Shown here: positions 1 to 64,000 of the stretch, piece by piece
How positions within the stretch are numbered: the first letter of the stretch is position 1
Layout: each line of letters begins with the position of its first letter
Assembly: GCA_963819095.1 (NCBI GenBank)
Contig: CAWFUO010000012.1
Location: 145,701-209,700 of the forward strand
From: Candidatus Dormiibacterota bacterium
GTDB lineage: Bacteria > Chloroflexota > Dormibacteria > Aeolococcales > Aeolococcaceae
Reading direction: 5' to 3'
Length of the DNA stretch: 64,000 nt
Notes under the pieces: model-generated
What the model was told of the DNA's origin: nothing
Seen by the model: only the letters and a program-made list of their open reading frames with translations
Databases searched by the model: none
Made by a program: the position numbers and the translations under genes

Positions 1-740
1 GCCGATGGTGATCACCGCCGGGGAGAACGGTGACGTCTCGCGGCTGATGATCGACTGGATCGCGAGGATCACCTGAGCGGTCACGACGACCGGATCGATG
101 GCGGTGTGCGGCATCCCACCATGCCCGCCCCTGCCCTGGATCGTGACCGAAAAGCTGTCGGCGCTCCCAAAGATGACGCCAGACTTGACAGCAACTCGGC
201 CGGTCTCGAGCGGCGCCCAGAGATGGATGCCCAGGACGCGATCGACGCCCTCGGCCGCGCCGTCGTCGATCATCGGCATCGCGCCCGAGGCCGTCTCCTC
301 TGCCGGCTGGAAGCACAGCCGCACTCGTCCCGACCAGCTGTCCCGCAGTGCCACCAGCGCGCTCGCGGCTCCGAGCAACATGGCAACGTGGCCGTCGTGC
401 CCGCAGGCGTGCATCACACCCTCGACGGCGGAGGTGACGATCCGCCCGTCGCCACGCTCGACGATGGGCAGCGCATCCATGTCGGCACGCAGGATCAGCG
501 TCGGCCCCGGCTTGCCGCTGTCGAGATCGGCGAGCACCCCGGTCCCGCCGATGCCGGCGCGAACCGTGAAGCCGAGGTCGGCGCTGCGCTGCGCAACGAG
601 TACCCCGTATCGCGTTCCTGGAGCGACAGCTCGGGGTGCCTGTGGAGTGCGCGCCTGGTCTCGGTGACCTCTTCACGCAGTCCTGTCGACCTCGGCTCGG
701 ATTCGCGCGTCGAGATCGACGGCGAGGCCGCTCACGATGC
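1..740 (-). CDS. M20 family amidohydrolase (hippurate hydrolase / N-acyl-amino acid amidohydrolase-like), 3-prime partial at window edge, apparent frameshift near 560-600
   Basis: Minus-strand translation gives HRHPELSLQE and MHACGHDGH motifs and a SFSVTIQGRGGHGGMPH block typical of the M20D family. Two reading frames are needed to assemble it. Confidence 0.5.
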
Positions 741-769
741 GCCGGTTGCGCCCACGCCCGAGCGCCGCA

Positions 770-1085
770 GGGCCACCGCCTGAATCGACCCGTTGTTGAC
801 GACCCGGGTCGCGCCGCGAAGCACGCGCTCGCCGTCGCAGGGCGAGGTCGCCGTGGTGCGAGAACCCGACGATCTCGAGGTCGGGGCGCTGGTCGCGCAG
901 CCGTCCGATCATCGCGAGGCGGGATTCGACCGCGGTGTTGAGGTCGACGAACACCAGCTGCGACATCAGGAACGGCTTCCCCGGCAGACAGCAAAGCGCT
1001 GCCTCCCGCTCGCCGCATCGTGGTGCTCAGCTGACTGGCGAACATGAGGTCGTCAGTGACCAGTGCGACCGTGCCCGGTGAGCCC
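770..1085 (-). CDS. CheY-like receiver domain protein, frameshifted
   Basis: TVALVTDDLMFASQL (beta1-alpha1 with DD pair) and, in another frame, QLVFVDLNTAVESRLAMIGRLRDQRPDLEIVGFSHHGD (phospho-acceptor Asp, beta4) read as a receiver-domain pattern. Confidence 0.3.
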
Positions 1086-1183
1086 ATGCCGCCCATCATA
1101 GGTGCGGGGGCCGCCCGCCCTCGGGCAGACTGCGCCACGCGGCCCGAGCCGAGACCGCCCGCCGCATCAGAGGAGTGCCACGA

Positions 1184-2033
1184 ATGGAGATCGGGAGCGT
1201 GGGGATCATCGGCGCCGGGCTGATGGGCTCGGGCATCGCCGAGGTGTGCGCCCGCAACGGAATCCGGACCCTGGTGACCGAGGCGGGAGCTGGAGCAGCT
1301 GGCCGCCGGTGAGCGCCGTGTCAGCGCTTCGCTGGAGCGCGGCCGGAAGACCGGGAAGCTCAGCGACGAGGATGTCGAGCGGATCCACGGCATGCTGACC
1401 TTCACGCCGCGGCTCGAGGATTTCGCTGAATGTGACTTCTGCGTCGAGGCGATCGTCGAGCAGCTACCGGCCAAGGTGATCCTGTTCGAGCGGCTCGACC
1501 GCATCGTCTCCGAGGACGCGATCCTGGCCACCAACACCTCCGCGCTGCCGATCATCGAGATTGCTCGCGCGACCCGGCGGCCGGACAGAGTCATCGGCAC
1601 GCACTTCTTCAACCCGGCCCCGGTGATGAAGTTGATCGAGGTGGTCCGGAGCATCGCCACCAGCGACGAGACGCTCGACGAGACCCGCGTCCTGGGCGAG
1701 CGCCTCGGCAAGCGCATCATCGTCGCGCAGGATCGGGGCGGCTTCATCGTCAACCTGCTGCTGATCCCCTTCCTCACCCACGCGATCCGGCTGTACGAGT
1801 CGGGCTTCGCCACCCGCGATGACATCGATGAGGGGATGCGCCTCGGCTGCGGTCATCCGATGGGTCCGCTCCAGCTCCTCGACTACATCGGCCTCGACAC
1901 CGCGATGTTCGTCTGCGAGTCGCTCTACGAGGAGTACGCGAACAGCGACTTCGCCCCTCCCCCGCTGCTCCGCCGGATGGTGTCGGCCGGCTACCTCGGC
2001 AAGAAGAGCGGGCGCGGCTTCTACGAGTACTGA
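1184..2033 (+). CDS. hbd: 3-hydroxybutyryl-CoA dehydrogenase; one apparent frameshift near 1285
   Basis: N-terminal Rossmann segment MEIGSVGIIGAGLMGSGIAEV in frame 2. Remainder (ORF 1392..2033) carries NTSALPI, FFNPAPVMKLIEVV and the C-terminal dimerisation domain. Confidence 0.75.
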
Positions 2034-2047
2034 CCCGCGAGGATCGC

Positions 2048-2482
2048 TCAGTTGGCCCGCTCCGTTGGTACCGGCGCCGGCGCCTGGCGCTCCTCGACCG
2101 TGAGATTGACGGCGCCGATCCGGTTGCCGCCGGTCCAGAACTCGGTCGTGTACAGGCCGGGCTCGCCGAACATCGGCTGAAGGACGGTCACCGTGGAGAT
2201 GCTGACCTCCTGTCCGGGGACGAGCCTCGCACCCGCCGCCTGGAACTGCAGGGTCACCGGCGCGAGCACCAGCTTGCCCTGCGCGTCGGTCAGGCGAAGC
2301 TCAACCTGGTGCGCCTCTCCGACGTCCGCGGCGCTGAAGCGGAACCCCGCCACCACGGCGAATCCCGCCCTGCCCGGCAGCGACGCCATCGAGAGGGCGC
2401 TGAAACCGCCGCCGAGCACGTACAGCTTGCCGTCGGGGGGAACCACGGCGCTGTCCGCGAAGAAGGCGAAGCTCAAGTCCAT
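2048..2482 (-). CDS. hypothetical protein (144 aa)
   Basis: Intact ORF with non-low-complexity sequence. No family recognised. Confidence 0.35.
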   Translation of the reverse strand: MDLSFAFFADSAVVPPDGKLYVLGGGFSALSMASLPGRAGFAVVAGFRFSAADVGEAHQVELRLTDAQGKLVLAPVTLQFQAAGARLVPGQEVSISTVTVLQPMFGEPGLYTTEFWTGGNRIGAVNLTVEERQAPAPVPTERAN

Positions 2483-2559
2483 GCCGGGCTACTTTCGCAC
2501 GCCGGCAGAGGGCGGAGCCGCGGCCCGGTGGGCGACCATTGGGCGTGATGAGCGATCCA

Positions 2560-2887
2560 GCGCCACCGCAACCTGCACGTCTTCGTCTGCACGACCGTCG
2601 GGACGCCACCACTGCGGCGGACAGGGATCGGAGCACATCCTCCAGCGCCTGCGCGATGAGGTCGAGCGCCTGCGAGCTGACCTGGGTGCGCACCACGCGC
2701 ATGGGTTGCAACCAGCAGCACCATCAGGGACCGATCCTGATCGTCTATCCGGAGGGCGTCTGGTACGGCCGTCTCGCACGTCGCCGATGTCGACGAGATC
2801 ATCGCCGAGCACCTCATCGCCGGACGCCCGGTCGAGCGCCTTCGCATCGTTCCCGACGGCCCCTGGTCGGCAACCTCGCTGACCTGA
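2560..2887 (+). pseudogene. thioredoxin-like [2Fe-2S] ferredoxin, about 3 frameshifts within 330 nt
   Basis: Three frames give HVFVCTT / CGGQGSEHILQRLRDEVERL / GPILIVYPEGVWYGRL / DVDEIIAEHLIAGRPVERLRI, which together match the (2Fe-2S) ferredoxin-domain family. Confidence 0.5.
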
Positions 2888-3229
2888 AGCCGCGCGGGAG
2901 TGTAGGGTGAATCCGAGCGAATCCACCCGTACAGGAGGCGACGGCATGGGCTACATCCGAGGATTGATGCATGGTGCGGCGGTGGGAACCGTCATCGGAC
3001 TCTGCGTCGCGCCCCAGACCGGCGACAAGACCCGTGCGCAGCTTCGCCTCATGACCGCTGCTGCACGAGAGGGTGCGATGACCACCGGCCGCGCGCTGAA
3101 CAGGGCAAAGCCGATGGCGAGCGGCGCGGTGCACATGGTTGCGAGTGCCCGGCACCGCGGCGAGCACGCGGCCAACGGCACGGCGTCGGCGAGCGGCGCC
3201 GCCGTTAAGCGCCGCACTAGGCCCCGGCG

Positions 3230-3652
3230 GTCGGCGCGGCGGCCGTCGCCGGTGACTGAGCCGCCCACGCCCGCAGAGCACACCGAGCGCGCCGGTGATG
3301 ACGTCGAAAATGTTCATCGCCATCGTGAAATGCACGCCGGCGATGCTGCGCGTGCCGGCTGCGTTGTCCGGGTTGACGAAACCGATCAGCGCCAGCAGCA
3401 GGAGCACGACGCCGACGGTGAGCACGATCTCCCCGCGCGATCCGCTCCGGAGCTCGGAAACCCGCGAAGCCGAGGACTCCACCGATGACCAGGTCGAGGA
3501 CGTCCCTCACGTAGGTCAGGTGCAGCGTCATCGGCCCCACGTTGCCCTGGGGCTGGTGGTGGAGCAGCGTTCCCGGCGTCACCGGTCAGCAGGCCGCCGA
3601 GGCCCACCGCCAGGAAGACGACCGCTCCGAACTGCGCGTAGAGGCGTGCCAT
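3230..3652 (-). pseudogene. DUF4383-like small membrane protein, frameshifted
   Basis: Pieces MARLYAQFGAVVFLAVGLGGLLTG / GPMTLHLTYVRDVLDLVIGGVLGFAGF / SIAGVHFTMAMNIFDVITGALGVL sit in three frames. Collinear with DUF4383 architecture. Confidence 0.4.
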
Positions 3653-3664
3653 CGAGGTCAGACG

Positions 3665-4475
3665 TTAGCGGATGGCAGCGGGGAGCCAGCGAGCCGCGAC
3701 GATGGTCACGTTGTCGGTCCCGCCGCCGGCGAGCGCCGCATCGCACGCGCGCGTCAGCGCCACCCCGAGCGGGTCGGGAGCGGCCACGATCGCGCCGAGC
3801 GCCGGGTCGGACAGCGGCTCCCAGAGGCCGTCCGAGCAGAGCAGCAGGACGTCGCCGGGTGCCGCGTCGACCTCGAAGATGTCCGCCTCGACCGGGTCGC
3901 CCATCACCGCCCGCTCGATGAGGTTGCGCTTCTGGTGGTGCCGCGCCTCCTCGGCGATCGAGGGCCCCGAGCCGGACCTGGCCGGCGGCCCAGGAGTGGT
4001 CGTCGGTGATCTGGGTGACCGGCGATGCCGCTGATCAGGTAGCGCGCGGCTGTCGCCGACGTTGGCGACCGAGGCGTGGCGTGCCGCTGATGATCGCCAG
4101 CACCAGGGTCGTGCCGGGGTTGCCCCCGATGCAACTCGCGGGCGACGGCCACGGCATCGTTGGCGGCTGCCACGGCCCGGCGCAGACGTCGGGGCTGCAT
4201 CCGGCGGACGGCTCGCATCCGGACGAGCACGACCATCGCCGCCGCACCGCGGCTTCAGCCGATTCGAGCCCGCCCTTGTGACCGCCCATCCCGTCGGCGA
4301 GCGCCAGAACGGCGCCGTTCCGCCGTCGGCCGGATCTGCGCGTCCCAGACGTCCTGGTTCTGGGTGCGCACGGGCCCGCGATCGGTGATCCCGGCGATCT
4401 CCAGTGCCGCACCCTCGCCGGCGATCGACCGCTCGGCGCGGTCGTCGGTCACGCCCCGGCTCCGGCCTCGGCAGC
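3665..4475 (-). pseudogene. PP2C-family Ser/Thr phosphatase, at least 2 frameshifts
   Basis: Motifs LEIAGITDRGPVRTQNQD, LALADGMGGHKGG, VANVGDSRA, LLLCSDGLWE and GGTDNVTIV are spread across frames. Confidence 0.55.
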
Positions 4476-4499
4476 GGCGGGATGGCCGAGCACGCCGCT

Positions 4500-5177
4500 C
4501 GCACGACCTCATCGGCGACGGCGACCGGATCCAGGCACTGGATCGTCTGCATGCCGAGGGCGTCGGCCGCCTCGACGTTGCAGAGCAGGTCGTCGATGAA
4601 CAGACAGCGTTCCGGCTCGCGACCCCGAGCAGGCTGCAGGTCAGCGCGATAGATCTCGGGATCAGGCTTGCGCATCCCCACCTTCGACGAGTCGACCACC
4701 ACGTCGAAGAGCTCGTCGACGGGGAAGAGCTTGGTGAAGATCGCCTCGCCCTCCGTCGAGATGTTGGTGAGCAGCGCGGTCTTGTATCCGGCCTCGCGGA
4801 TCTGCCGGACGGCGTCGGTCATCGCGCCGCACGCCACCATGCCCCTGCCGAAGACCACCTTCTGGGCCTCACGGGGATCGACCGGGTCGTTGCCGGCCTC
4901 GACGTAGCGGGCGATCATGCGGTCGAAGAACTCGTCGTCGGAGATCTTGCCCATCTCCAGCAGGTGCAGATCGTGGACGCCCGGTGGTCAGGTGGTAGTG
5001 GTCGCGGAACTCGCCGAGGAAGAACGCGATCACACTGAAGTACTCGGGAGGGACGTCGGTTCGGTGGTGGAAGAGGGGCTCGGTCATGACCCCGCCGAGA
5101 TCGAAGATCACGGCGTCGAACTCGCGACCGGCGGTGACCGGCTCAGTGGTCGCCTGCTGTTGTGTCATCGCCTCCAT
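4500..5177 (-). pseudogene. HAD-superfamily hydrolase, frameshift near 4960
   Basis: N-terminal FDAVIFDLGGVMTEP (motif I) in ORF 4869..5195. C-terminal CLFIDDLLCNVEAADALGMQTI (motif IV) in a different frame. Confidence 0.5.
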
Positions 5178-5206
5178 TGTGCCTAACCGTGCCAAGATCC
5201 CCGGTC

Positions 5207-6146
5207 ATGCTGGTGCTGAGCAAGCACGATGTCGAGCGCGCTGCTCTCGGTGCCGGCGATGCTGGAAGCGCTCGAGGCCGGCTTCCGAGCGTATTCAACC
5301 GGGCACGCTTCGGTGCCGCCCCGCACGGCCGCGCGGTCGCCCGACGGGCTGCTCGGCGCCATGCCCGGCTGGGTCGCGGATCGGGGTTTCGCGCTGAAGG
5401 CGGTCAGCGTCTTCCCCGCAAACGGTGAGCGTGGCCTGCCAACCCACCAGGGCGTCATCACCCTCTTCGACGAGCAGTCGGGCGCCCTGCTGAGCGTCAT
5501 GGATGGCGAGCACATCACGGCGATGCGGACGGGCGGTGGTGCCGCGGTCTCGGTCCGCGTGCTGGCACGCCCCGAGGCGAAGACGCTGACCATCCTCGGG
5601 GCCGGTGTGCAGGGCCATTCGCACATGGCCACCGTGCCCCTCACACGAGACTTCACGACCATCCGGATCTGCTCGCGAAACCGCGATCACGCGGCGGCGC
5701 TGGCATCCACCGACCCGCGCTGCGTCGTCATCCCCAGCTTCGAGGAGGCGGTACGCGGCGCGGACGTCGTCTGCTGCTGCACCGATTCCAGGGAGCCGAT
5801 CACCCGCTACGAGTGGTTCGACGCCGGGACGCACGTCACCTCGGTGGGAGGCACATTCGGTCCCGAACTCGATGCCGGCACGATCCGGATGGGCCGCGTG
5901 TTCGTCGAGTGGAGGGGTGCAGCCAGAACGCGCCACCCGCCGGCGCGCACGAACTCCAGGGACGGGACCCGGCAACGTATCACCGAGCTCGGCGAGGTGA
6001 TCGCGGGGTTGAAGCCGGGGCGGCAGGCCGCTGACGAGATCACGGTGTACAAGTCGACAGGCAGCGGGTTCGAGGACGCGGTGGTGGCGCAGATCGTCTT
6101 CCACGCCGCCGTTGCCGCAGGCGTGGGGACGGAAGTCGACCTGTGA
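5207..6146 (+). pseudogene. ornithine cyclodeaminase / mu-crystallin family protein, 2 frameshifts
   Basis: TLTILGAGVQGHSHM Rossmann motif. MLVLSKHDVER start in another frame. C-terminal TGSGFEDAVVAQIVF after a second shift. Confidence 0.55.
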
Positions 6147-7086
6147 CGGCGATCGAAGGGGTCGACGCCGCGCGCGTCCACGAGGTCGCGCGAGCTGGTC
6201 GCGCCGTACATCCGTCACACGCCGCTGGTTCCCGGCGCCGGCAGGCGGAGTTCCTCAAGCTGGAATCGCTGCAGCCGAGCCGGGAGCTTCAAGGTCCGCG
6301 GCTTCTTCGCCGCAGCCTCGTTGATGGAGCGTGAACGCGCAGCGCGGGCTGCTCACCGTCAGCGCCGGCAACGCGGCTCTGGCGTGCGCCTACGTTGCAC
6401 GAGCGCTCGATGTCCCATGCCGCGTGGTGATGTCCGACACCGCGCCGGCACTCAAGGTCAACGGCGTGCGCGACCTCGGCGCGGAAGCAGTCCTGATGCC
6501 CCGCGAGCGATGCTCATGAGTGGATCGCGACGCGTGGCTGGGAAAACGACCGCGAGGTGTTCATCCACCCTTCGCGAGCGAGGCGGTCATCCCGGTCACG
6601 CCTCGATCGTTCCCGAGATCCTCGCCGACCTTCCCGATGTCGAGCGTGTGCTCGTGCCGTAGGCGGGGGCGGGTTGATCTGCGGCATCGCGTTGGGTTCG
6701 CCGCGCTCAAGCCTGAGGTGCAGGTGATCGGCGTGCAGTCGGACGGATATCCCTTGTGGGAGCAGGCATTTGCCATCAGCGGACCGCCGTCGCTCACGCC
6801 CCGGACCGATCGCCGACGGGACGTCCGCGCCATTCGATCCCGTGATGTTCGAGCGTTGGGTTCGCTGGTGCGCGACTGGGTCGTCGTGCCGGAGAGCACG
6901 TTGCGCACGACGGTTGCGCGCCTGGCGATCGACGTCAAGGTGGTTGCTGAAGGAGCCGGTGCGCTCGCTTACGCTGCAATGCTCGACGGTCGCTCCACGC
7001 CACGCACGGTGGCGATCCTCAGCGGCGGCAACATCGACGCAACGCTCCTCGCGACGTTGCTCACCGAGGAGCGACTGCTGAGCTAG
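6143..7086 (+). pseudogene. PLP-dependent threonine/serine dehydratase, multiple frameshifts
   Basis: Fragments IRHTPLV, FLKLESLQPS.FK, LLTVSAGNAALACAYVARALDVPCRVVM, VPVGGGGLICGIA and ILSGGNID are scattered over three frames. Confidence 0.5.
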
Positions 7087-7089
7087 AGG

Positions 7090-7401
7090 TCAGGACCCGC
7101 CGGATATGGCCTGGGACGATCCACCGAAACCGCTCTGGGGAAGTTGAGCCGGAGGCACGAAGCTCGGCTGGTCATCGACCGGCTGCTGCGGCTCCTGTCC
7201 CGCGGTCGGATCTGATAAGGACGGTACGTTCGCCGGTGGGGTGGTCGCAGCGGACGGCGTTGCCGCCGCGACCAGTGACAGGACGGCCGTCAGCCCGGCC
7301 GCGCCCATGCCGGCATACAACACCAACCGCCGGCGCAGCAGCAGGCTCAGGTCGCGACGCAGACGAGCGGAATCGAGTTCGCCGGGGGCCATCGCGCCCA
7401 T
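7090..7401 (-). CDS. hypothetical small Pro-rich protein
   Basis: ORF only. Confidence 0.2.
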   Translation of the reverse strand: MGAMAPGELDSARLRRDLSLLLRRRLVLYAGMGAAGLTAVLSLVAAATPSAATTPPANVPSLSDPTAGQEPQQPVDDQPSFVPPAQLPQSGFGGSSQAISGGS

Positions 7402-7644
7402 CGTAGCCGCGGGACCTTACAAAACCCTGAGGGCCCGACGCGGGTCCGGTCAGCCGGCATGACGAAATGCAATGCTTGCGGCCCTGCGGGAAGGGATCGA
7501 AGGCGGTGCCGGACTGGGCGTCCAGCGTCCGTCCTACGCAACGAGAGTTGCAGGTGAGGTGGTGGGGGAGCTCGCGACGACAGCGATTATCGGTTGGCTG
7601 CTGTTTGCAGCGACCGGATGTGGTGACTCAACGTCACCGGCGGC

Positions 7645-8923
7645 GTGGTGCGGACGGTGATGCACCGCTCGCGTCGCGCCGTCGTCGTCGTGGGCACGCT
7701 GATCGCGCTGCTCTCCCCTGTCGCCGCTGACGCCGCGAGCGGCGGCGATGGGACCCAGCCGGGCCCGTCGAGCCAGGGCACCGGGGCGGTGACCCACGGC
7801 AAGCTCGTCGCGGGTGCCGGCGGTACGTACTTCCCGATCGTTCCCGTCAACATCACGCCTGGCGGCGCGGACGCGCGCAATCCCCTCGATATTCCGCCGG
7901 CCGGACCCGATCCCCAGGGCATGATCTGCCCTGCGTCGCATCGGTTTCACGTCGGTCCCGGATCACCGTCACCAGGGGGCGGCATCGTCTCGGCGACGTC
8001 CATCCTCCCGACCTTCACGAGGAACGCGGTGGGTGGCTACGACGGCGCTGACCCCAGGTTCGCCTATGCGGTGGCAGGAGCGATCCCGGCGGGCGGTGAT
8101 GCCGCGGACACTTCGCCCGGGAGCCTTGCCACCGCGGCGAATGTGGCCGGGCACATCGTCGCTGTGACGGCCTTCCTGCTCACCCGCGGCACATGGGTGG
8201 ACGCGCAACCCACAGCGCCATTCGGCGGGAGCTGCCAGGGTGCGCTCTTCTCATTCAGCGTCCCATACCTCGCCGGGGATGTACCCGCACCGGAGCCTCC
8301 GGTCAGCGTGGTGACCACCCCGCCATTTCCCGTCGGCGCCGACCTCATGACAGCGTTGACCAGAACGTGGACCGTCGGGAGTGTCGCGACGATCCCCGGC
8401 GACATCGCCGACGTCACGCACCTGGGTGCACGTCCCCACATGCGCGTGGACCGACTCGTCGGTGCCGGTCGCACCCGATCCTTATCACGCGCTCACCACG
8501 ACGACGGTGAGCGGCTACACGCTCTTTCTTCTCTACGACGTCACCGTCACCCCTGGCACCGTCGCCTGGAGTTGGGGAGACGGCACCACAACTTCGGCTC
8601 CGAGCCCGGTGGAGCACGGACCGGCAACGCTGCCGTCATACGATCCATCGACGCAGCGGTGGACCGATCCCTGCGCGGTGAGCCACGAGTACGCGGCGGT
8701 TTCGGCGGGCGCCACGATCACGGCCACGGAGACGTTCACCATCACGATCACGGTGAGCTGGAGCGACGGAGTCACGACCCATACCGAACCGGTGGCGTGC
8801 GACCGTGCGACCGGCGGCGCATGCCGGATCACGCTCGGTCCGAACAACGGATGGCGGAGCGGTCCGCATCCGGTGGACCAGATCGAACCGGTGCCGTATC
8901 AGCCCCCGTCGCCAACGCCGTAG
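7645..8923 (+). CDS. secreted hypothetical protein with signal peptide; frameshift near 8400-8470
   Basis: N-terminal MHRSRRAVVVVGTLIALLSPVAADAASG signal peptide. Continues in ORF 8381..8923 with a Thr-rich beta-strand-like segment (TITATETFTITITVSW). The rest of the 823-aa track ORF is antisense to gpmI. Confidence 0.45.
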
Positions 8924-8934
8924 GCCGCGCCGGC

Positions 8935-10470
8935 TCAGGGTTCGAGCAACGACGTGCCGGTCATCTCCGCCGGCACCGGGAGGCCCATGGCGTCCAATAC
9001 CGTGGGCGCGATGTCGCTCAGACCGCCGCCTGCACGCAGCGGCCCCGGGCCCGCGCCGCACAGAATCACAGGCACTCGACTGGTGGTGTGCGCGGTGAGC
9101 ACCGATCCATCGCGGCGGTCGATCTTGTACTCGGCATTGCCATGGTCGGCGGTGATGAGCAATCCCCCGTGGGCGTCATCGACGGCGCGCGCAATGCGTC
9201 CGAGGCATGTGTCAACACACTCGACGGCGCGAACGGTCGCCTCGAACACGCCGGTGTGCCCGACCATGTCGGCGTTGGCGTAGTTGGCGACGATGAGCGC
9301 ATCCCCGCCCTCTCGCAGCCGAGCGACCACCGCATCGGTGATGGCCGGCGCGCTCATCTCCGGGACGGTGTCGTAGGTCGCAACCCGCTGCGACGGCACC
9401 AGCAGCCGGTCCTCGCCCTCGAACGCCGCCTCGCGACCGCCGTTGATGAAGTACGTCACGTGCGCGTACTTCTCCGTCTCGGCCACGTGGAACTGACGCA
9501 GACCGGCTGCGCTCACCTCCTCGGCGAGCGTATGCAGGACATCCTCGCGTGGGAACGCCACGCGGGCGGGGAGATCGCGTTCGTACTCGGTGAAGGTGAC
9601 CAGGTCGACATCGCGAAGCACCCTCGACCGAGGGAAGCCGTCGAAGTCCGCGTCGACAAGCGCATGGGACAGCTCACGCGCGCGATCCGGCCGGAAGTTG
9701 AAGAAGACGATCGAGTCGCCGTCCTCGATGCGGACCCGCTCACCGTCCTGCAGGATCGAGACGGGAGGCACGAATTCGTCGGTGACATCAAGCGCGTACT
9801 GCGCCTCGACGTAGGCAATCGCGTCGGCGGCCATGCCGTCACCGTCGCCGGCGATGACCGCGTAGGCCGGGGCAACGCGCTCCCAGTGGCGATCCCGGTC
9901 CATGGCGTAGTACCGGCCGGACACCGAAGCGATGGCTCCGACACCGATCCGCTCGAGGCCGTCCAGGAAGGTTCGAAGAAAGCCCGCCGCGCTGGTCGGC
10001 GGCTCATCGCGTCCATCGAGAAATGCGTGGAACCACACCGACTTCAGGCCGCGGCGCCGGGCGAGCTCCGCCAGTGCCAGGGCATGGTCCTGGTGGCTGT
10101 GCACACCACCAGGTGAGATCAGGCCGAGACAGTGCATCGCGGCACCACGATCTCGCGCGCGGTCGACCGCCTCGGACAATGCGGGGTTCTCGTAGAAGCT
10201 GCCGTTCTCGATCGCGCGGCTGATCGCCGCGAGCGGCTGATAGATGATCCGCCCGGCGCCGATGGTGAGGTGGCCAACCTCCGAGTTGCCCTGCTGCCCC
10301 ACCGGCAGGCCCACCTGCTCGCCGCTTGCGTCGACGGTGGTGTGCGGGCATTGCCGCTCGAGCGCGTCGAGCTCCGGCGTGTGTGCGGCGGCGATCGCGT
10401 TCCCGTATGGGTCCGGGTTGTCGCCCCATCCGTCGAGGACGATCAGCACGAAGGGTCGCACCCCGCTCAT
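8935..10470 (-). CDS. gpmI: 2,3-bisphosphoglycerate-independent phosphoglycerate mutase
   Basis: Intact 511 aa. LIVLDGWG, GNSEVGH and HSHQDH motifs. Confidence 0.95.
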   Translation of the reverse strand: MSGVRPFVLIVLDGWGDNPDPYGNAIAAAHTPELDALERQCPHTTVDASGEQVGLPVGQQGNSEVGHLTIGAGRIIYQPLAAISRAIENGSFYENPALSEAVDRARDRGAAMHCLGLISPGGVHSHQDHALALAELARRRGLKSVWFHAFLDGRDEPPTSAAGFLRTFLDGLERIGVGAIASVSGRYYAMDRDRHWERVAPAYAVIAGDGDGMAADAIAYVEAQYALDVTDEFVPPVSILQDGERVRIEDGDSIVFFNFRPDRARELSHALVDADFDGFPRSRVLRDVDLVTFTEYERDLPARVAFPREDVLHTLAEEVSAAGLRQFHVAETEKYAHVTYFINGGREAAFEGEDRLLVPSQRVATYDTVPEMSAPAITDAVVARLREGGDALIVANYANADMVGHTGVFEATVRAVECVDTCLGRIARAVDDAHGGLLITADHGNAEYKIDRRDGSVLTAHTTSRVPVILCGAGPGPLRAGGGLSDIAPTVLDAMGLPVPAEMTGTSLLEP

Positions 10471-10479
10471 GCCGCGTTG

Positions 10480-11283
10480 CTACGTGGTGTCACGCGATCC
10501 GGCGCTCGCCGCTGCCGCAGCGGCGACGATGAGGCCGAATTCCTCGGCACGCAGGCTCACACCACCCACCAGCGCGCCGTCGATATCCGCCTCGGCGAAC
10601 AGCGATGCGGCGTTGGCCGCCGTGACGCTCCCGCCGTAGAGCACGCGGGGTGCACCGTCGAGGTACCGCGCACGAACGTGCTGCTTGATGTGCGCGACCA
10701 CCTCCTGCGCCTGGTCCGGGGTTGCCGTGCGCCCGGTCCCGATCGCCCACACCGGTTCGTATGCGATCACCCAGTCGTCAACAGACGGTGGAGTGTCGAG
10801 CTCGGCGAACACCGCGTCGAGCTGGCGGTCGACCACGTCGAAGGTGCTGCCGGCATCGCGCTCATCGCTGGTCTCCCCCACTGCGACGATCACCTGGAGC
10901 CCATGCGCGAGCGAGGCGACGAACTTCTTGCCCACCTCGTCATCGCGCTCACCAAAGAGGTGGCGCCGCTCGGAATGGCCGACGAGGGTCAGATCGCACC
11001 AGCCCGCGAGCATCGCGGGTGAGATCTCACCGGTGAACGCCCCCGAGTCCTTGTAGAACACGTCCTGGGCGCCGAGCCGCACGCCGGTTCCCTCGAGCAC
11101 CGAGCGGATCGCCCACAGATGGGTGAAGGGCGGCAGCACGGCAACGTCGACACCGGTGACCCCGGATACCGAGGCGCACACCGCCTGTGCCAGGGCAAGC
11201 CCCTCGTCCACGGTCGTGTTCATCTTCCAGTTCCCGGCGACCATCGGCTGCGGCAGCCGGCCGCGCAGTGGCTCCTGGGTCAA
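10480..11283 (-). CDS. tpiA: triosephosphate isomerase
   Basis: AGNWKMN, HSERR and AYEPVWAIGTG motifs. Confidence 0.95.
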   Translation of the reverse strand: MTQEPLRGRLPQPMVAGNWKMNTTVDEGLALAQAVCASVSGVTGVDVAVLPPFTHLWAIRSVLEGTGVRLGAQDVFYKDSGAFTGEISPAMLAGWCDLTLVGHSERRHLFGERDDEVGKKFVASLAHGLQVIVAVGETSDERDAGSTFDVVDRQLDAVFAELDTPPSVDDWVIAYEPVWAIGTGRTATPDQAQEVVAHIKQHVRARYLDGAPRVLYGGSVTAANAASLFAEADIDGALVGGVSLRAEEFGLIVAAAAAASAGSRDTT

Positions 11284-12485
11284 CGCCGGGCGACCTCGCG
11301 GTCGCGCAACGCGGCCACGCCCGGCAGGGTTCTCCCCTCGAGAAACTCGATGGTCGCGCCGCCGCCGGTGCTGATAAAGCCGATCTTGTCAGCAACGCCG
11401 GCGTCCTGGACGGCGGCGGCGAGGTCTCCCCCGCCGACCACGCTCATGGCTTTGGATGCCGCGACGGCGCGTGCCACCTGGTGCGTGCCCTTCGCGAAGG
11501 CCGGGATCTCATAGATCCCGAGCGGGCCGTTCCAGATGATCGTCCCGGCGGTGGCGCAATCGGCGGCGATGCGCGCAACGGTGTCCGGACCGGCGTCGAC
11601 CACCATCCAGCCATCGGGAATCGCCTTCCACGCAACGACCTGGGTCGGCGCGTCGGCCTCAACCCGCTCGACGACCACGCCGTCGACGGGCAGGCGCAGA
11701 TCGGCGCGCCGTTCAGGCGCGGAGCCGAGCAGACGCCGGGCGGTGGGCACCTGATCGTCCTCAACGAGCGATGTCCCGGTGCTCTCGCCGAGGGCGCGAT
11801 AGAAGGTGCAGGCCATCGCACCACCAACCCACAGCACGTCGACACGGTCGAGGAGATGGTCGAGCACGCCCACCTTGGTCGAGATCTTCGATCCGCCGAC
11901 GATGGCCACCACCGGGGTCCGCGGATTGTCCATGACGCCGCCGAGCATCTCGAGCTCCCGGGCCATCAGTTTGCCGGCGACCGCGGGGAGCAGATGCGCA
12001 ACGCCCTCGGTCGACGCGTGGGCGCGGTGCGCCGTGCCGAAGGCGTCGTTGACATAGATGTCGCCAAACGTCGCGAGCTTCCTCGCGAACTCCGGGTCGT
12101 TGGTCTCCTCGCCGGGCTCGAAGCGGACGTTCTCCAGCATGCCCACGTCGCCGTCGCGGAGCGAGTCGACCATGCTCTGGGCGCTGTCCCCAACCACGTC
12201 GGAGGCGAGGCGCACGTCGGCGCCGAGCAGGCTGCTGAGCCGGGCGGCAATCGGTCCGAGCCGCGCGCTGTCGTCGATCCTGCCCTTGGGTCGGCCGAGA
12301 TGCGCCACCACGATCACGCGGGCGTTGTGCGCGCGGAGCGCCTCGATGGTGGGGATCGCCTCGCGGATCCTGCGGTCGTCGGTGATGGCACCGTCGCGCA
12401 TCGGCACGTTGAGATCCTCGCGGAGCAGCACCCGCTTGCCGTGCACATCGACATCGTCGATGGTTGCCTTCGACGGAGCGGCCAT
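11280..12485 (-). CDS. pgk: phosphoglycerate kinase
   Basis: 401 aa with RxDLNVP and STGGGA motifs. 4-nt overlap with tpiA. Confidence 0.95.
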   Translation of the reverse strand: MAAPSKATIDDVDVHGKRVLLREDLNVPMRDGAITDDRRIREAIPTIEALRAHNARVIVVAHLGRPKGRIDDSARLGPIAARLSSLLGADVRLASDVVGDSAQSMVDSLRDGDVGMLENVRFEPGEETNDPEFARKLATFGDIYVNDAFGTAHRAHASTEGVAHLLPAVAGKLMARELEMLGGVMDNPRTPVVAIVGGSKISTKVGVLDHLLDRVDVLWVGGAMACTFYRALGESTGTSLVEDDQVPTARRLLGSAPERRADLRLPVDGVVVERVEADAPTQVVAWKAIPDGWMVVDAGPDTVARIAADCATAGTIIWNGPLGIYEIPAFAKGTHQVARAVAASKAMSVVGGGDLAAAVQDAGVADKIGFISTGGGATIEFLEGRTLPGVAALRDREVARR

Positions 12486-12492
12486 GGTGAGC

Positions 12493-13527
<1,035 letters not shown>

Positions 13528-14397
13528 TCAGCGCCTGGCGGCACGCGCATCCACCCTATCACCGCCCTCGCCCGCCGCGGCGACCAGGCGGTGCAGGCGC
13601 CCGGCCATCGCGGGCCGGCTGCAGCCCGCTCGCTCGGCGAGCTGCGCCAGGTCATCGTCCGGGTGGAGGGAGCGGAGCGCGGCGGCCTCTCGGAGCGCCG
13701 GTGGCAGCGCCTCCCAGCGGACCGAGTCGGCTTCCAGCGCGGCGATCGATTCCAGTTGTCGGACCCCCGCTGCCGCCGTCCGGCGCAGGTTGGCCGTCTC
13801 GGCGTTGAGGCGGCGGTTCACGCCGCTGCGAACCTCGCGGATCACCCGCCCCGCCTCGAATGTCAGGCGTCCTGCCTGTGCGCCGATGGAGCTCAGGGCG
13901 TCACCCACCGCGGGGCCGGAGCGGACCGTGACCACCCATCGCCCCCGCCGCCTCCGCGTTCGCGCGCTGACGCCGAGGCTCACAAAATCGGCGACCAGGC
14001 GGAACGCGCCAGGTTCATCCGCGCAACCGATCTCGAGGTATGGCTCGCCGTCGGGACGCACGAGGCGCCCTGCGCCGAGGAACGCGCCGCGCAGGCGGGT
14101 TTTCCGGCAGCACGGGAGCTCTGACGAGGGTTGCAACGCTGAGGGATCGACGCCCACGACAACGTAATGAGTGCGTCTCGCCGCCACAACTCGAGAGACG
14201 TGCACCGGGATCCCATCGGCATGCAGCGCCTGCATCGCTGCGCGCACCGCAACCGGCCGTGTGGTCGCGATCGAACCCGGCACCGCCGTCACCAGCGCCA
14301 GACCCTCGACCAGCGAGCGACGGCAGTGCGGAAGCAGCGGTGTATAGGGCGCGAGCTCCGCGACCACGCGCTGGGTGAAGGAGAGGGCCGCGTCCAT
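13528..14397 (-). CDS. whiA: DNA-binding protein WhiA
   Basis: C-terminal HTH LAQLAERAGCSRPAMAGRLHRL. Position upstream of gap-pgk-tpi as in actinobacteria. Start taken at the internal Met (MDAALSFTQ). Confidence 0.8.
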   Translation of the reverse strand: MDAALSFTQRVVAELAPYTPLLPHCRRSLVEGLALVTAVPGSIATTRPVAVRAAMQALHADGIPVHVSRVVAARRTHYVVVGVDPSALQPSSELPCCRKTRLRGAFLGAGRLVRPDGEPYLEIGCADEPGAFRLVADFVSLGVSARTRRRRGRWVVTVRSGPAVGDALSSIGAQAGRLTFEAGRVIREVRSGVNRRLNAETANLRRTAAAGVRQLESIAALEADSVRWEALPPALREAAALRSLHPDDDLAQLAERAGCSRPAMAGRLHRLVAAAGEGGDRVDARAARR

Positions 14398-14432
14398 GCC
14401 CGACTTGGCATGCGCCCGGCGTGCTTGCGGCA

Positions 14433-17400
14433 TCAGCCTGTCACGGGCGAGAGCGCGGCCCATCTGGCTTCGACGCGACGGACGTGCGCGACCCCTGCGG
14501 GACCCCGCTTGCTCTCGTACAGCGCGACGGCGCGCCTGGACTGCTCGAATGCGCCGTTGATGTCGCCCGACAGGTACAGCACTTCGCCGAGGGCGAGGGA
14601 TGCCTGGGCAATCTCCATCGGTGCCTGGGTGGTTGCGGCCAGATCAACTGCATGCTGGGCAAGGCCCATCGCCTCTTCGAAGCCACCACTGCGCGCGAGG
14701 AGCTTGGCGCGGACGCCGAAACCGGCCACCTGGGTCAGGATGTCCCCGGCTCCTCCCAGCTCGAGGCCCCGAAGCACCCAGTGTTCGGCCTCCTCAAGAC
14801 GACCGAGCGCGTACAGCGCCTCAGCGAGCTGGCAGGCCGACGTCGAGAGCCAGGCGCGTTCGCCCATCTGCTCGAGCTCATCAACACCTTGCCGAGCAGC
14901 GCGCTCCGCGGCATCGAGATCGCCGGCCAGGGTTTCGATCTGCCACGCAGCCTGCATCACAATCGCGGTCCCGGTGACCATCCCCCGTTCGCGCATCTGA
15001 TCGAGGATTTCGGCAAAGAGGACGCGTGCTTCTGCGTATTCCCCTCGGTACGCGAGAACGAAAGCCTTCCATACAGCGAGAATCGGCTGGAAGCCGCGGA
15101 GCTCCTGCAGCTCCTGCGCGAACCAGACCAGCGCGTCATCAAATGGGACTGACCCGTTGGCCATCGCCGCCGAGCGAAGCGCCGGCGACGCCGTGGCCGT
15201 CCAGGACACCTCCGCGTCACGTGCATGCTGCGCGACGCGCGTTGACGCCTCGAACGATGCATCGAACCGGCCCCGGTAATGCTCGACGAACGCAGCTGCG
15301 GCTTCGAGCGTTGCCAGGGAATCCTTGTCCCCGCTCCGTTCGATGACGGGCCGGGCTCGGTCCACCAGCGCGCTCATCTCGTTCTCGTACGTTTCGGGGT
15401 CGAGGTTTGTTCGCCAGACGACGCCGATCAATCGCGCCTGCAGCGCCCGAACCTCCAGGCCGGCCGACTCCGACCGATCCGCTGCCCGGTCAGCACGAGC
15501 GATCGCGTCGCTCAGCCTGCCAACCATGCCGAGCGCCTGGATGAGCGCTTCCTCGAGGGGGAATGCGATCTCGCCATCAGGAAGGAGGAGTTCCGCCCGC
15601 TGCAGAAGGTTGATCGTCGCGCTGGTGTCGCCCCGGTCCAGCGCGCGCCTGCCGGCGGCCTGCAGTCGCTCTGCGCCGGCGGTCGCGAGCGCGCGAGCCA
15701 CCGCGTCCACCGGTCCCAACTCGGCGCGATACCGGAACGCCTGCTCGAGGTGATAGCCGGCAATCTCATCCAGCTCCTCGAGATCGCCGCCGTGCTGGAT
15801 CAGCCACTCGGCAAACCGCGCGTGCAGGTCGGCACGTTCTGCTTTGGGCAATGAGTCGTACGCGGCGTCGCGGATCAGAAGATGACGGAAGGCGAAAGCG
15901 TCCTCGCCCGCGAAGACCGGGCGGTCGGGACGCAGCAGATCCTTGCGCACCAGGGTCATCAGCCGCCCTCCGACGTCGTGTTCCTCAGGTGCCATCACCT
16001 CGACCGCGCCGCGATGAAAGGACTGTCCTTCGACCGATCCGCGCTCGAGCAGACCGCGGTCCTCGGGTCGCAGCTGATCGAACCGTGCTGCCAGCAGTGC
16101 CTTGATGTTCGGTGGAACGATGACGTCGTGGTTGGTTGACTCCCGGACCATCGCGACGATCTCCTCGACGAACAGCGGGTTTCCGGCAGCTGTGACGCGA
16201 ACCCGGTCACGCAGCTCCGGCGGGATGTCACCGCCGGCTGGAAGCAGCTCATCGATCAGCGCCTGCGTGTCGGCCGCATTGAGCGGTTCGAGCAGCACGG
16301 TGGTGGCGTTGAGCTTTCCACCGCCCCATCCAGGGCGCCGGTCGAGGAGCTCCGGCCGGCCCAGGCACAGCACCAGGATCGGCGCGCCGCGACTGAAGTC
16401 ACCGATATGCTCGATCAGATCGAGGAGAGTTGGCTCACCCCAGTGCACGTCATCAAGGACGATGACCAACGGTTTCGCCTCCGCGGCAGCCTCGAGCAGC
16501 TTGCGGACGGCCCACGCGATCTCGGTCGATGACGTCGTGATGCCGGCGTCGCCAAGCAGAGCCTTGATCGGTGTGGATACCGCGCTGTCACGCTCCAACA
16601 GCGCTGCAGCTTCGCCGGCCGTCCCGCCGAGCAACTGCTTGACCATCGCGATCACCGGCCAGTAGGTGATGCCCTCGCCATACGACAGGCAGCGTCCGCG
16701 CAGATGGGTTGCGTCGATGCTGCCGAGGAACTCCGCGATGAGCCGGGTCTTGCCGACGCCGGCGGCGCCGAGGACGGTGAACATGCTGCACGACCGTCCG
16801 TCGACGACATTGGCGAACGCGTCGTTGAGCATGCGGAGGTGCGTTCCCCGCCCGACCATCGGACCCTCGATCCTGTGGCCTTTGTCGCGCTCCTCAGCGC
16901 CCAGCGCCACAAAGCGGTACGCCGACACCGGGAGGCTCTTGCCCTTCAGCTCGAGCGGCGCGAGCGGCTCGACGGTCACCGCGTCACGGACCAGCCGCCA
17001 CGTCTCGGGACCGATGATGATCTCGCCCGGTGCAGCCGCCTGCTCGAGACGCGCTGCCAGGTTGACCGCATCGCCCGTGGCGAGCCGCTCCTCCGTGCCG
17101 GTGACGACCTGCCCCGTGTTCACGCCTGTCCGCACCGTCACAGTGGTTCCGTAGTCGCGTTCGAGGTCGCTGTTCAGAACCGTGAGCGCATCGCGCAGGC
17201 CCACCGCCGCGCGGACGGCACGCAGCGCGTCGTCCTCGTGCAGCACCGGCACACCGAAGACGGCCATCACGGCGTCGCCGATGAACTTCTCCACCGTCCC
17301 ACCATGCTGTTCGATGACCTTGCGAGCGGCGTCGAAGTAGCGGCGCATCACCTGACGGAGGCTCTCCGGATCCAGCCGCTCGCCCATCGCGGTCGATCCG

Positions 17401-17537
17401 GTGACGTCGCAGAAGAGCACGGTGACGGTCTTGCGCTGCGCTCTCGGGGCAGATGTGATCGTCAGTGGCGCGCCACAGCCGTTGCAGAACCCCGCGTCCG
17501 CGGGGTTTTCCCTGCCGCAGTTGGCGCACGTGGTCAC
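14433..17537 (-). CDS. zinc-ribbon / class III adenylate-guanylate cyclase / AAA(NB-ARC-like) ATPase / TPR STAND protein (1034 aa, intact)
   Basis: CANCGRENPADAGFCNGCG zinc ribbon. Cyclase domain VTVLFCDVTGST..FIGDAVMAVFG. P-loop LGAAGVGKTRL. Long TPR-like C-terminus. No LuxR HTH seen. Confidence 0.85.
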   Translation of the reverse strand: MTTCANCGRENPADAGFCNGCGAPLTITSAPRAQRKTVTVLFCDVTGSTAMGERLDPESLRQVMRRYFDAARKVIEQHGGTVEKFIGDAVMAVFGVPVLHEDDALRAVRAAVGLRDALTVLNSDLERDYGTTVTVRTGVNTGQVVTGTEERLATGDAVNLAARLEQAAAPGEIIIGPETWRLVRDAVTVEPLAPLELKGKSLPVSAYRFVALGAEERDKGHRIEGPMVGRGTHLRMLNDAFANVVDGRSCSMFTVLGAAGVGKTRLIAEFLGSIDATHLRGRCLSYGEGITYWPVIAMVKQLLGGTAGEAAALLERDSAVSTPIKALLGDAGITTSSTEIAWAVRKLLEAAAEAKPLVIVLDDVHWGEPTLLDLIEHIGDFSRGAPILVLCLGRPELLDRRPGWGGGKLNATTVLLEPLNAADTQALIDELLPAGGDIPPELRDRVRVTAAGNPLFVEEIVAMVRESTNHDVIVPPNIKALLAARFDQLRPEDRGLLERGSVEGQSFHRGAVEVMAPEEHDVGGRLMTLVRKDLLRPDRPVFAGEDAFAFRHLLIRDAAYDSLPKAERADLHARFAEWLIQHGGDLEELDEIAGYHLEQAFRYRAELGPVDAVARALATAGAERLQAAGRRALDRGDTSATINLLQRAELLLPDGEIAFPLEEALIQALGMVGRLSDAIARADRAADRSESAGLEVRALQARLIGVVWRTNLDPETYENEMSALVDRARPVIERSGDKDSLATLEAAAAFVEHYRGRFDASFEASTRVAQHARDAEVSWTATASPALRSAAMANGSVPFDDALVWFAQELQELRGFQPILAVWKAFVLAYRGEYAEARVLFAEILDQMRERGMVTGTAIVMQAAWQIETLAGDLDAAERAARQGVDELEQMGERAWLSTSACQLAEALYALGRLEEAEHWVLRGLELGGAGDILTQVAGFGVRAKLLARSGGFEEAMGLAQHAVDLAATTQAPMEIAQASLALGEVLYLSGDINGAFEQSRRAVALYESKRGPAGVAHVRRVEARWAALSPVTG

Positions 17538-17944
17538 AGCCGCGGATCGTGAACGTCAACATCGCGGTGGGTCACCGTGACTACGAGACCCTCGCCACGC
17601 AGACGTTCCGCGAGCGCCTCGACGATCACCACGGAGCGGTGCCTCCCACCGGTGCAGCCCACGGCGACGCTGAGGGGATGCTTGCCCCGTTCCGCACTTT
17701 GGTGGGCGGACCACGCAATCAGCCCCTGGGTCCGATCGATGAGCTCGCGCGCCACCTCGTCCTCGAGCACGTAGTCTCGAACCGCCTCGTCGAGCCCGGT
17801 GAAGGATCGCAGTTCGGGGACCCAGAACGGGTTGCGCACCATGCGCGCGTCCACCACCCAGCCGGCGTCGGCCGGAAGACCGAACTTGAAGCCGAAGGAC
17901 ATCATCGTCATCGCGATGTCCGCCGTCGGTTCCTCCTCGCTCAC
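17534..17944 (-). CDS. rapZ: RapZ (RNase adapter) C-terminal domain only, 136 aa
   Basis: SFGFKFGLP.DA..VVDARMVRNPFWVPELR..TGLD and CTGGRHRSV match the RapZ C-terminal domain. There is no coding room for the N-terminal P-loop domain. GTGA/TGA overlaps with uvrC upstream and the cyclase gene downstream. Confidence 0.7.
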   Translation of the reverse strand: MSEEEPTADIAMTMMSFGFKFGLPADAGWVVDARMVRNPFWVPELRSFTGLDEAVRDYVLEDEVARELIDRTQGLIAWSAHQSAERGKHPLSVAVGCTGGRHRSVVIVEALAERLRGEGLVVTVTHRDVDVHDPRL

Positions 17945-19962
17945 AGCAGTTCCTTGACGCGCAACGCCACGGGCCGCGGCACCACGGTGGTGAGCTGCTC
18001 GAGCGGCGCGTCGCGAATGGCGTCGATGCTGCCGAAGTGCCGGAGCAGCGCCCGGCGCCGAACCGGGCCGAGACCGGGCACGACGTCGAGCTTCGACCGC
18101 AGCGCGGCGCGACCACGCCGCGCACGGTGATGAGTGATCGCAAAACGATGCGCCTCATCGCGTACGCGCTGCACGAGGAAAAGCGTCGGGCTGTCCTTCT
18201 CGATGATGATCGGCCGTGCGCGGCCCGGCCTGTACAGCTCCTCATTGCGCTTGGCGAGCCCGAAGACCGGGACCTTGGTGAGCCCCGCTTCGCGAAGCGC
18301 TTTCACCGCCGCGCTCAACTGCCCCTTGCCACCGTCGATGAGGATGAGATCGGGCAGCACAGAAAAGCTCAGATCGGCGTCATCGGCACCGCCGCGCGGC
18401 GCTCGCCGCGGCCGTTCATTGGTGCCGTTGGCGCCTGCCGGATCAAGCATCGGGACATCCGCGTTCGAGCCGTCGTCACGCGGCCCGAGCCGGCGGAAGC
18501 GGCGACGCAACGTCTCCTCGATGGAGGCGAAATCGTTGGAGCCCTCGACGGTTTTGATGCCGAAATGACGGTAGCTCGCCGGCGCAGGTCTGCCGTCCTC
18601 GAAGACGACCATCGAGCCGACCGAGTTGGTGCCCATGGTGTTGCTGATGTCGTAGCACTCGATGCGTTGCGGTGGCGCCGGGAGCTGCAGGCGGGTCGCG
18701 AGATCATCGAGCAGCGCCTCGGTCTTGGCGGCATCGTAGTCGTCCACGATGCGCTGCTGCCGCAGCGCGACGAGCGCCGTCTCCGCGGCCTGCGCGATCA
18801 AACGCCGGGCGTCACCACGTTTGGGGACGCGCACCTCCACGGGACCGCCGCGTTGCTCGATCAGGACTTCCTCGAAGACCGCGCGATCCTCGATGTCGTC
18901 GGACACCAGGAGGCGCCGCGGGATGGAGGTCACGTTGGCGTAGTACTGCGGCAGGAAGGCGCCGAGGCATGCGGCGGCATCGAGACCGGCGACGCCCTCG
19001 AGCTCGTGCGTCTCCATCGCCATCACGCGGCCCTGGCGAATGCTGAGCACCGCTGCCATGGCGCGCCCCGCCTCGACGGCAACCGCGATGCAATCCTCGT
19101 CGGAGCGAGCCCCGCGCAGCACCGTCTGCCGCTCGCTGATCCGCTCGATGGCCCGCAGGCGGTCGCGAAATCGCGCAGCGAGCTCGTAGTCTCGGTTGTC
19201 GGCGGCCGCGTCCATCTGATCGCGCAGCTCATCGTGCAGGGTGTCCGACCGTCCCTCCATGAACTCCTGCACCTGCTCGAGGATCTCGGCGTACTCCGGC
19301 GCGTCGATCTTTCCCTCGCACGGCCCTGAGCAGCGCTTGATGTGGTAGTCGAGACACACGTGCCCGCGGCGGAAGATCTCGTCGCTGCAGGTGCGGAACG
19401 GGAAGATGGTGCGCAGCGAACGGACGGTGGTGCGCAGCGACTGCGCGCTCGTGTACGGCCCGAAGTAGCGGGCGCCGTCGCGGATCACCTTGCGCGTGTA
19501 ATACGGACGCGGGAAGAGCGTCGCGCCCTCGGCACTCGCCCCGCGCGGCTTGCGGACCTCCTCACGCGCGGTGCCGGGGGCGACGGCGTCGTGCACGCCC
19601 GGGCGCGGAATCTTGAGGTACAGGTAGCTCTTGTCGTCCTTGAGGCGCACGTTGAAGCGCGGGCGGTGCTGCTTGATGAGCGTGTTCTCGAGGACGAGCG
19701 CCTCGTGCTCGCTCTGACACGCGATCACCTCGAAGTCGAAGACGCTCGAGATCATCTGGTGGGTGCGCGCCTGGAGCCCGTCGATCCCGGTGAACCACGA
19801 GCGCAGACGGTTGCGCACGTTCGACGCCTTGCCCACGTAGATGACCCGCGCGTCCAGCCCTCGCATGACATACACGCCCGGACCATCCGGGGAGGCGCGC
19901 AGCCGTGCGCGCAACTGCGCCTTGTCATCGAGGAGGCGTTCTGAGCGCCTCGGGGCCGCCAT
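17941..19962 (-). CDS. uvrC: excinuclease ABC subunit C
   Basis: GIY-YIG N-terminus (GPGVYVMRGLDARVIYVGKASNVRNR) and C-terminal HhH. The track ORF (998 aa) has a ~330-aa Arg-rich GC artefact upstream of the true Met at 19962. Confidence 0.9.
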   Translation of the reverse strand: MAAPRRSERLLDDKAQLRARLRASPDGPGVYVMRGLDARVIYVGKASNVRNRLRSWFTGIDGLQARTHQMISSVFDFEVIACQSEHEALVLENTLIKQHRPRFNVRLKDDKSYLYLKIPRPGVHDAVAPGTAREEVRKPRGASAEGATLFPRPYYTRKVIRDGARYFGPYTSAQSLRTTVRSLRTIFPFRTCSDEIFRRGHVCLDYHIKRCSGPCEGKIDAPEYAEILEQVQEFMEGRSDTLHDELRDQMDAAADNRDYELAARFRDRLRAIERISERQTVLRGARSDEDCIAVAVEAGRAMAAVLSIRQGRVMAMETHELEGVAGLDAAACLGAFLPQYYANVTSIPRRLLVSDDIEDRAVFEEVLIEQRGGPVEVRVPKRGDARRLIAQAAETALVALRQQRIVDDYDAAKTEALLDDLATRLQLPAPPQRIECYDISNTMGTNSVGSMVVFEDGRPAPASYRHFGIKTVEGSNDFASIEETLRRRFRRLGPRDDGSNADVPMLDPAGANGTNERPRRAPRGGADDADLSFSVLPDLILIDGGKGQLSAAVKALREAGLTKVPVFGLAKRNEELYRPGRARPIIIEKDSPTLFLVQRVRDEAHRFAITHHRARRGRAALRSKLDVVPGLGPVRRRALLRHFGSIDAIRDAPLEQLTTVVPRPVALRVKELL

Positions 19963-19988
19963 GGTGGTCACAGCTTCAGTATCGCTGC

Positions 19989-25375
<5,387 letters not shown>

Positions 25376-25999
25376 GCCATGACCACGCCGTTCTGCGCCG
25401 CTGTCGCCATCGCGACGTAGTCGCCCTGGCAGTACCCGCGGTCATCCCAGACGGTGCGCTTGAAGGACGCCACCCAGTTGGTGGGCACGGCGATGATCTC
25501 CGCGCCGGCGAGCGCGAGCGCACGGGCGGGCTCGGGGAACCAGAGGTCGAAGCAGATGATCATGCCGACCCGCCCGAAGGGCAGGTCGACGATGGGCAGC
25601 TCGTCGCCCGGCTGGAACCAGGATTGCTCGTCGTAGTAGAGGTGCAGCTTGCGGTACGTCGCCATGCGACCCGATGCGCCGATGAGCACCGCGCTGTTGT
25701 GCCTGCAGTCGCGGTCGAGCTCGCTGATGCCGGCGACGATGTGACAGCCATGCGTGGCGCACACCTCGCGGAGCGCGCGGACGGTGGGCCCGTCGTCCGG
25801 GTCCTCAGCAGCGCGCTGCGCCTCGGCCTCGTCATCGAAGACATAGCCGCTCGACGCCAGCTCCGGAAGCACGATCAGGTTCGCTCCCTTGCTCGCCGCC
25901 GCCGACGCCCAGAGCACCGCCTGCGAACGGTTCTCCTCGAGCTCACCGACATGCGGCTCGTACTGGGCGACAGCGATGCGGACGGGGCGGCTCACACCC

Positions 26000-27136
26000 T
26001 CACGGTAGCGCAGCAGACGTGTCCCCAGGATGGCGCGGAATGCCCTCCGAGACGCCGCAGAGAATCTCGTGCGGCAGGGTGCCGGTGAGGTCCCCGACCT
26101 CGTCCGCGCCGATGCGCACCCCGTCGTGCTCGCCGATGAACATGACGGTGTCGCCGGGCTCGACACGGTCCAGGTCGGAGACGTCGACGCCGACCTGGTC
26201 CATGCTCACGATGCCGGCAATCGGGCAGCGCCGCCCGCGAATCGCCATGTGCCCGCGGTTGGAGAGCGCGCGCGGCAGACCCTGCCCGTAGCCGATGGTG
26301 GCGGTAGCGATCCGGCGCGAGGTTTCGGCGCGCCACGTGCGCCCGTAGCCGACGCTCTCACCGCGCGCGACCGTGCGCACCTGGGCCACCCGGCAGAAGA
26401 CGTTCATCGCGTGCCGCAGCGACGCGGGAGCGGGCACCGGCGGGTAGCCGTAGAACGCGATCCCGGCGCGCACGAGGTCGTGGTGCATCGCGGGATGGGC
26501 CAGGATCGCGGCGCTCCCCGACGTGTGCAGGATCGCGTCCGGCGCAACGGGCCGGAGGGCCTCGACCGCCTCGAGGAAACGGGCGTGCTGGGTGACGGTG
26601 AAACCGATGTCCGCGGCCGCGTCCGCGAAATGCGTGAAGAGCCCTGCCACCTCGATGCGATCCCCCGCGTCGCGCACCGCGTCGACGAGCGAGTCCACCG
26701 TCTCCGGCAGGGCCCCGAGCCGGTGCAGACCGGTGTCGATCTTGAGATGGACGCGTGGGCGGCGCCCGGCCGCGGCTGCCGCCACCGCACGGATCCCATC
26801 AGCATCGAGAACGCTGATGTCGACCCCTGCCGCGACCAGGTCATCGAGTGTCGCGGGCGGGCTCCAGCCGACAACGAGCACCCGCGCGTCGAACCCCGCG
26901 GCCCGCAACCCGAGCGCCTCCTGTGGCGTGTACACGCCGAGCCACGTCGCGCCGCCCGCCAACCCAGCTCGCGCTGCGATGGCCATGCCGTGCCCATAGC
27001 CGTTGGACTTGACCATGGCCATGACCTGCGCCGGCCTGACGAGGGTGGCGATGATCTCGGCGTTCCTCGACAGCGCGGCCACGTCGACCTCAACCCATCG
27101 AAGCTCCGTCGCTCGTTCCCGGCCCTCAGCGCCCAT
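26000..27136 (-). CDS. alr: alanine racemase
   Basis: VKSNGYGHG PLP-lysine motif. 378 aa intact. Confidence 0.9.
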   Translation of the reverse strand: MGAEGRERATELRWVEVDVAALSRNAEIIATLVRPAQVMAMVKSNGYGHGMAIAARAGLAGGATWLGVYTPQEALGLRAAGFDARVLVVGWSPPATLDDLVAAGVDISVLDADGIRAVAAAAAGRRPRVHLKIDTGLHRLGALPETVDSLVDAVRDAGDRIEVAGLFTHFADAAADIGFTVTQHARFLEAVEALRPVAPDAILHTSGSAAILAHPAMHHDLVRAGIAFYGYPPVPAPASLRHAMNVFCRVAQVRTVARGESVGYGRTWRAETSRRIATATIGYGQGLPRALSNRGHMAIRGRRCPIAGIVSMDQVGVDVSDLDRVEPGDTVMFIGEHDGVRIGADEVGDLTGTLPHEILCGVSEGIPRHPGDTSAALP

Positions 27137-29831
27137 CGGACGCAGCGCCCTTCAGTTCAGGACGCGTCCCGACGGGGACAGCCTCGGGAGCCGGCGCCGC
27201 GACGTCCGCCGGGGCGACCCGGCGGACCAGGCCGAAGGGGGTCTGCTCGTCCGACTGGCCGAGCGGGTTATCGGCAATCATGGCCAGAACGGACTCGGCG
27301 TCGATTCCTACCGACGCGAACACCTCGGCCGCCATGTCGTTGGCGTCGATGATCGCGACGCCGACACGGCGTCCCGTACGCCGGCGCAGGTCGGCGGCGA
27401 TGCGCAGCGCCGCACCCGGCGCATCCTCCGGTGATTTGGTCGCCCACCTGTCGTAGGGCGGAAGGTTCAGCGACGAGGGGCCGTCGATCGCGTTGACCCC
27501 ATGCCCCGCCACACGATAGAAGACGCCGCGCATGCCCAGCGGCTTGGTGACCGCGGCCGCGGCGGCAGCCAGCAGGATCCGCCCGGCACCAGCCTCGTCG
27601 ATGGCCAGTTGCATCGTGGTCGGATGGGCGAGACCGACACCGGTCGGCTCGTGGCTCACATAGCGTGAGAGCACGCGCGCCGTCCTCGACACCGCGATCT
27701 CGTCGATGGGGAACGAGCGACCCTGGCTGATGGCCAGTGCCTTCTCGCTGACCAGCAGGACATCGCCGTCCTCGACGGTGATCTCGTTGGGCAGGCGTTC
27801 GAGGCTGGCGCCGATCGCCTCGAGCAGATCGTCGCCCGGCTTGATGAGCGTCGATCGCAGCGGGAACCGCGCCCAGATCCGTCCCCTGTCCTCGAGGAAC
27901 AGGTGCCGGCCCCAGTTGAGGTGCGCGCCGTCGAGGAGCGCGTCGCCGTTGGCGATCTTCTTCGCCGCCGCGCGATCGCCACGGCGGACGAAGCCGCCCT
28001 CGTAGCTGTGCTCGTCGAGCGCGCGCGTCTTGCCGTCGATGTAGACACGCAGCCACACCTCCGCGTTGACGGCGCGCCAGAAGAACATCGACTCCTCGAC
28101 CTCACCGGCGCACGCTCGCCGGAAATTCTCCGCGACCGCCGCGGCTTTCCAGTACGGACGGGCGCGAAACGACGGTGAGCGCATCAGGCTCTGCAGCACC
28201 GCGCGCTGCCGCCGGTACCAGCGGAACTCCGGAGTGGTGAATCCGATCTTCTTGCGCCGCGCCTCGACCTTGCGCGGCAGCACACCATGCAATGCCTGGC
28301 GCACGATGGCGCGTGTCCACCCGTTGTGGATGATCGCGGTTCGCGGCAGCGTGAGGATGTAGTCCACCAGCTCCTGGTCGAGGTAGGGCAGGCGGGCCTC
28401 GAGCGAATGCGCCATCGAGGCGCGATCCTCATAGCGCAACAGCGGGGGCAGGCTGTAGGTGCGGAAGTCCTGGAGCAGGCGGCGCTTGAGGTCGTCGGCC
28501 ACGCGGTCGTCATGCGGCGCCCTGCGCCCTCGCGTGAATGACGGCGAGAGCATCCCCGCGACGTCGACCCGCTGACCGCGCTCACGCAGACGCCGGCGCA
28601 CCAGCGGGGTGACGATGTCGCGGAGCAACCATGCCTCACGCGCGAACTCCGCATATCTGCGTTCACGGAGGAGTTGACGAAGCAGCACATACGGGTAGTG
28701 GTCATATCCCGCCAGCAGCTCGTCACCGGCCTGACCGTCGAGCGTGACCGTGACCTGCCGCCTGGCAAGGCGCATCACCATCCACATCGCGAACGGCGCC
28801 GACGACACCATCGGCTCCTCCATGTACCAGACCCACGCTTCGAGCTCGCGGATGAAGTCCTGGTCGGTGGGCTGCACCTGGCTGTTGTCGGCGCCGGTCA
28901 CCTTGAGCACGCTGTCGATGTAGGTGCTCTCGTCGATGCGGTCACCGGGGAACACCGCCGAGAACGTCTTCAGGCGGTCGCCGAGCGACTCGGTGTCGCG
29001 AACATGGTCGTGCAGCTGCTGCGCCATCACCGTGCAGATGGACGATGAGTTGAGTCCGCCGCTCAGGCAGATGCCGACCGGGACGTCGGCGACGAGCCGG
29101 CGCTGCACCGCGCGCTCGAACACGGCACGGAATGCCTCAGGGCTCGCATCGCCGTCCTCCGAGAGCTGCGGCGTCCAGTACGTCGACTCGGCGATCGTGC
29201 TGCCCTCGATGACGGCGAATGCTGCGGCAGGAACCTGGCGGATGCCGCGAAAGAACGTGCCGTCGTTGTGGTCGAAGAGGCCGAAGCGAAGGTATTCGTA
29301 CATCTGCTGCTCATCGACCTCGCGCGGGAACGTCTCGTCCTGGAGGATCGCCTTGATCTCCGAGGCAAAGACGACGCGCCCGCGGTGGCGCGCGTAGAAC
29401 AGCGGCTTGATGCCGAAGTGGTCGCGCGCCAGCACGAGCCGCGGCGTCGTGCTGCGCTCGTCGAGAATCGCGAGCCCCCACATGCCGTTGAAGCGGCGGA
29501 AGCAGTCGGTTCCCCACTCCGCGTACGCGTGCAGCACCACCTCGGTGTCGCACGCCGTCTGGAACGTGTGTCCCAATGCCTCGAGCTCGACTCGCAGCTC
29601 GCGAAAGTTGTAGACCTCGCCGTTGTAGACGATCTGGAGCCGGCCATCGTCCATCGACATCGGCTGCGCACCGTGCTCGAGATCGATGATGCTGAGGCGC
29701 CGGAACCCGAGCGACGCGGTGGCATCCTCGAAGTGACCGTCATCGTCCGGACCGCGATGCCGGAGCGAGATGGTCATCAGCTCGAGCAAGGCGCGGTCCG
29801 GCGGACCCCAGAAACCGGCTATCCCGCACAC
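27126..29831 (-). CDS. asparagine synthetase (glutamine-hydrolysing) fused to a C-terminal CofE-like (F420-0:gamma-glutamyl ligase-like) domain, 901 aa
   Basis: N-terminal MCGIAG Ntn-amidotransferase and SGGLNSS PP-loop synthetase domains (~620 aa). A ~280-aa C-terminal extension follows, with GDVLLVSEKALAISQGR and IIDANDMAAEVFASVG resembling the CofE fold. Confidence 0.8.
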   Translation of the reverse strand: MCGIAGFWGPPDRALLELMTISLRHRGPDDDGHFEDATASLGFRRLSIIDLEHGAQPMSMDDGRLQIVYNGEVYNFRELRVELEALGHTFQTACDTEVVLHAYAEWGTDCFRRFNGMWGLAILDERSTTPRLVLARDHFGIKPLFYARHRGRVVFASEIKAILQDETFPREVDEQQMYEYLRFGLFDHNDGTFFRGIRQVPAAAFAVIEGSTIAESTYWTPQLSEDGDASPEAFRAVFERAVQRRLVADVPVGICLSGGLNSSSICTVMAQQLHDHVRDTESLGDRLKTFSAVFPGDRIDESTYIDSVLKVTGADNSQVQPTDQDFIRELEAWVWYMEEPMVSSAPFAMWMVMRLARRQVTVTLDGQAGDELLAGYDHYPYVLLRQLLRERRYAEFAREAWLLRDIVTPLVRRRLRERGQRVDVAGMLSPSFTRGRRAPHDDRVADDLKRRLLQDFRTYSLPPLLRYEDRASMAHSLEARLPYLDQELVDYILTLPRTAIIHNGWTRAIVRQALHGVLPRKVEARRKKIGFTTPEFRWYRRQRAVLQSLMRSPSFRARPYWKAAAVAENFRRACAGEVEESMFFWRAVNAEVWLRVYIDGKTRALDEHSYEGGFVRRGDRAAAKKIANGDALLDGAHLNWGRHLFLEDRGRIWARFPLRSTLIKPGDDLLEAIGASLERLPNEITVEDGDVLLVSEKALAISQGRSFPIDEIAVSRTARVLSRYVSHEPTGVGLAHPTTMQLAIDEAGAGRILLAAAAAAVTKPLGMRGVFYRVAGHGVNAIDGPSSLNLPPYDRWATKSPEDAPGAALRIAADLRRRTGRRVGVAIIDANDMAAEVFASVGIDAESVLAMIADNPLGQSDEQTPFGLVRRVAPADVAAPAPEAVPVGTRPELKGAASDGR

Positions 29832-29953
29832 GTCAGCGGATCGCCGGCGTCAATGGTGGTCGGTGCATGACCATCGCAACGGTACGACACCAACGAAGGT
29901 CACGGACATGCGCCGCGGCCCGACCAGGATGGGACGGGGGTATATGCCCGACC

Positions 29954-31609
29954 CTAGAAATCCATGTCGTCGTCGTCCATGCCCATCCCGCCACCGCCAC
30001 CGTGTGAGTGGCCGCCTCCTGCGGCGGCCTCGTCCGGCTCCGGCGCATCGGCGATCAGCGCGTCGGTGCTGAGCACGATGGTGGCGATCGATGTCGCATG
30101 GACCAACGCCGACACGACCACCTTGGTCGGGTCGATGATCCCGTTCTTGGTGAGATCCCCGTAGGTTTCGGTGGCCGCGTCGAACCCGTGGTCGCCCTTG
30201 GCTCCGAGCACCTCGTTGACCACGACCTGGCCTTCGAGACCGGCGTTCTCGGCGATGATGCGCAGCGGCTCGCGAAGCGCCCTGGCGACGATGTCGGCGC
30301 CGACCCGTGCACTGCCCTCGAGCTTGAGCGCCTCCACCGCGGGGATCGCGCGCAACAGCGCGACGCCACCGCCGACGACCACTCCTTCCTCGATCGCCGC
30401 CCGTGTGGCCGCAAGCGCATCCTCGACGCGCGACTTGCGCTCCTTCATCTCGACTTCGGTGGCCGCGCCGACCTTGATCACCGCGACCCCACCGGTGAGG
30501 CGCGCGAGCCGCTCCTGGAGCTTCTCGCGATCCCAGTCGGACGTGGTCTCCTCCATCTGCAGGCGGATCTCCTCGGTGCGACCCTCGATGGCGGACTTCG
30601 AACCACCACCGCGAACGATCGTGGTGTCGTCCTTGGTGACCGTCACCCGCCCGGCGCTGCCGAGCTGGTCGTCACGCGTCGCGTCGAGGCGCAGACCGGT
30701 CTTCTCACTGATGACGGTCGCCCCGGTGAGCACCGCGATGTCCTGGAGCATGGCCTCGCGCCGCTCCCCGAACGCGGGAGCTTTGACCGCCATCACGCTG
30801 AAGGTGCCGCGGGCGCGGTTGACGACCAGCGTCGCCAGGGCCTCGGCCGTGACGTCCTCGGCCACGATGAGCAGCGGCCGGCCCGCGCGCATCACCAGCT
30901 CGAGGCTCGGCAGCAGATCGGCGACCGACGAGATCTTGGCATCCGTGACCAGAACTCGCGCGTCGTTGAGCACGGACTCCATGTTCTGCAGGTCGGTGAC
31001 CAGGTGCGCCGAGATGTACCCGCGGTCGAACTGCATCCCTTCGACGACCTCGACCTCGGTCTCGATGCCGGTGCCGTCCTCGACCGAGACGACGCCTTCC
31101 TTGCCCACCTTGTCGAAGGCGTCGGCGATCATCGCGCCGATGACGTCGTCGCCCGAGCTGATGGTGGCCACGCGCAGGATGTCGTCGCCGCCCTTGACCG
31201 GGTGCGAGCGCGCGCGGATCGACTCCACGGCTGTGTCGCACGCGGCCATCATGCCGCGGCGCAGCTCGTTGGGCGGCGCGCCCGCCGCGAGGTTCCGCAG
31301 GCCTTCGTCGAGCATCGCCCGGGCGAGCACCGTTGCGGTGGTGGTGCCGTCGCCCGCGATGTCGTTGGTCTTGATCGCCACTTCCTTGAGCAGCTGCGCG
31401 CCCATGTTCTCGAAGTGATCCTCGAGCTCGAGCTCACGCGCGATCGTCACCCCGTCATTGCTGATCAGGGGTGGGCCGAACTTCTTGTCAAGAACGACCG
31501 TGCGACCGCGTGGTCCGAGTGTCACCGCGACGGTGTCGGCGACGATCGCCGCGCCGCGTGCGAGCGCCGCGCGTGCGGGCGCCTCGAAGCGAAGCTGCTT
31601 TGCTGCCAT
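29954..31609 (-). CDS. groL: chaperonin GroEL
   Basis: 551 aa. AAVEEGVVVGGGVALL and the C-terminal GGM repeat ...GGGGGMGMDDDDMDF. Confidence 0.97.
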   Translation of the reverse strand: MAAKQLRFEAPARAALARGAAIVADTVAVTLGPRGRTVVLDKKFGPPLISNDGVTIARELELEDHFENMGAQLLKEVAIKTNDIAGDGTTTATVLARAMLDEGLRNLAAGAPPNELRRGMMAACDTAVESIRARSHPVKGGDDILRVATISSGDDVIGAMIADAFDKVGKEGVVSVEDGTGIETEVEVVEGMQFDRGYISAHLVTDLQNMESVLNDARVLVTDAKISSVADLLPSLELVMRAGRPLLIVAEDVTAEALATLVVNRARGTFSVMAVKAPAFGERREAMLQDIAVLTGATVISEKTGLRLDATRDDQLGSAGRVTVTKDDTTIVRGGGSKSAIEGRTEEIRLQMEETTSDWDREKLQERLARLTGGVAVIKVGAATEVEMKERKSRVEDALAATRAAIEEGVVVGGGVALLRAIPAVEALKLEGSARVGADIVARALREPLRIIAENAGLEGQVVVNEVLGAKGDHGFDAATETYGDLTKNGIIDPTKVVVSALVHATSIATIVLSTDALIADAPEPDEAAAGGGHSHGGGGGMGMDDDDMDF

Positions 31610-31615
31610 GTCTGC

Positions 31616-31927
31616 TTATTTCTTGCCGTTCTTCTCGACGACCGCGAGGATGTCCTTCTCCCCGAGGATCAGGTACTCGACGTCATCGATCTTGACTTCG
31701 CTGCCGGCGTACTTCGCGTACATCACGCGGTCGCCAACCTTGACGTCCAGGGGGACACGAACCCCGGTCTGCTCGTTGTAGCGGCCGTTGCCCGCTGCCT
31801 CGATGATGCCTTCCTGGGGCTTCTCCTTGGCGGTGTCGGGCAGCAGGATGCCGCTCTTGGTCATCTCGTCACGCTCGACCGGTTTGACAACGACACGATC
31901 GGCGAGGGGGCGCAACTTGAGGGACAT
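31616..31927 (-). CDS. groS: co-chaperonin GroES
   Basis: 103 aa, [12 protein letters not shown]... Confidence 0.95.
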
Positions 31928-31943
31928 GGGACCTCCTGGATTC

Positions 31944-31993
31944 TTAGCACTCTTGGTGGGTGACTGCTAACACTCTACCTAACTGAGTGCCAA
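31944..31993. promoter_or_regulatory. CIRCE (HrcA operator) upstream of groES, two overlapping copies
   Basis: TTAGCACTC-N9-GACTGCTAA (one mismatch to TTAGCACTC-N9-GAGTGCTAA), followed by CTAACACTC-N9-GAGTGCCAA. Confidence 0.7.
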
Positions 31994-32027
31994 CCATGCA
32001 AGCCGCAGCCCCGAATCCGGAGGGTCG

Positions 32028-32876
32028 TTACACGGCGAGGGCGGGATCTGAGGGCGGCCTGGGCGCAGGCCGGCGGGCGGGGCGGAGGAAGAGCGTGAGT
32101 CCCACAGCCAGGAAGACCGCCCAGACCACCGCCTGGATCACGGTGGGCGCGGCGCTGTAGCCCACCAGCCCATGGAGGACGTCCCCCACGCCGGTGTCGT
32201 CCGGGAGCGTCCCGCTCATGTTCCAGAGGGTTGCCGAGGCGCCGGGGAGGACGTTGAGCTCCTGGAGGTTCTGGACGAAGTCGGCGAGCAGGCCGGCGGC
32301 GACCACCATCAGCAGGCTGCCGACGATGGCGAAGAAGCGTCCGAGATTGAGCCGGAGCCCCACCCGGAACATCGCGTAGCTCACCCCGAGCGCGATCGCC
32401 AGGCCGATGACGGCCCCGATCACGAGCTGGAAGGGCGAGCTCGTGTACGCGATCGCGAGCAGGAAGATCACCGTCTCGACGGCCTCGCGCCCGACGGTCA
32501 CGAAGGCAACGAGACCGAGCGCGATGCCGGAGCCGCCTTTCACGGCACCCGCGACCTTCTCACGCAACTCGCGGCCCATGTTGCGGCTGTGATGCCGCAT
32601 CCAGAACGTCATGTAGGTGAGGACCGACACTGCGACCGCAAACACGACCGTCTCGAACCACGTCTGGCCGGTCGAATCGATGTATCCGCCGCCGTGGAGG
32701 AGGATCCAGAGCAGGATGCCCGCGGCGGTGGCCAGCACGACGGCCGCCCCGGCGCCGACGAAGATGTACCGGAAGAGATCGCGCCGGCCCGCTGAGGCGA
32801 GATAGGTGAGCAGGATCGAGCAGATGAGCGTGCCCTCGAGGCCCTCCCTCGCAAAGATCAGCAGGCTTCCGAGCAT
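32028..32876 (-). CDS. efeU: FTR1/EfeU-family high-affinity iron permease
   Basis: Two REGLE/REAVE motifs (FAREGLEG, GREAVET). Multi-TM hydrophobic profile. Confidence 0.8.
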   Translation of the reverse strand: MLGSLLIFAREGLEGTLICSILLTYLASAGRRDLFRYIFVGAGAAVVLATAAGILLWILLHGGGYIDSTGQTWFETVVFAVAVSVLTYMTFWMRHHSRNMGRELREKVAGAVKGGSGIALGLVAFVTVGREAVETVIFLLAIAYTSSPFQLVIGAVIGLAIALGVSYAMFRVGLRLNLGRFFAIVGSLLMVVAAGLLADFVQNLQELNVLPGASATLWNMSGTLPDDTGVGDVLHGLVGYSAAPTVIQAVVWAVFLAVGLTLFLRPARRPAPRPPSDPALAV

Positions 32877-32920
32877 CGCCGCGGCTCTCCTGGACAGAAC
32901 GGATGGCGCCTAATCGCCGG

Positions 32921-32939
32921 TTAGGTTAGCCTAACCTAA
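32921..32939. promoter_or_regulatory. IdeR/DtxR iron box
   Basis: TTAGGTTAGCCTAACCTAA is a perfect 19-bp palindrome matching the actinobacterial iron-box consensus. It lies ~45 nt upstream of the efeU start and overlaps the ideR stop. Confidence 0.85.
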
Positions 32940-33626
32940 CGTCCCGGAGGAGACTCGACCCACACGGCCGAGGCCGTGGACTTGTCGATCTGAAACTCTC
33001 CTTTGCCGGCCTGGAGCTGCCATCCGTCGGCCGACCTCGCCACGACGCCGACCTCGATGCCCGGGATGATCCCGCGCTGGTCGAGGATGTGGAGCAGCTG
33101 CGGCGCCTCGTGCTCGGCAACTTCCGAGATCCGGGCGACCCGCGCGTGCTCGCCGTCGGCGAGATCCACGAGCCGCACCAGACGGCGGCCCTCGGGCGGC
33201 GTTCGCCCGGGGATGACGTTGCCGTGCGGGCAGGTGGTCGGTCTGCCGAGCTGGTCGTCAAGCCGGTCGAGCACGACGTCCGACATCCCATGGGTGAGCT
33301 GCGCCGCCTCGAGATCCGCGGTCGCCCAGTCGAGGCCCAGGACGTCGGTCATCCACCGCTCGACGATGCGGTGGCGGCGGACGATCCGCGCCGCAGCCTG
33401 GGCACCGGAGTCGGTGAGCTCCACGGACCTGTCCGCGGCGATGCGGATCAGCCCGTCGCGGGCGAGCCGCTGCAGTGAGACTGTCACCGTCGGTGCGCTG
33501 ACGCCGAGCCACTCGGCGAGCCGGCCCGGACGCGGCACCTCGCCCTCGTGCTCGATGTAGTAGATGGCCTCGAGGTACCGCTCGGTGGTCTCCGATCGCT
33601 GCAGAGAGGGCTCCGAATCGCTCATG
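32936..33626 (-). CDS. ideR: iron-dependent repressor, DtxR/IdeR family with C-terminal SH3-like domain
   Basis: RYLEAIYYIEHEG N-terminal HTH, metal-site residues and C-terminal FeoA-like domain. Start taken at MSDSEPS. Confidence 0.85.
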
Positions 33627-33653
33627 CGGCACGGGGGCTCATACGGAAGGAAT

Positions 33654-34700
<1,047 letters not shown>

Positions 34701-35367
34701 CCGACCCCGGCCACGTCGAGACCGTTGAGGATCGCCATGAACGCGCGCTTGAACTCCGGCGCGTGGATGCTGTCGCTCCACATGATCACCGCGTCCTCGC
34801 CGTTGTCCGTGTAGTACCCGCGCCGGCGGCCGATCGCCTTGAAACCGAAGCGTTCGTAGAGGCGGATGGCGTGGTCGTTGGTGTCGCGAACCTCGAGCGT
34901 GATCCAGCGCGCGCCGAGCGCATAGGCCCGCTGCACCAGGGCCGCGAAGAGCACGGTGCCGTAGCCCTTGGAGTGATCGCCCGCACGCACGCCGATGGTG
35001 GTGACGTGCGCCTCCAGCGCGACGCGCCAGAGCCCCGCGTAGCCCACGATGTCGCCGTTCTGGCGGAGCACGATGTACGACGCCTGGCGGTTCTGCGAGA
35101 GCTCGCTCGCGTATGCATTCTTCGGCCACGGGGACGAGAAGACCTGGCGCTCGATCGCCTGCACGGCAGCGATGTCTTCGTAGCGCATCGGCTCGACGGA
35201 GAGGCGAGGAACGACCTGCATGAATACCCTGAAAACATTGATCGGGACGGGCGTCTTCATCATAACCGCGCCATTTGGAAGTCGGCGGGTGCGCGTGACA
35301 GATGTCATGTCACATCCCTGACCCGCCTCACTATCGGCGGCGCCCGGTGCGCCCTCACGCTGGGCAC

Positions 35368-36312
<945 letters not shown>

Positions 36313-37068
36313 TTGGAGACCAGCCACATGCTCAAGTACCTCGGCCTCGAGATCCGGCGCTCGCTGCGCGACCGCCGCTACCTGCTCCTTGTCGCCGGCT
36401 GGCCGGTGGCGGCGTACCTGCTCTTCTCCACCGTCTTCGGTGCAGCCGCCAACCGGACCGAGGGGCTGTCGCCCACGGTCGAGATCATGGTCGCGATGGC
36501 GTCGTTCGGTGCCATGGGTGGTGTGCTCCTGGCGTCCGGTCCCCGGCTCGCCCTGGACCGCCAGCTGGGCTGGATGCGCCAGCTTCGACTCACGCCGCTC
36601 TCGCCGGCGCGCATCCTGGCCGCGCAACTCATCGCCGCGATGGCGCTGAGCCTTCCGGCGATCATCCTCACCTTCGTCACCGCGGTCCTCGTCAAAGGAG
36701 TCACGCTGCCGCTCTGGGAGTGGCCGCTCCTGGTGCTGCTCATCGCCGCCGGTTGCCTGCCGTTCGCCGCGATCGGCATCCTCGTCGGCACCATCGCCGA
36801 TGGTGATGGCGCCCAGGGACTCACCATGGTGCTGTACCTCGTCCTCTCGGCACTCGGCGGGCTGTGGATGCCGGTGCAGATCCTGCCGTCGGCGCTGCAG
36901 ACCGTCGCCAAGACGCTGCCCTCGTACCACCTCGCCCAGCTCGGCTGGCATATCGCTCGCGGGGTCGCACCGACTTTCGGCGATGCCGCCGTTCTCCTGG
37001 CCTGGTTTACCGGCGCCGCCCTGCTCGCCGTCGCGGCCTCGCGCCGGTTGACGCTGCGCACCGCGTGA
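36313..37068 (+). CDS. ABC-2 family transporter permease
   Basis: 6-TM hydrophobic profile immediately after the ATPase. Confidence 0.75.
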   Translation: METSHMLKYLGLEIRRSLRDRRYLLLVAGWPVAAYLLFSTVFGAAANRTEGLSPTVEIMVAMASFGAMGGVLLASGPRLALDRQLGWMRQLRLTPLSPARILAAQLIAAMALSLPAIILTFVTAVLVKGVTLPLWEWPLLVLLIAAGCLPFAAIGILVGTIADGDGAQGLTMVLYLVLSALGGLWMPVQILPSALQTVAKTLPSYHLAQLGWHIARGVAPTFGDAAVLLAWFTGAALLAVAASRRLTLRTA

Positions 37069-37141
37069 GGCTGGCATAGCATCGTGCCCATGGCCGGCGA
37101 GCTCGAGTTCGACACGGCAGATCGGCGGACGCGACAACCTG

Positions 37142-38245
37142 ATGTGGCCGATTCCCACAGTTGCCCGCCTCGGGTGGGCCGCGATCTGGCTCGTCTTCCT
37201 CGGCTACCCCATTGCCGACATCATCGGCGCCGGGTACTCGCCGACCAAGGCCGTCATCGCCTGGACCTGCCTGGTCGCGTTCGCTGCCACATACCTCTTC
37301 GCCATGTGGATCTGCCTGTCATTGGTCCCTCGGGTCGCGACCGGCGTGCTGCTCGTGCCGCTGGCGGCGCTCTTTGTGGAAGGGGTCACGCTCGCCCTGG
37401 TCTTCCGTGGAGAGTGGAGTGGAGTCCTCGTGTATTGCGGTGTCTGCGCGGGCTGGACACTCCGCTGGCGCTTCCTCATCCCGGTGCTCTTCGCGCTCGG
37501 CGCTTTCATGGTCGTCTCGGGAGCGATCCTCGGTTATGCCTGGGCGGACCTCGGTTTCCTCAGCTTCCTCACGGTCGCGCTCGGCTTCACGATGCTCGCG
37601 TTCCGCCGCCTCATCGCGACGGTGATCGAGCTCCGCACCGCACGCGCCGAGGTGGCGCGCCTCGCCACGTCGGATGAGCGCCTGCGCATCTCCCGCGATG
37701 TTCATGACATTCTTGGCCACAGCCTGTCGGTGATCGCGCTCAAGGCGCAGGTTGCGCGCCGCCTGATGCACTCGGATCCCGATGCCGCCGCCGAGGCGAT
37801 CGGCGACGTCGAGTCGGTTGCGCGCGAGTCGCTCGCCGAGGTGCGCGCGATGGTCACGGGCTACCGGCAGCGCTCGCTCGCCGACGAGCTGCAGGGTGCG
37901 CGCGACGTGCTCGACGCCGCCGGGATTGCCCTGGAGGTGACCCGCGACAGCGCCGTTCCCGCCGCACCTGTCGACAGCCTGCTCGCCTGGACGGTGCGCG
38001 AGGGTGTCACCAACGTGCTGCGCCACAGCCGTGCGCATCGGTGCGAGATCTCACTCGAGTCCGGCAACGGCGGATTCACGGTCGCGATCATCGACGACGG
38101 CGTCGGCGGCGTTGCCAGCGCGGGCGGCAGCGGGTTGCACGGCCTGCGCGAGCGCGTGGGCGCCGCGGGCGGCCGCGTCGAGGCCGGACCCGGCGAGCGC
38201 GGTGGATTCCGCCTGCAGGCCTACGTTCCTCGAGCCGCGACGTGA
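37142..38245 (+). CDS. sensor histidine kinase (HisKA_3 / DesK-LiaS type)
   Basis: N-terminal TM helices. ERLRISRDVHDILGHSLSVIALKAQ H-box. HATPase motifs GVTNVLRHS and DDGVGG. Confidence 0.85.
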   Translation: MWPIPTVARLGWAAIWLVFLGYPIADIIGAGYSPTKAVIAWTCLVAFAATYLFAMWICLSLVPRVATGVLLVPLAALFVEGVTLALVFRGEWSGVLVYCGVCAGWTLRWRFLIPVLFALGAFMVVSGAILGYAWADLGFLSFLTVALGFTMLAFRRLIATVIELRTARAEVARLATSDERLRISRDVHDILGHSLSVIALKAQVARRLMHSDPDAAAEAIGDVESVARESLAEVRAMVTGYRQRSLADELQGARDVLDAAGIALEVTRDSAVPAAPVDSLLAWTVREGVTNVLRHSRAHRCEISLESGNGGFTVAIIDDGVGGVASAGGSGLHGLRERVGAAGGRVEAGPGERGGFRLQAYVPRAAT

Positions 38246-38847
38246 TCCGCGTTCTCATCGCCGAGGACCAGGGGATGGTCCGCGGCGCGCTCGCCACGCT
38301 GCTCGCATTGGAGGACGACATCGACGTGGTTGCGCAGTGCTCGCGCGGCGATGAGGTGGTCGCCGCCGCGACGGCCGCGCATGCCGACGTTGCACTGCTC
38401 GACATCGAGATGCCCGGACTCGACGGGCTCAAAGCCGCAGGCCTCCTCCACCAGGCGCTGCCCGACTGCACGATTATCATCCTCACCACATTCGGCAGGC
38501 CCGGGTATCTGCGCCGCGCCATGGAGGCGGGAGCCACCGGGTTCGTGGTCAAGGACGGCCCCGCGGATCAGCTTGCGGTGTCCATTCGGCGCGCCGTCGC
38601 AGGCGAGCGGGTCATCGACACCGCGCTCGCCGCCGCTGCGCTGAGTGACGGTTCCAACCCACTCACGCCGCGCGAGCGCGACGTGCTGCACGCCGCGTCG
38701 GGCGGCGCAACCATCGCGACCATCGCCACCTCGATGTTCCTGTCACAGGGGACCGTGCGCAACTACCTGTCGTCCGCGATTCAGAAGACGGGTGCGCGCA
38801 ACCGCCTCGAGGCCGTGCGCACCGCCGAGCAGCACGGCTGGTTGTAG
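38242..38847 (+). CDS. response regulator, NarL/LuxR family
   Basis: IRVLIAEDQ...LLDIEMPGLDG receiver. C-terminal LuxR HTH (LTPRERDVL...). GTGA overlap with the kinase stop. Confidence 0.85.
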   Translation: MIRVLIAEDQGMVRGALATLLALEDDIDVVAQCSRGDEVVAAATAAHADVALLDIEMPGLDGLKAAGLLHQALPDCTIIILTTFGRPGYLRRAMEAGATGFVVKDGPADQLAVSIRRAVAGERVIDTALAAAALSDGSNPLTPRERDVLHAASGGATIATIATSMFLSQGTVRNYLSSAIQKTGARNRLEAVRTAEQHGWL

Positions 38848-38856
38848 CCCGGACCG

Positions 38857-39534
38857 TCAGTCGACATAAACGGCGGTCAGCCCCGCGCGGTCCAGCGCCG
38901 GCCGTGAGAGGGCGAGTGGGACGGCTCGCGCCAGCGCGAGCGCGGGATCGATCATCACGACCAGCGCAAGATCGATGACGTCGCTGCTCAGGACGCGTAC
39001 GCCAACGGCGTCGTACTCGCCCCCACCTGCACCGAGAACGCCGGCACCGAGAGCACCGCCACCGGTGCCGCCATCGCCACTGACCAGTCGCAGCCCACCG
39101 CCGTCGAACGCTTCAGCGCGAACCCGTGTCGCGTGTGCGGCATCGCCCACACGAGCAACGTAGAGCGCACCGCGGCCGGCATCCGACACAACCCAGTCGC
39201 CCGCATCCGCCTCCGGATCGCCGCTCGCCACCACCTCGAGCGCGCCGACCCCGTACAGGGGCAGGTTGCGCGCATCCGCGATGCCGAGCGCGGCCGCCAT
39301 CCCCGCGCGAACCCCGGTGTACGTCCCAGGTCCCGTAACCACCACCACCGCGGTGTCGACCGCGACGAGCATCCGCCCCAGCACCTGGGGCAGCGACGCG
39401 GCGACCGGTTCATCGCGGATGACCTCGGCGTCGATCAGTTCGCCCTCCGCCGATGCCACCACGCAGACGACTCGCGATCTCGACGAGGTGTCGATGGCCA
39501 GGACCCGCGTCACGGCTGCCTCGCCTGATCCCAC
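38857..39534 (-). CDS. tsaB: tRNA threonylcarbamoyladenosine biosynthesis protein TsaB
   Basis: LAIDTSS..VVTGPGTYTGVRAG motif. Confidence 0.8.
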   Translation of the reverse strand: MGSGEAAVTRVLAIDTSSRSRVVCVVASAEGELIDAEVIRDEPVAASLPQVLGRMLVAVDTAVVVVTGPGTYTGVRAGMAAALGIADARNLPLYGVGALEVVASGDPEADAGDWVVSDAGRGALYVARVGDAAHATRVRAEAFDGGGLRLVSGDGGTGGGALGAGVLGAGGGEYDAVGVRVLSSDVIDLALVVMIDPALALARAVPLALSRPALDRAGLTAVYVD

Positions 39535-39986
39535 GCGCCCGTCAACCGCGGCGGCGCGTCGACGGCCGGACGGATCACACGCGTTCCGTCGTCATCGATG
39601 TCGATGGTGATGCTGGCGGGCGCATCCCGCTCCCGAGACGCGTGCTCGCCCCACTCCACGACCACCACGCCGCCGGACTCGAGCATCTCGTCGATGTCGA
39701 GCAGACGGATGTCCGCGTCGGGGCCAAGCCGGTACAGGTCCAGGTGGTGGAGCACCTTCGGTCCAGCGCGATAGATGTGGTGCAGCACGAAGGTCGGCGA
39801 TCGCACCAGGCTCGGGTCGATGCCCATGCCCGCGGCGATCCCCCGCACCAGGACCGTCTTCCCGGCGCCGAGCTGGCCGCTCAAGAGAATGAGATCACCC
39901 GGCTGCACGCGGGTGCCGATCCGCTCGCCAAGCGCGAGGGTCTCGGCTTCAGTCGAGCAGCGCGCCGCTGCCGCGATGTCACTCAT
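39510..39986 (-). CDS. tsaE: tRNA threonylcarbamoyladenosine biosynthesis ATPase TsaE
   Basis: LSGQLGAGKT Walker A, SPTFVLHHIY and LDLYRL motifs. Start at MSDIAAAAR. Confidence 0.8.
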   Translation of the reverse strand: MSDIAAAARCSTEAETLALGERIGTRVQPGDLILLSGQLGAGKTVLVRGIAAGMGIDPSLVRSPTFVLHHIYRAGPKVLHHLDLYRLGPDADIRLLDIDEMLESGGVVVVEWGEHASRERDAPASITIDIDDDGTRVIRPAVDAPPRLTGAWDQARQP

Positions 39987-40056
39987 GCGCCGATCCGCTC
40001 GCCAAGCGCTCGAGTTTCCGCTCCAATCGAGCACGGCGCGACAGCACCGATGTCCC

Positions 40057-41097
40057 TCACGTGAAGTGCCTCGACGTCGTCCGTGGCCGCGGCGCCGTCG
40101 CACCACCCTCACGATCGAGCACCGAGACCCCCTCGCCGTCACGCAAGCACCCGACAACACGCAGCGGCGCCAAACCAGCCGGCCACGAATCGAGCAACGC
40201 CCCCACTGCGCCCCACGGCAGGGCGGCCACCAGCTCGAAGTCCTCGCCTCCCCCCACCGCGAGATCGGGCCACGCCGAGCCGAAATCCGAGACCAGCGCC
40301 GCTTCCACCGGGAGCCGGTCCAGCCAGATCTCGGCCCCGCAGCCCGACATGTCGGTGATCCGTTCCAGCTCGACCAGGAGGCCGTCGCTGATGTCCCCGC
40401 CGCACCGAACCCCGAGTGACACCAGTTCCAGCCCCTCGGCGATACGGGCGATCGGCGACAGCTGGGCGTCCACCCACGCCTGCTCCTGCTCGGACAGCTC
40501 GCCGCCGTCGAGGAGCAGGCGCAACCCCGCGGCCGCCCTGCCGAGCGATCCCGTCACCACGAGCACGTCCCCCGGCCGGCCCGCATCGCGGCGCAGCACC
40601 GCCCCGGGAGCGACGGTCCCGCCGACCACGACGTCGATGACCAGGGGCCCGTCGATCGCGCTGACGTCGCCGCCGGCGACGGCACATCCAGCGGCTGATG
40701 CGGCACCGCAGAGCCCCCGCTGGATCTCGAGAACGTCCGCAAAGGACGTGGTCGAGGGCGCGCACAGCGTCGCCGAGCACCACACGGGGGTGGCGCCCAT
40801 GCCGGCCAGGTCGGACAGCGCCACCGCCATCGCCCGCGCCCCAAGGCGGCGCGGGCTGATCCACCAGCGCCGGAAATCCACCCCCTCCACCATGGCGTCC
40901 TGGCTCACCGCCAGGTCACGCCCGGCTTGGGGCGACCAGACGGCGGCATCGTCGCCCGAGCCGATCGCCAGGCCCCCCGATGCGGTCCGGGCGATCTCGG
41001 TGAGCGCCATCAGGAGGGCACGCTCGCCGGTGTCCGCCAGGGTCGGACCGCCCTGGTCGAAGGCCGGATCGGCTGTGCTGTCGGCTTCCAACGTCAC
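40057..41097 (-). CDS. thiL: thiamine-monophosphate kinase
   Basis: GDDAAVW and MVEGVDF motifs. AIR-synthase-related fold. Confidence 0.75.
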   Translation of the reverse strand: MTLEADSTADPAFDQGGPTLADTGERALLMALTEIARTASGGLAIGSGDDAAVWSPQAGRDLAVSQDAMVEGVDFRRWWISPRRLGARAMAVALSDLAGMGATPVWCSATLCAPSTTSFADVLEIQRGLCGAASAAGCAVAGGDVSAIDGPLVIDVVVGGTVAPGAVLRRDAGRPGDVLVVTGSLGRAAAGLRLLLDGGELSEQEQAWVDAQLSPIARIAEGLELVSLGVRCGGDISDGLLVELERITDMSGCGAEIWLDRLPVEAALVSDFGSAWPDLAVGGGEDFELVAALPWGAVGALLDSWPAGLAPLRVVGCLRDGEGVSVLDREGGATAPRPRTTSRHFT

Positions 41098-41099
41098 AC

Positions 41100-41252
41100 G
41101 TCCGCAATATACGGGGCATGCCCCGTGGGGTACGGTGGGCGGCGATGTCCGGCTTGCGCTCGGACTACTCGGCTCGCTATGGTGCGCCGGGGACGTAACC
41201 GAGCGATGCCTGGTTCGGGCACCAGCGGCAGACGATTAGGAGGACGCCTATT
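41100..41252 (+). promoter_or_regulatory. structured GC-rich leader upstream of CHAP hydrolase gene; candidate c-di-AMP (ydaO-type) riboswitch
   Basis: Perfect palindrome ACGGGGCATGCCCCGT and GGGGUAC / CCGGGGAC / GGUUCGGG elements. SD AGGAGGA 8 nt before the TTG start at 41253. Confidence 0.3.
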
Positions 41253-42341
41253 TTGACATGGAGCCGGAAGGTGGCCCTGACAGCGGCAGGCGTCATCACC
41301 CTTCTGGCCACCGGACTCGGAGCGATCCCGAACAGTCAGGCCAACGGTGCGCAGGCACCGAACTCTGCGATCGCAGCGCTGCAGCAGCGGCGCGCGCAAC
41401 TCATCGCAGAGCTCGCGGCACTGCAGCCGAGCCTCCAGGCAGCGGGTGGCTCCGTCAATTCGGCGGAAGCGTTGTTCAACGCCCAGCAAACCAAGGTGTT
41501 AAACGAACGCAAGCAGCTCGCCAAGCTCAACGCGCAGTTGCTTTCCCTGAGCAGCCAGCTCAACAGCAATGACGCCACCGCCGCAACCGACAAGGCGCAG
41601 CTCGCCGGCATCACGCGCGCAACGTACGAGACGAGCGCCAACAATCAGGTGCTCGCCGCGGTGTTGAGCGCGAAGTCCTTTAACTCGGCGATCGATGAGT
41701 TGAAGGCGGCCAACCAGGTGTCGCAGCAGGTGCTCAACCTCGTCGAGCGTCTGGCAGCCGCGAACCACGCGATCGTCGCGGAGCAGCTATCGATCCGCGG
41801 CGACGCAGCGTCAGCGCAGGTCCTTGAGGGACAGCTCGCCGCGCAAAGCGATCAGTTCCTCGTGGTGCTCGAGAACCGCAACACCACGTTCGCCGGGCTC
41901 AAGGGACCGGCGCGCACGCTCGCCGGCGACATCGCCAACATCGACAACCAGATCGCGTATCTCGAGGCCGGCCCGCGCGTCGGCGGCTCCGGGTCATGCG
42001 GCAACCATTTCGCATACGGCTTCTGCACGTACTACGTCGCAACTCGCCGATGCGTCCCGTGGCTCGGCAACGCCAACGGCTGGTACAGCGCGGCGGCGGC
42101 GATGGGATACAAGGAAGGTCACATGCCGCTAGCCGGCGCGATCGTGGTGTTCTGGCCGGGCGTCGACGGCGTGAGCCGCGAAGGCCACGTCGCCTATGTC
42201 GAGGCGGTCGGGCCGGCTCCGGGAATCCCCGCGGGGGACTTCAAGCTCTCGGAGATGAACTTCGCCGGGTGGAACCGCGTCGACTACCGCGTCATCAGCG
42301 ACACGAGCGGCGACATCGAGGGATTCATCTACGGGCAGTAG
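41253..42341 (+). CDS. secreted peptidoglycan hydrolase: N-terminal coiled-coil + C-terminal CHAP domain (PcsB/RipA-like architecture)
   Basis: Signal peptide. ~230 aa of Ala/Gln/Leu-rich heptad-like sequence. CGNHFAYGFCTYYV...H CHAP Cys/His motif. Confidence 0.8.
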   Translation: MTWSRKVALTAAGVITLLATGLGAIPNSQANGAQAPNSAIAALQQRRAQLIAELAALQPSLQAAGGSVNSAEALFNAQQTKVLNERKQLAKLNAQLLSLSSQLNSNDATAATDKAQLAGITRATYETSANNQVLAAVLSAKSFNSAIDELKAANQVSQQVLNLVERLAAANHAIVAEQLSIRGDAASAQVLEGQLAAQSDQFLVVLENRNTTFAGLKGPARTLAGDIANIDNQIAYLEAGPRVGGSGSCGNHFAYGFCTYYVATRRCVPWLGNANGWYSAAAAMGYKEGHMPLAGAIVVFWPGVDGVSREGHVAYVEAVGPAPGIPAGDFKLSEMNFAGWNRVDYRVISDTSGDIEGFIYGQ

Positions 42342-43569
42342 CCGTCTCGAGCGCCTGCCTGAGGAGCTCCTGAGCCGCCGGTAGCGAGTCGATCACGTCG
42401 GAGGCGAGCGCGCCCGCCCGTCCGCGACGAGCCTGGACCATCAGCCCCGCCTGTGCATGCACGGTCACCCCGGCGATGGCGGCCTCCCGCGCACCGAGCC
42501 CCTGCGCGAGCATCGAGCCGATCAACCCGGCGAGAACGTCGCCGGTTCCGCCGGTCGCCAGCGCCACGACCCGGTGCGTGTCGATGTGCGCCGGGCTCCC
42601 CGATGCCGCCACCACCGTCTCGGCGCCCTTGAGGACGACGACGACATCGTGCTGCTGCGCGTAGCGCTCCGCGGTGCCGATCCGGTCCGCCTGGACGGTC
42701 TTCGTGTCCGTGCCCGCAAGCCGGGCCATCTCGGTCGGATGCGGGGTGACCACGATCGGCTGCCCGCCGCGCTTGAGATCGAACCCTGACGTCGCGACGA
42801 TGTTGAGCGCGTCGGCGTCGACGACCGCCGGGCACGGCAACCCGACCAGGAGCTCGAGGAGCGCGCTCACCGTCTCCGGCGCGCGACCCAGCCCGGGCCC
42901 GATCACCAGCGCGTCAGCGCCGCCCAGCCGCTCGCGAATCACGGCGACGGCGTCCGGATGCAGGACGCCGGTGCCCGCATCGGGCAGCGGCGTCGGCATC
43001 ACCTCGAGACACCCGACGGCGACGATCGGATGGATCGCCTCGGGCACGCACACCTCAACCAGGCCGGCACCGCCGCGCGCGGCACCCATCGCAGCGAGCC
43101 GCGGCGCGCCGGTGAACCCGCGCGATCCCGCCACCACGACCACCCGTCCGAACGTGCCCTTGTGTCCGTCCTCGGGACGCTCGGCGAGCACCAGGTCCGC
43201 GGGCGGGACCGGCAGCTCGCGCCGCCGGCCACCGACGCGGTTCACCGCGACCGCGATTGCCAGACCGCCATCGTGCGTCAGCGACAGGGCGATATCGGTC
43301 GGCTCGCCGCGCACGTGCACCTGGGGTGGACCACCACGGCGGCGGACCACCTCGATCTCCTTGTACGCCGGCATCCGTTCGCCCATCGAACCGTAGAGCT
43401 TCTTGACCGCCTCCTTGGCGGCCCACCTGCTCGCCCATCGCTCGGGCTTGGCGGCGGCGTACCGCTGCTCACCGTCGGTGTAGATGCGCTGGGCAAATCG
43501 CGGGTGGCGCTGCAGCGCGGCCGCGATGCGATCCACCACGGTCACATCGACCCCGACCACCATCGTCAT
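42325..43569 (-). CDS. fusion protein: holo-ACP synthase (4-prime-phosphopantetheinyl transferase) + ADP-dependent NAD(P)H-hydrate dehydratase (YjeF_C)
   Basis: N-terminal ~115 aa match AcpS (VGVDVTVVDRI...WAAKEAVKKL). Remainder GHKGTFGRVVVVAGS... matches the YjeF C-terminal carbohydrate-kinase-like domain. Confidence 0.75.
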   Translation of the reverse strand: MTMVVGVDVTVVDRIAAALQRHPRFAQRIYTDGEQRYAAAKPERWASRWAAKEAVKKLYGSMGERMPAYKEIEVVRRRGGPPQVHVRGEPTDIALSLTHDGGLAIAVAVNRVGGRRRELPVPPADLVLAERPEDGHKGTFGRVVVVAGSRGFTGAPRLAAMGAARGGAGLVEVCVPEAIHPIVAVGCLEVMPTPLPDAGTGVLHPDAVAVIRERLGGADALVIGPGLGRAPETVSALLELLVGLPCPAVVDADALNIVATSGFDLKRGGQPIVVTPHPTEMARLAGTDTKTVQADRIGTAERYAQQHDVVVVLKGAETVVAASGSPAHIDTHRVVALATGGTGDVLAGLIGSMLAQGLGAREAAIAGVTVHAQAGLMVQARRGRAGALASDVIDSLPAAQELLRQALETATARR

Positions 43570-43576
43570 CCGACGA

Positions 43577-45409
43577 CTATTCCACAGTCACCGACTTGGC
43601 GAGGTTGCGCGGCTGATCGACATCGCAGCCGCGCTGCACGGCCACGTGATACGCGAACAGCTGCAGGGGCACGACGTTGATCAGCGGCGAGAGCACCTCC
43701 GAGCACGCGGGCACCGGAACCGTCGAGGCGAAGCCGGCGTCGAACGGATCCTCGCCCTCGGTGATGAGCGCGATCACCGGCGCGTCGCGCGAATGCACCT
43801 CCTGCACGTTGCTCACCATCTTGGGGAGCGTCGCAGAGCGTGTCGCGATGGCGATCACCGGCACCTCGGGCTCGAGCAGTGCGATCGGACCGTGCTTGAG
43901 CTCGCCGGCCGCGTATCCCTCGGCGTGCACGTACGAGATCTCCTTGAGCTTGAGCGCTCCTTCCATCGCGATCGGGAAGTTGATGCCCCTGCCGATGTAC
44001 AGCGCGCTCTGCGCATGCGCGAAACGCTGACCGATTTCGACGAGCATCGGCTCCAGCTCGAGCGTCCGCGTGAGCAGGTCGGGGAGCTGCTGCATCTCCG
44101 CCACCAGGCGCTGATGCTCGGCAACATCCAGCGTCCCGCGCGCATCGCCAAGCCGGAGCGCGAGCAGGAGGCCGCACACCATCTGGGTCATGAACGTCTT
44201 GGTGCCGGCGACCGAGATCTCCGGGCCCGCCTGCATGTACAGCGAGCCGTCCGCCTCCAGTGACAGCGCACTCCCGACGACATTCGTGATCGCAATCACC
44301 TGCGCACCGGCTGCGTGCGCCTGACGCACCGCGGCGAGCGTATCGGCGGTCTCACCCGACTGCGACACGGCGATGACCAGCGAGTGCTCATCGACGAGCG
44401 CCTCACCGTAGCGGAACTCGCTCGCCGCCTCCACCTTGCATCGAACCTTGGCGAGATGCTCGATCGCATAGCCGGCAACCATCGCCGCATACCACGCCGA
44501 TCCGCACGCCACCAGCACCACCTCGTGCACCCCGGCGAGTGTCTCCTCGCTCATCCCGAGCTCGGGCAGCGACACCATGCCGAGCTCGTCGATCCGTCCG
44601 CGCAGCGCATGGCGGACGGCCTCCGGCTGCTCATGGATCTCCTTGAGGAGAAAGTGCGGAAAGCCGTTCTTCTGCGCCTGCTCCGCCTCCCAGTCGACCG
44701 TTACGATGCGCGCCTCGACAACGGTTCCGTCGAGCTGCTGCACCGTGATCCCGTCCGGCGTTGCGGTCACGATCTCGCCTTCCCCGATCAGCGCGATCCG
44801 CTTGGTATATGGGATCAACGCGGTGATGTCGCTGCTCACGAACACCTCGCCGCGTCCCAGCCCCACCACCAGCGGTGCGTTCATGCGCGCACCGACGACG
44901 CGGTCCGGTTGATCGGCGGAGATGACCACCAGTGCGCACGCACCCTGCATGCGATTCAGCGCGCTGCGCACCGCCGCGGCGAGGTCACCGTGAAACGCAT
45001 CCTCGATGAGGTGCGGCACCACCTCGGTGTCGGTCTCGCTGAGGAACTCGTGTCCGCGCGACATCAGCTCGGCGCGCAGCTCGCGATAGTTCTCGACGAT
45101 GCCGTTGTGAATGACGTGAATGCGCCCCGTGCAATCCTGGTGCGGATGCGCGTTTTCGAGCGAGGGACGCCCGTGCGTCGCCCAACGCGTATGGCCGATT
45201 CCGACCGTTCCCGCCGGCGTGCCTTCGGCGTCCACCTGGCGGGCGAGGTCAGCGACCTTGTGGGTGTTCTTGACGGTGGCGACATCGCCGTCCGGGTCGA
45301 TGATCGCGATCCCGGCCGAGTCGTAGCCCCGGTACTCGAGACGCATCAGGCTGTCGAGCAGGATCGGTGCTGCTGGACGGGGGCCGGTGTAGCCGATGAT
45401 GCCGCACAT
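43577..45409 (-). CDS. glmS: glutamine--fructose-6-phosphate aminotransferase
   Basis: MCGIIGY N-terminus, two SIS domains, C-terminal ...KSVTVE. 610 aa intact. Confidence 0.95.
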   Translation of the reverse strand: MCGIIGYTGPRPAAPILLDSLMRLEYRGYDSAGIAIIDPDGDVATVKNTHKVADLARQVDAEGTPAGTVGIGHTRWATHGRPSLENAHPHQDCTGRIHVIHNGIVENYRELRAELMSRGHEFLSETDTEVVPHLIEDAFHGDLAAAVRSALNRMQGACALVVISADQPDRVVGARMNAPLVVGLGRGEVFVSSDITALIPYTKRIALIGEGEIVTATPDGITVQQLDGTVVEARIVTVDWEAEQAQKNGFPHFLLKEIHEQPEAVRHALRGRIDELGMVSLPELGMSEETLAGVHEVVLVACGSAWYAAMVAGYAIEHLAKVRCKVEAASEFRYGEALVDEHSLVIAVSQSGETADTLAAVRQAHAAGAQVIAITNVVGSALSLEADGSLYMQAGPEISVAGTKTFMTQMVCGLLLALRLGDARGTLDVAEHQRLVAEMQQLPDLLTRTLELEPMLVEIGQRFAHAQSALYIGRGINFPIAMEGALKLKEISYVHAEGYAAGELKHGPIALLEPEVPVIAIATRSATLPKMVSNVQEVHSRDAPVIALITEGEDPFDAGFASTVPVPACSEVLSPLINVVPLQLFAYHVAVQRGCDVDQPRNLAKSVTVE

Positions 45410-45443
45410 AGGACCTCTCTGGAACGGACGTGGAGGGAAGGGG

Positions 45444-46431
45444 TTACGTGCCGGGCGTGGGGGTGGGTGTCGGGGCCGGCGTGGGTGACGGCGGCGGCGT
45501 GGGGATCGTGCCCATCTCGATCTCGACCGACACCTGTTTCACCGAGAGGGTGATGCCCGCCGGGGCGATGATGTCGACGGTTTGCGTGAAGTCGCCGGTG
45601 ATGCCGCCGAGCGGGATCGCCACGGTGCTGAGATTCAGGAATGAGTTGAGCAGGTCCTGTGGCCCGGTCGCGACGACGCTGAACGGTGTGACGATGATCC
45701 CGATCAGGTAGTGACCCTGGGATGGGTTGCCGACGATCCGCGGCGCAATCGCAACGCGTGCGTGTGGTCACGACCGCGGTGATCGAGATGCTGATGCTCA
45801 CATCGCTGGGTTTGGCACTGACGTTGTTGAGCCGCTGGTTGTCGTTTCCATACACGAGGACGGGGACCTGCTCCTGGAAATTCGCCTTCTGATTGCTCAG
45901 GTTGACCGACGCACGCGCCTGGATGTTGGCGAGCTCGTGCGCGGGTCCGTCGACCACCACGGTGGACGGGGCAGCCTGCTGCGAGACGATGTCGTAGCCC
46001 GCCGGCGGAGGATTGGTGATCGTGATCGTCACCGGGATCGACTTGGACGTGAACGCATCCAGGTCGACCTGGACCGATGACGGCCGATCGATGATCTCGA
46101 TGTTGGGATCCGTGCTCGTGATCGTCATCGGGATGGAATACGTTCCGGCGCGATTCACCGCCGCCCAGTCCACGTTGACCGTGAACACGGTGGGGTTGAG
46201 CGTGCTCAGCGTGTTCTGGTCGCCTCCGACACGAACCAGGACGTTGCTCACCGGGTGGACGAGCACATATCCGGAGGGCACGTTCGCTGCGCTCTGCGGC
46301 ACCGCGAGCGACACCAGCCTGGTCTCGGGCGGATTGCCCGCATACACAACCCCGACCCACGTCACGAACGCGATGAAGAAGCACAGCACCTTGAGCTTCC
46401 AGTTGCGGCGGATGAAACCTGGGATTCTCAT
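45444..46431 (-). CDS. cdaR: CdaR (YbbR-repeat regulator of diadenylate cyclase), single frameshift near 45750-45770
   Basis: N-terminal TM + YbbR repeats in ORF 45346..46431. After a 1-nt shift the third frame gives ...IVGNPSQGHYLIGIIVTPFSVVATGP...VKQVSVEIEMGTIPTPPPSPTPAPTPTPTPGT*. Confidence 0.7.
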
Positions 46432-47297
46432 GGGTGCGACCGGCGCCTGATCGTGCGCAGCGTGCCGACCCGTTGCAGCGGGCGGAGCATTGCCGCGCGT
46501 CCCGAGCCGCCCTCCTTCTCGAGCAGGCTGACCAGCATCTCGTGCAGCTTGGCCTGGTCGAGACCCCGGTAGATCTTGCCGTCGTGGGCGATGCTGATCA
46601 GCCCGGTCTCCTCACTGACGATGAGCACCACCGCGTCGCTCTGCATGGTCAGCCCGAGCGCCGCCCGATGCCGGGTTCCCATGCGCCCGACGCCCGGAAG
46701 CGTCTCGGCGAGGGGCAGCACGCAGCCCGCGGCCACGATCCGGCTCTCGCGGATGATCACCGCCCCGTCGTGCAGCGGTGACCCGGGGATGAAGATGGTG
46801 GCGAGCATCTCTGCGGTGACGTCGCCGTTGACGGCCACGCCCGTCGCGGCGAGGTTCTCGAGTCCCGTCTCTCGCTCGAAGACGATCAGCGCACCAACCT
46901 TGTGTTCGGAGAGCGAGGCGGCCGCGCGCAGCACCTCGTCGACGGTTCGGGCGTAGGCCACCTCCGGGTGCCGTCCCAGCACGGCGCGGACCGTGCCGAG
47001 CCGTCCGACCTGGTCGAGCGCTCTTCGCAGCTCCGGCTGGAACAGGACGATCGCGGCGATCACGATCGCCTGGGTCCCGTTGTTGAAGATGAATTCGAGG
47101 AGGCGAAGGTGCAGCAGCTGCGCCGCCCACCCGACCGCGAAGATCACCGCGAGCCCGAGCAGCAGCTGGACCGCCTGGGTTCCCCGGATCAGCTTGAGCA
47201 GCTGGTACAGGAGGAAGGCGACCACCAGCACGTCGAGGCCATCGCGCCAGCTCAGGCTCTGCAGGAAGAAGTGCGCGTTCCGAAGGAAGTCGCTCAC
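46428..47297 (-). CDS. cdaA: diadenylate cyclase CdaA
   Basis: N-terminal TM helices. DAC domain GALIVFERE..., DGAVII and RHRAALG motifs. GTG start. Confidence 0.85.
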   Translation of the reverse strand: MSDFLRNAHFFLQSLSWRDGLDVLVVAFLLYQLLKLIRGTQAVQLLLGLAVIFAVGWAAQLLHLRLLEFIFNNGTQAIVIAAIVLFQPELRRALDQVGRLGTVRAVLGRHPEVAYARTVDEVLRAAASLSEHKVGALIVFERETGLENLAATGVAVNGDVTAEMLATIFIPGSPLHDGAVIIRESRIVAAGCVLPLAETLPGVGRMGTRHRAALGLTMQSDAVVLIVSEETGLISIAHDGKIYRGLDQAKLHEMLVSLLEKEGGSGRAAMLRPLQRVGTLRTIRRRSHP

Positions 47298-47411
47298 CGG
47301 CGCACCTCTCTCATCACGAGCAGCGCCCAGTCACAGCAGTCGCTCACCCGCGCGCCTCTCCGATCACGATCCGCGCCCAGTCACGGCCGCCACTCACGCC
47401 GCCACCGCGCC
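47289..47411. repeat. tandem 50-nt direct repeat (2 full units + partial) spanning argF stop / cdaA start
   Basis: Units 47289-47338 and 47339-47388 are ~85% identical. A partial third copy overlaps the argF stop. Confidence 0.8.
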
Positions 47412-48341
47412 AGCGTCATCCGCGTAGATCAGGGCAAGCAGCGCCTGCTGCACCCACAGCCGGTTCTCCGCCTGGTCGAACACGACCGAGTGCGGCCCAT
47501 CGATGACCGCATCGGTGATCTCCTCACCACGATGCGCCGGGAGGCAGTGCATCACCCGGACGCCCGCCGGCGCCAGCGCCACGAGCGCGTCATTGACCTG
47601 CAGGGACGCGAAATCCTCGCGCCGACGCTGCTGTTCGGTTTCCTGCCCCATGCTTGTCCAAACGTCCGTGTAGATGATTTCGGTATCGCGAAGCGCGGGC
47701 GCCGCCTCGTGCGTGATCTCGAAATCGGTGCCCGGCGCGCGCAGCCGGGCCGCCCGCTCGATGACCGCCGCCGGTGGCTCGTACCCCGGCGGGCAGATGA
47801 CCCGGAGGTGCACTCCGAGCAGCGCCGCCGCATAGATCCACGACGTGCAGACGTTGTTCCCGTCGCCGATGTACGCCACGGTCGCGCCCGCCAGCCGGCC
47901 GGTGACCGCGCGCACGGTCATGCAGTCGGCGAGCACCTGACACGGATGCTCGCTGTCGGTGAGGGCGTTGATGACCGGGGACGACGCGGCTCCCGCGATC
48001 GTGATCAGGTCCCGGTGGGAGACGAGGCGGGCCACGATGCCGTCCGCGTAACGGTCGAGGATCCGGCTGATGTCCGCGGCCAACTCGCGCTCGCCGAGCT
48101 GGACCTCGGGGTTGAACAGCGCGATCGGGTGGCCGCCGAGCCGGTGGATCGCCACCTCGAACGACACGCGGGTGCGGTTGCTCGGCCGTTGGAAGATGAG
48201 CGCCAGCGACCGGCCCGCGAGCGGGCTGCCGAGATCCCGCCCCGATTTGGCCGCGTCGGCCAGGTCGAGGACAGCGATGATCTCGTCGGTGCTGAGGTCC
48301 GCGATGCTCAGGAGATCACGACCGGCGAGCGAATGAGCCAT
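47394..48341 (-). CDS. argF: ornithine carbamoyltransferase
   Basis: SNRTRVSFE (STRTR) carbamoyl-phosphate motif, HCLPAHRGEE and TSMGQE. Confidence 0.8.
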   Translation of the reverse strand: MAHSLAGRDLLSIADLSTDEIIAVLDLADAAKSGRDLGSPLAGRSLALIFQRPSNRTRVSFEVAIHRLGGHPIALFNPEVQLGERELAADISRILDRYADGIVARLVSHRDLITIAGAASSPVINALTDSEHPCQVLADCMTVRAVTGRLAGATVAYIGDGNNVCTSWIYAAALLGVHLRVICPPGYEPPAAVIERAARLRAPGTDFEITHEAAPALRDTEIIYTDVWTSMGQETEQQRRREDFASLQVNDALVALAPAGVRVMHCLPAHRGEEITDAVIDGPHSVVFDQAENRLWVQQALLALIYADDAGAVAA

Positions 48342-48427
48342 CGGCCCATATGGTTGCACCGCGACCTCGATCGCGCGCCTCGCGCGCAAACCCGCGCGCA
48401 GAGCGTCACACGCTATACCGTTCGGCC

Positions 48428-49432
48428 GTGGATATCGCGGTCGTCGTGAATGGCGGCATGGTCGAAACGCTGCAGGCCACGCCGCTGCTGCGCACCCTGC
48501 GCGCCGGCTATCCGACGGCTCGGATCGCACTCGTCTGCCCCACGACGGCCGTCGAGCTGGCCGACGGCATCCCGCCGGTCGACCTGGTCATCCCGCTCGC
48601 CGAACTCCGAGGCGGCCATACCGGGGGCCTGCGCCTCTGGGCGACCCTGCGCGGCCTGCGGCTCGACTCCGTGTTCCTCTGCACCTCGGGGCCGGCACCC
48701 GCCACCGCGGCGTACTTCGCGGGCATTCCGCAGCGCAGCGGCGTGGGCGGCGGCATCGGACTGCTCCTCACCGGCCGGGTCAAGCCTCGTCGCGCCGAGA
48801 ACCAGGCCGAGACCTGGCTGCGGCTTGCGGAGGTGGCCGGCGTCCACCAGCAGCTCCACACCCCGGTCTACGAGCCGGGTCCCGAGGCCCGGCGCCGGGC
48901 CGTTGATCTGCTCCACGGCAGCGGGCTCGGCGACGGACGTCTCCTCGTCGCGATCGCGCCGGGCGCCGGCTACGCCGAGAACCCCGCAGCATCGGCGGCG
49001 GCGACCGTCTGGGACCCGGAGCGCTGGGCCCACCTGGCCAACCTCCTCGCCCAGCGCCACGGCGCCGGCATCCTCCTGGTCGGCTCCGCGCATGATCGTC
49101 TCGCCGCCGAGCACATGAAGGTCGACCTGCGTGCCGCCGCGACCGACCTCGTCGGCGAGGTCGACCTCGCGACGCTCGCCGGGGTGATCGCCCGGTGCGA
49201 CCTGCTCATCGGCAGCGACACGCCGCTCATCCAGCTCGCTGCCGCGATGGACACGCCAACGGTGGGGCTCTTCGGGCCGACCGACGGCGCTCGCGGCGGC
49301 GCATACGGCCCGGCGCACCGCGTCGTCCAGGCAATCGCCCCGCCGCGCTACGAGGACGGTCTGAGCGCCGTGGCGACGATGGACCAGATCCGCGTCGAGG
49401 ACGTGCTCGCCGGGATCGAGGCAACGCTCTGA
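48428..49432 (+). CDS. glycosyltransferase family 9 (heptosyltransferase-like)
   Basis: GT9 motifs: N-terminal ...ALVCP..., C-terminal LLIGSDTPLIQLAAAMDTPTVGLFGPTD. Confidence 0.7.
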   Translation: MDIAVVVNGGMVETLQATPLLRTLRAGYPTARIALVCPTTAVELADGIPPVDLVIPLAELRGGHTGGLRLWATLRGLRLDSVFLCTSGPAPATAAYFAGIPQRSGVGGGIGLLLTGRVKPRRAENQAETWLRLAEVAGVHQQLHTPVYEPGPEARRRAVDLLHGSGLGDGRLLVAIAPGAGYAENPAASAAATVWDPERWAHLANLLAQRHGAGILLVGSAHDRLAAEHMKVDLRAAATDLVGEVDLATLAGVIARCDLLIGSDTPLIQLAAAMDTPTVGLFGPTDGARGGAYGPAHRVVQAIAPPRYEDGLSAVATMDQIRVEDVLAGIEATL

Positions 49433-49439
49433 GCCCGAG

Positions 49440-49968
49440 TGATCTGCTGGTGATCCTGCCCAAGGTTCGGGACCCGCGCTTCATCACCGTGCGTCGCGGC
49501 GGGACACTGCAGGATGGCGACCATCACCTGCTCGCGATGTGGGCGGCCGCCTGCGCCGAGCATGTGCTGCACCATTTCGAGCAGGCGCGGCCGGACGACG
49601 ACCGTCCACGCCGGGCCATCGACCTCGGGCGTGCCTGGGCGCGGGGTGAGATCACGTGGTGGGAGGCCCGCACAGCGGCTGGTCATGCGAACGCCGCGGC
49701 CAGAGACCTGAGTGGCGCACCACGGCATGCCGCATACGCTGCCGGCCAGGCTGCGGGAGTGGGCCACGTGGCGGCCCACGAGCTCGGAGCCGCCGCCTAC
49801 GCGATCAAGGCGGCGCGGGCGGCGGTTGGGACCGTCGGCGACGGCATCGAGGCCGGCCGCGTGGAGTGCCGGTGGCAGCGCGCCCAACTCCCCGACAAGA
49901 TCCGAGACCTGGTCCTCGACGATGAGCGGCTGCGCAACGAGCTGTGCTGGTTTGTCTTCGACTGCTGA
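49440..49968 (+). CDS. helical protein resembling the putative-immunity-protein family (uncertain)
   Basis: HHLLAMWAAACAEHVLHHFE...RAIDLGRAWARGEITWWEARTAAGHANAAAR... Ala-rich helical repeat pattern recalled from proteins annotated as putative immunity proteins. Start codon unclear. Confidence 0.4.
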
Positions 49969-49971
49969 TCC

Positions 49972-50979
49972 CTACCGGATATACATCAGCGCGCGCTTGA
50001 GTACGTCGAGGTTGTCCAGCGCATAGCCGGTCCCCCGCACCACGCACAACTGCGGCTGGCTCTCGCGGTGCACCTCGATCCCGGTCGCGGCGGCTATCGC
50101 GCTGTCAAGCCCTTCCAGCTGCGCGCCGCCCCCGCAGAGCAGGATCCCCTCACGCCGGATGTCGGCCATCAGCCGTTCGGGCGTGTCGGCGATCACCGCG
50201 TCGAGTGCCGTGAGGATCGGGCGCACGTGCGCGTCGAGGCATGCGTTCAGCTCGGTCGACGTGATCGAGAACTCTGCTCCCCGAACTCGCCATTGGCGTC
50301 CTTGCCCATGACGTCGAGGCGGCGCTCCTCGTGCGGACCCACCCGGGCGAGCGACGCGATCACCTCCTCCACCGTCGCAGCGTCGAGGGTCACCTGGTGC
50401 TCGCGGCGGATGTGGTCGGCGATGCAGGCGTGCAGCCGCATCCCGCCATGGCCGCTGAGGCAGCGCCCGCTCACCGTCCCCTCAAGCGCGAGCGCGGCGA
50501 CGTCGGTCTTGCCGGCGCCGATATCGACGATCAGGTGGCCGTTGGGTCCGCTGAGCCGGATGCCCGCGCCCATCGCGGCGGCGAGCGGCGCATCGAGCAA
50601 GTACGCCGTCCGGGCCCCGGCGAGCGCCGCCGCCTCGAGCAGCGACCGCCGCTGACCACCCGGCAGTGACGACATCACCGCGATCACGACGTCCGGTTTG
50701 AAGATGCGCTGACGCCCGGCGGCGCGGATCATCGCGTGGTTGATGAGCCAGCGCGCCGACGCCGCGTCGGCGATCTGGCCGCCGGCGATCGGGCGTTTGA
50801 GCTGGAACTCGGGATCCTGGGCCTGGGTCTCGAAGGCCGCCTCGCCGAACACGGCGGCCTGCACGCCGCCGTCGCGTATCGCCACCGCGGTCGGTTCGCT
50901 GGCGATCATGCCCTCACCCTTGACGATGATCCGTGTCGTCGTCGTGCCGAGGTCGATGCCGACCTTCTTGCCCAGCACT
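49972..50979 (-). CDS. mreB: rod-shape-determining protein MreB (actin-like), single frameshift near 50240
   Basis: GIDLGTTTT phosphate-1 motif, DIGAGKTDVA. The C-terminal 84 aa (ILLCGGGAQLEGLD...) sit in a different frame (ORF 49972..50226). Confidence 0.7.
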
Positions 50980-50992
50980 TCTTTCGGGTGTC

Positions 50993-52297
50993 TCAGTCGC
51001 CGACCACGCCGGTGAGGTCGCGCACCTCGGTGCCGGGTTCGTCGGTGACGAGTCGTTCGATATCCGCGCCGAGCCCGGCGAGCTTGGTCTCGAGGTCGTC
51101 GTACCCGCGTTCGAGGTGGAAGACGCGGTCGAGCTCGGTGGTCCCGTTGGCGCACAGTCCCGCGATGACGAGTGCCGCGCCGCTGCGAATGTCCGGGATG
51201 CTCATGCGCGTGCCGTGCAGCCGGGCCGGTCCGTTGATGACCGCGCTGCGTCCGTCGATCGCGATGTGCGCGCCCATCTTCTGCAGGAACTCGACGTGGC
51301 GAAATCGGTTCTCGTACAAAGCTTCGCTGATCACGCTCGTGCCCGTCGCCTGGGTCATGAGCGCGCAGAACTGCGGTTGCATGTCGGTGGCAAACCCGGG
51401 GTGCGGCCACGTGGTCATGTCGACGGCGCGCAGGTGCGAGCACGTCACACGCACGTGGTTCGCGCCCTCGACGATGTCGCACCCCGCCGAGCGGAGCTTG
51501 CTGAACAGCCAGCGCAGGTCACTCGGTCGCATGTGCTCGACAACGACATCGCCGTACGTCGCCGCCGCCGCGATCATGTACGTGCCGGCCTCGATGTAGT
51601 CGGCGGTGATGTTGTGCGTCGTGCCATGCAGCAGGCCACCGCTGCCTTCGATGACGATCAGCTCGGTGCCAACGCCGGTGATGTGCGCACCCATGCCGAT
51701 GAGGCAGCGCGCCAGGTCGTAGACGTGGGGCTCGCGGGCGGCGTTGCTGATGACGGTGATGCCCTCCGCGAGCACCGCCGCCATCATCAGGTTCTCGGTT
51801 CCCGTGACCGTGGGCATGTCGAGCGCGATGCGCGCACCGTGCAGGCGACGCGCCCGCGCCACGTACCCGCCCTCTCGCTCCTCCACCTCGGCGCCCATGA
51901 GGCGCAGGCCCTCCAGGTGCTGCTCGACGCGGCGCATGCCGATGTCATCACCGCCGGGCTTGGCGATGCTCGCCTCACCGGCCCGCGCCACCAGCGCGCC
52001 GAGGAGCAGGAACGAGCCGCGCATCCGCCCGCTCAGGGTGGGGTCCACCTCGGTGGTTCGCAGCTCGGCGGCGTGGAGCCGCCAGGTGTTGGTGTCGGGG
52101 TGCTCGACCTTGACGCCCACGTGCTCGAGCATCGACGCCATCGTGGAGATGTCCTCGATATCCGGGACGTTGCCCAGCTCGACCTCCTGGTCGGTGAGCA
52201 GTGCCGCAGCCATCACCGGCAGCGATGCGTTCTTGCTCCCGGAGGTCGCGACGTGTCCTTCGAGCCGGCGTCCGCCACGGATACGGAGGAGTTCCAT
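50993..52297 (-). CDS. murA: UDP-N-acetylglucosamine 1-carboxyvinyltransferase
   Basis: 434 aa. LRIRGG..L.G.V..SGSKNA N-terminus. Confidence 0.9.
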
Positions 52298-52402
52298 CTC
52301 CGCTTACCGTACTCGACGGCGGCCGCTCACCGGGCAGTTGCCGACCGGGTAGATTAGAGAGTGGCAGTCCAGTCGGATCGCCGGCATATATCGGAGACGC
52401 CC

Positions 52403-53479
52403 ATGGCTACAGCAACCCTTCCCTCGAACGAGACCATTGAACAGTTGCTCGGCGAGGACGCCTCCTCGCTGCTCGAGCATGAGTGCGAGACGGTTCCCAA
52501 GTCGACGCTGCACCTGCCGGGGCCTGATTTTGTCGACCGTATCTGGGCCGGCACCGACCGCTCCAACCGGGTCCTCCGCAACATCTCGGCGCTCTACCAG
52601 CACGGCCGTCTCGGCGGGACAGGCTACATGTCGATCCTTCCGGTCGACCAGGGCATCGAGCACTCGGCGGGTGCGTCGTTCGCGCCCAACCCCGAGTATT
52701 TCGATCCGGGCAAGCTCGTGGAACTCGCCGTCGAGGGCGGATGCAACGCCTTCGCCTCGACGTTCGGCGTGCTCGCCGCGGTATCGCGGCACTGGGCGCA
52801 TCGCATCCCGTTCATCGTCAAGCTCAACCACAACGAGCTGCTGACCTACCCGAACAAGTTCGACCAGATCATGTTCGGCACGGTCAAGGAAGCCTGGAAC
52901 CTCGGGGCGGTCGCTGTCGGCGCGACCATCTACTTCGGATCGGAGGAGGCGGACCGCCAGATCCAGGAAGTGTCCGTGGCGTTCGCCGCGGCCCACGAGC
53001 TCGGAATGGCCACGATCCTCTGGTGCTACCTGCGCAATGCGGCGTTCAAGAAGGACGGTGTCGACTACTCGCTCGCGGCCGACCTCACCGGACAGGCGAA
53101 TCACATCGGCGTCACGATCGAGGCGGACATCATCAAGCAGAAGCTGCCGACCACCAACGGCGGGTACACAGCGCTGAACTTCGGCAAGACCAACGACGCC
53201 GTGTACACCAAGCTGACGTCCGATCATCCGATCGATCTCTGCCGCTACCAGGTGCTCAGCTGCTACGCGGGACGTGTGGGCCTGATCAACTCCGGTGGCG
53301 AGTCCATTGGTGCCGGCGACCTCGCCGCGGCGGTGAAGACCGCGGTGATCAACAAGCGTGCAGGCGGGACGGGATTGATCAGCGGGCGTAAGGCGTTTCA
53401 GCGCCCGATGCGCGACGGCGTGCATCTGCTCAACTCGATCCAGGACGTCTACCTGAACGAGCAGATCACGATCGCGTAG
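52403..53479 (+). CDS. fbaB: class I fructose-bisphosphate aldolase (FbaB/DhnA type)
   Basis: Near-collinear identity to the E. coli FbaB pattern: [49 protein letters not shown] and C-terminal [10 protein letters not shown]. Confidence 0.9.
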
Positions 53480-53498
53480 TCGGTCATACTTTCGGTCG

Positions 53499-53999
53499 GT
53501 GGAATACCAGGAGATCCCTCGAAGCGGCGACGAGCGGTCGACGCTGCTCGCCTTTCTCGAGTGGCAGCGCGAGACGCTCGCCCGCAAGTGCGCGGGCCTG
53601 GCTCCCGACCAGCTGCGCATGCGCTCGGCAGAGCCTTCAACTCTGTCGCTGCTCGGCCTGGTGCGCCACATGGCCGATGTCGAGCGTGGTTGGTTCCGCG
53701 TCACGCTCGCCGGTGAGGAACTGCCCGAGCGCTACTCGACGGACGATGATGTCGATGGGGACTTCAACCACGTCGATACGGCAGATGTCGACGAGGCATT
53801 CGCCAGCTGGCACGAGGAGTGCGGCCGGGCTGACGACATCATCTCCCGCCGTGCGCTCGACGCTACCGGGAAGCAGCGGACGGGTCGTGAGGTGTCGATG
53901 CGCTGGATCCTCAATCACATGATCGAGGAGTACTCGCGGCACAACGGCCACGCGGACCTTCTCCGCGAACGGATCGACGGCGCGACCGGCTACGACTGA
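53499..53999 (+). CDS. DinB/DUF664 family (mycothiol-dependent maleylpyruvate isomerase N-terminal-like) protein
   Basis: 166 aa with the DinB_2 four-helix pattern and conserved H..D/E..H residues (RHMADVE...HNGHADLLRE). Confidence 0.65.
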   Translation: MEYQEIPRSGDERSTLLAFLEWQRETLARKCAGLAPDQLRMRSAEPSTLSLLGLVRHMADVERGWFRVTLAGEELPERYSTDDDVDGDFNHVDTADVDEAFASWHEECGRADDIISRRALDATGKQRTGREVSMRWILNHMIEEYSRHNGHADLLRERIDGATGYD

Positions 54000-54104
54000 C
54001 CCACTGGGCCAGTGCAGCCGGTGCGCCGTTTCCCTGCCGCCGTTACGCCAGGAGTCCGTTCCGCCGTTGCAAGTGAACCCCTGTATCGCTTCGAGGGCGG
54101 TGCC

Positions 54105-54863
54105 TCAGTGAGTGGTGAACCGAATTGAGTTCACGACGCGGCTCAACGCAGCCCGATCAGCTTGAGAGGTATCAGGTGAGTACGTTGCGTCCACAACCAG
54201 ACGCTGACCCTTGACGTCGAGGACCCACAACCGGTCGACCTGGCCGGGGACCTCCTCGTAGCGGTCGTTCTCGGTGTCGTCCTTGGCAAACCAGCTGACG
54301 AAGTCGCGATCGACGCCGTCGGAACCGAGGTCGCAGGTGTCGAAGTCGGTCCAAGTGCTCGATTTCATGTCAGCGGGAACCGACCACTCGAGATATTTGC
54401 CCGCGTATCCGCCGAGGGTGGCGTCAGTCGGCGTGGTGGCGTTGCGCATCTTCTGGGCGACGAACGCGGCAACGAGGTTTTCGACGCTCGGCCCCGGGTC
54501 GAACTCCTGGCCCTGCCAGTGGCACGGGTCGCGGACGACCTGTCCGACGTCCCACACACTGAGGCCCAGCACCGGCCTGCGCTGTCCTGTCTCGGGATAC
54601 TTGTCGACGAATGCGGCACCCAAGTCGAACCACCCGGCGGGCACGACCACGGTGTAGCCGGAAGTGCCGCCCGCCACTTGCAGTGCGTGCGTCCCGGCCC
54701 GGAGGGTCGTGACGCCGGGAGCGAACGGAGCAGTTGGCGTCTGCGCGGGCGTTGTGCCCGGTGAGGATCTGGAGGTCGGGTCCGGGCTTGCCGTGCATCC
54801 GCTTGCCAGAAGCGCGGCGGCCGTGACGGCCACGAGGGTGATGGCGCGCGATCGATCATGCAT
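54105..54863 (-). CDS. hypothetical lipoprotein
   Basis: MHDRSRAITLVAVTAAALLASGC lipobox. Confidence 0.5.
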   Translation of the reverse strand: MHDRSRAITLVAVTAAALLASGCTASPDPTSRSSPGTTPAQTPTAPFAPGVTTLRAGTHALQVAGGTSGYTVVVPAGWFDLGAAFVDKYPETGQRRPVLGLSVWDVGQVVRDPCHWQGQEFDPGPSVENLVAAFVAQKMRNATTPTDATLGGYAGKYLEWSVPADMKSSTWTDFDTCDLGSDGVDRDFVSWFAKDDTENDRYEEVPGQVDRLWVLDVKGQRLVVDATYSPDTSQADRAALSRVVNSIRFTTH

Positions 54864-55179
54864 CTTGTTTGTCCTCACGTCGCTCAGCAGGCGCGGTGGC
54901 CACGCACAAAGACACACGTATCAATCTGCCGAGCCACCGACGGCACGACGACGATCTGTGCCGGCGACGAGGCGGTAGCGTTCGACGCCTTCAGCGTGTA
55001 GCCAATCGAGCCTCCAATCGCCAACGCGCTAGCCAGTGCCAGGAAACTGGCCGCCACGCGCGCGGGAAAGGTATGCAGTGTCAGTGCCTGCATGTCTGAG
55101 ACCTCCACGCGGATCCGGCCATCAGCGGTCTGTCGATCCACACCCCTTCTGCGCCAGAAACCTTCTGGCGACGCCAGAC

Positions 55180-55285
55180 GGTCACGCGCAAGGAGCGGTT
55201 GCGCGACATGGTCACGCGCGACGGGCGGGAGCGCGAGCGCAACAGCGTCACGCGCGACGGGCGGGAGCGCGATACGGCGCGCAGC
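55180..55285. repeat. three tandem ~36-nt direct repeats (GTCACGCGCGACGGGCGGGAGCGCGA core) preceded by two palindromes
   Basis: The 26-nt core is perfectly duplicated at 55211-55236 and 55248-55273, with a degenerate copy at 55181-55206. Palindromes TTCTGCGCCAGAA and TCTGGCGACGCCAGA lie at ~55147-55178. Confidence 0.75.
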
Positions 55286-55286
55286 C

Positions 55287-58059
55287 CTATCGTCGTGCTG
55301 GAGACGACCTTCCCGAGTGCTCGTTCGCGAAGAGCCAACTGGTCGGTTCGGCGGGGTCGTAGACGCAGAACGTGCCGGTCCGCACCGATCGGCGCAGGTG
55401 TCGGCCCAGTGCCGGATGCGACACCTCGATGTGGCTGAGCGCGTCGCGGATGCGCCCGGTGACGGCCTTGCGTGCCCGCTCGGCAGGGTCGAGAACCAGT
55501 CGGGATCGACCGCCCAAACCAACCGCCGCTGCAAGCTCGGCGAGGAGGAAATCGTGCTCAGCTCGGGCACGGCTCGCTCGCTCAGGATCGTTATCGGCCT
55601 CAGCGTCGGCGATCTCCTCCGCGAGGTCGGCGAGACGCGCTCGGTATTGAGCCCGCGCCTCCGCATCGAGCGCCTCTCCTGCGTTGGCCTCAGTCCCGAA
55701 CCCCAACCCCGAGGCCGCAGCGCCGCGTCCGGCATCGCTCGGACGATCCCTGCTTGCGAGATCGACGGCCGCGATGCCCTTGCCGGGTGAGGCGAGCAGC
55801 CACGCGATGTCGTGCAGCCCTTTGCTGTCCTTGGCGCGCACCAGGACGCCGCCATACGTCAGCGACCAGTAATCCCCCTCCTGGATAAAGGCGTTGTCAC
55901 CACTGCCCATGGCGCCAGGTGCCGGAAGCATGGTCTGCGGCAAGCCGGGATCCAATGGCGTCGTCTCGCCTCGACCGAATCGCACGGCCTCCGCCAGCGA
56001 CATTTCCGCCCCATGGCGCAACAACGTGTCACAGAGGTCATCGCCAAGCAGCGTCCGCGCATCGCGCTGCGTCATCTCAAGCCACTCTGCTTCGCGGCGA
56101 AAGATCACCCCCAAGCGCTTGAGCAACTCACTCGCCGCACCGACGAGCCGAAGATAGCGCTCCGGACCCTCTTCGCTCACGACGGCGATCCGCGCCAGTC
56201 CGACCAATGCGTAGGCCGCGTCAAACCGGTCGCCGAATTGACCGCCGATCTCAAGTTGCTCCTTCCAGTTGACCGCGGCTGCTGCCTGCGCACCGCGCTC
56301 GAATTCGATGCAGGCGAGCGTGTCGAGCATGGATCCGCGTTTCAAGCGATCGCCGATAACGCGGGCCATTTCGATGCCTTCCTCGACCGTCACGCGTGCC
56401 GCGGCGAGATCTCCTGCCAGGAAGAGTGTGTAGCTGCGGGCCGCCAGGAAATCCACAAGAGCCACGCGGTCGTCCGCTCGCCTCAGATGCGGCTCCGCTT
56501 GTGCGAGGAGCGGCAGCGTGCGCGCAGCCCAGCCGTCAGCGCTTTCGATGGACTCGATCAGCGCCAGATGGTGCAGCCCGCGGCCAATGCACAGATCGCT
56601 ACCCAACTCCTCGGCGAGCTCGAGGCATTCCTTTCCGAACCGGCGCGCCTCGTCAAACGCCCCGCAACGAGTGGCCCATGCCGTCGCCTGATCGAGTGCG
56701 TGAGCTCGCAGCTCGTCTCGGGTCGCGTATATGTTCAACGCTCTTCCCAGCCACTCGCGGCCCTCGGCTGGGCTGTTGACGAACCAGTAGCGCTCCAGCG
56801 CGAGACCGAGCGATAGCGCTGCCCGAGGACGATTCGTCAGCGCCCAACCGAAGCAGGCTCTGAAATTGTCCAGCTCGTCCACGACTCGAGCCATCCCCGC
56901 AATCTGGCTCGCTCCTCGCAGCTCTCGAGACACGTCATCGCCAAAAGCGAAAAAGAAATCGGCATGGCTGCGACGCGCGGCGTGGACCTCATCGGCTTCC
57001 GAGAGACGATCGAAGGCGTACTGCCGGATGGGTTCGAGCAGCCGATACCGTCCAGAACGACCAGCATCGTGTTGAGAAGTCAGCAATGACTTGTCGACGA
57101 GGCTTGTGAGCGTCTCGAGCACGTTGATGGCGGTTGCCTCGAGGGCATCGGCATTACACACTGCCTCCGCAGCCCCCAACGGGAAACCGCCCGCGAACAC
57201 GGCCAGCCGTCGGAACAGCTCGCTGCTCTTCATGGCCCAGCAGGCCGTGGCTCCAGTCGAACGTGGCCTTGAGCGTCCGCTGTCGCGGCATCGCGACACG
57301 CGAGCCTCCCACCAGAAGCGTGAACTGATCGTCGATACGTTCAGCGATTGCATTGATCGACATGCTCCGTAGACGTGCCGCGACAAGCTCGATCGCCAGG
57401 GGGATTCCGTCCAATCGCTGGCAAATCCGGGCTGTCGACGATGCGTTGGCATCCGAGACGCGAAAACCCGGACGCGCCGCGTCCCCACGTTGCATAAGCA
57501 GCTGGACCGCTTCACAGCGCTGCAGGTCTTCCAGGGTGTAGGGGCGCTCCGGGTCCGGAGTGGCCATGGAAGGGACCGGCCACGTCACTTCACCATCAAC
57601 TCCGAGCACTTGACGGCTGGTCGCCAGGATCCGTAGCCCGGAGCAGTGCTTCAGGAGCTCGCTGGTTAACTGTGCGCACGCGTCAACGAGATGTTCGCAG
57701 TTGTCCAGAACGCACAGAACGTCACGTGCCTCCAGAAAATTCATCAGTGAATCTATCGGTGGCTTCACGGGATGGGTCATGGAGCCAAGTGCCGTGAGCA
57801 TCGTCTGCGGGACAAGTTCAGGATCTACCAGCCCCGCGAGTTCCACGAGCCAAACACCGTGCTCATACTCGGAGACCAGCCTGGACGCCACCTCGAGTGC
57901 GAGCCGCGTCTTGCCGATGCCGCCCGCGCCGGTGAGGGTGACCAGATGCGCCCGAGACACCACCTCGGCAATATCCTCGACCTCAGATTCGCGTCCAACG
58001 AAGCTTGTGAGCTGAAGCGGCAGGTTCGTCCGCTCCGGGCCATGAGATGTCGAGGGCAT
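55287..58059 (-). CDS. STAND NTPase: N-terminal NB-ARC/AAA + winged-helix + TPR array + unrecognised ~250-aa C-terminal domain. One frameshift near 57240
   Basis: FVGRESEVEDI...LTGAGGIGKTRLALEVA P-loop. hhhhDN GxP-like LDNCEH. FRRLAVFAGGFPLGAAEAVC WH. TPR-like helices. C-terminal EGDYWSLTYGGVLVRAKDSKGLHDIAWLL... segment. The two track ORFs overlap 57154-57515 in different frames. Confidence 0.7.
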
Positions 58060-58272
58060 CCGGCCACTCCCTACCTACGTTGAAACGCGATCGTAGCTCT
58101 GTACCGGGCGGGAGTCATCACTCACGGTGCAGACGTGCCGGTCTGTCGTTCGCCGCGGAGGCGTGGTGAGGCGGTGCGGCGGCTTGCCGAGGCGCCGCGG
58201 CCGCACGATCTGCCCCGAACTCAGTGCACCAGGCCGACGAACCTCCTCTCCCCATCACCCACGCGCGAGAGG

Positions 58273-59547
58273 CTAGGCCGGCGCCCGCGGCAACGTCCAC
58301 GACTGGTACGTGTGCGACGGCGGGATCACCAGGACCCGCTGCCCGTCGGACTTGACCAACCGCCAGCCGCCCTCATGCACATTCCAGTGATGTCGATGGC
58401 AGAGCAGCACCATGTTCGGCACGTCGGTGACGCCGCCGTGGCCCCAGAACAGGACATGGTGCGCGTTGGTCCAGGAGGCGGGCCGATCGCACCCGGGCCA
58501 GACACATCCCTTGTCGCGCACGCGCAGTGCGGTCCGCCCAGCCCCTGATGGCACCCGAAGCGTCCGTCCCACATCGATCACCGCGGAATCAGCACCCAGC
58601 AGCACTCGCCGGATGCTCGCGTCGCAGGCGAGCCGCTGCACCGTCGCCGCCGGCACAACCCCGGCGAACTCGAGGTCGCCCCCGGGCGCGCCGACCAATC
58701 CCCTCACGGTCTCCACTGAGGCAGTGAGTTGCAGATGGGTGCGGGTCGCGCCCCTCTGCGTGGTGAACCCATGGTCGAGCGAGTGCATGGCAAGTTCCAC
58801 CAGGCCGTCGGCCAAGCGACGGGCACGGGAGCGCTCGTCGCCCACACCAACGCGGCGCGACAGCTGCTCAACCGCAACCCGAACAGCGGCGCCGCCCACA
58901 GCGTCGAGCAGTCCACGAAAGGCAAGCCGGCCGTCCTCACACTTGGAGAACTCGAGGCGCCGGGACTCCACCGACGACACGTTCTCGGCGAGCACCGCAG
59001 CGGCGTCGCCCACATGGCGCGCGTGGTCGCAGTCGTACCCAAAGGCGCCGACCGAGTGCTCAATCGCAAGATCGAGCAATGGGCGCTCCTGGAAGGTCCC
59101 CGTCGCCTTGAGGGCCCGCTCCGTACTCGCAAGCAGCGCGAGGTGCGCGAACCCGATTCGCCCCTCCTCGAGTGCGGCGACACTCGCCGGAAGGTGCTCA
59201 GCCTCCTCGCCGGTGGTGAGCGACCGGCCCGCGGCGCCGCCGGCCATGCGGCATTGATGGCGGATCCAATTGAGCGGCGAGGTCGACCCCTGCGCCGCGG
59301 CTTCGTCGGTGGCAGCGAACGCGGCCGCCTCGCGCCCGAAACGGAGCTCGAGGAGATCGATGCCATGGCGGAGCCGGATCAGGCGCTCGCCGAGCTCGAA
59401 CGGGGTGACGTCACCGGCCGTCGTGGCAACGAACAACTCGATGCCCGACAGCAGCCGTTCGAGCGATCCGGCATTGTCCTCGCCATCACACATTTCCGTA
59501 GTATATACAGATCCGTGTACGTGGAGGCCATAGCGAACCCCGCCCAA
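58273..59547 (-). CDS. DUF222 + HNH endonuclease domain protein (REP13E12-like family)
   Basis: N-terminal DUF222-like region. C-terminal HNH: CVWPGCDRPASWTNAHHVLFW...LCHRHHWNVHEGGW. Confidence 0.8.
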   Translation of the reverse strand: MGGVRYGLHVHGSVYTTEMCDGEDNAGSLERLLSGIELFVATTAGDVTPFELGERLIRLRHGIDLLELRFGREAAAFAATDEAAAQGSTSPLNWIRHQCRMAGGAAGRSLTTGEEAEHLPASVAALEEGRIGFAHLALLASTERALKATGTFQERPLLDLAIEHSVGAFGYDCDHARHVGDAAAVLAENVSSVESRRLEFSKCEDGRLAFRGLLDAVGGAAVRVAVEQLSRRVGVGDERSRARRLADGLVELAMHSLDHGFTTQRGATRTHLQLTASVETVRGLVGAPGGDLEFAGVVPAATVQRLACDASIRRVLLGADSAVIDVGRTLRVPSGAGRTALRVRDKGCVWPGCDRPASWTNAHHVLFWGHGGVTDVPNMVLLCHRHHWNVHEGGWRLVKSDGQRVLVIPPSHTYQSWTLPRAPA

Positions 59548-59561
59548 CTCCGGCGCAGACC

Positions 59562-60773
59562 CTAAGCGCGCCCCTCCTCGCGTTTCAGCTCCTCGCGTCC
59601 GATGATCGAGTAGTGCACCTCGTCCGGCCCGTCCATGAACCGGGCCGATCGCGCATACGCGAACATCTGCGTCAGAGGCAGGTCCTGCGACACGCCGGCC
59701 CCGCCATGCACCTGGATGGCACGATCAATCACCGCCTGCGCGATGTTCGGCGCAACCACCTTGATCGCCGAGATCTCGAACCGCGCGCCCAGGCTGCCCT
59801 TCGTGTCGAGCAGCCACGCCGCCTTCTGGCACAACAACCTCGCCTGCTCGATCTCGATGCGCGACCTGGCAATCTGCTCGCGCACCACGCCCTGTTCCGC
59901 AAGGCGTTTCCCGAACGCGGTACGCGACTTTGCACGCTCACACATCAACGACAACGCCCGTTCAGCAGCGCCGATCAACCGCATGCAGTGATGCAGCCGG
60001 CCCGGGCCCAGCCGCGCCTGCGCGATCATGAACGCGGTCCCCTCATCACCGATGCGATTGGACTGCGGCACGCGCACATTCTCGAGCAGCACCTCGCAAT
60101 GGCTCCCCGGATCGTCGAAGCCAAACACCTTGAGCTGCCTGACGATCGTCACACCGGGTACGTCCATCGGCACCAGCACCATGGTGTGACGGGCATGCCG
60201 CTCCGCCTCGGGATCGGTCATCCCGATGAGCAGGATCACCTTGGCCTTGGGATGCGCCGCCCCGCTGGTGAACCACTTATGGCCATTGATGACGTAATCA
60301 CTGCCGTCGCGATCGATGCGCGTCGCCAGCTGCGTCGGATCGGAGCTCGCCACCTCCGGCTCGGTCATCCCGATGCACGAGCGGATCTCCCCCGCCAGCA
60401 GCGGCTGCAACCACTGATCCTGCTGCTCGGGAGTCCCGAACTGCACCAGCACTTCCATGTTTCCCGTGTCGGGAGCCGAGCAGTTCATGGCCTCCGAGGC
60501 GATCGAGCTCCAGCCCATGATCTCCGCCAGCGCGCCGTACTCGAGGTTGGTGAGGCCAGGACCGAAACGCTTGTCGGGGAGGAACAGATTCCAGAGGCCG
60601 CGCCGGCGCGCCTCGGTCTTCAGCTCCTCCATCACGGGTGAGATCCGCTGCGGGATCGTCTCGGCGGAGAAGCCGCGCCAGTACTCCTCCTCGGCCGGAC
60701 GGATGCGCTCATCCATGAAGCGCCAGACCTTCTCGCTGAGCTCACGCACCCTCGGCGTCTCCGCAAAATCCAT
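59562..60773 (-). CDS. acyl-CoA dehydrogenase
   Basis: ~400 aa with CIGMTEPEVASSDP, YVINGHKWFTSGA and C-terminal GGAGVSQDLPL motifs. The track ORF has a ~240-aa GC artefact N-terminal extension. Confidence 0.85.
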   Translation of the reverse strand: MDFAETPRVRELSEKVWRFMDERIRPAEEEYWRGFSAETIPQRISPVMEELKTEARRRGLWNLFLPDKRFGPGLTNLEYGALAEIMGWSSIASEAMNCSAPDTGNMEVLVQFGTPEQQDQWLQPLLAGEIRSCIGMTEPEVASSDPTQLATRIDRDGSDYVINGHKWFTSGAAHPKAKVILLIGMTDPEAERHARHTMVLVPMDVPGVTIVRQLKVFGFDDPGSHCEVLLENVRVPQSNRIGDEGTAFMIAQARLGPGRLHHCMRLIGAAERALSLMCERAKSRTAFGKRLAEQGVVREQIARSRIEIEQARLLCQKAAWLLDTKGSLGARFEISAIKVVAPNIAQAVIDRAIQVHGGAGVSQDLPLTQMFAYARSARFMDGPDEVHYSIIGREELKREEGRA

Positions 60774-60775
60774 GG

Positions 60776-61828
60776 TCAGCCTCCTTCGGTGGAACGCAAA
60801 CGGTCCAGTGCAGTGAGCCCGCTCTCGACGATGGCCGGCACCATCTCCCCCATCGTCTCGAAGCCCTCGCCGACGGTCATCCCCATCAGAAATCGGGCGG
60901 TGATGCCCTCGGCGATGATCGCGAGCTTGTATGCCCCGAGCGCGATGTACCAGTCGAGCGAGGTCAGGTCGCGCTGCGTACCCGCAGCGTAGTCGCGGAG
61001 CAGGTCGGCGCGCTTGTAGAAGCCGTCCTCGATGGTGATCGACCGGCCGTGCAGCGTGCGCGCCGCCGCCTCCGATTCCGAGTCTGCCCAGTACACGCAG
61101 AGCAGGCCCACATCGCAGAGCGGATCGCCGATGGTGCACATCTCCCAGTCGATCACGGCGACGATGCGCGACGGATCCGCGGGTGCGTACATGACGTTGT
61201 CGAGTCGATAGTCGCCGTGCACGATGCCCGGCGGCGACGGCGTGGGGACGGTCTCGTCGAGCCGGCGGCGCAGATCCTCGATGCTGGGCAGTTCGCGGGT
61301 CTTCGATGCCTCCCACTGCTGCCACCACCGCCGCACCTGTCGAGCGAGGAAACCGTCCGGATGCCCGAAGTCGCCGAGCCCGACGGCGTCGGGATCGATG
61401 GCGTGGAGTTGCAACAGCGTGTCGATCAGCGCCGACGACATCGCCCGCCGCGTCTCGGTGGTGTCGGGAAACTCGACCGGGAGCGTGTCGCGCACCACGT
61501 GGCCGTCGATCCACTCCATGACGTAGAAGCGTGCGCCGATGACGGAGTCGTCCTCGCAGAGCGCGATCACCTCGGGCACAGGGATTCCGGTGCCCTGCAA
61601 GGCCGCAAGCACCCGATACTCGCGTGCCATGTCGTGCGCGGTCGGCAGCACGTGCGCCAGGGGCGGACGCCGCACGACGAAGCGGCGCTGACCGTCATCG
61701 ACGATGTACGTGAGATTCGAGCGCCCACCAGGGATCAGCTCGCCTCGCAGCGCGCCCGCAAGTCCGCCGACGCGCGGCGCCAGATATGCGGCGAGCGCCT
61801 CCAAGTCGAGCCCCGGCGGCGACGTCAC
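60776..61828 (-). CDS. phosphotransferase (APH/ChoK-like kinase) family protein
   Basis: IVHGDYRLDNVM catalytic loop (HGD.N) and IDWEMCTIGDP (DFG-like D). The family is commonly paired with ACAD genes. Confidence 0.8.
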   Translation of the reverse strand: MTSPPGLDLEALAAYLAPRVGGLAGALRGELIPGGRSNLTYIVDDGQRRFVVRRPPLAHVLPTAHDMAREYRVLAALQGTGIPVPEVIALCEDDSVIGARFYVMEWIDGHVVRDTLPVEFPDTTETRRAMSSALIDTLLQLHAIDPDAVGLGDFGHPDGFLARQVRRWWQQWEASKTRELPSIEDLRRRLDETVPTPSPPGIVHGDYRLDNVMYAPADPSRIVAVIDWEMCTIGDPLCDVGLLCVYWADSESEAAARTLHGRSITIEDGFYKRADLLRDYAAGTQRDLTSLDWYIALGAYKLAIIAEGITARFLMGMTVGEGFETMGEMVPAIVESGLTALDRLRSTEGG

Positions 61829-62250
61829 TGAGGTGGCGGCGAGTGCCCGTGACGGCGGCGCCGGATCTCCGCGACCTGGAGTCGCAAGGTGGCACGCTCG
61901 AGAGCCATGACCGCCTCCTCGTTGTCCACGTTCTGCGCGAGAAGGTCCTGCGCTTTCTTGCGCGCCTCTTCCGCACGCGCCTCGTCGATGTCCTCGGCGC
62001 GCTCCGCCGCATCCGCGAGGATCGTCACCTTGTCGGGCAGGACCTCGAGGAACCCGCCTGACACCGCAAGCACATGTTCGGCGGCTTCATTGCGAATGGT
62101 GACGACGCCATTGCGCAGCGGCGTGAGCAGTGCGATGTGTTGCGGCAGGACCTCCAGGTCGCCCTCGATGCCGGGCGCGAGCACGAAGTCAGCTTCCTCG
62201 CTGAAGACGCGCCCCTCCGGGGTGACGAGTTCGACCTGAAGCTTGGCCAT
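61825..62250 (-). CDS. atpC: F0F1 ATP synthase subunit epsilon
   Basis: LQVELVTPEG...GGFLEV. 141 aa. Confidence 0.9.
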   Translation of the reverse strand: MAKLQVELVTPEGRVFSEEADFVLAPGIEGDLEVLPQHIALLTPLRNGVVTIRNEAAEHVLAVSGGFLEVLPDKVTILADAAERAEDIDEARAEEARKKAQDLLAQNVDNEEAVMALERATLRLQVAEIRRRRHGHSPPPQ

Positions 62251-62255
62251 CGCGG

Positions 62256-64000
<1,745 letters not shown>

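Follow-up and report, generated by a model that had tools for sequence, protein, structure and literature searches.

The gene at positions 27126..29831 of the window, the 64-kb stretch of the Candidatus Dormiibacterota contig analysed here, encodes in one polypeptide an AsnB-type glutamine amidotransferase and a domain with the fold of CofE. The protein appears to be a bifunctional ligase and amidotransferase, both halves of which would act on the same cell-envelope precursor. The best candidate for the precursor is the peptidoglycan stem peptide, and the probability of this reading is put at about one half. The gene, its parts and the two genes that follow it are these:

27126..29831, minus strand: whole fusion gene, 901 aa plus stop; GTG start; stop codon at 27126-27128
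29232..29831, minus strand: N-terminal class II (Ntn) glutaminase domain, residues 1-200 (Pfam GATase_7/GATase_6)
29826-29828, minus strand: nucleophile Cys2 of the glutaminase domain, in M-C-G-I-A-G at the N terminus
28047..29132, minus strand: AsnB-type synthetase (PP-loop adenylating) domain, residues 234-595 (Pfam, TIGR01536, alignments to human ASNS and TsnB9, conservation)
29043-29063, minus strand: PP-loop SGGLNSS, residues 257-263
28719-28736, minus strand: GQAGDE motif, Gln367 replacing the catalytic Glu
28422-28442, minus strand: LLRYEDR motif (R403 equivalent)
27912..28046, minus strand: linker, residues 596-640, with a conserved 'GD' and the start of an 'N-x-G-R-H-L' motif (alignment)
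27192..27911, minus strand: CofE-fold domain of a distinct non-F420 clade, residues ~641-880 (Pfam PF01996, AF2, Foldseek, hhalign)
27717-27749, minus strand: SEKALAISQGR motif of the CofE-like domain, residues 695-705
27588-27641, minus strand: GVGLAHPTTMQLAIDEAG motif of the CofE-like domain
27477-27521, minus strand: FYRVAGHGVNAIDGP motif of the CofE-like domain
27336-27353, minus strand: IIDAND motif of the CofE-like domain, residues 827-832
27237-27272, minus strand: DNPLGQSDEQTP motif of the CofE-like domain
27129..27191, minus strand: Ala/Pro-rich, weakly conserved C-terminal tail, residues 881-901 (alignment; the model ends at pLDDT 51-60)
26003-27136, minus strand: alr, alanine racemase (Pfam Ala_racemase_N/C), directly 3' of the fusion with an 11 nt overlap
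25123..26166, minus strand: carbon-nitrogen hydrolase (nitrilase-superfamily amidase) downstream of alr, syntenic in Dormibacterota

The reading frame had been proposed in an earlier note, and its limits and its length of 901 residues were confirmed exactly. Both domain assignments made there are also right. Pfam matches the protein to GATase_7 (residues 44-164), Asn_synthase (residues 234-595, 1e-73) and F420_ligase (PF01996, residues 658-836, 6.4e-16), and Cys2, SGGLNSS and the C-terminal motifs quoted in the note are all present. The PF01996 match of 59 bits, for which the gathering score is 25, spans profile positions 2-155 of 218.

The junction between the two halves contains no missed stop codon. 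The same continuous reading frame recurs in more than 30 independent MAGs from differing projects and assemblers, and the fusion is therefore real and not an assembly artefact. Its conservation in other genomes is extensive: in Dormibacterota, Actinomycetota and Chloroflexota it is present in dozens of MAGs as a single frame of about 870-995 residues (1091 in one case), and split gene calls are limited to error-prone long-read contigs such as L001. In the Thermoleophilia locus L078 and the WWE3 locus L071 the AsnB-like and CofE-like halves are separate genes that overlap by 4 nt, with a Shine-Dalgarno sequence of its own in L078. The fused frame in three phyla and these overlapping pairs suggest that the two halves are functionally coupled. 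Public annotation of the fusion reads only 'asparagine synthase' or 'asparagine synthase-related protein', and no description of the AsnB and CofE-like architecture was found in the literature.

Residue conservation indicates that the AsnB half is under constraint. It retains Cys2, a PP-loop of the SGGxDS type, the equivalents of D367/E368, R403 and K466, and an invariant GQxGDE. The N-terminal cysteine is found in 22 of 23 aligned homologues, the exception being the truncated L071 reading frame. The PP-loop reads SGG(L/I)DS in the family and SGGLNSS, with Asp changed to Asn, in the window protein, L008, L017 and L019; in the window protein this change could weaken adenylation. The motif around the catalytic Glu reads GQ(A/G)(G/A)DE in the window protein and in 45 of 45 homologues. 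This Glu, which known asparagine synthetases conserve (SGEGSDE), is E364 of the human enzyme and E348 of that of E. coli, and the human ASNS variant E364Q is inactive (PMC6748925). The Asp-pocket residue D400 (human numbering) is represented by Pro, Ser or Ala, and the R403 equivalent is kept in LLRYEDR. The half had been described as a complete AsnB. The AsnB-type domains and Cys2 are indeed present, but a complete asparagine synthetase it is not, with the catalytic Glu replaced by Gln and the D400 equivalent lost.

The broad model TIGR01536 (asn_synth_AEB) gives 447 bits against a cut-off of 267, whereas the AsnB equivalog NF006949 gives 262.9 against 499. The second-best NCBIfam model is TIGR03108 (XrtA/PEP-CTERM exopolysaccharide amidotransferase), with 366 bits against 816.9, and the NAGGN amidotransferase model TIGR03104 gives 327 bits against 570. 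The nearest solved relative is the hydroxyamidotransferase TsnB9 (7YLZ, 5.6e-61, residues 1-596), followed by AsnB (1CT9, 5.9e-36). TsnB9 is likewise an AsnB paralogue and has an acceptor other than aspartate; unlike the fusion, it keeps the Glu (SGEAADE), lacks a CofE-like domain and belongs to secondary metabolism.

The resemblance of the C-terminal region to CofE is significant by profile: in addition to the PF01996 match, hhalign aligns it to CofE with a probability of 96.5%. The AF2 model of the domain (pLDDT 88.7) has CofE (2PHN, 2G9I, 7ULD) as its sole significant Foldseek matches in the PDB (E ~1e-10, TM 0.54-0.62, ~250 columns). Sequence identity to CofE is about 21%, the clade profile matches the PDB CofE sequences with E = 0.003, and the CofE equivalog scores are 26.8 against 180.65 (TIGR01916), 22.1 against 274 (NF009809) and 15 against 304 (NF009810). 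Common to the domain, CofE and the FbiB N-terminal domain are S-x-K...(E/Q)-G-R, P-x-D-P and the Asp of I-x-D (CofE D150). CofE forms an amide bond via an acyl phosphate in an NTP-dependent reaction (PMC10861534), and by analogy the CofE-like half, a putative ligase, probably shares this kind of chemistry.

The sequence alignment with CofE covers the N-terminal two-thirds, in which D150 corresponds to the conserved D829 of IIDAND, the sole metal/nucleotide ligand equivalence established, and T151 to Ala; the remaining ligands fall where the alignment is unreliable. The identity of the CofE ligands is in part reportedly due to Nocek et al. 2007. The C-terminal third of CofE stayed unaligned in every sequence comparison, and neither the C-terminal segment 'DWRG..D..G..L..T..ADE' nor the region around R234 has a counterpart in the alignments. 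In CofE, the segment G153-C155 faces the isoalloxazine ring, and R234 and F92 stack on F420 (PMC10861534). G153-R154-C155 aligns with D832-M833-A834 of the fusion, so that the F420-contact segment differs.

The clade has invariant motifs of its own, unlike those of CofE (GIGLGxPxTMQLAIxEAG, FYRxAG....AIDGP, LPPYN, IIDANDxG and DNPLGQxxEQTP), and differs from CofE in taxonomic range, gene neighbours and fusion partners. It comprises at least 363 clusters and includes standalone members in Patescibacteria and other phyla, which carry a 'PN-x-G-K' near the N terminus that is related, by alignment, to the linker motif of the fusion. Because the A2 profile gathers only 1485 proteins, compared with more than 8000 canonical CofE clusters, the clade is separate from CofE: the domain shares its fold with CofE without being orthologous to it. 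That it is under constraint is indicated by 37 invariant columns among 46 sequences with identities as low as 43%; E696, Q703, D783, D829, N831, D832, D854, N855 and Q859 are among these columns.

The fusion was correctly placed directly upstream of alr. The alr start lies 11 nt before the stop of the fusion on the same strand, and because of this overlap alr is probably co-transcribed and translationally coupled with it. The same order is found in Dormibacterota loci and in three from Actinomycetota (L022, L024, L029). Across 40 dereplicated synteny groups, an unbiased tally of the 150 ORFs lying no more than two genes from the target placed MurJ (4), Wzy_C (4), PBP transpeptidase (3), alanine racemase (3) and YkuD (2) among the most frequent families. 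The target adjoins Wzy_C/O-antigen-ligase-like genes in four of the groups and genes of glycosyltransferase family 2 in two. MurJ lies directly 3' of the target in five Patescibacteria loci and a class A PBP in L033 and L061; an L,D-transpeptidase is found just 5' in L034, LysM-M23 upstream in L056 and Wzy_C upstream in L077. The order in L078 is SepF ... asnB-like, cofE-like, DivIVA. The neighbourhoods are heterogeneous, and many neighbours are housekeeping genes (groEL, aminoacyl-tRNA synthetases, LepA, rRNA). Elsewhere, the CofE-like domain is fused to Amidase_3 (MurNAc-L-Ala amidase) in four 50% clusters, one of them followed by a MurJ/SpoVB-like flippase gene, and to GNAT in Patescibacteria. 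Taken together, the neighbours and the other fusions point to the cell envelope.

The domain composition, the fold, the conservation of the fusion and the enrichment of its neighbours are observed; how the CofE-like half reacts, what the enzyme acts on and which step comes first are inferred, in the following scheme. The Ntn glutaminase domain would release NH3 from glutamine, and the PP-loop domain would adenylate an acceptor carboxylate, probably that of an acceptor other than free aspartate, which would then be amidated. The CofE-like half, if it works as CofE does, would use a nucleoside triphosphate to activate a carboxylate and join it to an amino group in an amide bond. Both halves would operate at the cytoplasmic face of the membrane on the same precursor, the stem peptide of lipid II or of UDP-MurNAc-peptide; one would attach an amino acid as a substituent or branch, and a free carboxylate would be amidated by the other. 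A two-step tailoring reaction had been suggested in the earlier note for a cofactor, a peptide or a cell-wall precursor. The last of these fits the neighbours and fusions, but F420 or another cofactor is the least supported of the three.

AsnB paralogues amidate mDAP on lipid intermediates, namely LtsA (PMC7920481) and AsnB (PMC8554201, PMC5485061), and AsnH amidates the D-Asp bridge (PMC3885529). LtsA, AsnB1/AsnB and AsnH are of the AsnB type, have the N-terminal Cys and are annotated as asparagine synthetases, yet they amidate peptidoglycan carboxylates (PMC7920481, PMC8554201, PMC3885529). The fusion gene is likewise genetically linked to cell-wall genes; none of those enzymes, however, has been described with a CofE-like domain. 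The mDAP amidotransferases possess an extra substrate-site loop and have lost the Asp-binding D/R residues (PMC8554201). The fusion, when aligned to human ASNS, shows the loss of the D400 equivalent. The closest functional parallel to the proposed scheme is the AslA/AsnH pair, which makes the lactococcal D-iso-asparagine bridge. AslA, an ATP-grasp D-aspartate ligase, with AsnH, and MurT/GatD, which amidates the D-iGlu of lipid II, are two-component systems for peptidoglycan precursors in which a carboxylate is activated or ligated by one component and glutamine supplies the nitrogen for amidation (PMC3885529, PMC3266927), the logic proposed here for the fusion. Their folds are ATP-grasp or Mur-ligase with a class I GATase and their components are separate proteins, whereas the fusion combines a CofE fold with an AsnB-type amidotransferase in one polypeptide.

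Were the protein a true asparagine synthetase (Asp + Gln + ATP -> Asn) with an accessory or regulatory CofE-like domain, this would account for the TIGR01536 score and for the retained Cys2, PP-loop family motif and D367/E368, R403 and K466 equivalents. This reading is nevertheless improbable, given the invariant Gln at the catalytic position, the substituted D400 equivalent, the NF006949 score below its cut-off, a closest structure that is TsnB9 ahead of AsnB, and a CofE-like partner that also stands alone or is fused to cell-wall enzymes. Glutamylation of F420-0 by the CofE-like domain, with amidation of the tail by the AsnB domain, is extremely unlikely in spite of the PF01996 match and the CofE fold. 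One Actinomycetota lineage (L054, L075, L085) does have a divergent gene for an F420-dependent LLM oxidoreductase (TIGR03841, 281 bits) upstream of the target, and another such gene lies nearby in L036. F420 is the least supported substrate because the equivalog scores are low, the ring-facing segment is changed, the C-terminal third is unaligned, the clade is common, as standalone members, in Patescibacteria, and the gene is never beside F420 genes in the loci examined: cofC, cofD and fbiC/cofGH are absent from all neighbourhoods examined, those of the 40 synteny groups included, and from the 64-kb window, which also contains no canonical CofE or LLM gene. To our knowledge, Patescibacteria have no F420 biosynthesis. 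The superfamily has already been recruited outside F420 once, since the Chlamydia protein CT611/FolC2, a member of COG1478 and PF01996, replaces FolC (PMC1971073, PMC4161248). A FolC2-type ligase for folate or dihydropteroate, or for some other cofactor, is still very unlikely here. Compared by gene context, FolC2 sits in a folate operon (PMC4161248), unlike every locus studied, with no folate gene among the 150 neighbours in 40 synteny groups, and folate metabolism offers no reason for a fusion with an AsnB amidotransferase or with a MurNAc-L-Ala amidase.

Within the envelope, there is a small chance that the fusion tailors another lipid-linked glycan rather than peptidoglycan; uronic-acid carboxylates could, for instance, be amidated or joined to amino acids. 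The Wzy_C neighbours are equally compatible with such a glycan, and the glycosyltransferase genes and the second rank of TIGR03108 would agree with it, but the TIGR03108 score is well under its cut-off, and the alr, PBP, YkuD, M23 and DivIVA neighbours and the Amidase_3 fusions are specific to peptidoglycan. It is distinctly unlikely that the product is a small, soluble peptide amide resembling the osmolyte NAGGN, acetylated by GNAT, joined from two amino acids by the CofE-like ligase and amidated by AsnB. These three activities parallel those of the Ngg/AsnO pathway. In several Dormibacteria loci a GNAT gene is found immediately 5', and such neighbours, the GNAT fusions of Patescibacteria and the TIGR03104 match would also suit a soluble product of this kind. 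However, that match is below its cut-off, the GNAT gene nearest to the window gene is 5 kb away beside tsaD, and the links to MurJ, PBP and amidase would be left unexplained.

If peptidoglycan is indeed the substrate, a further and quite tentative possibility is that the CofE-fold clade represents a class of amino-acid ligases for peptidoglycan or lipid II that has so far gone unrecognised, apart from the Mur, ATP-grasp and Fem enzymes. Fused to AsnB, such a ligase would furnish the stem peptide with an amino-acid substituent in amidated form. Candidate products would then be Gly-NH2 or D-Ala-NH2 on the alpha-carboxyl of D-Glu, or a branch of the iso-Asn/Gln type. Such substituents and branches belong to classical wall chemistry, and we know of no enzymes that have been assigned to these amidated forms. 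On the same supposition, the standalone CofE-like form would be an enzyme that tailors the wall and is widespread among Patescibacteria and other Terrabacteria.

The open reading frame described in the earlier note is present on the minus strand, where it begins with GTG at 29831, ends at 27126 and encodes 901 residues. Its product starts with M-C-G-I-A-G-F, which places the nucleophile Cys2 correctly for the Ntn amidotransferase that had been claimed, and Pfam assigns three domains to it:

Residues 44-164 of the fusion protein: GATase_7 domain
Residues 234-595 of the fusion protein: Asn_synthase domain (1e-73)
Residues 658-836 of the fusion protein: F420_ligase domain, PF01996 (E = 6.4e-16, 59 bits vs a gathering score of 25), matching profile positions 2-155 of 218

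The gene order on the minus strand is iron-dependent repressor (DtxR/IdeR-type), FTR1, groES, groEL, the fusion gene, alr, carbon-nitrogen hydrolase, pcrA/uvrD with an intein, and ligA. The fusion gene lies directly upstream of alr, as had been noted, and the two overlap by 11 nt. No convincing terminator or sigma-70-like promoter was detected in the gap between groEL and the fusion gene, and an Rfam scan of the window gave zero matches. The window, with a G+C content of ~69%, is part of a housekeeping supercluster with glmS, alr, tsaD and groES/groEL. It also contains the following genes:

25123-26166, minus strand: carbon-nitrogen hydrolase (nitrilase superfamily), directly after alr and syntenic across Dormibacterota
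22037-25375, minus strand: PcrA/UvrD helicase, 1113 aa, its helicase domains split by an intein (Hint / Intein_splicing, residues ~342-630)
43580-45538, minus strand: glmS
42328-43587, minus strand, after glmS with an 8-nt overlap: ACPS + Carb_kinase gene, a holo-ACP synthase fused to NAD(P)H-hydrate dehydratase
50996-52303: EPSP-synthase/MurA-family gene

The carbon-nitrogen hydrolase falls under all NCBIfam equivalog cut-offs (the top model is nitrilase, 180 bits vs 500). This amidase may work together with the amidotransferase beside it, or its position may be coincidental. Among the homologous loci fetched from other genomes (L-numbers), PcrA/UvrD is either ~1100 aa long (e.g. L025, L031, L032) or ~735 aa (e.g. 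L018, L027, L040), so the intein is found in some Dormibacterota lineages and is missing from others.

One genome per GTDB species was scanned with an alignment of the C-terminal domain as the query. At least 515 stretches encode a relative of this domain, of which the best 80 were fetched; the closest relatives of the window are MAGs of Candidatus Dormibacterota. Sought in these genomes, the same fusion was found as a single ORF in Dormibacterota, Actinomycetota and Chloroflexota. The Dormibacterota loci share the syntenic block groES-groEL-fusion-alr-nitrilase-uvrD-ligA, in which the fusion is a single ORF of 890-939 aa. ORFs containing both halves, 872-1091 aa long, occur in Actinomycetota (L022, L024, L029, L034, L054, L075, and in Acidimicrobiia L048, L066, L081, L085) and in Chloroflexota (L031, L033, L036). 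Split gene calls occur only where the contig shows clear frameshifts, e.g. in L001 and L010. An artefactual fusion was rejected in view of the many independent single-ORF copies, as was a decaying pseudo-domain, conservation being strong in both halves. In Thermoleophilia (L078) and Patescibacteria WWE3 (L071) the halves are separate genes with a 4-nt overlap (TTGA and ATGA, respectively), and the second gene of the L078 pair is also preceded by a Shine-Dalgarno sequence. A pair of proteins fused in some lineages and translationally coupled in others is the classical sign of cooperation. The two halves are functionally coupled, and the gene encodes a conserved bifunctional protein composed of an AsnB-type amidotransferase and a CofE-fold domain of a separate clade.

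Gene calling has obscured this architecture in places. In L001 (6404-8831) long-read frameshifts break the fusion into an 'asparagine synthase' and an 'F420-0:gamma-glutamyl ligase' (protein record P0003, 276 aa), and in P0034 (438 aa, PF01168+PF01996) the gene call seems to run from the end of the CofE-like domain into alr. Such splits and joins propagate misleading annotations.

The AsnB half passes the broad model TIGR01536 (447 bits vs 267) and fails the AsnB equivalog NF006949 (262.9 vs 499). Its nearest solved relative is the hydroxyamidotransferase TsnB9 (7YLZ, 5.6e-61), to which it is closer than to E. coli AsnB (5.9e-36) or human ASNS. The segment S362-G-E364-G-S-D367-E368 of human ASNS aligns to D-G-Q367-A-G-D-E in the window's protein; the position of human D400 is occupied by Pro, and R403 and a Lys near K466 are retained. 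Known asparagine synthetases share Glu-364 of human ASNS, and replacing it with Ala or Gln (E364A, E364Q) abolishes activity (PMC6748925). The window's protein and all 45 fused or adjacent homologues examined have Gln in place of this catalytic Glu. The AsnB domain had been called complete, which holds for the Cys nucleophile but not for the catalytic Glu or the D400 position. Because the nucleophile and the PP-loop are kept across the family, the half looks like a working amidotransferase whose acceptor site differs, and it is probably not an asparagine synthetase. The PP-loop of the window's protein (29043-29063, residues 257-263) reads SGGLNSS, with Asn at a near-universal Asp position. This Asn is shared by three related species alone (L008, L017, L019), the other homologues having SGG(L/I)DS. 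As the protein is elsewhere 93-96% identical to its Asp-carrying relatives, the change is either tolerated or alters adenylation.

The C-terminal domain has the CofE fold, yet is not CofE. An AlphaFold2 model calculated from 46 sequences (pLDDT 88.7, pTM 0.84) has as its sole significant PDB matches the A. fulgidus CofE structures 2PHN, 2G9I and 7ULD (E ~1e-10, TM 0.54-0.62, ~21% identity over ~250 columns), and the next match is only at E = 0.3. A canonical CofE was rebuilt from a frameshifted contig and used to gather true CofE sequences. Against these, hhalign aligned the clade with a probability of 96.5% and E = 1e-9, over just 136 columns, which lie in the first two-thirds from the N terminus. 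When one CofE sequence was searched with the clade profile as a plain HMM, only ~55 N-terminal residues aligned; against the PDB, phmmer gave E = 2e-4 and the clade profile E = 3e-3. NCBIfam TIGR01916 scores 26.8 bits on the domain, compared with a cut-off of 180.65. The resemblance to CofE proposed earlier was thus borne out for the fold, but not for membership in CofE proper. D829, the Asp of IIDAND, pairs with CofE D150. CofE residues G153-C155 face the isoalloxazine ring of F420 (PMC10861534), and their positions are D-M-A in the window's domain. No aligned counterpart of the CofE C-terminal motif 'DWRG..D..G..L..T..ADE..' was found in the clade by sequence and hhalign comparisons.

The clade is recognized by 37 invariant columns across 46 sequences with identity as low as 43%, and by the motifs SEKxxAIxQGR, GIGLGxPxTMQLAIxEAG, FYRxAGxxxxAIDGP, LPPYN, IIDANDxG and DNPLGQxxEQTP. 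Among 1.84 billion representative proteins its profile matches 363 clusters at E <= 1e-30 (1485 at E <= 1e-3), whereas canonical CofE has at least 8000 matches at E <= 1e-10. The clade is thus a separate family of medium size, not CofE as a whole. Standalone members of 229-266 aa occur in many Patescibacteria, and also in WOR-3, Armatimonadota, Thermotogota, Bacillota and Chloroflexia. The genome of the saccharibacterium Southlakia epibionticum has MurJ (SEML1_0728), and no PF01996 protein was found in it; its Tn-seq fitness tables therefore have no bearing on the clade.

In MAGs of Chloroflexia the rRNA operon itself contains the standalone gene (L002 6110-12626, gene 8001-8783; also L003/L045 and L064), in the order 16S, tRNA-Ile(GAT), CofE-like ORF, tRNA-Ala(TGC), 23S, 5S. 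A protein gene between the two rRNA-spacer tRNAs is unusual. In L044, L058, L059 and L063 rRNA genes are a few kb or less from the standalone gene. The placement may serve to couple expression to growth rate, or may point to a connection with translation.

The most telling of the clade's other partners is Amidase_3, an N-acetylmuramoyl-L-alanine amidase, found joined to the CofE-like domain in four 50% clusters (P0364, P0382, P0383, P0385). In these fusions (L088 7001-10246; also L089, L090) the CofE-like domain belongs to a sister subclade with the motifs IVDVNDLG and SNPLGNDDQQTP. Inspection of the four revealed no obvious N-terminal signal peptide. One of the four, P0385, is followed by a MurJ/SpoVB-like flippase; the order on a biogas-fermenter contig is recN, Amidase_3 fusion, flippase. 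Other architectures are CofE-like+GNAT (followed by murJ in Patescibacteria), CofE-like+M20 peptidase, PlsY+CofE-like, CofE-like+adenylate kinase and HD+CofE-like (L049 597-1739, L060 2135-3286, L076 7986-9203; P0246, P0256, P0265, P0266, P0245), some of which may be gene-call artefacts.

For the analysis of gene neighbourhoods the loci were dereplicated into 43 synteny groups, three rRNA-embedded groups were left out, and the two nearest ORFs per side (150 in total) were scanned against Pfam. The commonest families are the lipid II flippase MurJ and Wzy_C (4 each). PBP transpeptidases (two of them with a transglycosylase domain), luciferase-like monooxygenase, alanine racemase, seryl-tRNA synthetase and GNAT occur three times each, and the L,D-transpeptidase YkuD twice. 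In Saccharibacteria and Staskawiczbacteria (L049, L057, L060, L062, L076) the gene is directly followed, on its own strand, by MurJ. A class A PBP is next downstream of the fusion in L033 and L061, YkuD is next upstream in L034, LysM-M23 is upstream in L056, Wzy_C overlaps the start of the gene in L077, and the asnB-like/cofE-like pair of L078 sits between SepF and DivIVA. The window, the Dormibacterota loci and three loci of Actinomycetota have alr downstream. Conserved neighbours had been named earlier as a check, and genes for peptidoglycan and lipid II (MurJ, PBP, YkuD, alr) do recur among the 150 ORFs; the linkage is repeated and independent.

These data suggest, with a probability of about one half, that the fusion tailors a peptidoglycan precursor. 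By analogy, the CofE-like half would be a ligase that uses an NTP to form an amide bond; the models are CofE (PMC10861534) and FolC2, a COG1478 member that has likewise been recruited (PMC1971073). The AsnB half would amidate a carboxylate of the same substrate, as LtsA/AsnB amidate mDAP on lipid intermediates (PMC7920481, PMC8554201, PMC5485061) and AsnH amidates the D-Asp bridge (PMC3885529). The putative substrate is a precursor on the cytoplasmic side, prior to flipping by MurJ. The ligase would join an amino acid to a carboxylate or amino group of the stem peptide, and the amidotransferase would then amidate the free carboxylate left over. A D-Ala-amide-type substituent, with D-Ala supplied through alr, is conceivable. 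Glycine amide and D-alanine amide in peptidoglycan are classical wall chemistry. The chemistry behind such a substituent is said to be covered by Schleifer and Kandler in 1972 and by Vollmer and colleagues in 2008.

Tailoring of a different lipid-linked glycan is unlikely. A true asparagine synthetase, to which the broad model and the retained Cys would correspond, is improbable given the Gln at the catalytic position throughout the homologues and the failed equivalog. A soluble NAGGN-like peptide amide is still harder to credit as the product. A role in folate or other cofactor synthesis is very doubtful, and no folate or F420 biosynthesis genes were found in any neighbourhood examined. The least probable substrate is F420. 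The sole hint of it is an LLM-class F420-dependent oxidoreductase (TIGR03841, 281 bits, above cut-off), divergent and just upstream in L054, L075 and L085 (3424-4383 in the last), which are one Actinomycetota lineage, and another such gene two genes downstream of the fusion in L036. It is the only F420-related neighbour observed and probably there by chance, because such genes are numerous in these phyla; the 64-kb window contains neither an LLM gene nor a canonical CofE.

Both halves come from known superfamilies, and proteins of the same architecture are already in public databases. The earlier note did not recognize the architecture as a described one, and a literature search likewise found no paper on the fusion or its CofE-like clade. 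The clade is uncharacterised, and both its partner and its cell-envelope context are new. Automatic annotation calls its members 'asparagine synthase' or 'F420-0:gamma-glutamyl ligase'. Neither name is likely to be right for the clade, and they lead to F420 metabolism being wrongly inferred in Patescibacteria, Dormibacterota and other groups. With a function predicted from sequence and analogy, the clade should interest researchers of peptidoglycan and of Patescibacteria. It extends to at least 363 clusters at 50% identity in many uncultivated phyla, and concrete, cheap experiments could start from the fusion, its split-gene counterparts or the Amidase_3 fusions. Modifications of peptidoglycan precursors govern cross-linking, susceptibility to lysozyme and antibiotics, and immune recognition. 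If the fusion does act on the cell wall, the clade would be a new type of enzyme that modifies these precursors.

Follow-up and report, generated by a model that had tools for sequence, protein, structure and literature searches.

The DNA analysed here is a 64-kb stretch, with a GC content of 68%, of the genome of an uncultured soil bacterium of the Candidatus Dormibacterota (hereafter the window), in which argF, cdaA and cdaR follow one another on the minus strand, with glmS also downstream. Within this clade, argF, cdaA and cdaR form a co-directional string of genes joined by 4-nt stop/start overlaps. In the window, the 3' end of argF reads ...GCG GCG TGA and the cdaA product begins VSDFLRNAHFF... 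from a GTG start at 47297, and the two genes are separated by an insert of 100 nt bearing GTGA at each end. The features of this junction, together with those of a second junction considered below, are collected in Table 1. The cdaR (YbbR) reading frame of the window is frameshifted near 45757 by a suspicious 1-nt indel.

Table 1. Features of the argF–cdaA and thiL–tsaE junctions, in window coordinates
Feature	Position	Strand	Basis or remark
argF (ornithine carbamoyltransferase)	47394..48341	-	Pfam OTCace_N and OTCace; NCBIfam TIGR00658, 352 bits vs cut-off 281
argF stop TGA	47396-47394	-	within GTGA 47397-47394
12/13-nt micro-repeat GTGGCGGC-GTGA / GTGGCGGCC-GTGA	47381..47409	-	TRF period 12; argF tail and 5' end of unit 1
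Repeat unit 1	47348..47397	-	TRF and strand reading
uORF1	47397..47344	-	GTG 47397, TGA 47346-47344; encodes VSGGRDWARIVIGEARG
SD-like GGAGAGG, unit 1	47355..47361	-	7 nt 5' of uORF2 GTG
Repeat unit 2	47298..47347	-	TRF and strand reading
uORF2	47347..47294	-	GTG 47347, TGA 47296-47294; encodes VSDCCDWALLVMREVRR
SD-like GAGAGAGG, unit 2	47305..47312	-	7 nt 5' of cdaA GTG
Partial third repeat copy (first 10 nt of cdaA, GTGAGCGACT)	TRF array reaches 47288	-	
cdaA (diadenylate cyclase)	46428..47297	-	Pfam DAC and CdaA_N; NCBIfam TIGR00159, 231 bits vs cut-off 189
thiL stop GTGA	40060-40057	-	ThiL named by NCBIfam
Two 74-nt copies of tsaE 5' end	39913..40060	-	TRF period 74, 2.0 copies, 78% matches, at 39915-40059
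25-codon relay ORF, encodes VRDIGAVAPCSIGAETRALGERIGA	40060..39983	-	diverged copy of first 74 nt of tsaE
tsaE start ATGA	39986-39983	-	product begins MSDIAAAARCSTEAETLALGERIGT...; TsaE named by NCBIfam

The insert is a tandem repeat. TRF reports a period-50 array at 47288-47406 (2.4 copies, 81% matches), a repeat search finds 86% identity between the two full 50-nt periods in the phase 47288-47337 / 47338-47387, and units 1 and 2 differ at 10 of their 50 positions. The junctions between argF, uORF1, uORF2 and cdaA are all GTGA, at 47397, 47347 and 47297. Each mini-ORF comprises 17 sense codons and a TGA, 54 nt altogether, of which the last 4 are shared with the next ORF, so that the period is 50 nt; an SD-like motif, GGAGAGG in the first unit and the GAGAGAGG of the second, stands 7 nt before the GTG that follows. 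A pattern search of the window for the unit core returned two sites, both in the insert, against zero expected. TRF and strand reading thereby bear out the anatomy described in an earlier note on this DNA, namely tandem 50-nt units that each carry an SD-like motif and a GTG and that form a GTGA chain from argF to cdaA. The ORF arithmetic of that note was right in its 17 sense codons, but its 51 nt of coding sequence with a 1-nt overlap is here corrected to 54 nt with a 4-nt overlap. The peptides encoded by the two copies are separated by nine nonsynonymous changes and one synonymous change; since nine residues differ for ten nucleotide differences, the uORF peptides show no purifying selection.

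The state of this junction in relatives was determined in two samples. A CdaA scan using one genome per species (GTDB) yielded 45 Candidatus Dormibacterota loci, 43 of which span the junction. In 43/43 of these, argF and cdaA overlap directly as ATGA, GTGA or TTGA, and the 50-nt unit was found in none of the 43. As these species are only about 85% identical in DNA, closer lineages were sought via the fast-evolving CdaR, and five contigs with 90-94% nucleotide identity were recovered, four of them reaching the junction. All four read ...GGCGAGG(C/T)GGCGGC up to the junction and GTGAGCGAC... from it, a direct overlap with GAGG 7 nt upstream, and their alignments to the window break exactly around the 100-nt insert, with gapless flanks on both sides. 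Empty sites total 47 among the relatives, and about 50 related lineages lack the insert. On this sampling of sequences, the insert is specific to the lineage of the window and postdates a split across which third codon positions differ by about 20%. The earlier note had suggested a comparison with relatives; that the argF stop directly overlaps the cdaA start in all of them counts against a conserved device. By comparison with the relatives, the SD preceding uORF1 is weakened in the window from GAGG to GCGG. More generally, -4 overlaps outnumber every other type of same-strand junction in the clade (17/49), and SD cores occur at positions -16..-7 in 32% of clade genes versus 10% of the background.

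Several observations tie the repeat unit to the junction in which it lies. Unit 2 and cdaA begin with the same 10 nt, the opening 14 nt of unit 2 match, with one gap, the cdaA allele that is commoner among the relatives (p=0.005), and the 3' ends of both copies reproduce the ancestral layout 'GAGG, 7 nt, GTGA'. When every breakpoint was tried, the best model of a clean 50-nt junction duplication gave 27-28/50 in-register matches (p about 0.01-0.03), with a best-scoring parent composed of GTGA, about 32 nt of the cdaA 5' end and about 14 nt of the argF tail. With only 27-28/50 matches, a clean junction duplication was rejected as the full explanation and retained as a partial one. The unit reaches only about 55% identity with any junction-derived parent, although third codon positions in the nearest lineages have diverged by only about 20%; it is therefore not a clean recent copy, and its divergence from the junction parent (about 45%) far exceeds the local neutral clock. 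The middle of the unit (GTGACTGGGCGC..TCGTGAT) has no source in the junction-derived parents or in the sequences searched. A simple origin from the argF tail was also considered, on the strength of an 11-mer, GGCGCTGCTCG, that the unit has in common with argF of the relatives, and was set aside as not significant (p=0.12).

The two copies of the unit provide some indication of timing. The final 8 nt of argF (GTGGCGGC) recur unchanged at positions 5-12 of unit 1, and this patch, which belongs to the micro-repeat formed by GTGGCGGC and GTGGCGGCC, accounts for 4/10 of the differences between the units, which indicates continuing local slippage or conversion. Outside the patch the copies are about 85% identical. 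Calibrated by the local neutral clock, the doubling of the unit would be roughly half to 0.7 as old as the split from L071, the nearest sampled lineage. Thus, of the recent slipped-strand duplication put forward in the earlier note, the duplication stands and the word recent needs qualification: the copies are only 80-86% identical, and because they differ at 10/50 positions the duplication is not fresh. Further copies of the unit were sought by a pattern search of the window, by blastn-short against the window and all loci, with an nhmmer two-unit profile and by a metagenome scan with the core pattern, and only chance matches were returned; in this search the relatives were represented by about 0.47 Mb of loci and the source genome by the 64-kb window. 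The unit therefore appears to be of local origin and to involve the junction, but not to be a simple recent copy.

A second junction in the window presents a related arrangement. The 74-nt repeat between thiL and tsaE is the only other long-period repeat found by TRF in the window whose period is not a multiple of 3; every other local repeat is located within a coding sequence and has a period divisible by 3. On sequence comparison, the origin of its mini-ORF as a duplication of the tsaE 5' end is unambiguous. The same 74-nt duplication, with identical boundaries, is found in L071, the sister lineage (a JGI contig), and four other lineages (L072, L073, L074-77 and L078) have a direct thiL/tsaE overlap lacking the duplication. 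In addition, L071 carries a 45-nt tandem duplication, with copies 93% identical, that consists of the thiL tail, GTGA and 11 nt; its mini-ORF has 40 codons and still ends on the ATGA of tsaE, being merely longer because 45 is a multiple of 3. Between the window and L071 the mini-ORF is 72% identical, with no indels and no in-frame stops, and the functional tsaE 5' ends are 88% identical; the sequence of the mini-ORF thus drifts while its frame stays open. In the same two lineages the former SD of tsaE, a GAGG in the thiL tail, now precedes the mini-ORF, and only there does tsaE start with ATG rather than GTG, which may be compensatory. A candidate third junction event, at tsaE-tsaB in L073, was discarded as a 1-nt indel affecting the gene call; the junction is plain GTGA everywhere.

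Taken together, these observations lead us to regard the insert, on balance, as probably a lineage-specific tandem repeat formed locally at the junction, in which the relay of mini-ORFs is a by-product of geometry that has been tolerated and is not a conserved regulatory system. A slipped-strand or microhomology-mediated duplication at the junction would have been followed by a second doubling and by more local slippage, adding 100 nt exactly at the argF/cdaA GTGA in the lineage of the window only. The unit opens with GTGA and its length is 2 mod 3, such that the frame opened by each GTG closes on the TGA of the next GTGA; because of these two properties the insert is automatically a relay of two 17-codon ORFs, and the relay peptides would be meaningless by-products. 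Ribosomes leaving argF may terminate and restart three times, or may load anew at the SD of each unit, and in this manner reach cdaA.

How a duplication that includes an NTGA overlap behaves would depend on its length. Duplication of an NTGA junction by 2 mod 3 would add a relay ORF, duplication by 0 mod 3 would allow the first start to read in frame into the next ORF and so produce an N-terminal extension, and duplication by 1 mod 3 would create an ORF that runs out of frame across the downstream start. Junction inserts may be tolerated at overlaps when their length preserves the stop-start relay, and the observed events (50 nt, its doubling, 74 nt and 45 nt) all belong to relay-compatible length classes. 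Coupling by termination-reinitiation is lost in E. coli and Haloferax at a stop-start distance of about 20 nt (PMC10666635), and an untranslated 100-nt insert would therefore be expected to uncouple cdaA; a chain of -4 overlaps could carry ribosomes through it. We think that the insert may have been tolerated because the delivery of ribosomes to cdaA was preserved. In neutral simulations the relay survives in about 40-45% of histories per locus, and for this reason we make no claim of selection on relay integrity. Furthermore, two of the three period classes are relay-compatible, and the argF-cdaA case was picked for its relay look. NTGA-to-NTGA chains are frequent by chance in the alternative frames of DNA with 68% GC, and an unbiased scan for relay mini-ORFs was swamped by false positives in such frames. 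The insert also contains an internal network of GTGA motifs (spacings of 13, 17 and 20 nt), which, chance chains being common, is not to be over-read.

Several known systems resemble the insert in part. MIRUs were reportedly described in mycobacteria by Supply et al. in 1997. In the passages of two papers that treat them, MIRU sites are found filled or empty and are associated with a tetranucleotide direct repeat (PMC3184786; PMC12548453), and MIRU ORFs are coupled at -4, an arrangement thought to minimise the impact of insertion on the downstream gene (PMC12548453). As characterised in those passages, MIRUs share four features with the insert: tandem units of 40-100 bp; a position between co-directional operon genes; a small ORF in each unit, in the same orientation, with its start and stop overlapping its neighbours at -4 nt; and empty and filled sites in relatives with a flanking tetranucleotide repeat (here GTGA). 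A hand-on of ribosomes with little effect on the downstream gene has likewise been proposed for both. According to the same passages, however, MIRUs are a dispersed family of about 40-50 loci per genome, thought to be mobile, restricted to mycobacteria and polymorphic in copy number, whereas the 64-kb window, the 0.47 Mb from relatives and the metagenome scan yielded no further copy of the unit, the host belongs to Dormibacterota, and the unit ends derive from the local junction. Because of this host, membership in the MIRU family by descent is very unlikely. Translationally coupled overlapping gene pairs also use NTGA and termination-reinitiation (Huber et al. 2019, PMC6728339; 2023, PMC10666635), and every junction of the insert, like the ancestral argF/cdaA arrangement, is a -4 NTGA; such pairs join two real genes, whereas the insert interposes two non-functional 17-codon ORFs and would need three successive reinitiations. 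In bicistronic designs, as they are outlined in the relevant part of PMC12548453 (refs 75 and 78), a short ORF whose 3' end holds the downstream SD closes with a stop that overlaps the start of the downstream gene, as in the insert, but those ORFs are engineered or are uORFs of 5' leaders, and the insert is natural, operon-internal and duplicated. By analogy, then, we describe the insert as one that may work like a MIRU and a synthetic bicistronic design, and we do not file it as a MIRU member. With leader peptides and attenuation uORFs the insert shares short ORFs upstream of a gene; unlike them, it does not lie at the 5' end of an operon and lacks a conserved peptide, alternative hairpins, a terminator and any regulatory codon run exceeding what its GC content would give. 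Our literature search found no paper tying cdaA to translational coupling.

Other explanations of the insert have to be weighed against this account. An assembly artefact, whether produced by spurious expansion or by chimeric joining at this site, is unlikely, and we give it scarcely any weight. The assembly is of metagenome type, its exact proteins occur in no public collection searched (cdaA, cdaR, argF and glmS were looked up, and no strain of the same species was found), and at least one suspicious 1-nt indel is present, the one that frameshifts cdaR; nevertheless, collapse, expansion or mis-joins give near-identical copies, and the units differ at 10/50 positions and are about 55% like the junction. 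In addition, no gaps interrupt the alignment of either flank to sister contigs, and an analogous 74-nt junction duplication occurs in two independent assemblies, those of the window and of L071. The leader-peptide-like tuning device that the earlier note had offered as one reading also fares poorly, and we hold it very improbable that the insert is a selected device, of that kind or an attenuator acting by stepwise reinitiation, that adjusts diadenylate cyclase (c-di-AMP) output with respect to argF. Reinitiation steps are likely less than 100% efficient, and two relay ORFs could lower cdaA translation; the weakening of the SD before uORF1 while the units carry strong SDs, and the intactness of the relay despite 14-20% divergence between the copies, would be consistent with such a role. 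However, the insert is missing from every one of about 50 relatives, including lineages at 91-94% identity, the peptides differ, with 9/10 of the differences between the copies nonsynonymous, and neutral simulation keeps the relay in about 42%. Furthermore, the region 47270-47430 folds with an energy no better than that of shuffled sequences (z = -0.48), no alternative RNA fold was found, no promoter-like or terminator-like sites are predicted at the insert, and the sole match of an Rfam scan (E = 0.3, 18.8 bits vs a gathering score of 55) lies outside it.

It is unlikely, although less markedly so, that the mini-ORFs are irrelevant, in which case the insert would be neutral junk that uncouples cdaA, cdaA would be initiated independently at the SD of unit 2, and the relay would not be translated. 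The GAGAGAGG positioned 7 nt ahead of the cdaA GTG is by itself a good ribosome-binding site, SDs are genuinely used in the clade, uORF1 is preceded only by the weak SD-like GCGG, and the survival of the relay is not significant. Weighing on the other side, reinitiation at -4 overlaps is efficient in the bacteria and archaea tested (PMC6728339, PMC10666635), the argF stop still lies within GTGA, four of four observed junction duplications are relay-compatible in length, and tsaE lost its SD to the mini-ORF yet persists in two lineages. We consider it decidedly unlikely that the unit is a dispersed, MIRU-like mobile repeat that inserted at the argF/cdaA NTGA with target duplication of GTGA and then came to be present in two copies. 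Its architecture, with a unit of 40-100 bp, overlapping ORF ends, filled and empty sites and a tetranucleotide repeat, is identical to the MIRU descriptions in the passages cited (PMC3184786, PMC12548453). The unit also resembles the junction poorly (about 55%), and its middle lacks a local source. The density of MIRUs in M. tuberculosis is about one locus per 100 kb, and absence from 64 kb is, given that density, weak evidence. Yet neither the window, nor about 0.47 Mb of related loci, nor the metagenome scan with the core pattern yielded a second copy, the unit shares 10 nt rather than 4 with the start of cdaA and reproduces the ancestral SD-to-start spacing, and the tsaE case, also in the window, demonstrably arose locally. 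A broader version of the local account, which we put forward tentatively and as still rather doubtful, is that Dormibacterota repeatedly make MIRU-like intercistronic minisatellites de novo from NTGA junctions, with selection admitting only lengths of 0 or 2 mod 3. On such a model, the tsaE case would represent a unit at birth, a copy of the first 24 codons of the gene, and the argF-cdaA unit would represent a later stage in which the sequence has drifted, the SD has been strengthened and the copies have increased.

For the biology of these bacteria, the insert is a young, unconserved curiosity and not a conserved regulator of diadenylate cyclase, and knowledge of c-di-AMP and arginine metabolism is unchanged by it. 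For annotation, it is a warning that gaps of 50-120 nt in otherwise overlapping operons may be junction duplications that can mislead start calls. If the relay works, it would be a natural demonstration of translational coupling through a chain of meaningless mini-ORFs, and operons could take up insertions at overlap junctions while keeping an important gene coupled, here cdaA, which makes the second messenger c-di-AMP. The three junction duplication events, in two close lineages with empty-site relatives, constitute a small dated series, which suggests local formation, and not transposition, as a possible source of MIRU-like intercistronic repeats. Should their de novo formation from junction duplications prove true, it would provide a general model of how MIRU-type elements originate and would offer a natural test bed for multi-step reinitiation.

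A second junction duplication lies between thiL and tsaE on the minus strand (see table), where two copies of the tsaE 5' end stand in tandem. The duplication creates a 25-codon relay ORF, a short ORF linked to its neighbors by stop/start overlaps, which in the window is joined to the thiL stop by GTGA and to the tsaE start by ATGA. The same 74-nt duplication is present in the sister lineage (contig L071), and there a 45-nt tandem duplication consisting of the thiL tail, GTGA, and 11 nt has been added, which extends the relay ORF to 40 codons. An ATG start of tsaE is found only in these two lineages; the start is GTG in four related loci (L072, L073, L074, and L078). In both lineages bearing the duplication, the former Shine-Dalgarno-like motif of tsaE (GAGG, in the thiL tail) is now located upstream of the mini-ORF, and the change from GTG to ATG may be a compensatory start-codon upgrade.

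Location of repeats, indels, and related features
Feature	Location	Strand	Description
thiL/tsaE junction duplication	window 39913-40060	minus	2 copies of tsaE 5' end, 74 nt each
Added tandem duplication, 45 nt	L071 16337-16425 (JGI Ga0597539_0000059)		copies 93% identical
Relay ORF	L071 16370..16492		40 codons
tsaE ATG start	window 39986-39984; L071 16489-16491
12/13-nt micro-repeat, GTGGCGGC-GTGA / GTGGCGGCC-GTGA	window 47381-47409	minus	argF tail into 5' end of unit 1
GCGG	window 47411-47408		argF tail
cdaR	window 46431..45346	minus
cdaR 1-nt insertion relative to L071	about 45757 (window)		within ACACGCACGCG stretch
18-nt in-frame tandem repeat	window 45463-45503; L071 10931-10972		CdaR C-terminal tail
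tsaB 1-nt insertion	L073, about 11535-11545		cgacaCcgtcg vs cgaca-cgtcg in others
Period-25 tandem repeat	L074 18745-18797		2.2 copies, 12% indels

Single-nucleotide insertions were found in two coding regions. The insertion in cdaR shifts the frame of the C-terminal third of CdaR, so that the ORF comprises 361 rather than 328 aa and reaches 64 nt into glmS; the shift is either genuine or the product of an indel error in the assembly. In the window and L071 alike, a tandem repeat encodes the C-terminal tail of CdaR, which is rich in Pro, Thr, and Ala. In L073 (ENA contig_50616, the same contig as L001), the insertion cuts the called tsaB gene to 140 aa and probably stems from an indel error in long-read sequencing; tsaE and tsaB themselves meet there in an ordinary GTGA overlap.

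The period-25 repeat of L074, also present in L075-L077, is located at the 5' end of a gene for an ABC permease, directly downstream of a gene encoding a substrate-binding protein. Four argF-cdaA loci (L015, L029, L040, and L044) carry record titles naming Saccharimonadales, Acidiferrales, or Chloroflexi; their CdaA proteins are 78-93% identical to those of Dormibacterota, and the records are probably mislabelled or mis-binned MAG contigs.

At the argF/cdaA junction of the window, GCGG occupies the position at which the sister-lineage junctions (L066-L070) possess an SD-like GAGG, 7 nt upstream of the GTGA at the argF stop. This substitution, which replaces Glu with Ala in the ArgF tail, leaves uORF1, the mini-ORF of the first 50-nt repeat copy (unit 1), with a weaker ribosome-binding site than those of uORF2 and cdaA. 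The 12/13-nt micro-repeat accounts for 4 of the 10 differences between units 1 and 2, suggesting that local slippage is still ongoing.

Follow-up and report, generated by a model that had tools for sequence, protein, structure and literature searches.

An NB-ARC-type STAND ATPase gene with an uncatalogued C-terminal domain in a Candidatus Dormiibacterota genome

The window analysed here is a stretch of 64,000 nucleotides from a Candidatus Dormiibacterota bacterium (contig CAWFUO010000012.1, positions 145,701–209,700). It consists of housekeeping DNA, including an atp operon, murA, an aldolase gene, a mycothiol S-transferase gene, uvrC, ligA, uvrD, groEL and glmS. On the minus strand at 55287–58059 lies a gene, here called STAND-X, of 923 codons plus stop once its reading frame is repaired. 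It was delimited by open reading frames, three-frame translation and DNA alignment to orthologues, and is real at the coordinates and on the strand proposed in the first-pass annotation. A small ORF of 69 aa (54884–55093, minus strand; annotated gene P0381) follows it. Its upstream neighbour is a DUF222 (REP13E12-type) gene with an HNH-like C-terminus (58273–59547, minus strand). DUF222 was detected by Pfam (E 3e-14) as the first-pass annotation had it; the HNH half of that label was read by eye only, and no HNH model matched the C-terminus.

STAND-X encodes an NB-ARC-type STAND signal-transduction ATPase. Pfam placed AAA_22 and NB-ARC at aa 28–243 of the window protein (NB-ARC score 27.2 bits, cutoff 23.5) and gave a weak TPR_12 match. 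The P-loop nucleotide-binding domain (aa ~20–165; 57565–58002, minus strand) was delimited by these matches, by the secondary structure of an orthologue model and by PDB fold matches. Its Walker A P-loop GAGGIGKT (aa 44–51; 57907–57930, minus strand) was identified by translation and orthologue conservation, and G44, G46, G47, G49 and K50 are invariant in 47 orthologues. Walker B (VLDNCEH), the TSR sensor motif (ATSR) and GIPLAIEL are all present, with invariant positions across the same 47 orthologues. A helical domain (aa ~176–250) and a winged helix (aa ~258–340, HTH_77) follow at 57039–57534 on the minus strand, assigned from precomputed PF25872 matches in orthologues and the orthologue model. 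A TPR-like alpha-solenoid of 18 helices, or ~9 repeats, occupies aa ~342–695 (55974–57035, minus strand) and is presumed to be the sensor arm; it is indicated by the weak TPR_12 match, by precomputed TPR_MalT matches in orthologues (weak in P0121) and by the model. AlphaFold of an intact orthologue (pLDDT 81) shows P-loop, helical and winged-helix domains, solenoid, a disordered linker and a terminal domain at aa 722–910. The best PDB fold match of this full-length model was the STAND-TPR protein PH0952 (6mfv, E 1e-11, 726 columns), followed by Apaf-1, CED-4 and plant NLRs. STAND-X thus has the P-loop motifs, helical and winged-helix domains and C-terminal repeat arm that delimit the NB-ARC/AP-ATPase clade, and motifs, Pfam and AlphaFold model bear out the STAND NTPase and TPR sensor region described from the sequence.

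As the first reading had also noted, a single +1 frameshift splits the gene. Alignment to orthologues shows one inserted C at 57218 (minus strand), between codons 280 and 281 and inside the winged helix. At this position, column 842 of the gene alignment, both L007 (the syntenic relative) and L008 have a gap: the window reads CAGCGAGCTGTTC against CAGCGAG-TGTTC in these two orthologues, and the repaired frame translates as ...GHEEQRVFRRLAVFAGGF... Intact orthologues exist (78% identity), and STAND-X dN/dS is 0.13–0.18. With its one-base insertion, the window copy is therefore either recently inactivated or mis-sequenced.

We lean slightly towards a genuine frameshift, which would make STAND-X in this genome a recently dead pseudogene without current function. 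The inserted C lies outside any homopolymer, and the source annotation calls merely a 637-aa fragment of STAND-X (P0122). L007 carries an independent nonsense change, TGC to TGA at codon 128; selenocysteine at this TGA, aligned to Cys128 of the window, was considered and set aside, as conservation is lacking in that column. Each of the nine flanking genes compared is undamaged in the window and L007 and nearly equal in length, so two random errors both hitting STAND-X are unlikely (rough estimate (2.8 kb / 14 kb)^2, about 0.04). Against this, STAND-X has one lesion only in 2.77 kb, and a dN/dS of 0.13 shows that it was under selection until very recently. In L037, a sibling long-read-style assembly, STAND-X has at least four frameshifts and a neighbouring gene is broken, which shows that data of this kind do contain indel errors. 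The frameshift site is outside the coverage of an independent assembly (L044) that is 99.96% identical, and scans of GTDB and metagenomes for closer relatives returned distant matches only. The split product, a P-loop part of 279 aa and the rest, is unlikely to be functional, yet the frame is perhaps just mis-called.

The STAND core is ordinary, and the domain at its C-terminus, here called X, is uncatalogued. X (aa ~722–912; 55323–55895, minus strand) was delimited by its homologues, AlphaFold and its charge pattern, and had no library match. The first-pass annotation gave the unassigned C-terminal region as ~250 residues; it is unassigned, and the folded domain comprises only about 190–200 aa. 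Its lack of a recognisable module was upheld: X had no match in Pfam (a local 2025 copy and a precomputed set that includes HTH_77), NCBIfam 20.0, PADLOC or PDB, and no paper containing its motifs was found in the literature. The reported absence of LuxR and BTAD domains also held for the window protein. The structure check proposed for this region yielded a confident AlphaFold model (pLDDT 85.7 for X), and fold searches of PDB and BFVD with it returned no significant match. In the model, X begins with a three-stranded sheet and two helices, followed by a variable disordered linker and a long acidic helical hairpin (mean net charge -5.3). In the adjoining C-terminal part, GLGGRxR forms a Gly-rich loop and ERARKAVTxRIR a basic helix; after a short helix comes a beta-hairpin (RTGTFCVYDP..W). 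Segment 129–163 of X has a mean net charge of +4.9, with R134, R136, R144 and R146 invariant. A profile match to the PD-(D/E)xK nuclease of influenza PA-N (E 0.003) fell on the linker, which is not conserved, and on a helix of coiled-coil type, and was judged chance. Weak matches to DUF4404 and ABC_tran_CTD reflect mere helical or coiled-coil similarity.

X is a member of a very large, still unnamed family. At least 550 homologues were found in a homologue search, and a profile search returned 17,648, 14,035 and 7,223 clusters (counted at 50% identity) at E<=1e-3, 1e-10 and 1e-30, in which the match nearly always reaches the protein C-terminus. Carriers occur in Actinomycetota, Chloroflexota, Dormibacterota, Myxococcota, Binatia and Bacteroidota. 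X stands alone or behind STAND/AAA_16-TPR cores, receiver, FHA, class III cyclase and TPR domains, the commonest architecture being AAA_16 + TPR_MalT + X in proteins of ~1050–1130 aa. The closest paralogous STAND-TPR cores have LuxR, BTAD+Trans_reg_C, XRE-HTH or cyclase domains in place of X, and X occupies the site held by LuxR or SARP DNA-binding outputs in sister proteins. Gene neighbours of other carriers include signalling genes. One operon encodes a receiver-cyclase-X protein along with a histidine kinase and a receiver protein; an FHA-X gene lies immediately after the gene for a 1402-aa Ser/Thr kinase-AAA_16-TPR protein; and a receiver-X gene adjoins a receiver-GerE gene. In Streptomyces rimosus the gene for an AAA-TPR-X protein (WP_003979995.1) adjoins a KAS/ACP/P450/thioesterase cluster. 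RefSeq names for X carriers, the S. rimosus protein included, are just 'AAA family ATPase', 'TPR protein' or 'hypothetical'.

STAND-X belongs to a cassette of distinct composition, made up of a promoter block, STAND-X, a repeat block and the small ORF, which has been mobile between genomic sites. It was found in at least four genomic contexts together with the promoter-like block, the heptamer-repeat block and the gene for the 69-aa membrane peptide. GC3 of STAND-X is 0.71–0.73 versus 0.85–0.90, and its dS is above that of flanking genes. The promoter-like block (GATGACTC..N..GAGCTACGATCG..GGTAGGGAGTGGCCGG-ATG; 58060–58119, minus strand) lies directly upstream of the start codon and is kept in the window, L007, L008 and L037, with unrelated DNA farther upstream. 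A promoter consensus scan upstream of STAND-X found none, and the -35, -10 and Shine-Dalgarno elements were assigned by eye.

Downstream, a conserved non-coding block recognised by comparison of orthologous loci runs from the STAND-X stop to the small ORF (55095–55185, minus strand). It contains two direct copies of TCTGGCG 20–21 nt apart with the complement between them, then a hairpin and a GGAGG Shine-Dalgarno sequence. Three copies of the heptamer (TCTGGCG/CGCCAGA) fall within 27 nt at 55152–55178. The direct repeats are spaced by two helical turns upstream of the 69-aa peptide gene, and in L038 both direct copies read CCTAGCG, a concerted change; the heptamer argument rests on five loci and one diverged lineage. 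The block had no match in Rfam, and a structured RNA upstream of the small ORF was rejected on that result, on almost no covariation and on a first hairpin that is broken in L038. The intergenic palindromes and tandem repeats reported earlier are likewise present downstream of the STAND-X stop, as the heptamers and as tandem 36-nt repeats (three copies, each with CGCGTGAC) with overlapping inverted repeats at 55162–55263, no strand being assigned. In comparison with orthologous loci, the 36-nt repeat is longest in the window, with fewer copies in L007 and about one in L008.

The small ORF is always directly downstream of STAND-X orthologues (L007, L008/L009, L037 and L038). The N-terminal tail of its product (MQALTLHTFP) is conserved; a single hydrophobic helix and, at the C-terminus, a C-x8-C that ends in GHRAC complete it. 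A homologue search with it found only three. At FHA-X loci the same small gene is not kept, and a 71-aa neighbour in L011 is unrelated. A RiPP system of the HaaT / FxSxx-COOH type, with a TPR protein and a small peptide, was rejected: scores were 62 and 51 bits against NCBIfam cutoffs of 1125 and 300 and covered the NOD only, and no radical-SAM or other maturase gene was found beside the orthologues at the L007, L008, L037 and L038 loci.

STAND-X shares features with several characterised systems. PH0952-type archaeal/bacterial STAND-TPR proteins and the NB-ARC (AP-ATPase) clade of Apaf-1, CED-4 and plant NLRs likewise have P-loop, helical and winged-helix domains followed by a TPR solenoid. 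None of them has X, and PH0952 is without a characterised output. MalT/LAL proteins (AAA_16, MalT-like TPR and a C-terminal LuxR/GerE HTH) likewise place a TPR sensor between the switch and a C-terminal output, with weak TPR_MalT matches and with LuxR-bearing proteins among the closest core paralogues; in STAND-X the LuxR HTH is replaced by X. AfsR and other large SARPs (OmpR-type wHTH, BTAD, NOD and TPR) have a homologous NOD-TPR core, and paralogues P0185, P0190 and P0191 are 46–47% identical. In AfsR, the DNA-binding domain is under inhibition by the NOD and TPR, which ATP lifts (PMC10936776). AfsR differs in carrying its DNA-binding module, a complete winged helix plus BTAD, at the N-terminus, whereas X is C-terminal, and no OmpR-homologous recognition helix or wing is demonstrable in X. 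The FHA-X gene directly after a Ser/Thr kinase-STAND gene mirrors the path from kinase to FHA to transcription output in EmbR/PknH. EmbR combines FHA, an OmpR-type wHTH and BTAD, and PknH is the Ser/Thr kinase with which it is paired. FHA-X has another order of domains and another output domain.

If STAND-X works like MalT/LAL and AfsR, binding of a ligand or partner to the TPR arm would permit ATP-dependent opening and oligomerisation of the switch, which would free or cluster X; X would then act. We put the probability at roughly 0.55 that STAND-X is a signal-transduction regulator of this kind, with a TPR arm and ATP-dependent opening, in which X most likely serves as a DNA-binding transcription output and the adjacent small gene is its first candidate target. 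Judged by analogy, X is probably a DNA-binding output. It would bind DNA and regulate transcription, with the strongly basic, invariant GLGGRxR-ERARKAVTxRIR as the putative nucleic-acid contact, and its first ~50 residues may be distantly related to the front half of the OmpR/SARP winged helix.

The structural hints of DNA binding come from the N-terminal part of X. The order of secondary structure there (beta-sheet, alpha1, short strand, alpha2) matches OmpR/PhoB, with weak fold scores. In a Foldseek search of the PDB, OmpR-family DNA-binding domains made up 10 of the top 50 matches, on the first ~55 residues; these matches are weak (E about 1, rmsd 6–8 A), and the best PDB match of any kind had E 0.9. 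Profile comparison with hhalign placed X 15–52 on SARP/OmpR winged-helix positions 10–47 in the same register as Foldseek (P 0.016), with weak controls: 2 of 40 column-shuffled profiles attained this P value, which puts the empirical P at about 0.05. In its C-terminal half, X had no profile similarity to the OmpR recognition helix and wing (hhalign P 0.54). Some 85 residues, comprising the disordered linker and the acidic hairpin, follow alpha2 in X, and no OmpR-type recognition helix contiguous with alpha2 was found. The idea that X is an OmpR winged helix 'split' by an insert of ~85 aa was rejected, as a fused construct gave no gain in hhalign and the insert-deleted profile retrieved no OmpR-family chain from the PDB. 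Designed TPR proteins ranked top by chance in that PDB search, and after the trial weak signal was left in the N-terminal half only. Neither Trans_reg_C nor BTAD was found by Pfam in the window protein or X homologues, and GerE was absent from the window protein and 96 X homologues at E<=10. X as a LuxR/GerE HTH was rejected on the lack of a Pfam match in 96 members and on hhalign P values of 0.17–0.24 against the GerE profile. No statistically significant link of X to DNA-binding folds was obtained. A fuller version of the DNA-binding reading is put forward tentatively: X might be a new nucleic-acid-binding module with an OmpR-like winged-helix front half, an acidic hairpin and an Arg-rich helix, switched by STAND oligomerisation, receiver phosphorylation or FHA-phosphothreonine docking, and might control the small membrane peptide through the heptamer repeats.

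A rather unlikely alternative keeps the STAND core as the switch and makes X an output or adaptor that does not bind DNA. X would then serve in oligomerisation or as a scaffold, bind a protein partner (RNA polymerase, a sigma factor or the small membrane peptide), or bind a phosphorylated ligand or nucleotide. X follows class III cyclase domains, which depend on dimerisation, and this position would also fit a dimerisation or regulatory role. The strongly acidic long hairpin beside the basic segment, weak profile matches to coiled-coil hairpins (UvrB C-terminus, RF2 N-terminus and ABC_tran_CTD) and the lack of a detected HTH in X agree with such a role. Phosphate binding is conceivable for the Gly-rich GLGGRxR loop with its invariant Arg, Thr, Tyr and His, and the small peptide's conserved tail on the cytoplasmic side (MQA..TL.TFP) is a possible ligand of the TPR arm or X. 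However, X is the sole candidate output in receiver-X and FHA-X proteins, and outputs of response regulators are mostly DNA-binding or enzymatic. The closest STAND paralogues have LuxR or SARP DNA-binding domains at the same position, and the resemblance of X to OmpR-type domains, weak as it is, keeps a consistent register. These observations speak against the alternative.

The first-pass annotation compared the layout to signal-transducing and antiviral STAND proteins, and the evidence favours ordinary cell signalling, probably gene regulation, over antiviral defence. In a defence reading, STAND-X would be an Avs-like antiviral or abortive-infection protein whose TPR arm recognises a phage protein and in which oligomerisation switches on X as a toxic effector, with the DUF222-HNH gene marking a defence island. 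This is highly improbable: the general layout of ATPase, TPR and unrecognised terminal module, the low GC3 and higher dS of an accessory, mobile cassette, the lesions that inactivate two syntenic orthologues, a pattern that costly defence genes might show, and the marginal PA endonuclease match (E 0.003) would suit it, but the last lies over the non-conserved linker, PADLOC returned nothing beyond mad8 (best match, E 0.003, P-loop only), and every locus inspected has housekeeping or signalling neighbours. Avs proteins carry an effector at the N-terminus and lie in defence islands. They share with STAND-X the STAND ATPase and a sensor arm of TPR-like type, but STAND-X, with its P-loop beginning at aa ~20, has no N-terminal effector. 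X shows no conserved catalytic-type constellation and no viral structural relatives in BFVD. The receiver, FHA and cyclase domains with which it is combined belong to classical signalling and occur in kinase operons, and where X is encoded on its own, no obvious immunity partner accompanies it. That the DUF222-HNH gene is functionally linked to STAND-X was not borne out, since DUF222 adjoins STAND-X only in the window and syntenic L007 and is absent in the three other contexts (L008, L037 and L038). Of the two signs listed in the first-pass annotation as speaking against defence, orthologues in non-defence contexts were found and a confident match of X to a known HTH was not.

The analysis corrects a tempting mis-assignment of STAND-X to antiviral defence. 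X may be a previously undescribed output domain of bacterial signal transduction, and would rank among the more abundant unnamed ones. Once its function is defined, an output could be annotated in many thousands of signalling proteins of soil bacteria (STAND, response-regulator, FHA and cyclase types), including regulators beside biosynthetic gene clusters.

STAND-X lies on the - strand of the window (58059..55287) and is listed as two overlapping ORFs in different frames, a 5' part of 301 aa (58059..57154) and a 3' part of 742 aa (57515..55287). Three-frame translation yields one continuous protein that passes from frame 0 to frame +1 near ...WSHGLLGHEEQ and ..FRRLAVFAGGF.... The gene DNA was aligned with two orthologues, at loci L007 (83% nucleotide identity) and L008 (78%). 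Exactly one difference breaks the frame, an extra C at 57218, where the window has CAGCGAGCTGTTC and both orthologues have CAGCGAG-TGTTC; one 6-nt insertion is in-frame. The single frameshift proposed in the first-pass annotation is thereby located. Without the extra C, STAND-X is a 923-aa protein reading ...EEQRVFRRLAVFAGGF....

The dN/dS ratios are 0.126 (window/L007) and 0.175 (window/L008), which indicates purifying selection on the gene up to the very recent past. The L007 orthologue (L007:9509-12274) carries an independent in-frame TGC->TGA stop at codon 128, where the window encodes Cys128. Both assemblies have intact copies of the nine flanking genes compared, which speaks for two genuine lesions and for ongoing loss of STAND-X at the syntenic locus. 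Evidence on the other side comes from a further orthologue (L037:6001-8618), which has at least 4 frameshifts and adjoins a lipoprotein gene that is broken too; its source is a long-read-style assembly, and the damage points either to repeated decay or to indel errors of long reads. The sole independent assembly of the strain (L044, 99.96% identical) ends short of the site. For the window frameshift, the balance tips slightly towards a real mutation.

Pfam places AAA_22 and NB-ARC at aa 28-243 of STAND-X, with a weak TPR_12 match, and orthologues have precomputed matches to HTH_77 (PF25872, winged helix) and TPR_MalT. The motifs GAGGIGKT, VLDNCEH, ATSR, and GIPLAIEL are all intact, and their positions are invariant across 47 orthologues. 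An AlphaFold model of an intact orthologue (P0121; 47 aligned sequences, pLDDT 81.4) comprises a P-loop domain (aa ~20-165) followed by a helical domain, a winged helix (aa 258-340), a solenoid of 18 helices (aa 342-695), a disordered linker (aa 700-719), and the terminal domain X (aa 722-910). Among PDB folds, the model is closest to PH0952, a STAND-TPR protein (6mfv; E 1e-11, 726 columns); Apaf-1, CED-4, and plant NLRs rank next. The first-pass account of an ATPase, winged helix, and TPR array is correct, and what it noticed about the gene is confirmed.

The C-terminal region had been described as unassignable, and domain X (the last ~200 residues) indeed has zero matches in Pfam, NCBIfam, and PADLOC. 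None of 96 X homologues matches an HTH family, even at E<=10, and none of the papers searched contains X motifs. A word-indexed search returned 550+ homologues with identity up to 84%. When 1.84 billion cluster representatives were searched with a profile, 17,648 matched at E<=1e-3, 14,035 at <=1e-10, and 7,223 at <=1e-30, nearly always with a match that runs to the C-terminal end of the protein. X is a real, abundant domain. The commonest architecture is AAA_16-TPR_MalT-X (~1050-1130 aa); others are NB-ARC/HTH_77-TPR-X (~900 aa, the STAND-X type), AAA_16...cyclase-X, receiver-cyclase-X, receiver-X, FHA-X, and stand-alone X. Carriers are annotated at source in unspecific terms ('AAA family ATPase', 'adenylate cyclase', 'hypothetical'). 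Among the cultured organisms with X proteins are Streptomyces rimosus, Streptomyces sp. KN37, Nonomuraea gerenzanensis, Embleya, and Chondrinema litorale (Bacteroidota).

The AlphaFold model of X (96 sequences, pLDDT 85.7) has strands at residues 5-10, 13-18, and 21-26, helices at 29-39 and 47-52, a low-confidence and poorly conserved linker (~55-80), a long helical hairpin (82-104 and 108-128), helices at 141-163 and 165-174, and a beta-hairpin (180-183 and 191-195). A Gly-rich loop, GLGGRxR, lies between the 108-128 and 141-163 helices. The full-length orthologue model reproduces all of these elements. With a mean net charge of -5.3, the hairpin is strongly acidic; segment 129-163 is strongly basic (+4.9) with invariant R134, R136, R144, and R146.

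Foldseek found no significant match to X in PDB (best E 0.9) or BFVD. OmpR-family DNA-binding domains (CosR, KdpE, SaeR, PhoP, ArlR) make up 10 of the top 50 PDB matches, with non-significant E values and alignments covering the first ~55 residues. With a profile of the SARP/OmpR winged helix derived from paralogues, hhalign placed X 15-52 on positions 10-47 with register unchanged (P 0.05 with a thin profile, 0.016 with richer ones), a level reached by 2/40 column-shuffled control profiles. The C-terminal half of X has no similarity to this winged helix (P 0.54), and an X profile with the insert deleted retrieved no OmpR-family chains from PDB. X bears no resemblance to a LuxR HTH. The first part of X as the 'front half of an OmpR-like winged helix' is therefore a lead, not a finding.

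The closest STAND-TPR core paralogues carry LuxR, BTAD+Trans_reg_C, XRE-HTH, cyclase, kinase, or TIR domains, so X sits in the slot usual for DNA-binding outputs. Outside the window, X proteins are encoded in signalling operons. One receiver-X gene adjoins receiver-GerE, and in S. rimosus AAA-TPR-X lies beside a KAS/ACP/P450/thioesterase/AsnB cluster. Another operon encodes, in this order, a HAMP-HisKA kinase, a receiver protein, and receiver-cyclase-X. At L011:3744-8930, FHA-X begins 48 nt after a gene for a 1402-aa Ser/Thr kinase-AAA_16-TPR protein; here the STAND core appears to reach X via phosphothreonine docking rather than covalent fusion. This pair resembles a non-covalent form of the STAND-X fusion. 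Most likely, X acts in transcriptional regulation by binding DNA (probability roughly 0.55). The main rival is that X is a non-DNA adaptor or oligomerisation domain. The suggested antiviral role is unsupported: a PADLOC scan gave no defence-system match, STAND-X has no N-terminal effector, and no defence genes were seen among its neighbours.

STAND-X lies in a housekeeping region that includes a mycothiol S-transferase gene. Gene order is atp operon, APH, acyl-CoA dehydrogenase, DUF222, STAND-X, small ORF, lipoprotein, MST, DeoC aldolase, and murA, with glmS, groEL, asnB, uvrD, ligA, uvrC, and a cyclase-AAA_16-TPR gene (the 'first STAND') more distant. L007 is syntenic with the window throughout. 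This other STAND protein of the window (14436-17537, -) is a 1034-aa ORF with class III cyclase, AAA_16, and MalT-like TPR; neither an X domain nor a LuxR match is present. In a 1113-aa UvrD-type helicase ORF (22037-25375, -), Intein_splicing matches aa 386-630 (E 2e-8), between the N- and C-terminal helicase domains, which points to a probable intein. A 901-aa ORF (27129-29831, -) joins asparagine synthase (GATase and Asn_synthase, aa 28-595) to an F420-0:gamma-glutamyl ligase domain (aa 658-836), and is either an unusual fusion or two genes read through. The 555-aa ATP synthase beta subunit ORF (62256-63923, -) has an ~80-residue Ala/Pro/Thr-rich low-complexity C-terminal extension; its L007 orthologue is 542 aa.

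Four different genomic contexts contain STAND-X orthologues, at 67-84% identity: first the window and L007, second L008/L009, third L037, and fourth L038. The DUF222-HNH gene adjoins STAND-X only in the syntenic pair and is therefore a neighbour, not a partner; the HNH link drawn earlier is not upheld. A 66-75-aa ORF lies directly downstream in all four contexts (window 54884-55093, -; L007:12466-12693; L008:12889-13101; L037:8904-9116; L038:7799-7999), identified by position in L008/L009, L037, and L038. Its N-terminal tail, MQA..TL.TFP, is conserved; a single hydrophobic helix follows, and the C-terminus carries C-x8-9-C and ends in GH..C. The ORF has no match in Pfam, and the family is tiny, with 3 proteins listed at E<=0.01, one the window's own. 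GC3 of this travelling cassette is 0.71-0.73 versus 0.85-0.90 in flanking core genes, and its dS is ~2x theirs. Across 54105-59547, from DUF222 to the lipoprotein gene, GC3 is 0.71-0.81 (flanking core genes, 0.82-0.90), and dS against L007 is 0.35-0.63 (flanking core genes, 0.24-0.33).

Upstream of the STAND-X start, the window, L007, L008, and L037 share a conserved ~60-nt block (58060-58119, -), and DNA further upstream is unrelated among them. The block contains TGACTC...TACGAT hexamers, -35/-10-like by eye, and a GGGAG ribosome-binding site; a promoter consensus scan found none. Just past the stop, three 36-nt tandem copies (55162-55263) each contain CGCGTGAC, with overlapping inverted repeats; copies are fewer in L007 and about one in L008. 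Between STAND-X and the small ORF, a ~95-nt non-coding block (55095-55185, -) is conserved in DNA sequence across orthologous loci. The heptamer TCTGGCG appears there in two direct copies spaced 20-21 nt apart, its complement lying between them; a hairpin and GGAGG come next. The block has no Rfam match and little RNA covariation. In L038, the most diverged locus, both direct copies have changed together to CCTAGCG and the first of the predicted hairpins is disrupted, a pattern that favours a putative protein-binding operator over RNA structure. The block is a possible operator for the neighbouring regulator, STAND-X.

In AfsR, ATP has been shown to lift the inhibition that NOD and TPR impose on the DNA-binding domain (PMC10936776). 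By analogy, we infer a similar logic in STAND-X, in which ATP would relieve NOD/TPR inhibition. STAND-X belongs with the signal-transducing STAND regulators of the MalT/AfsR kind and has a different, undescribed output domain, X.
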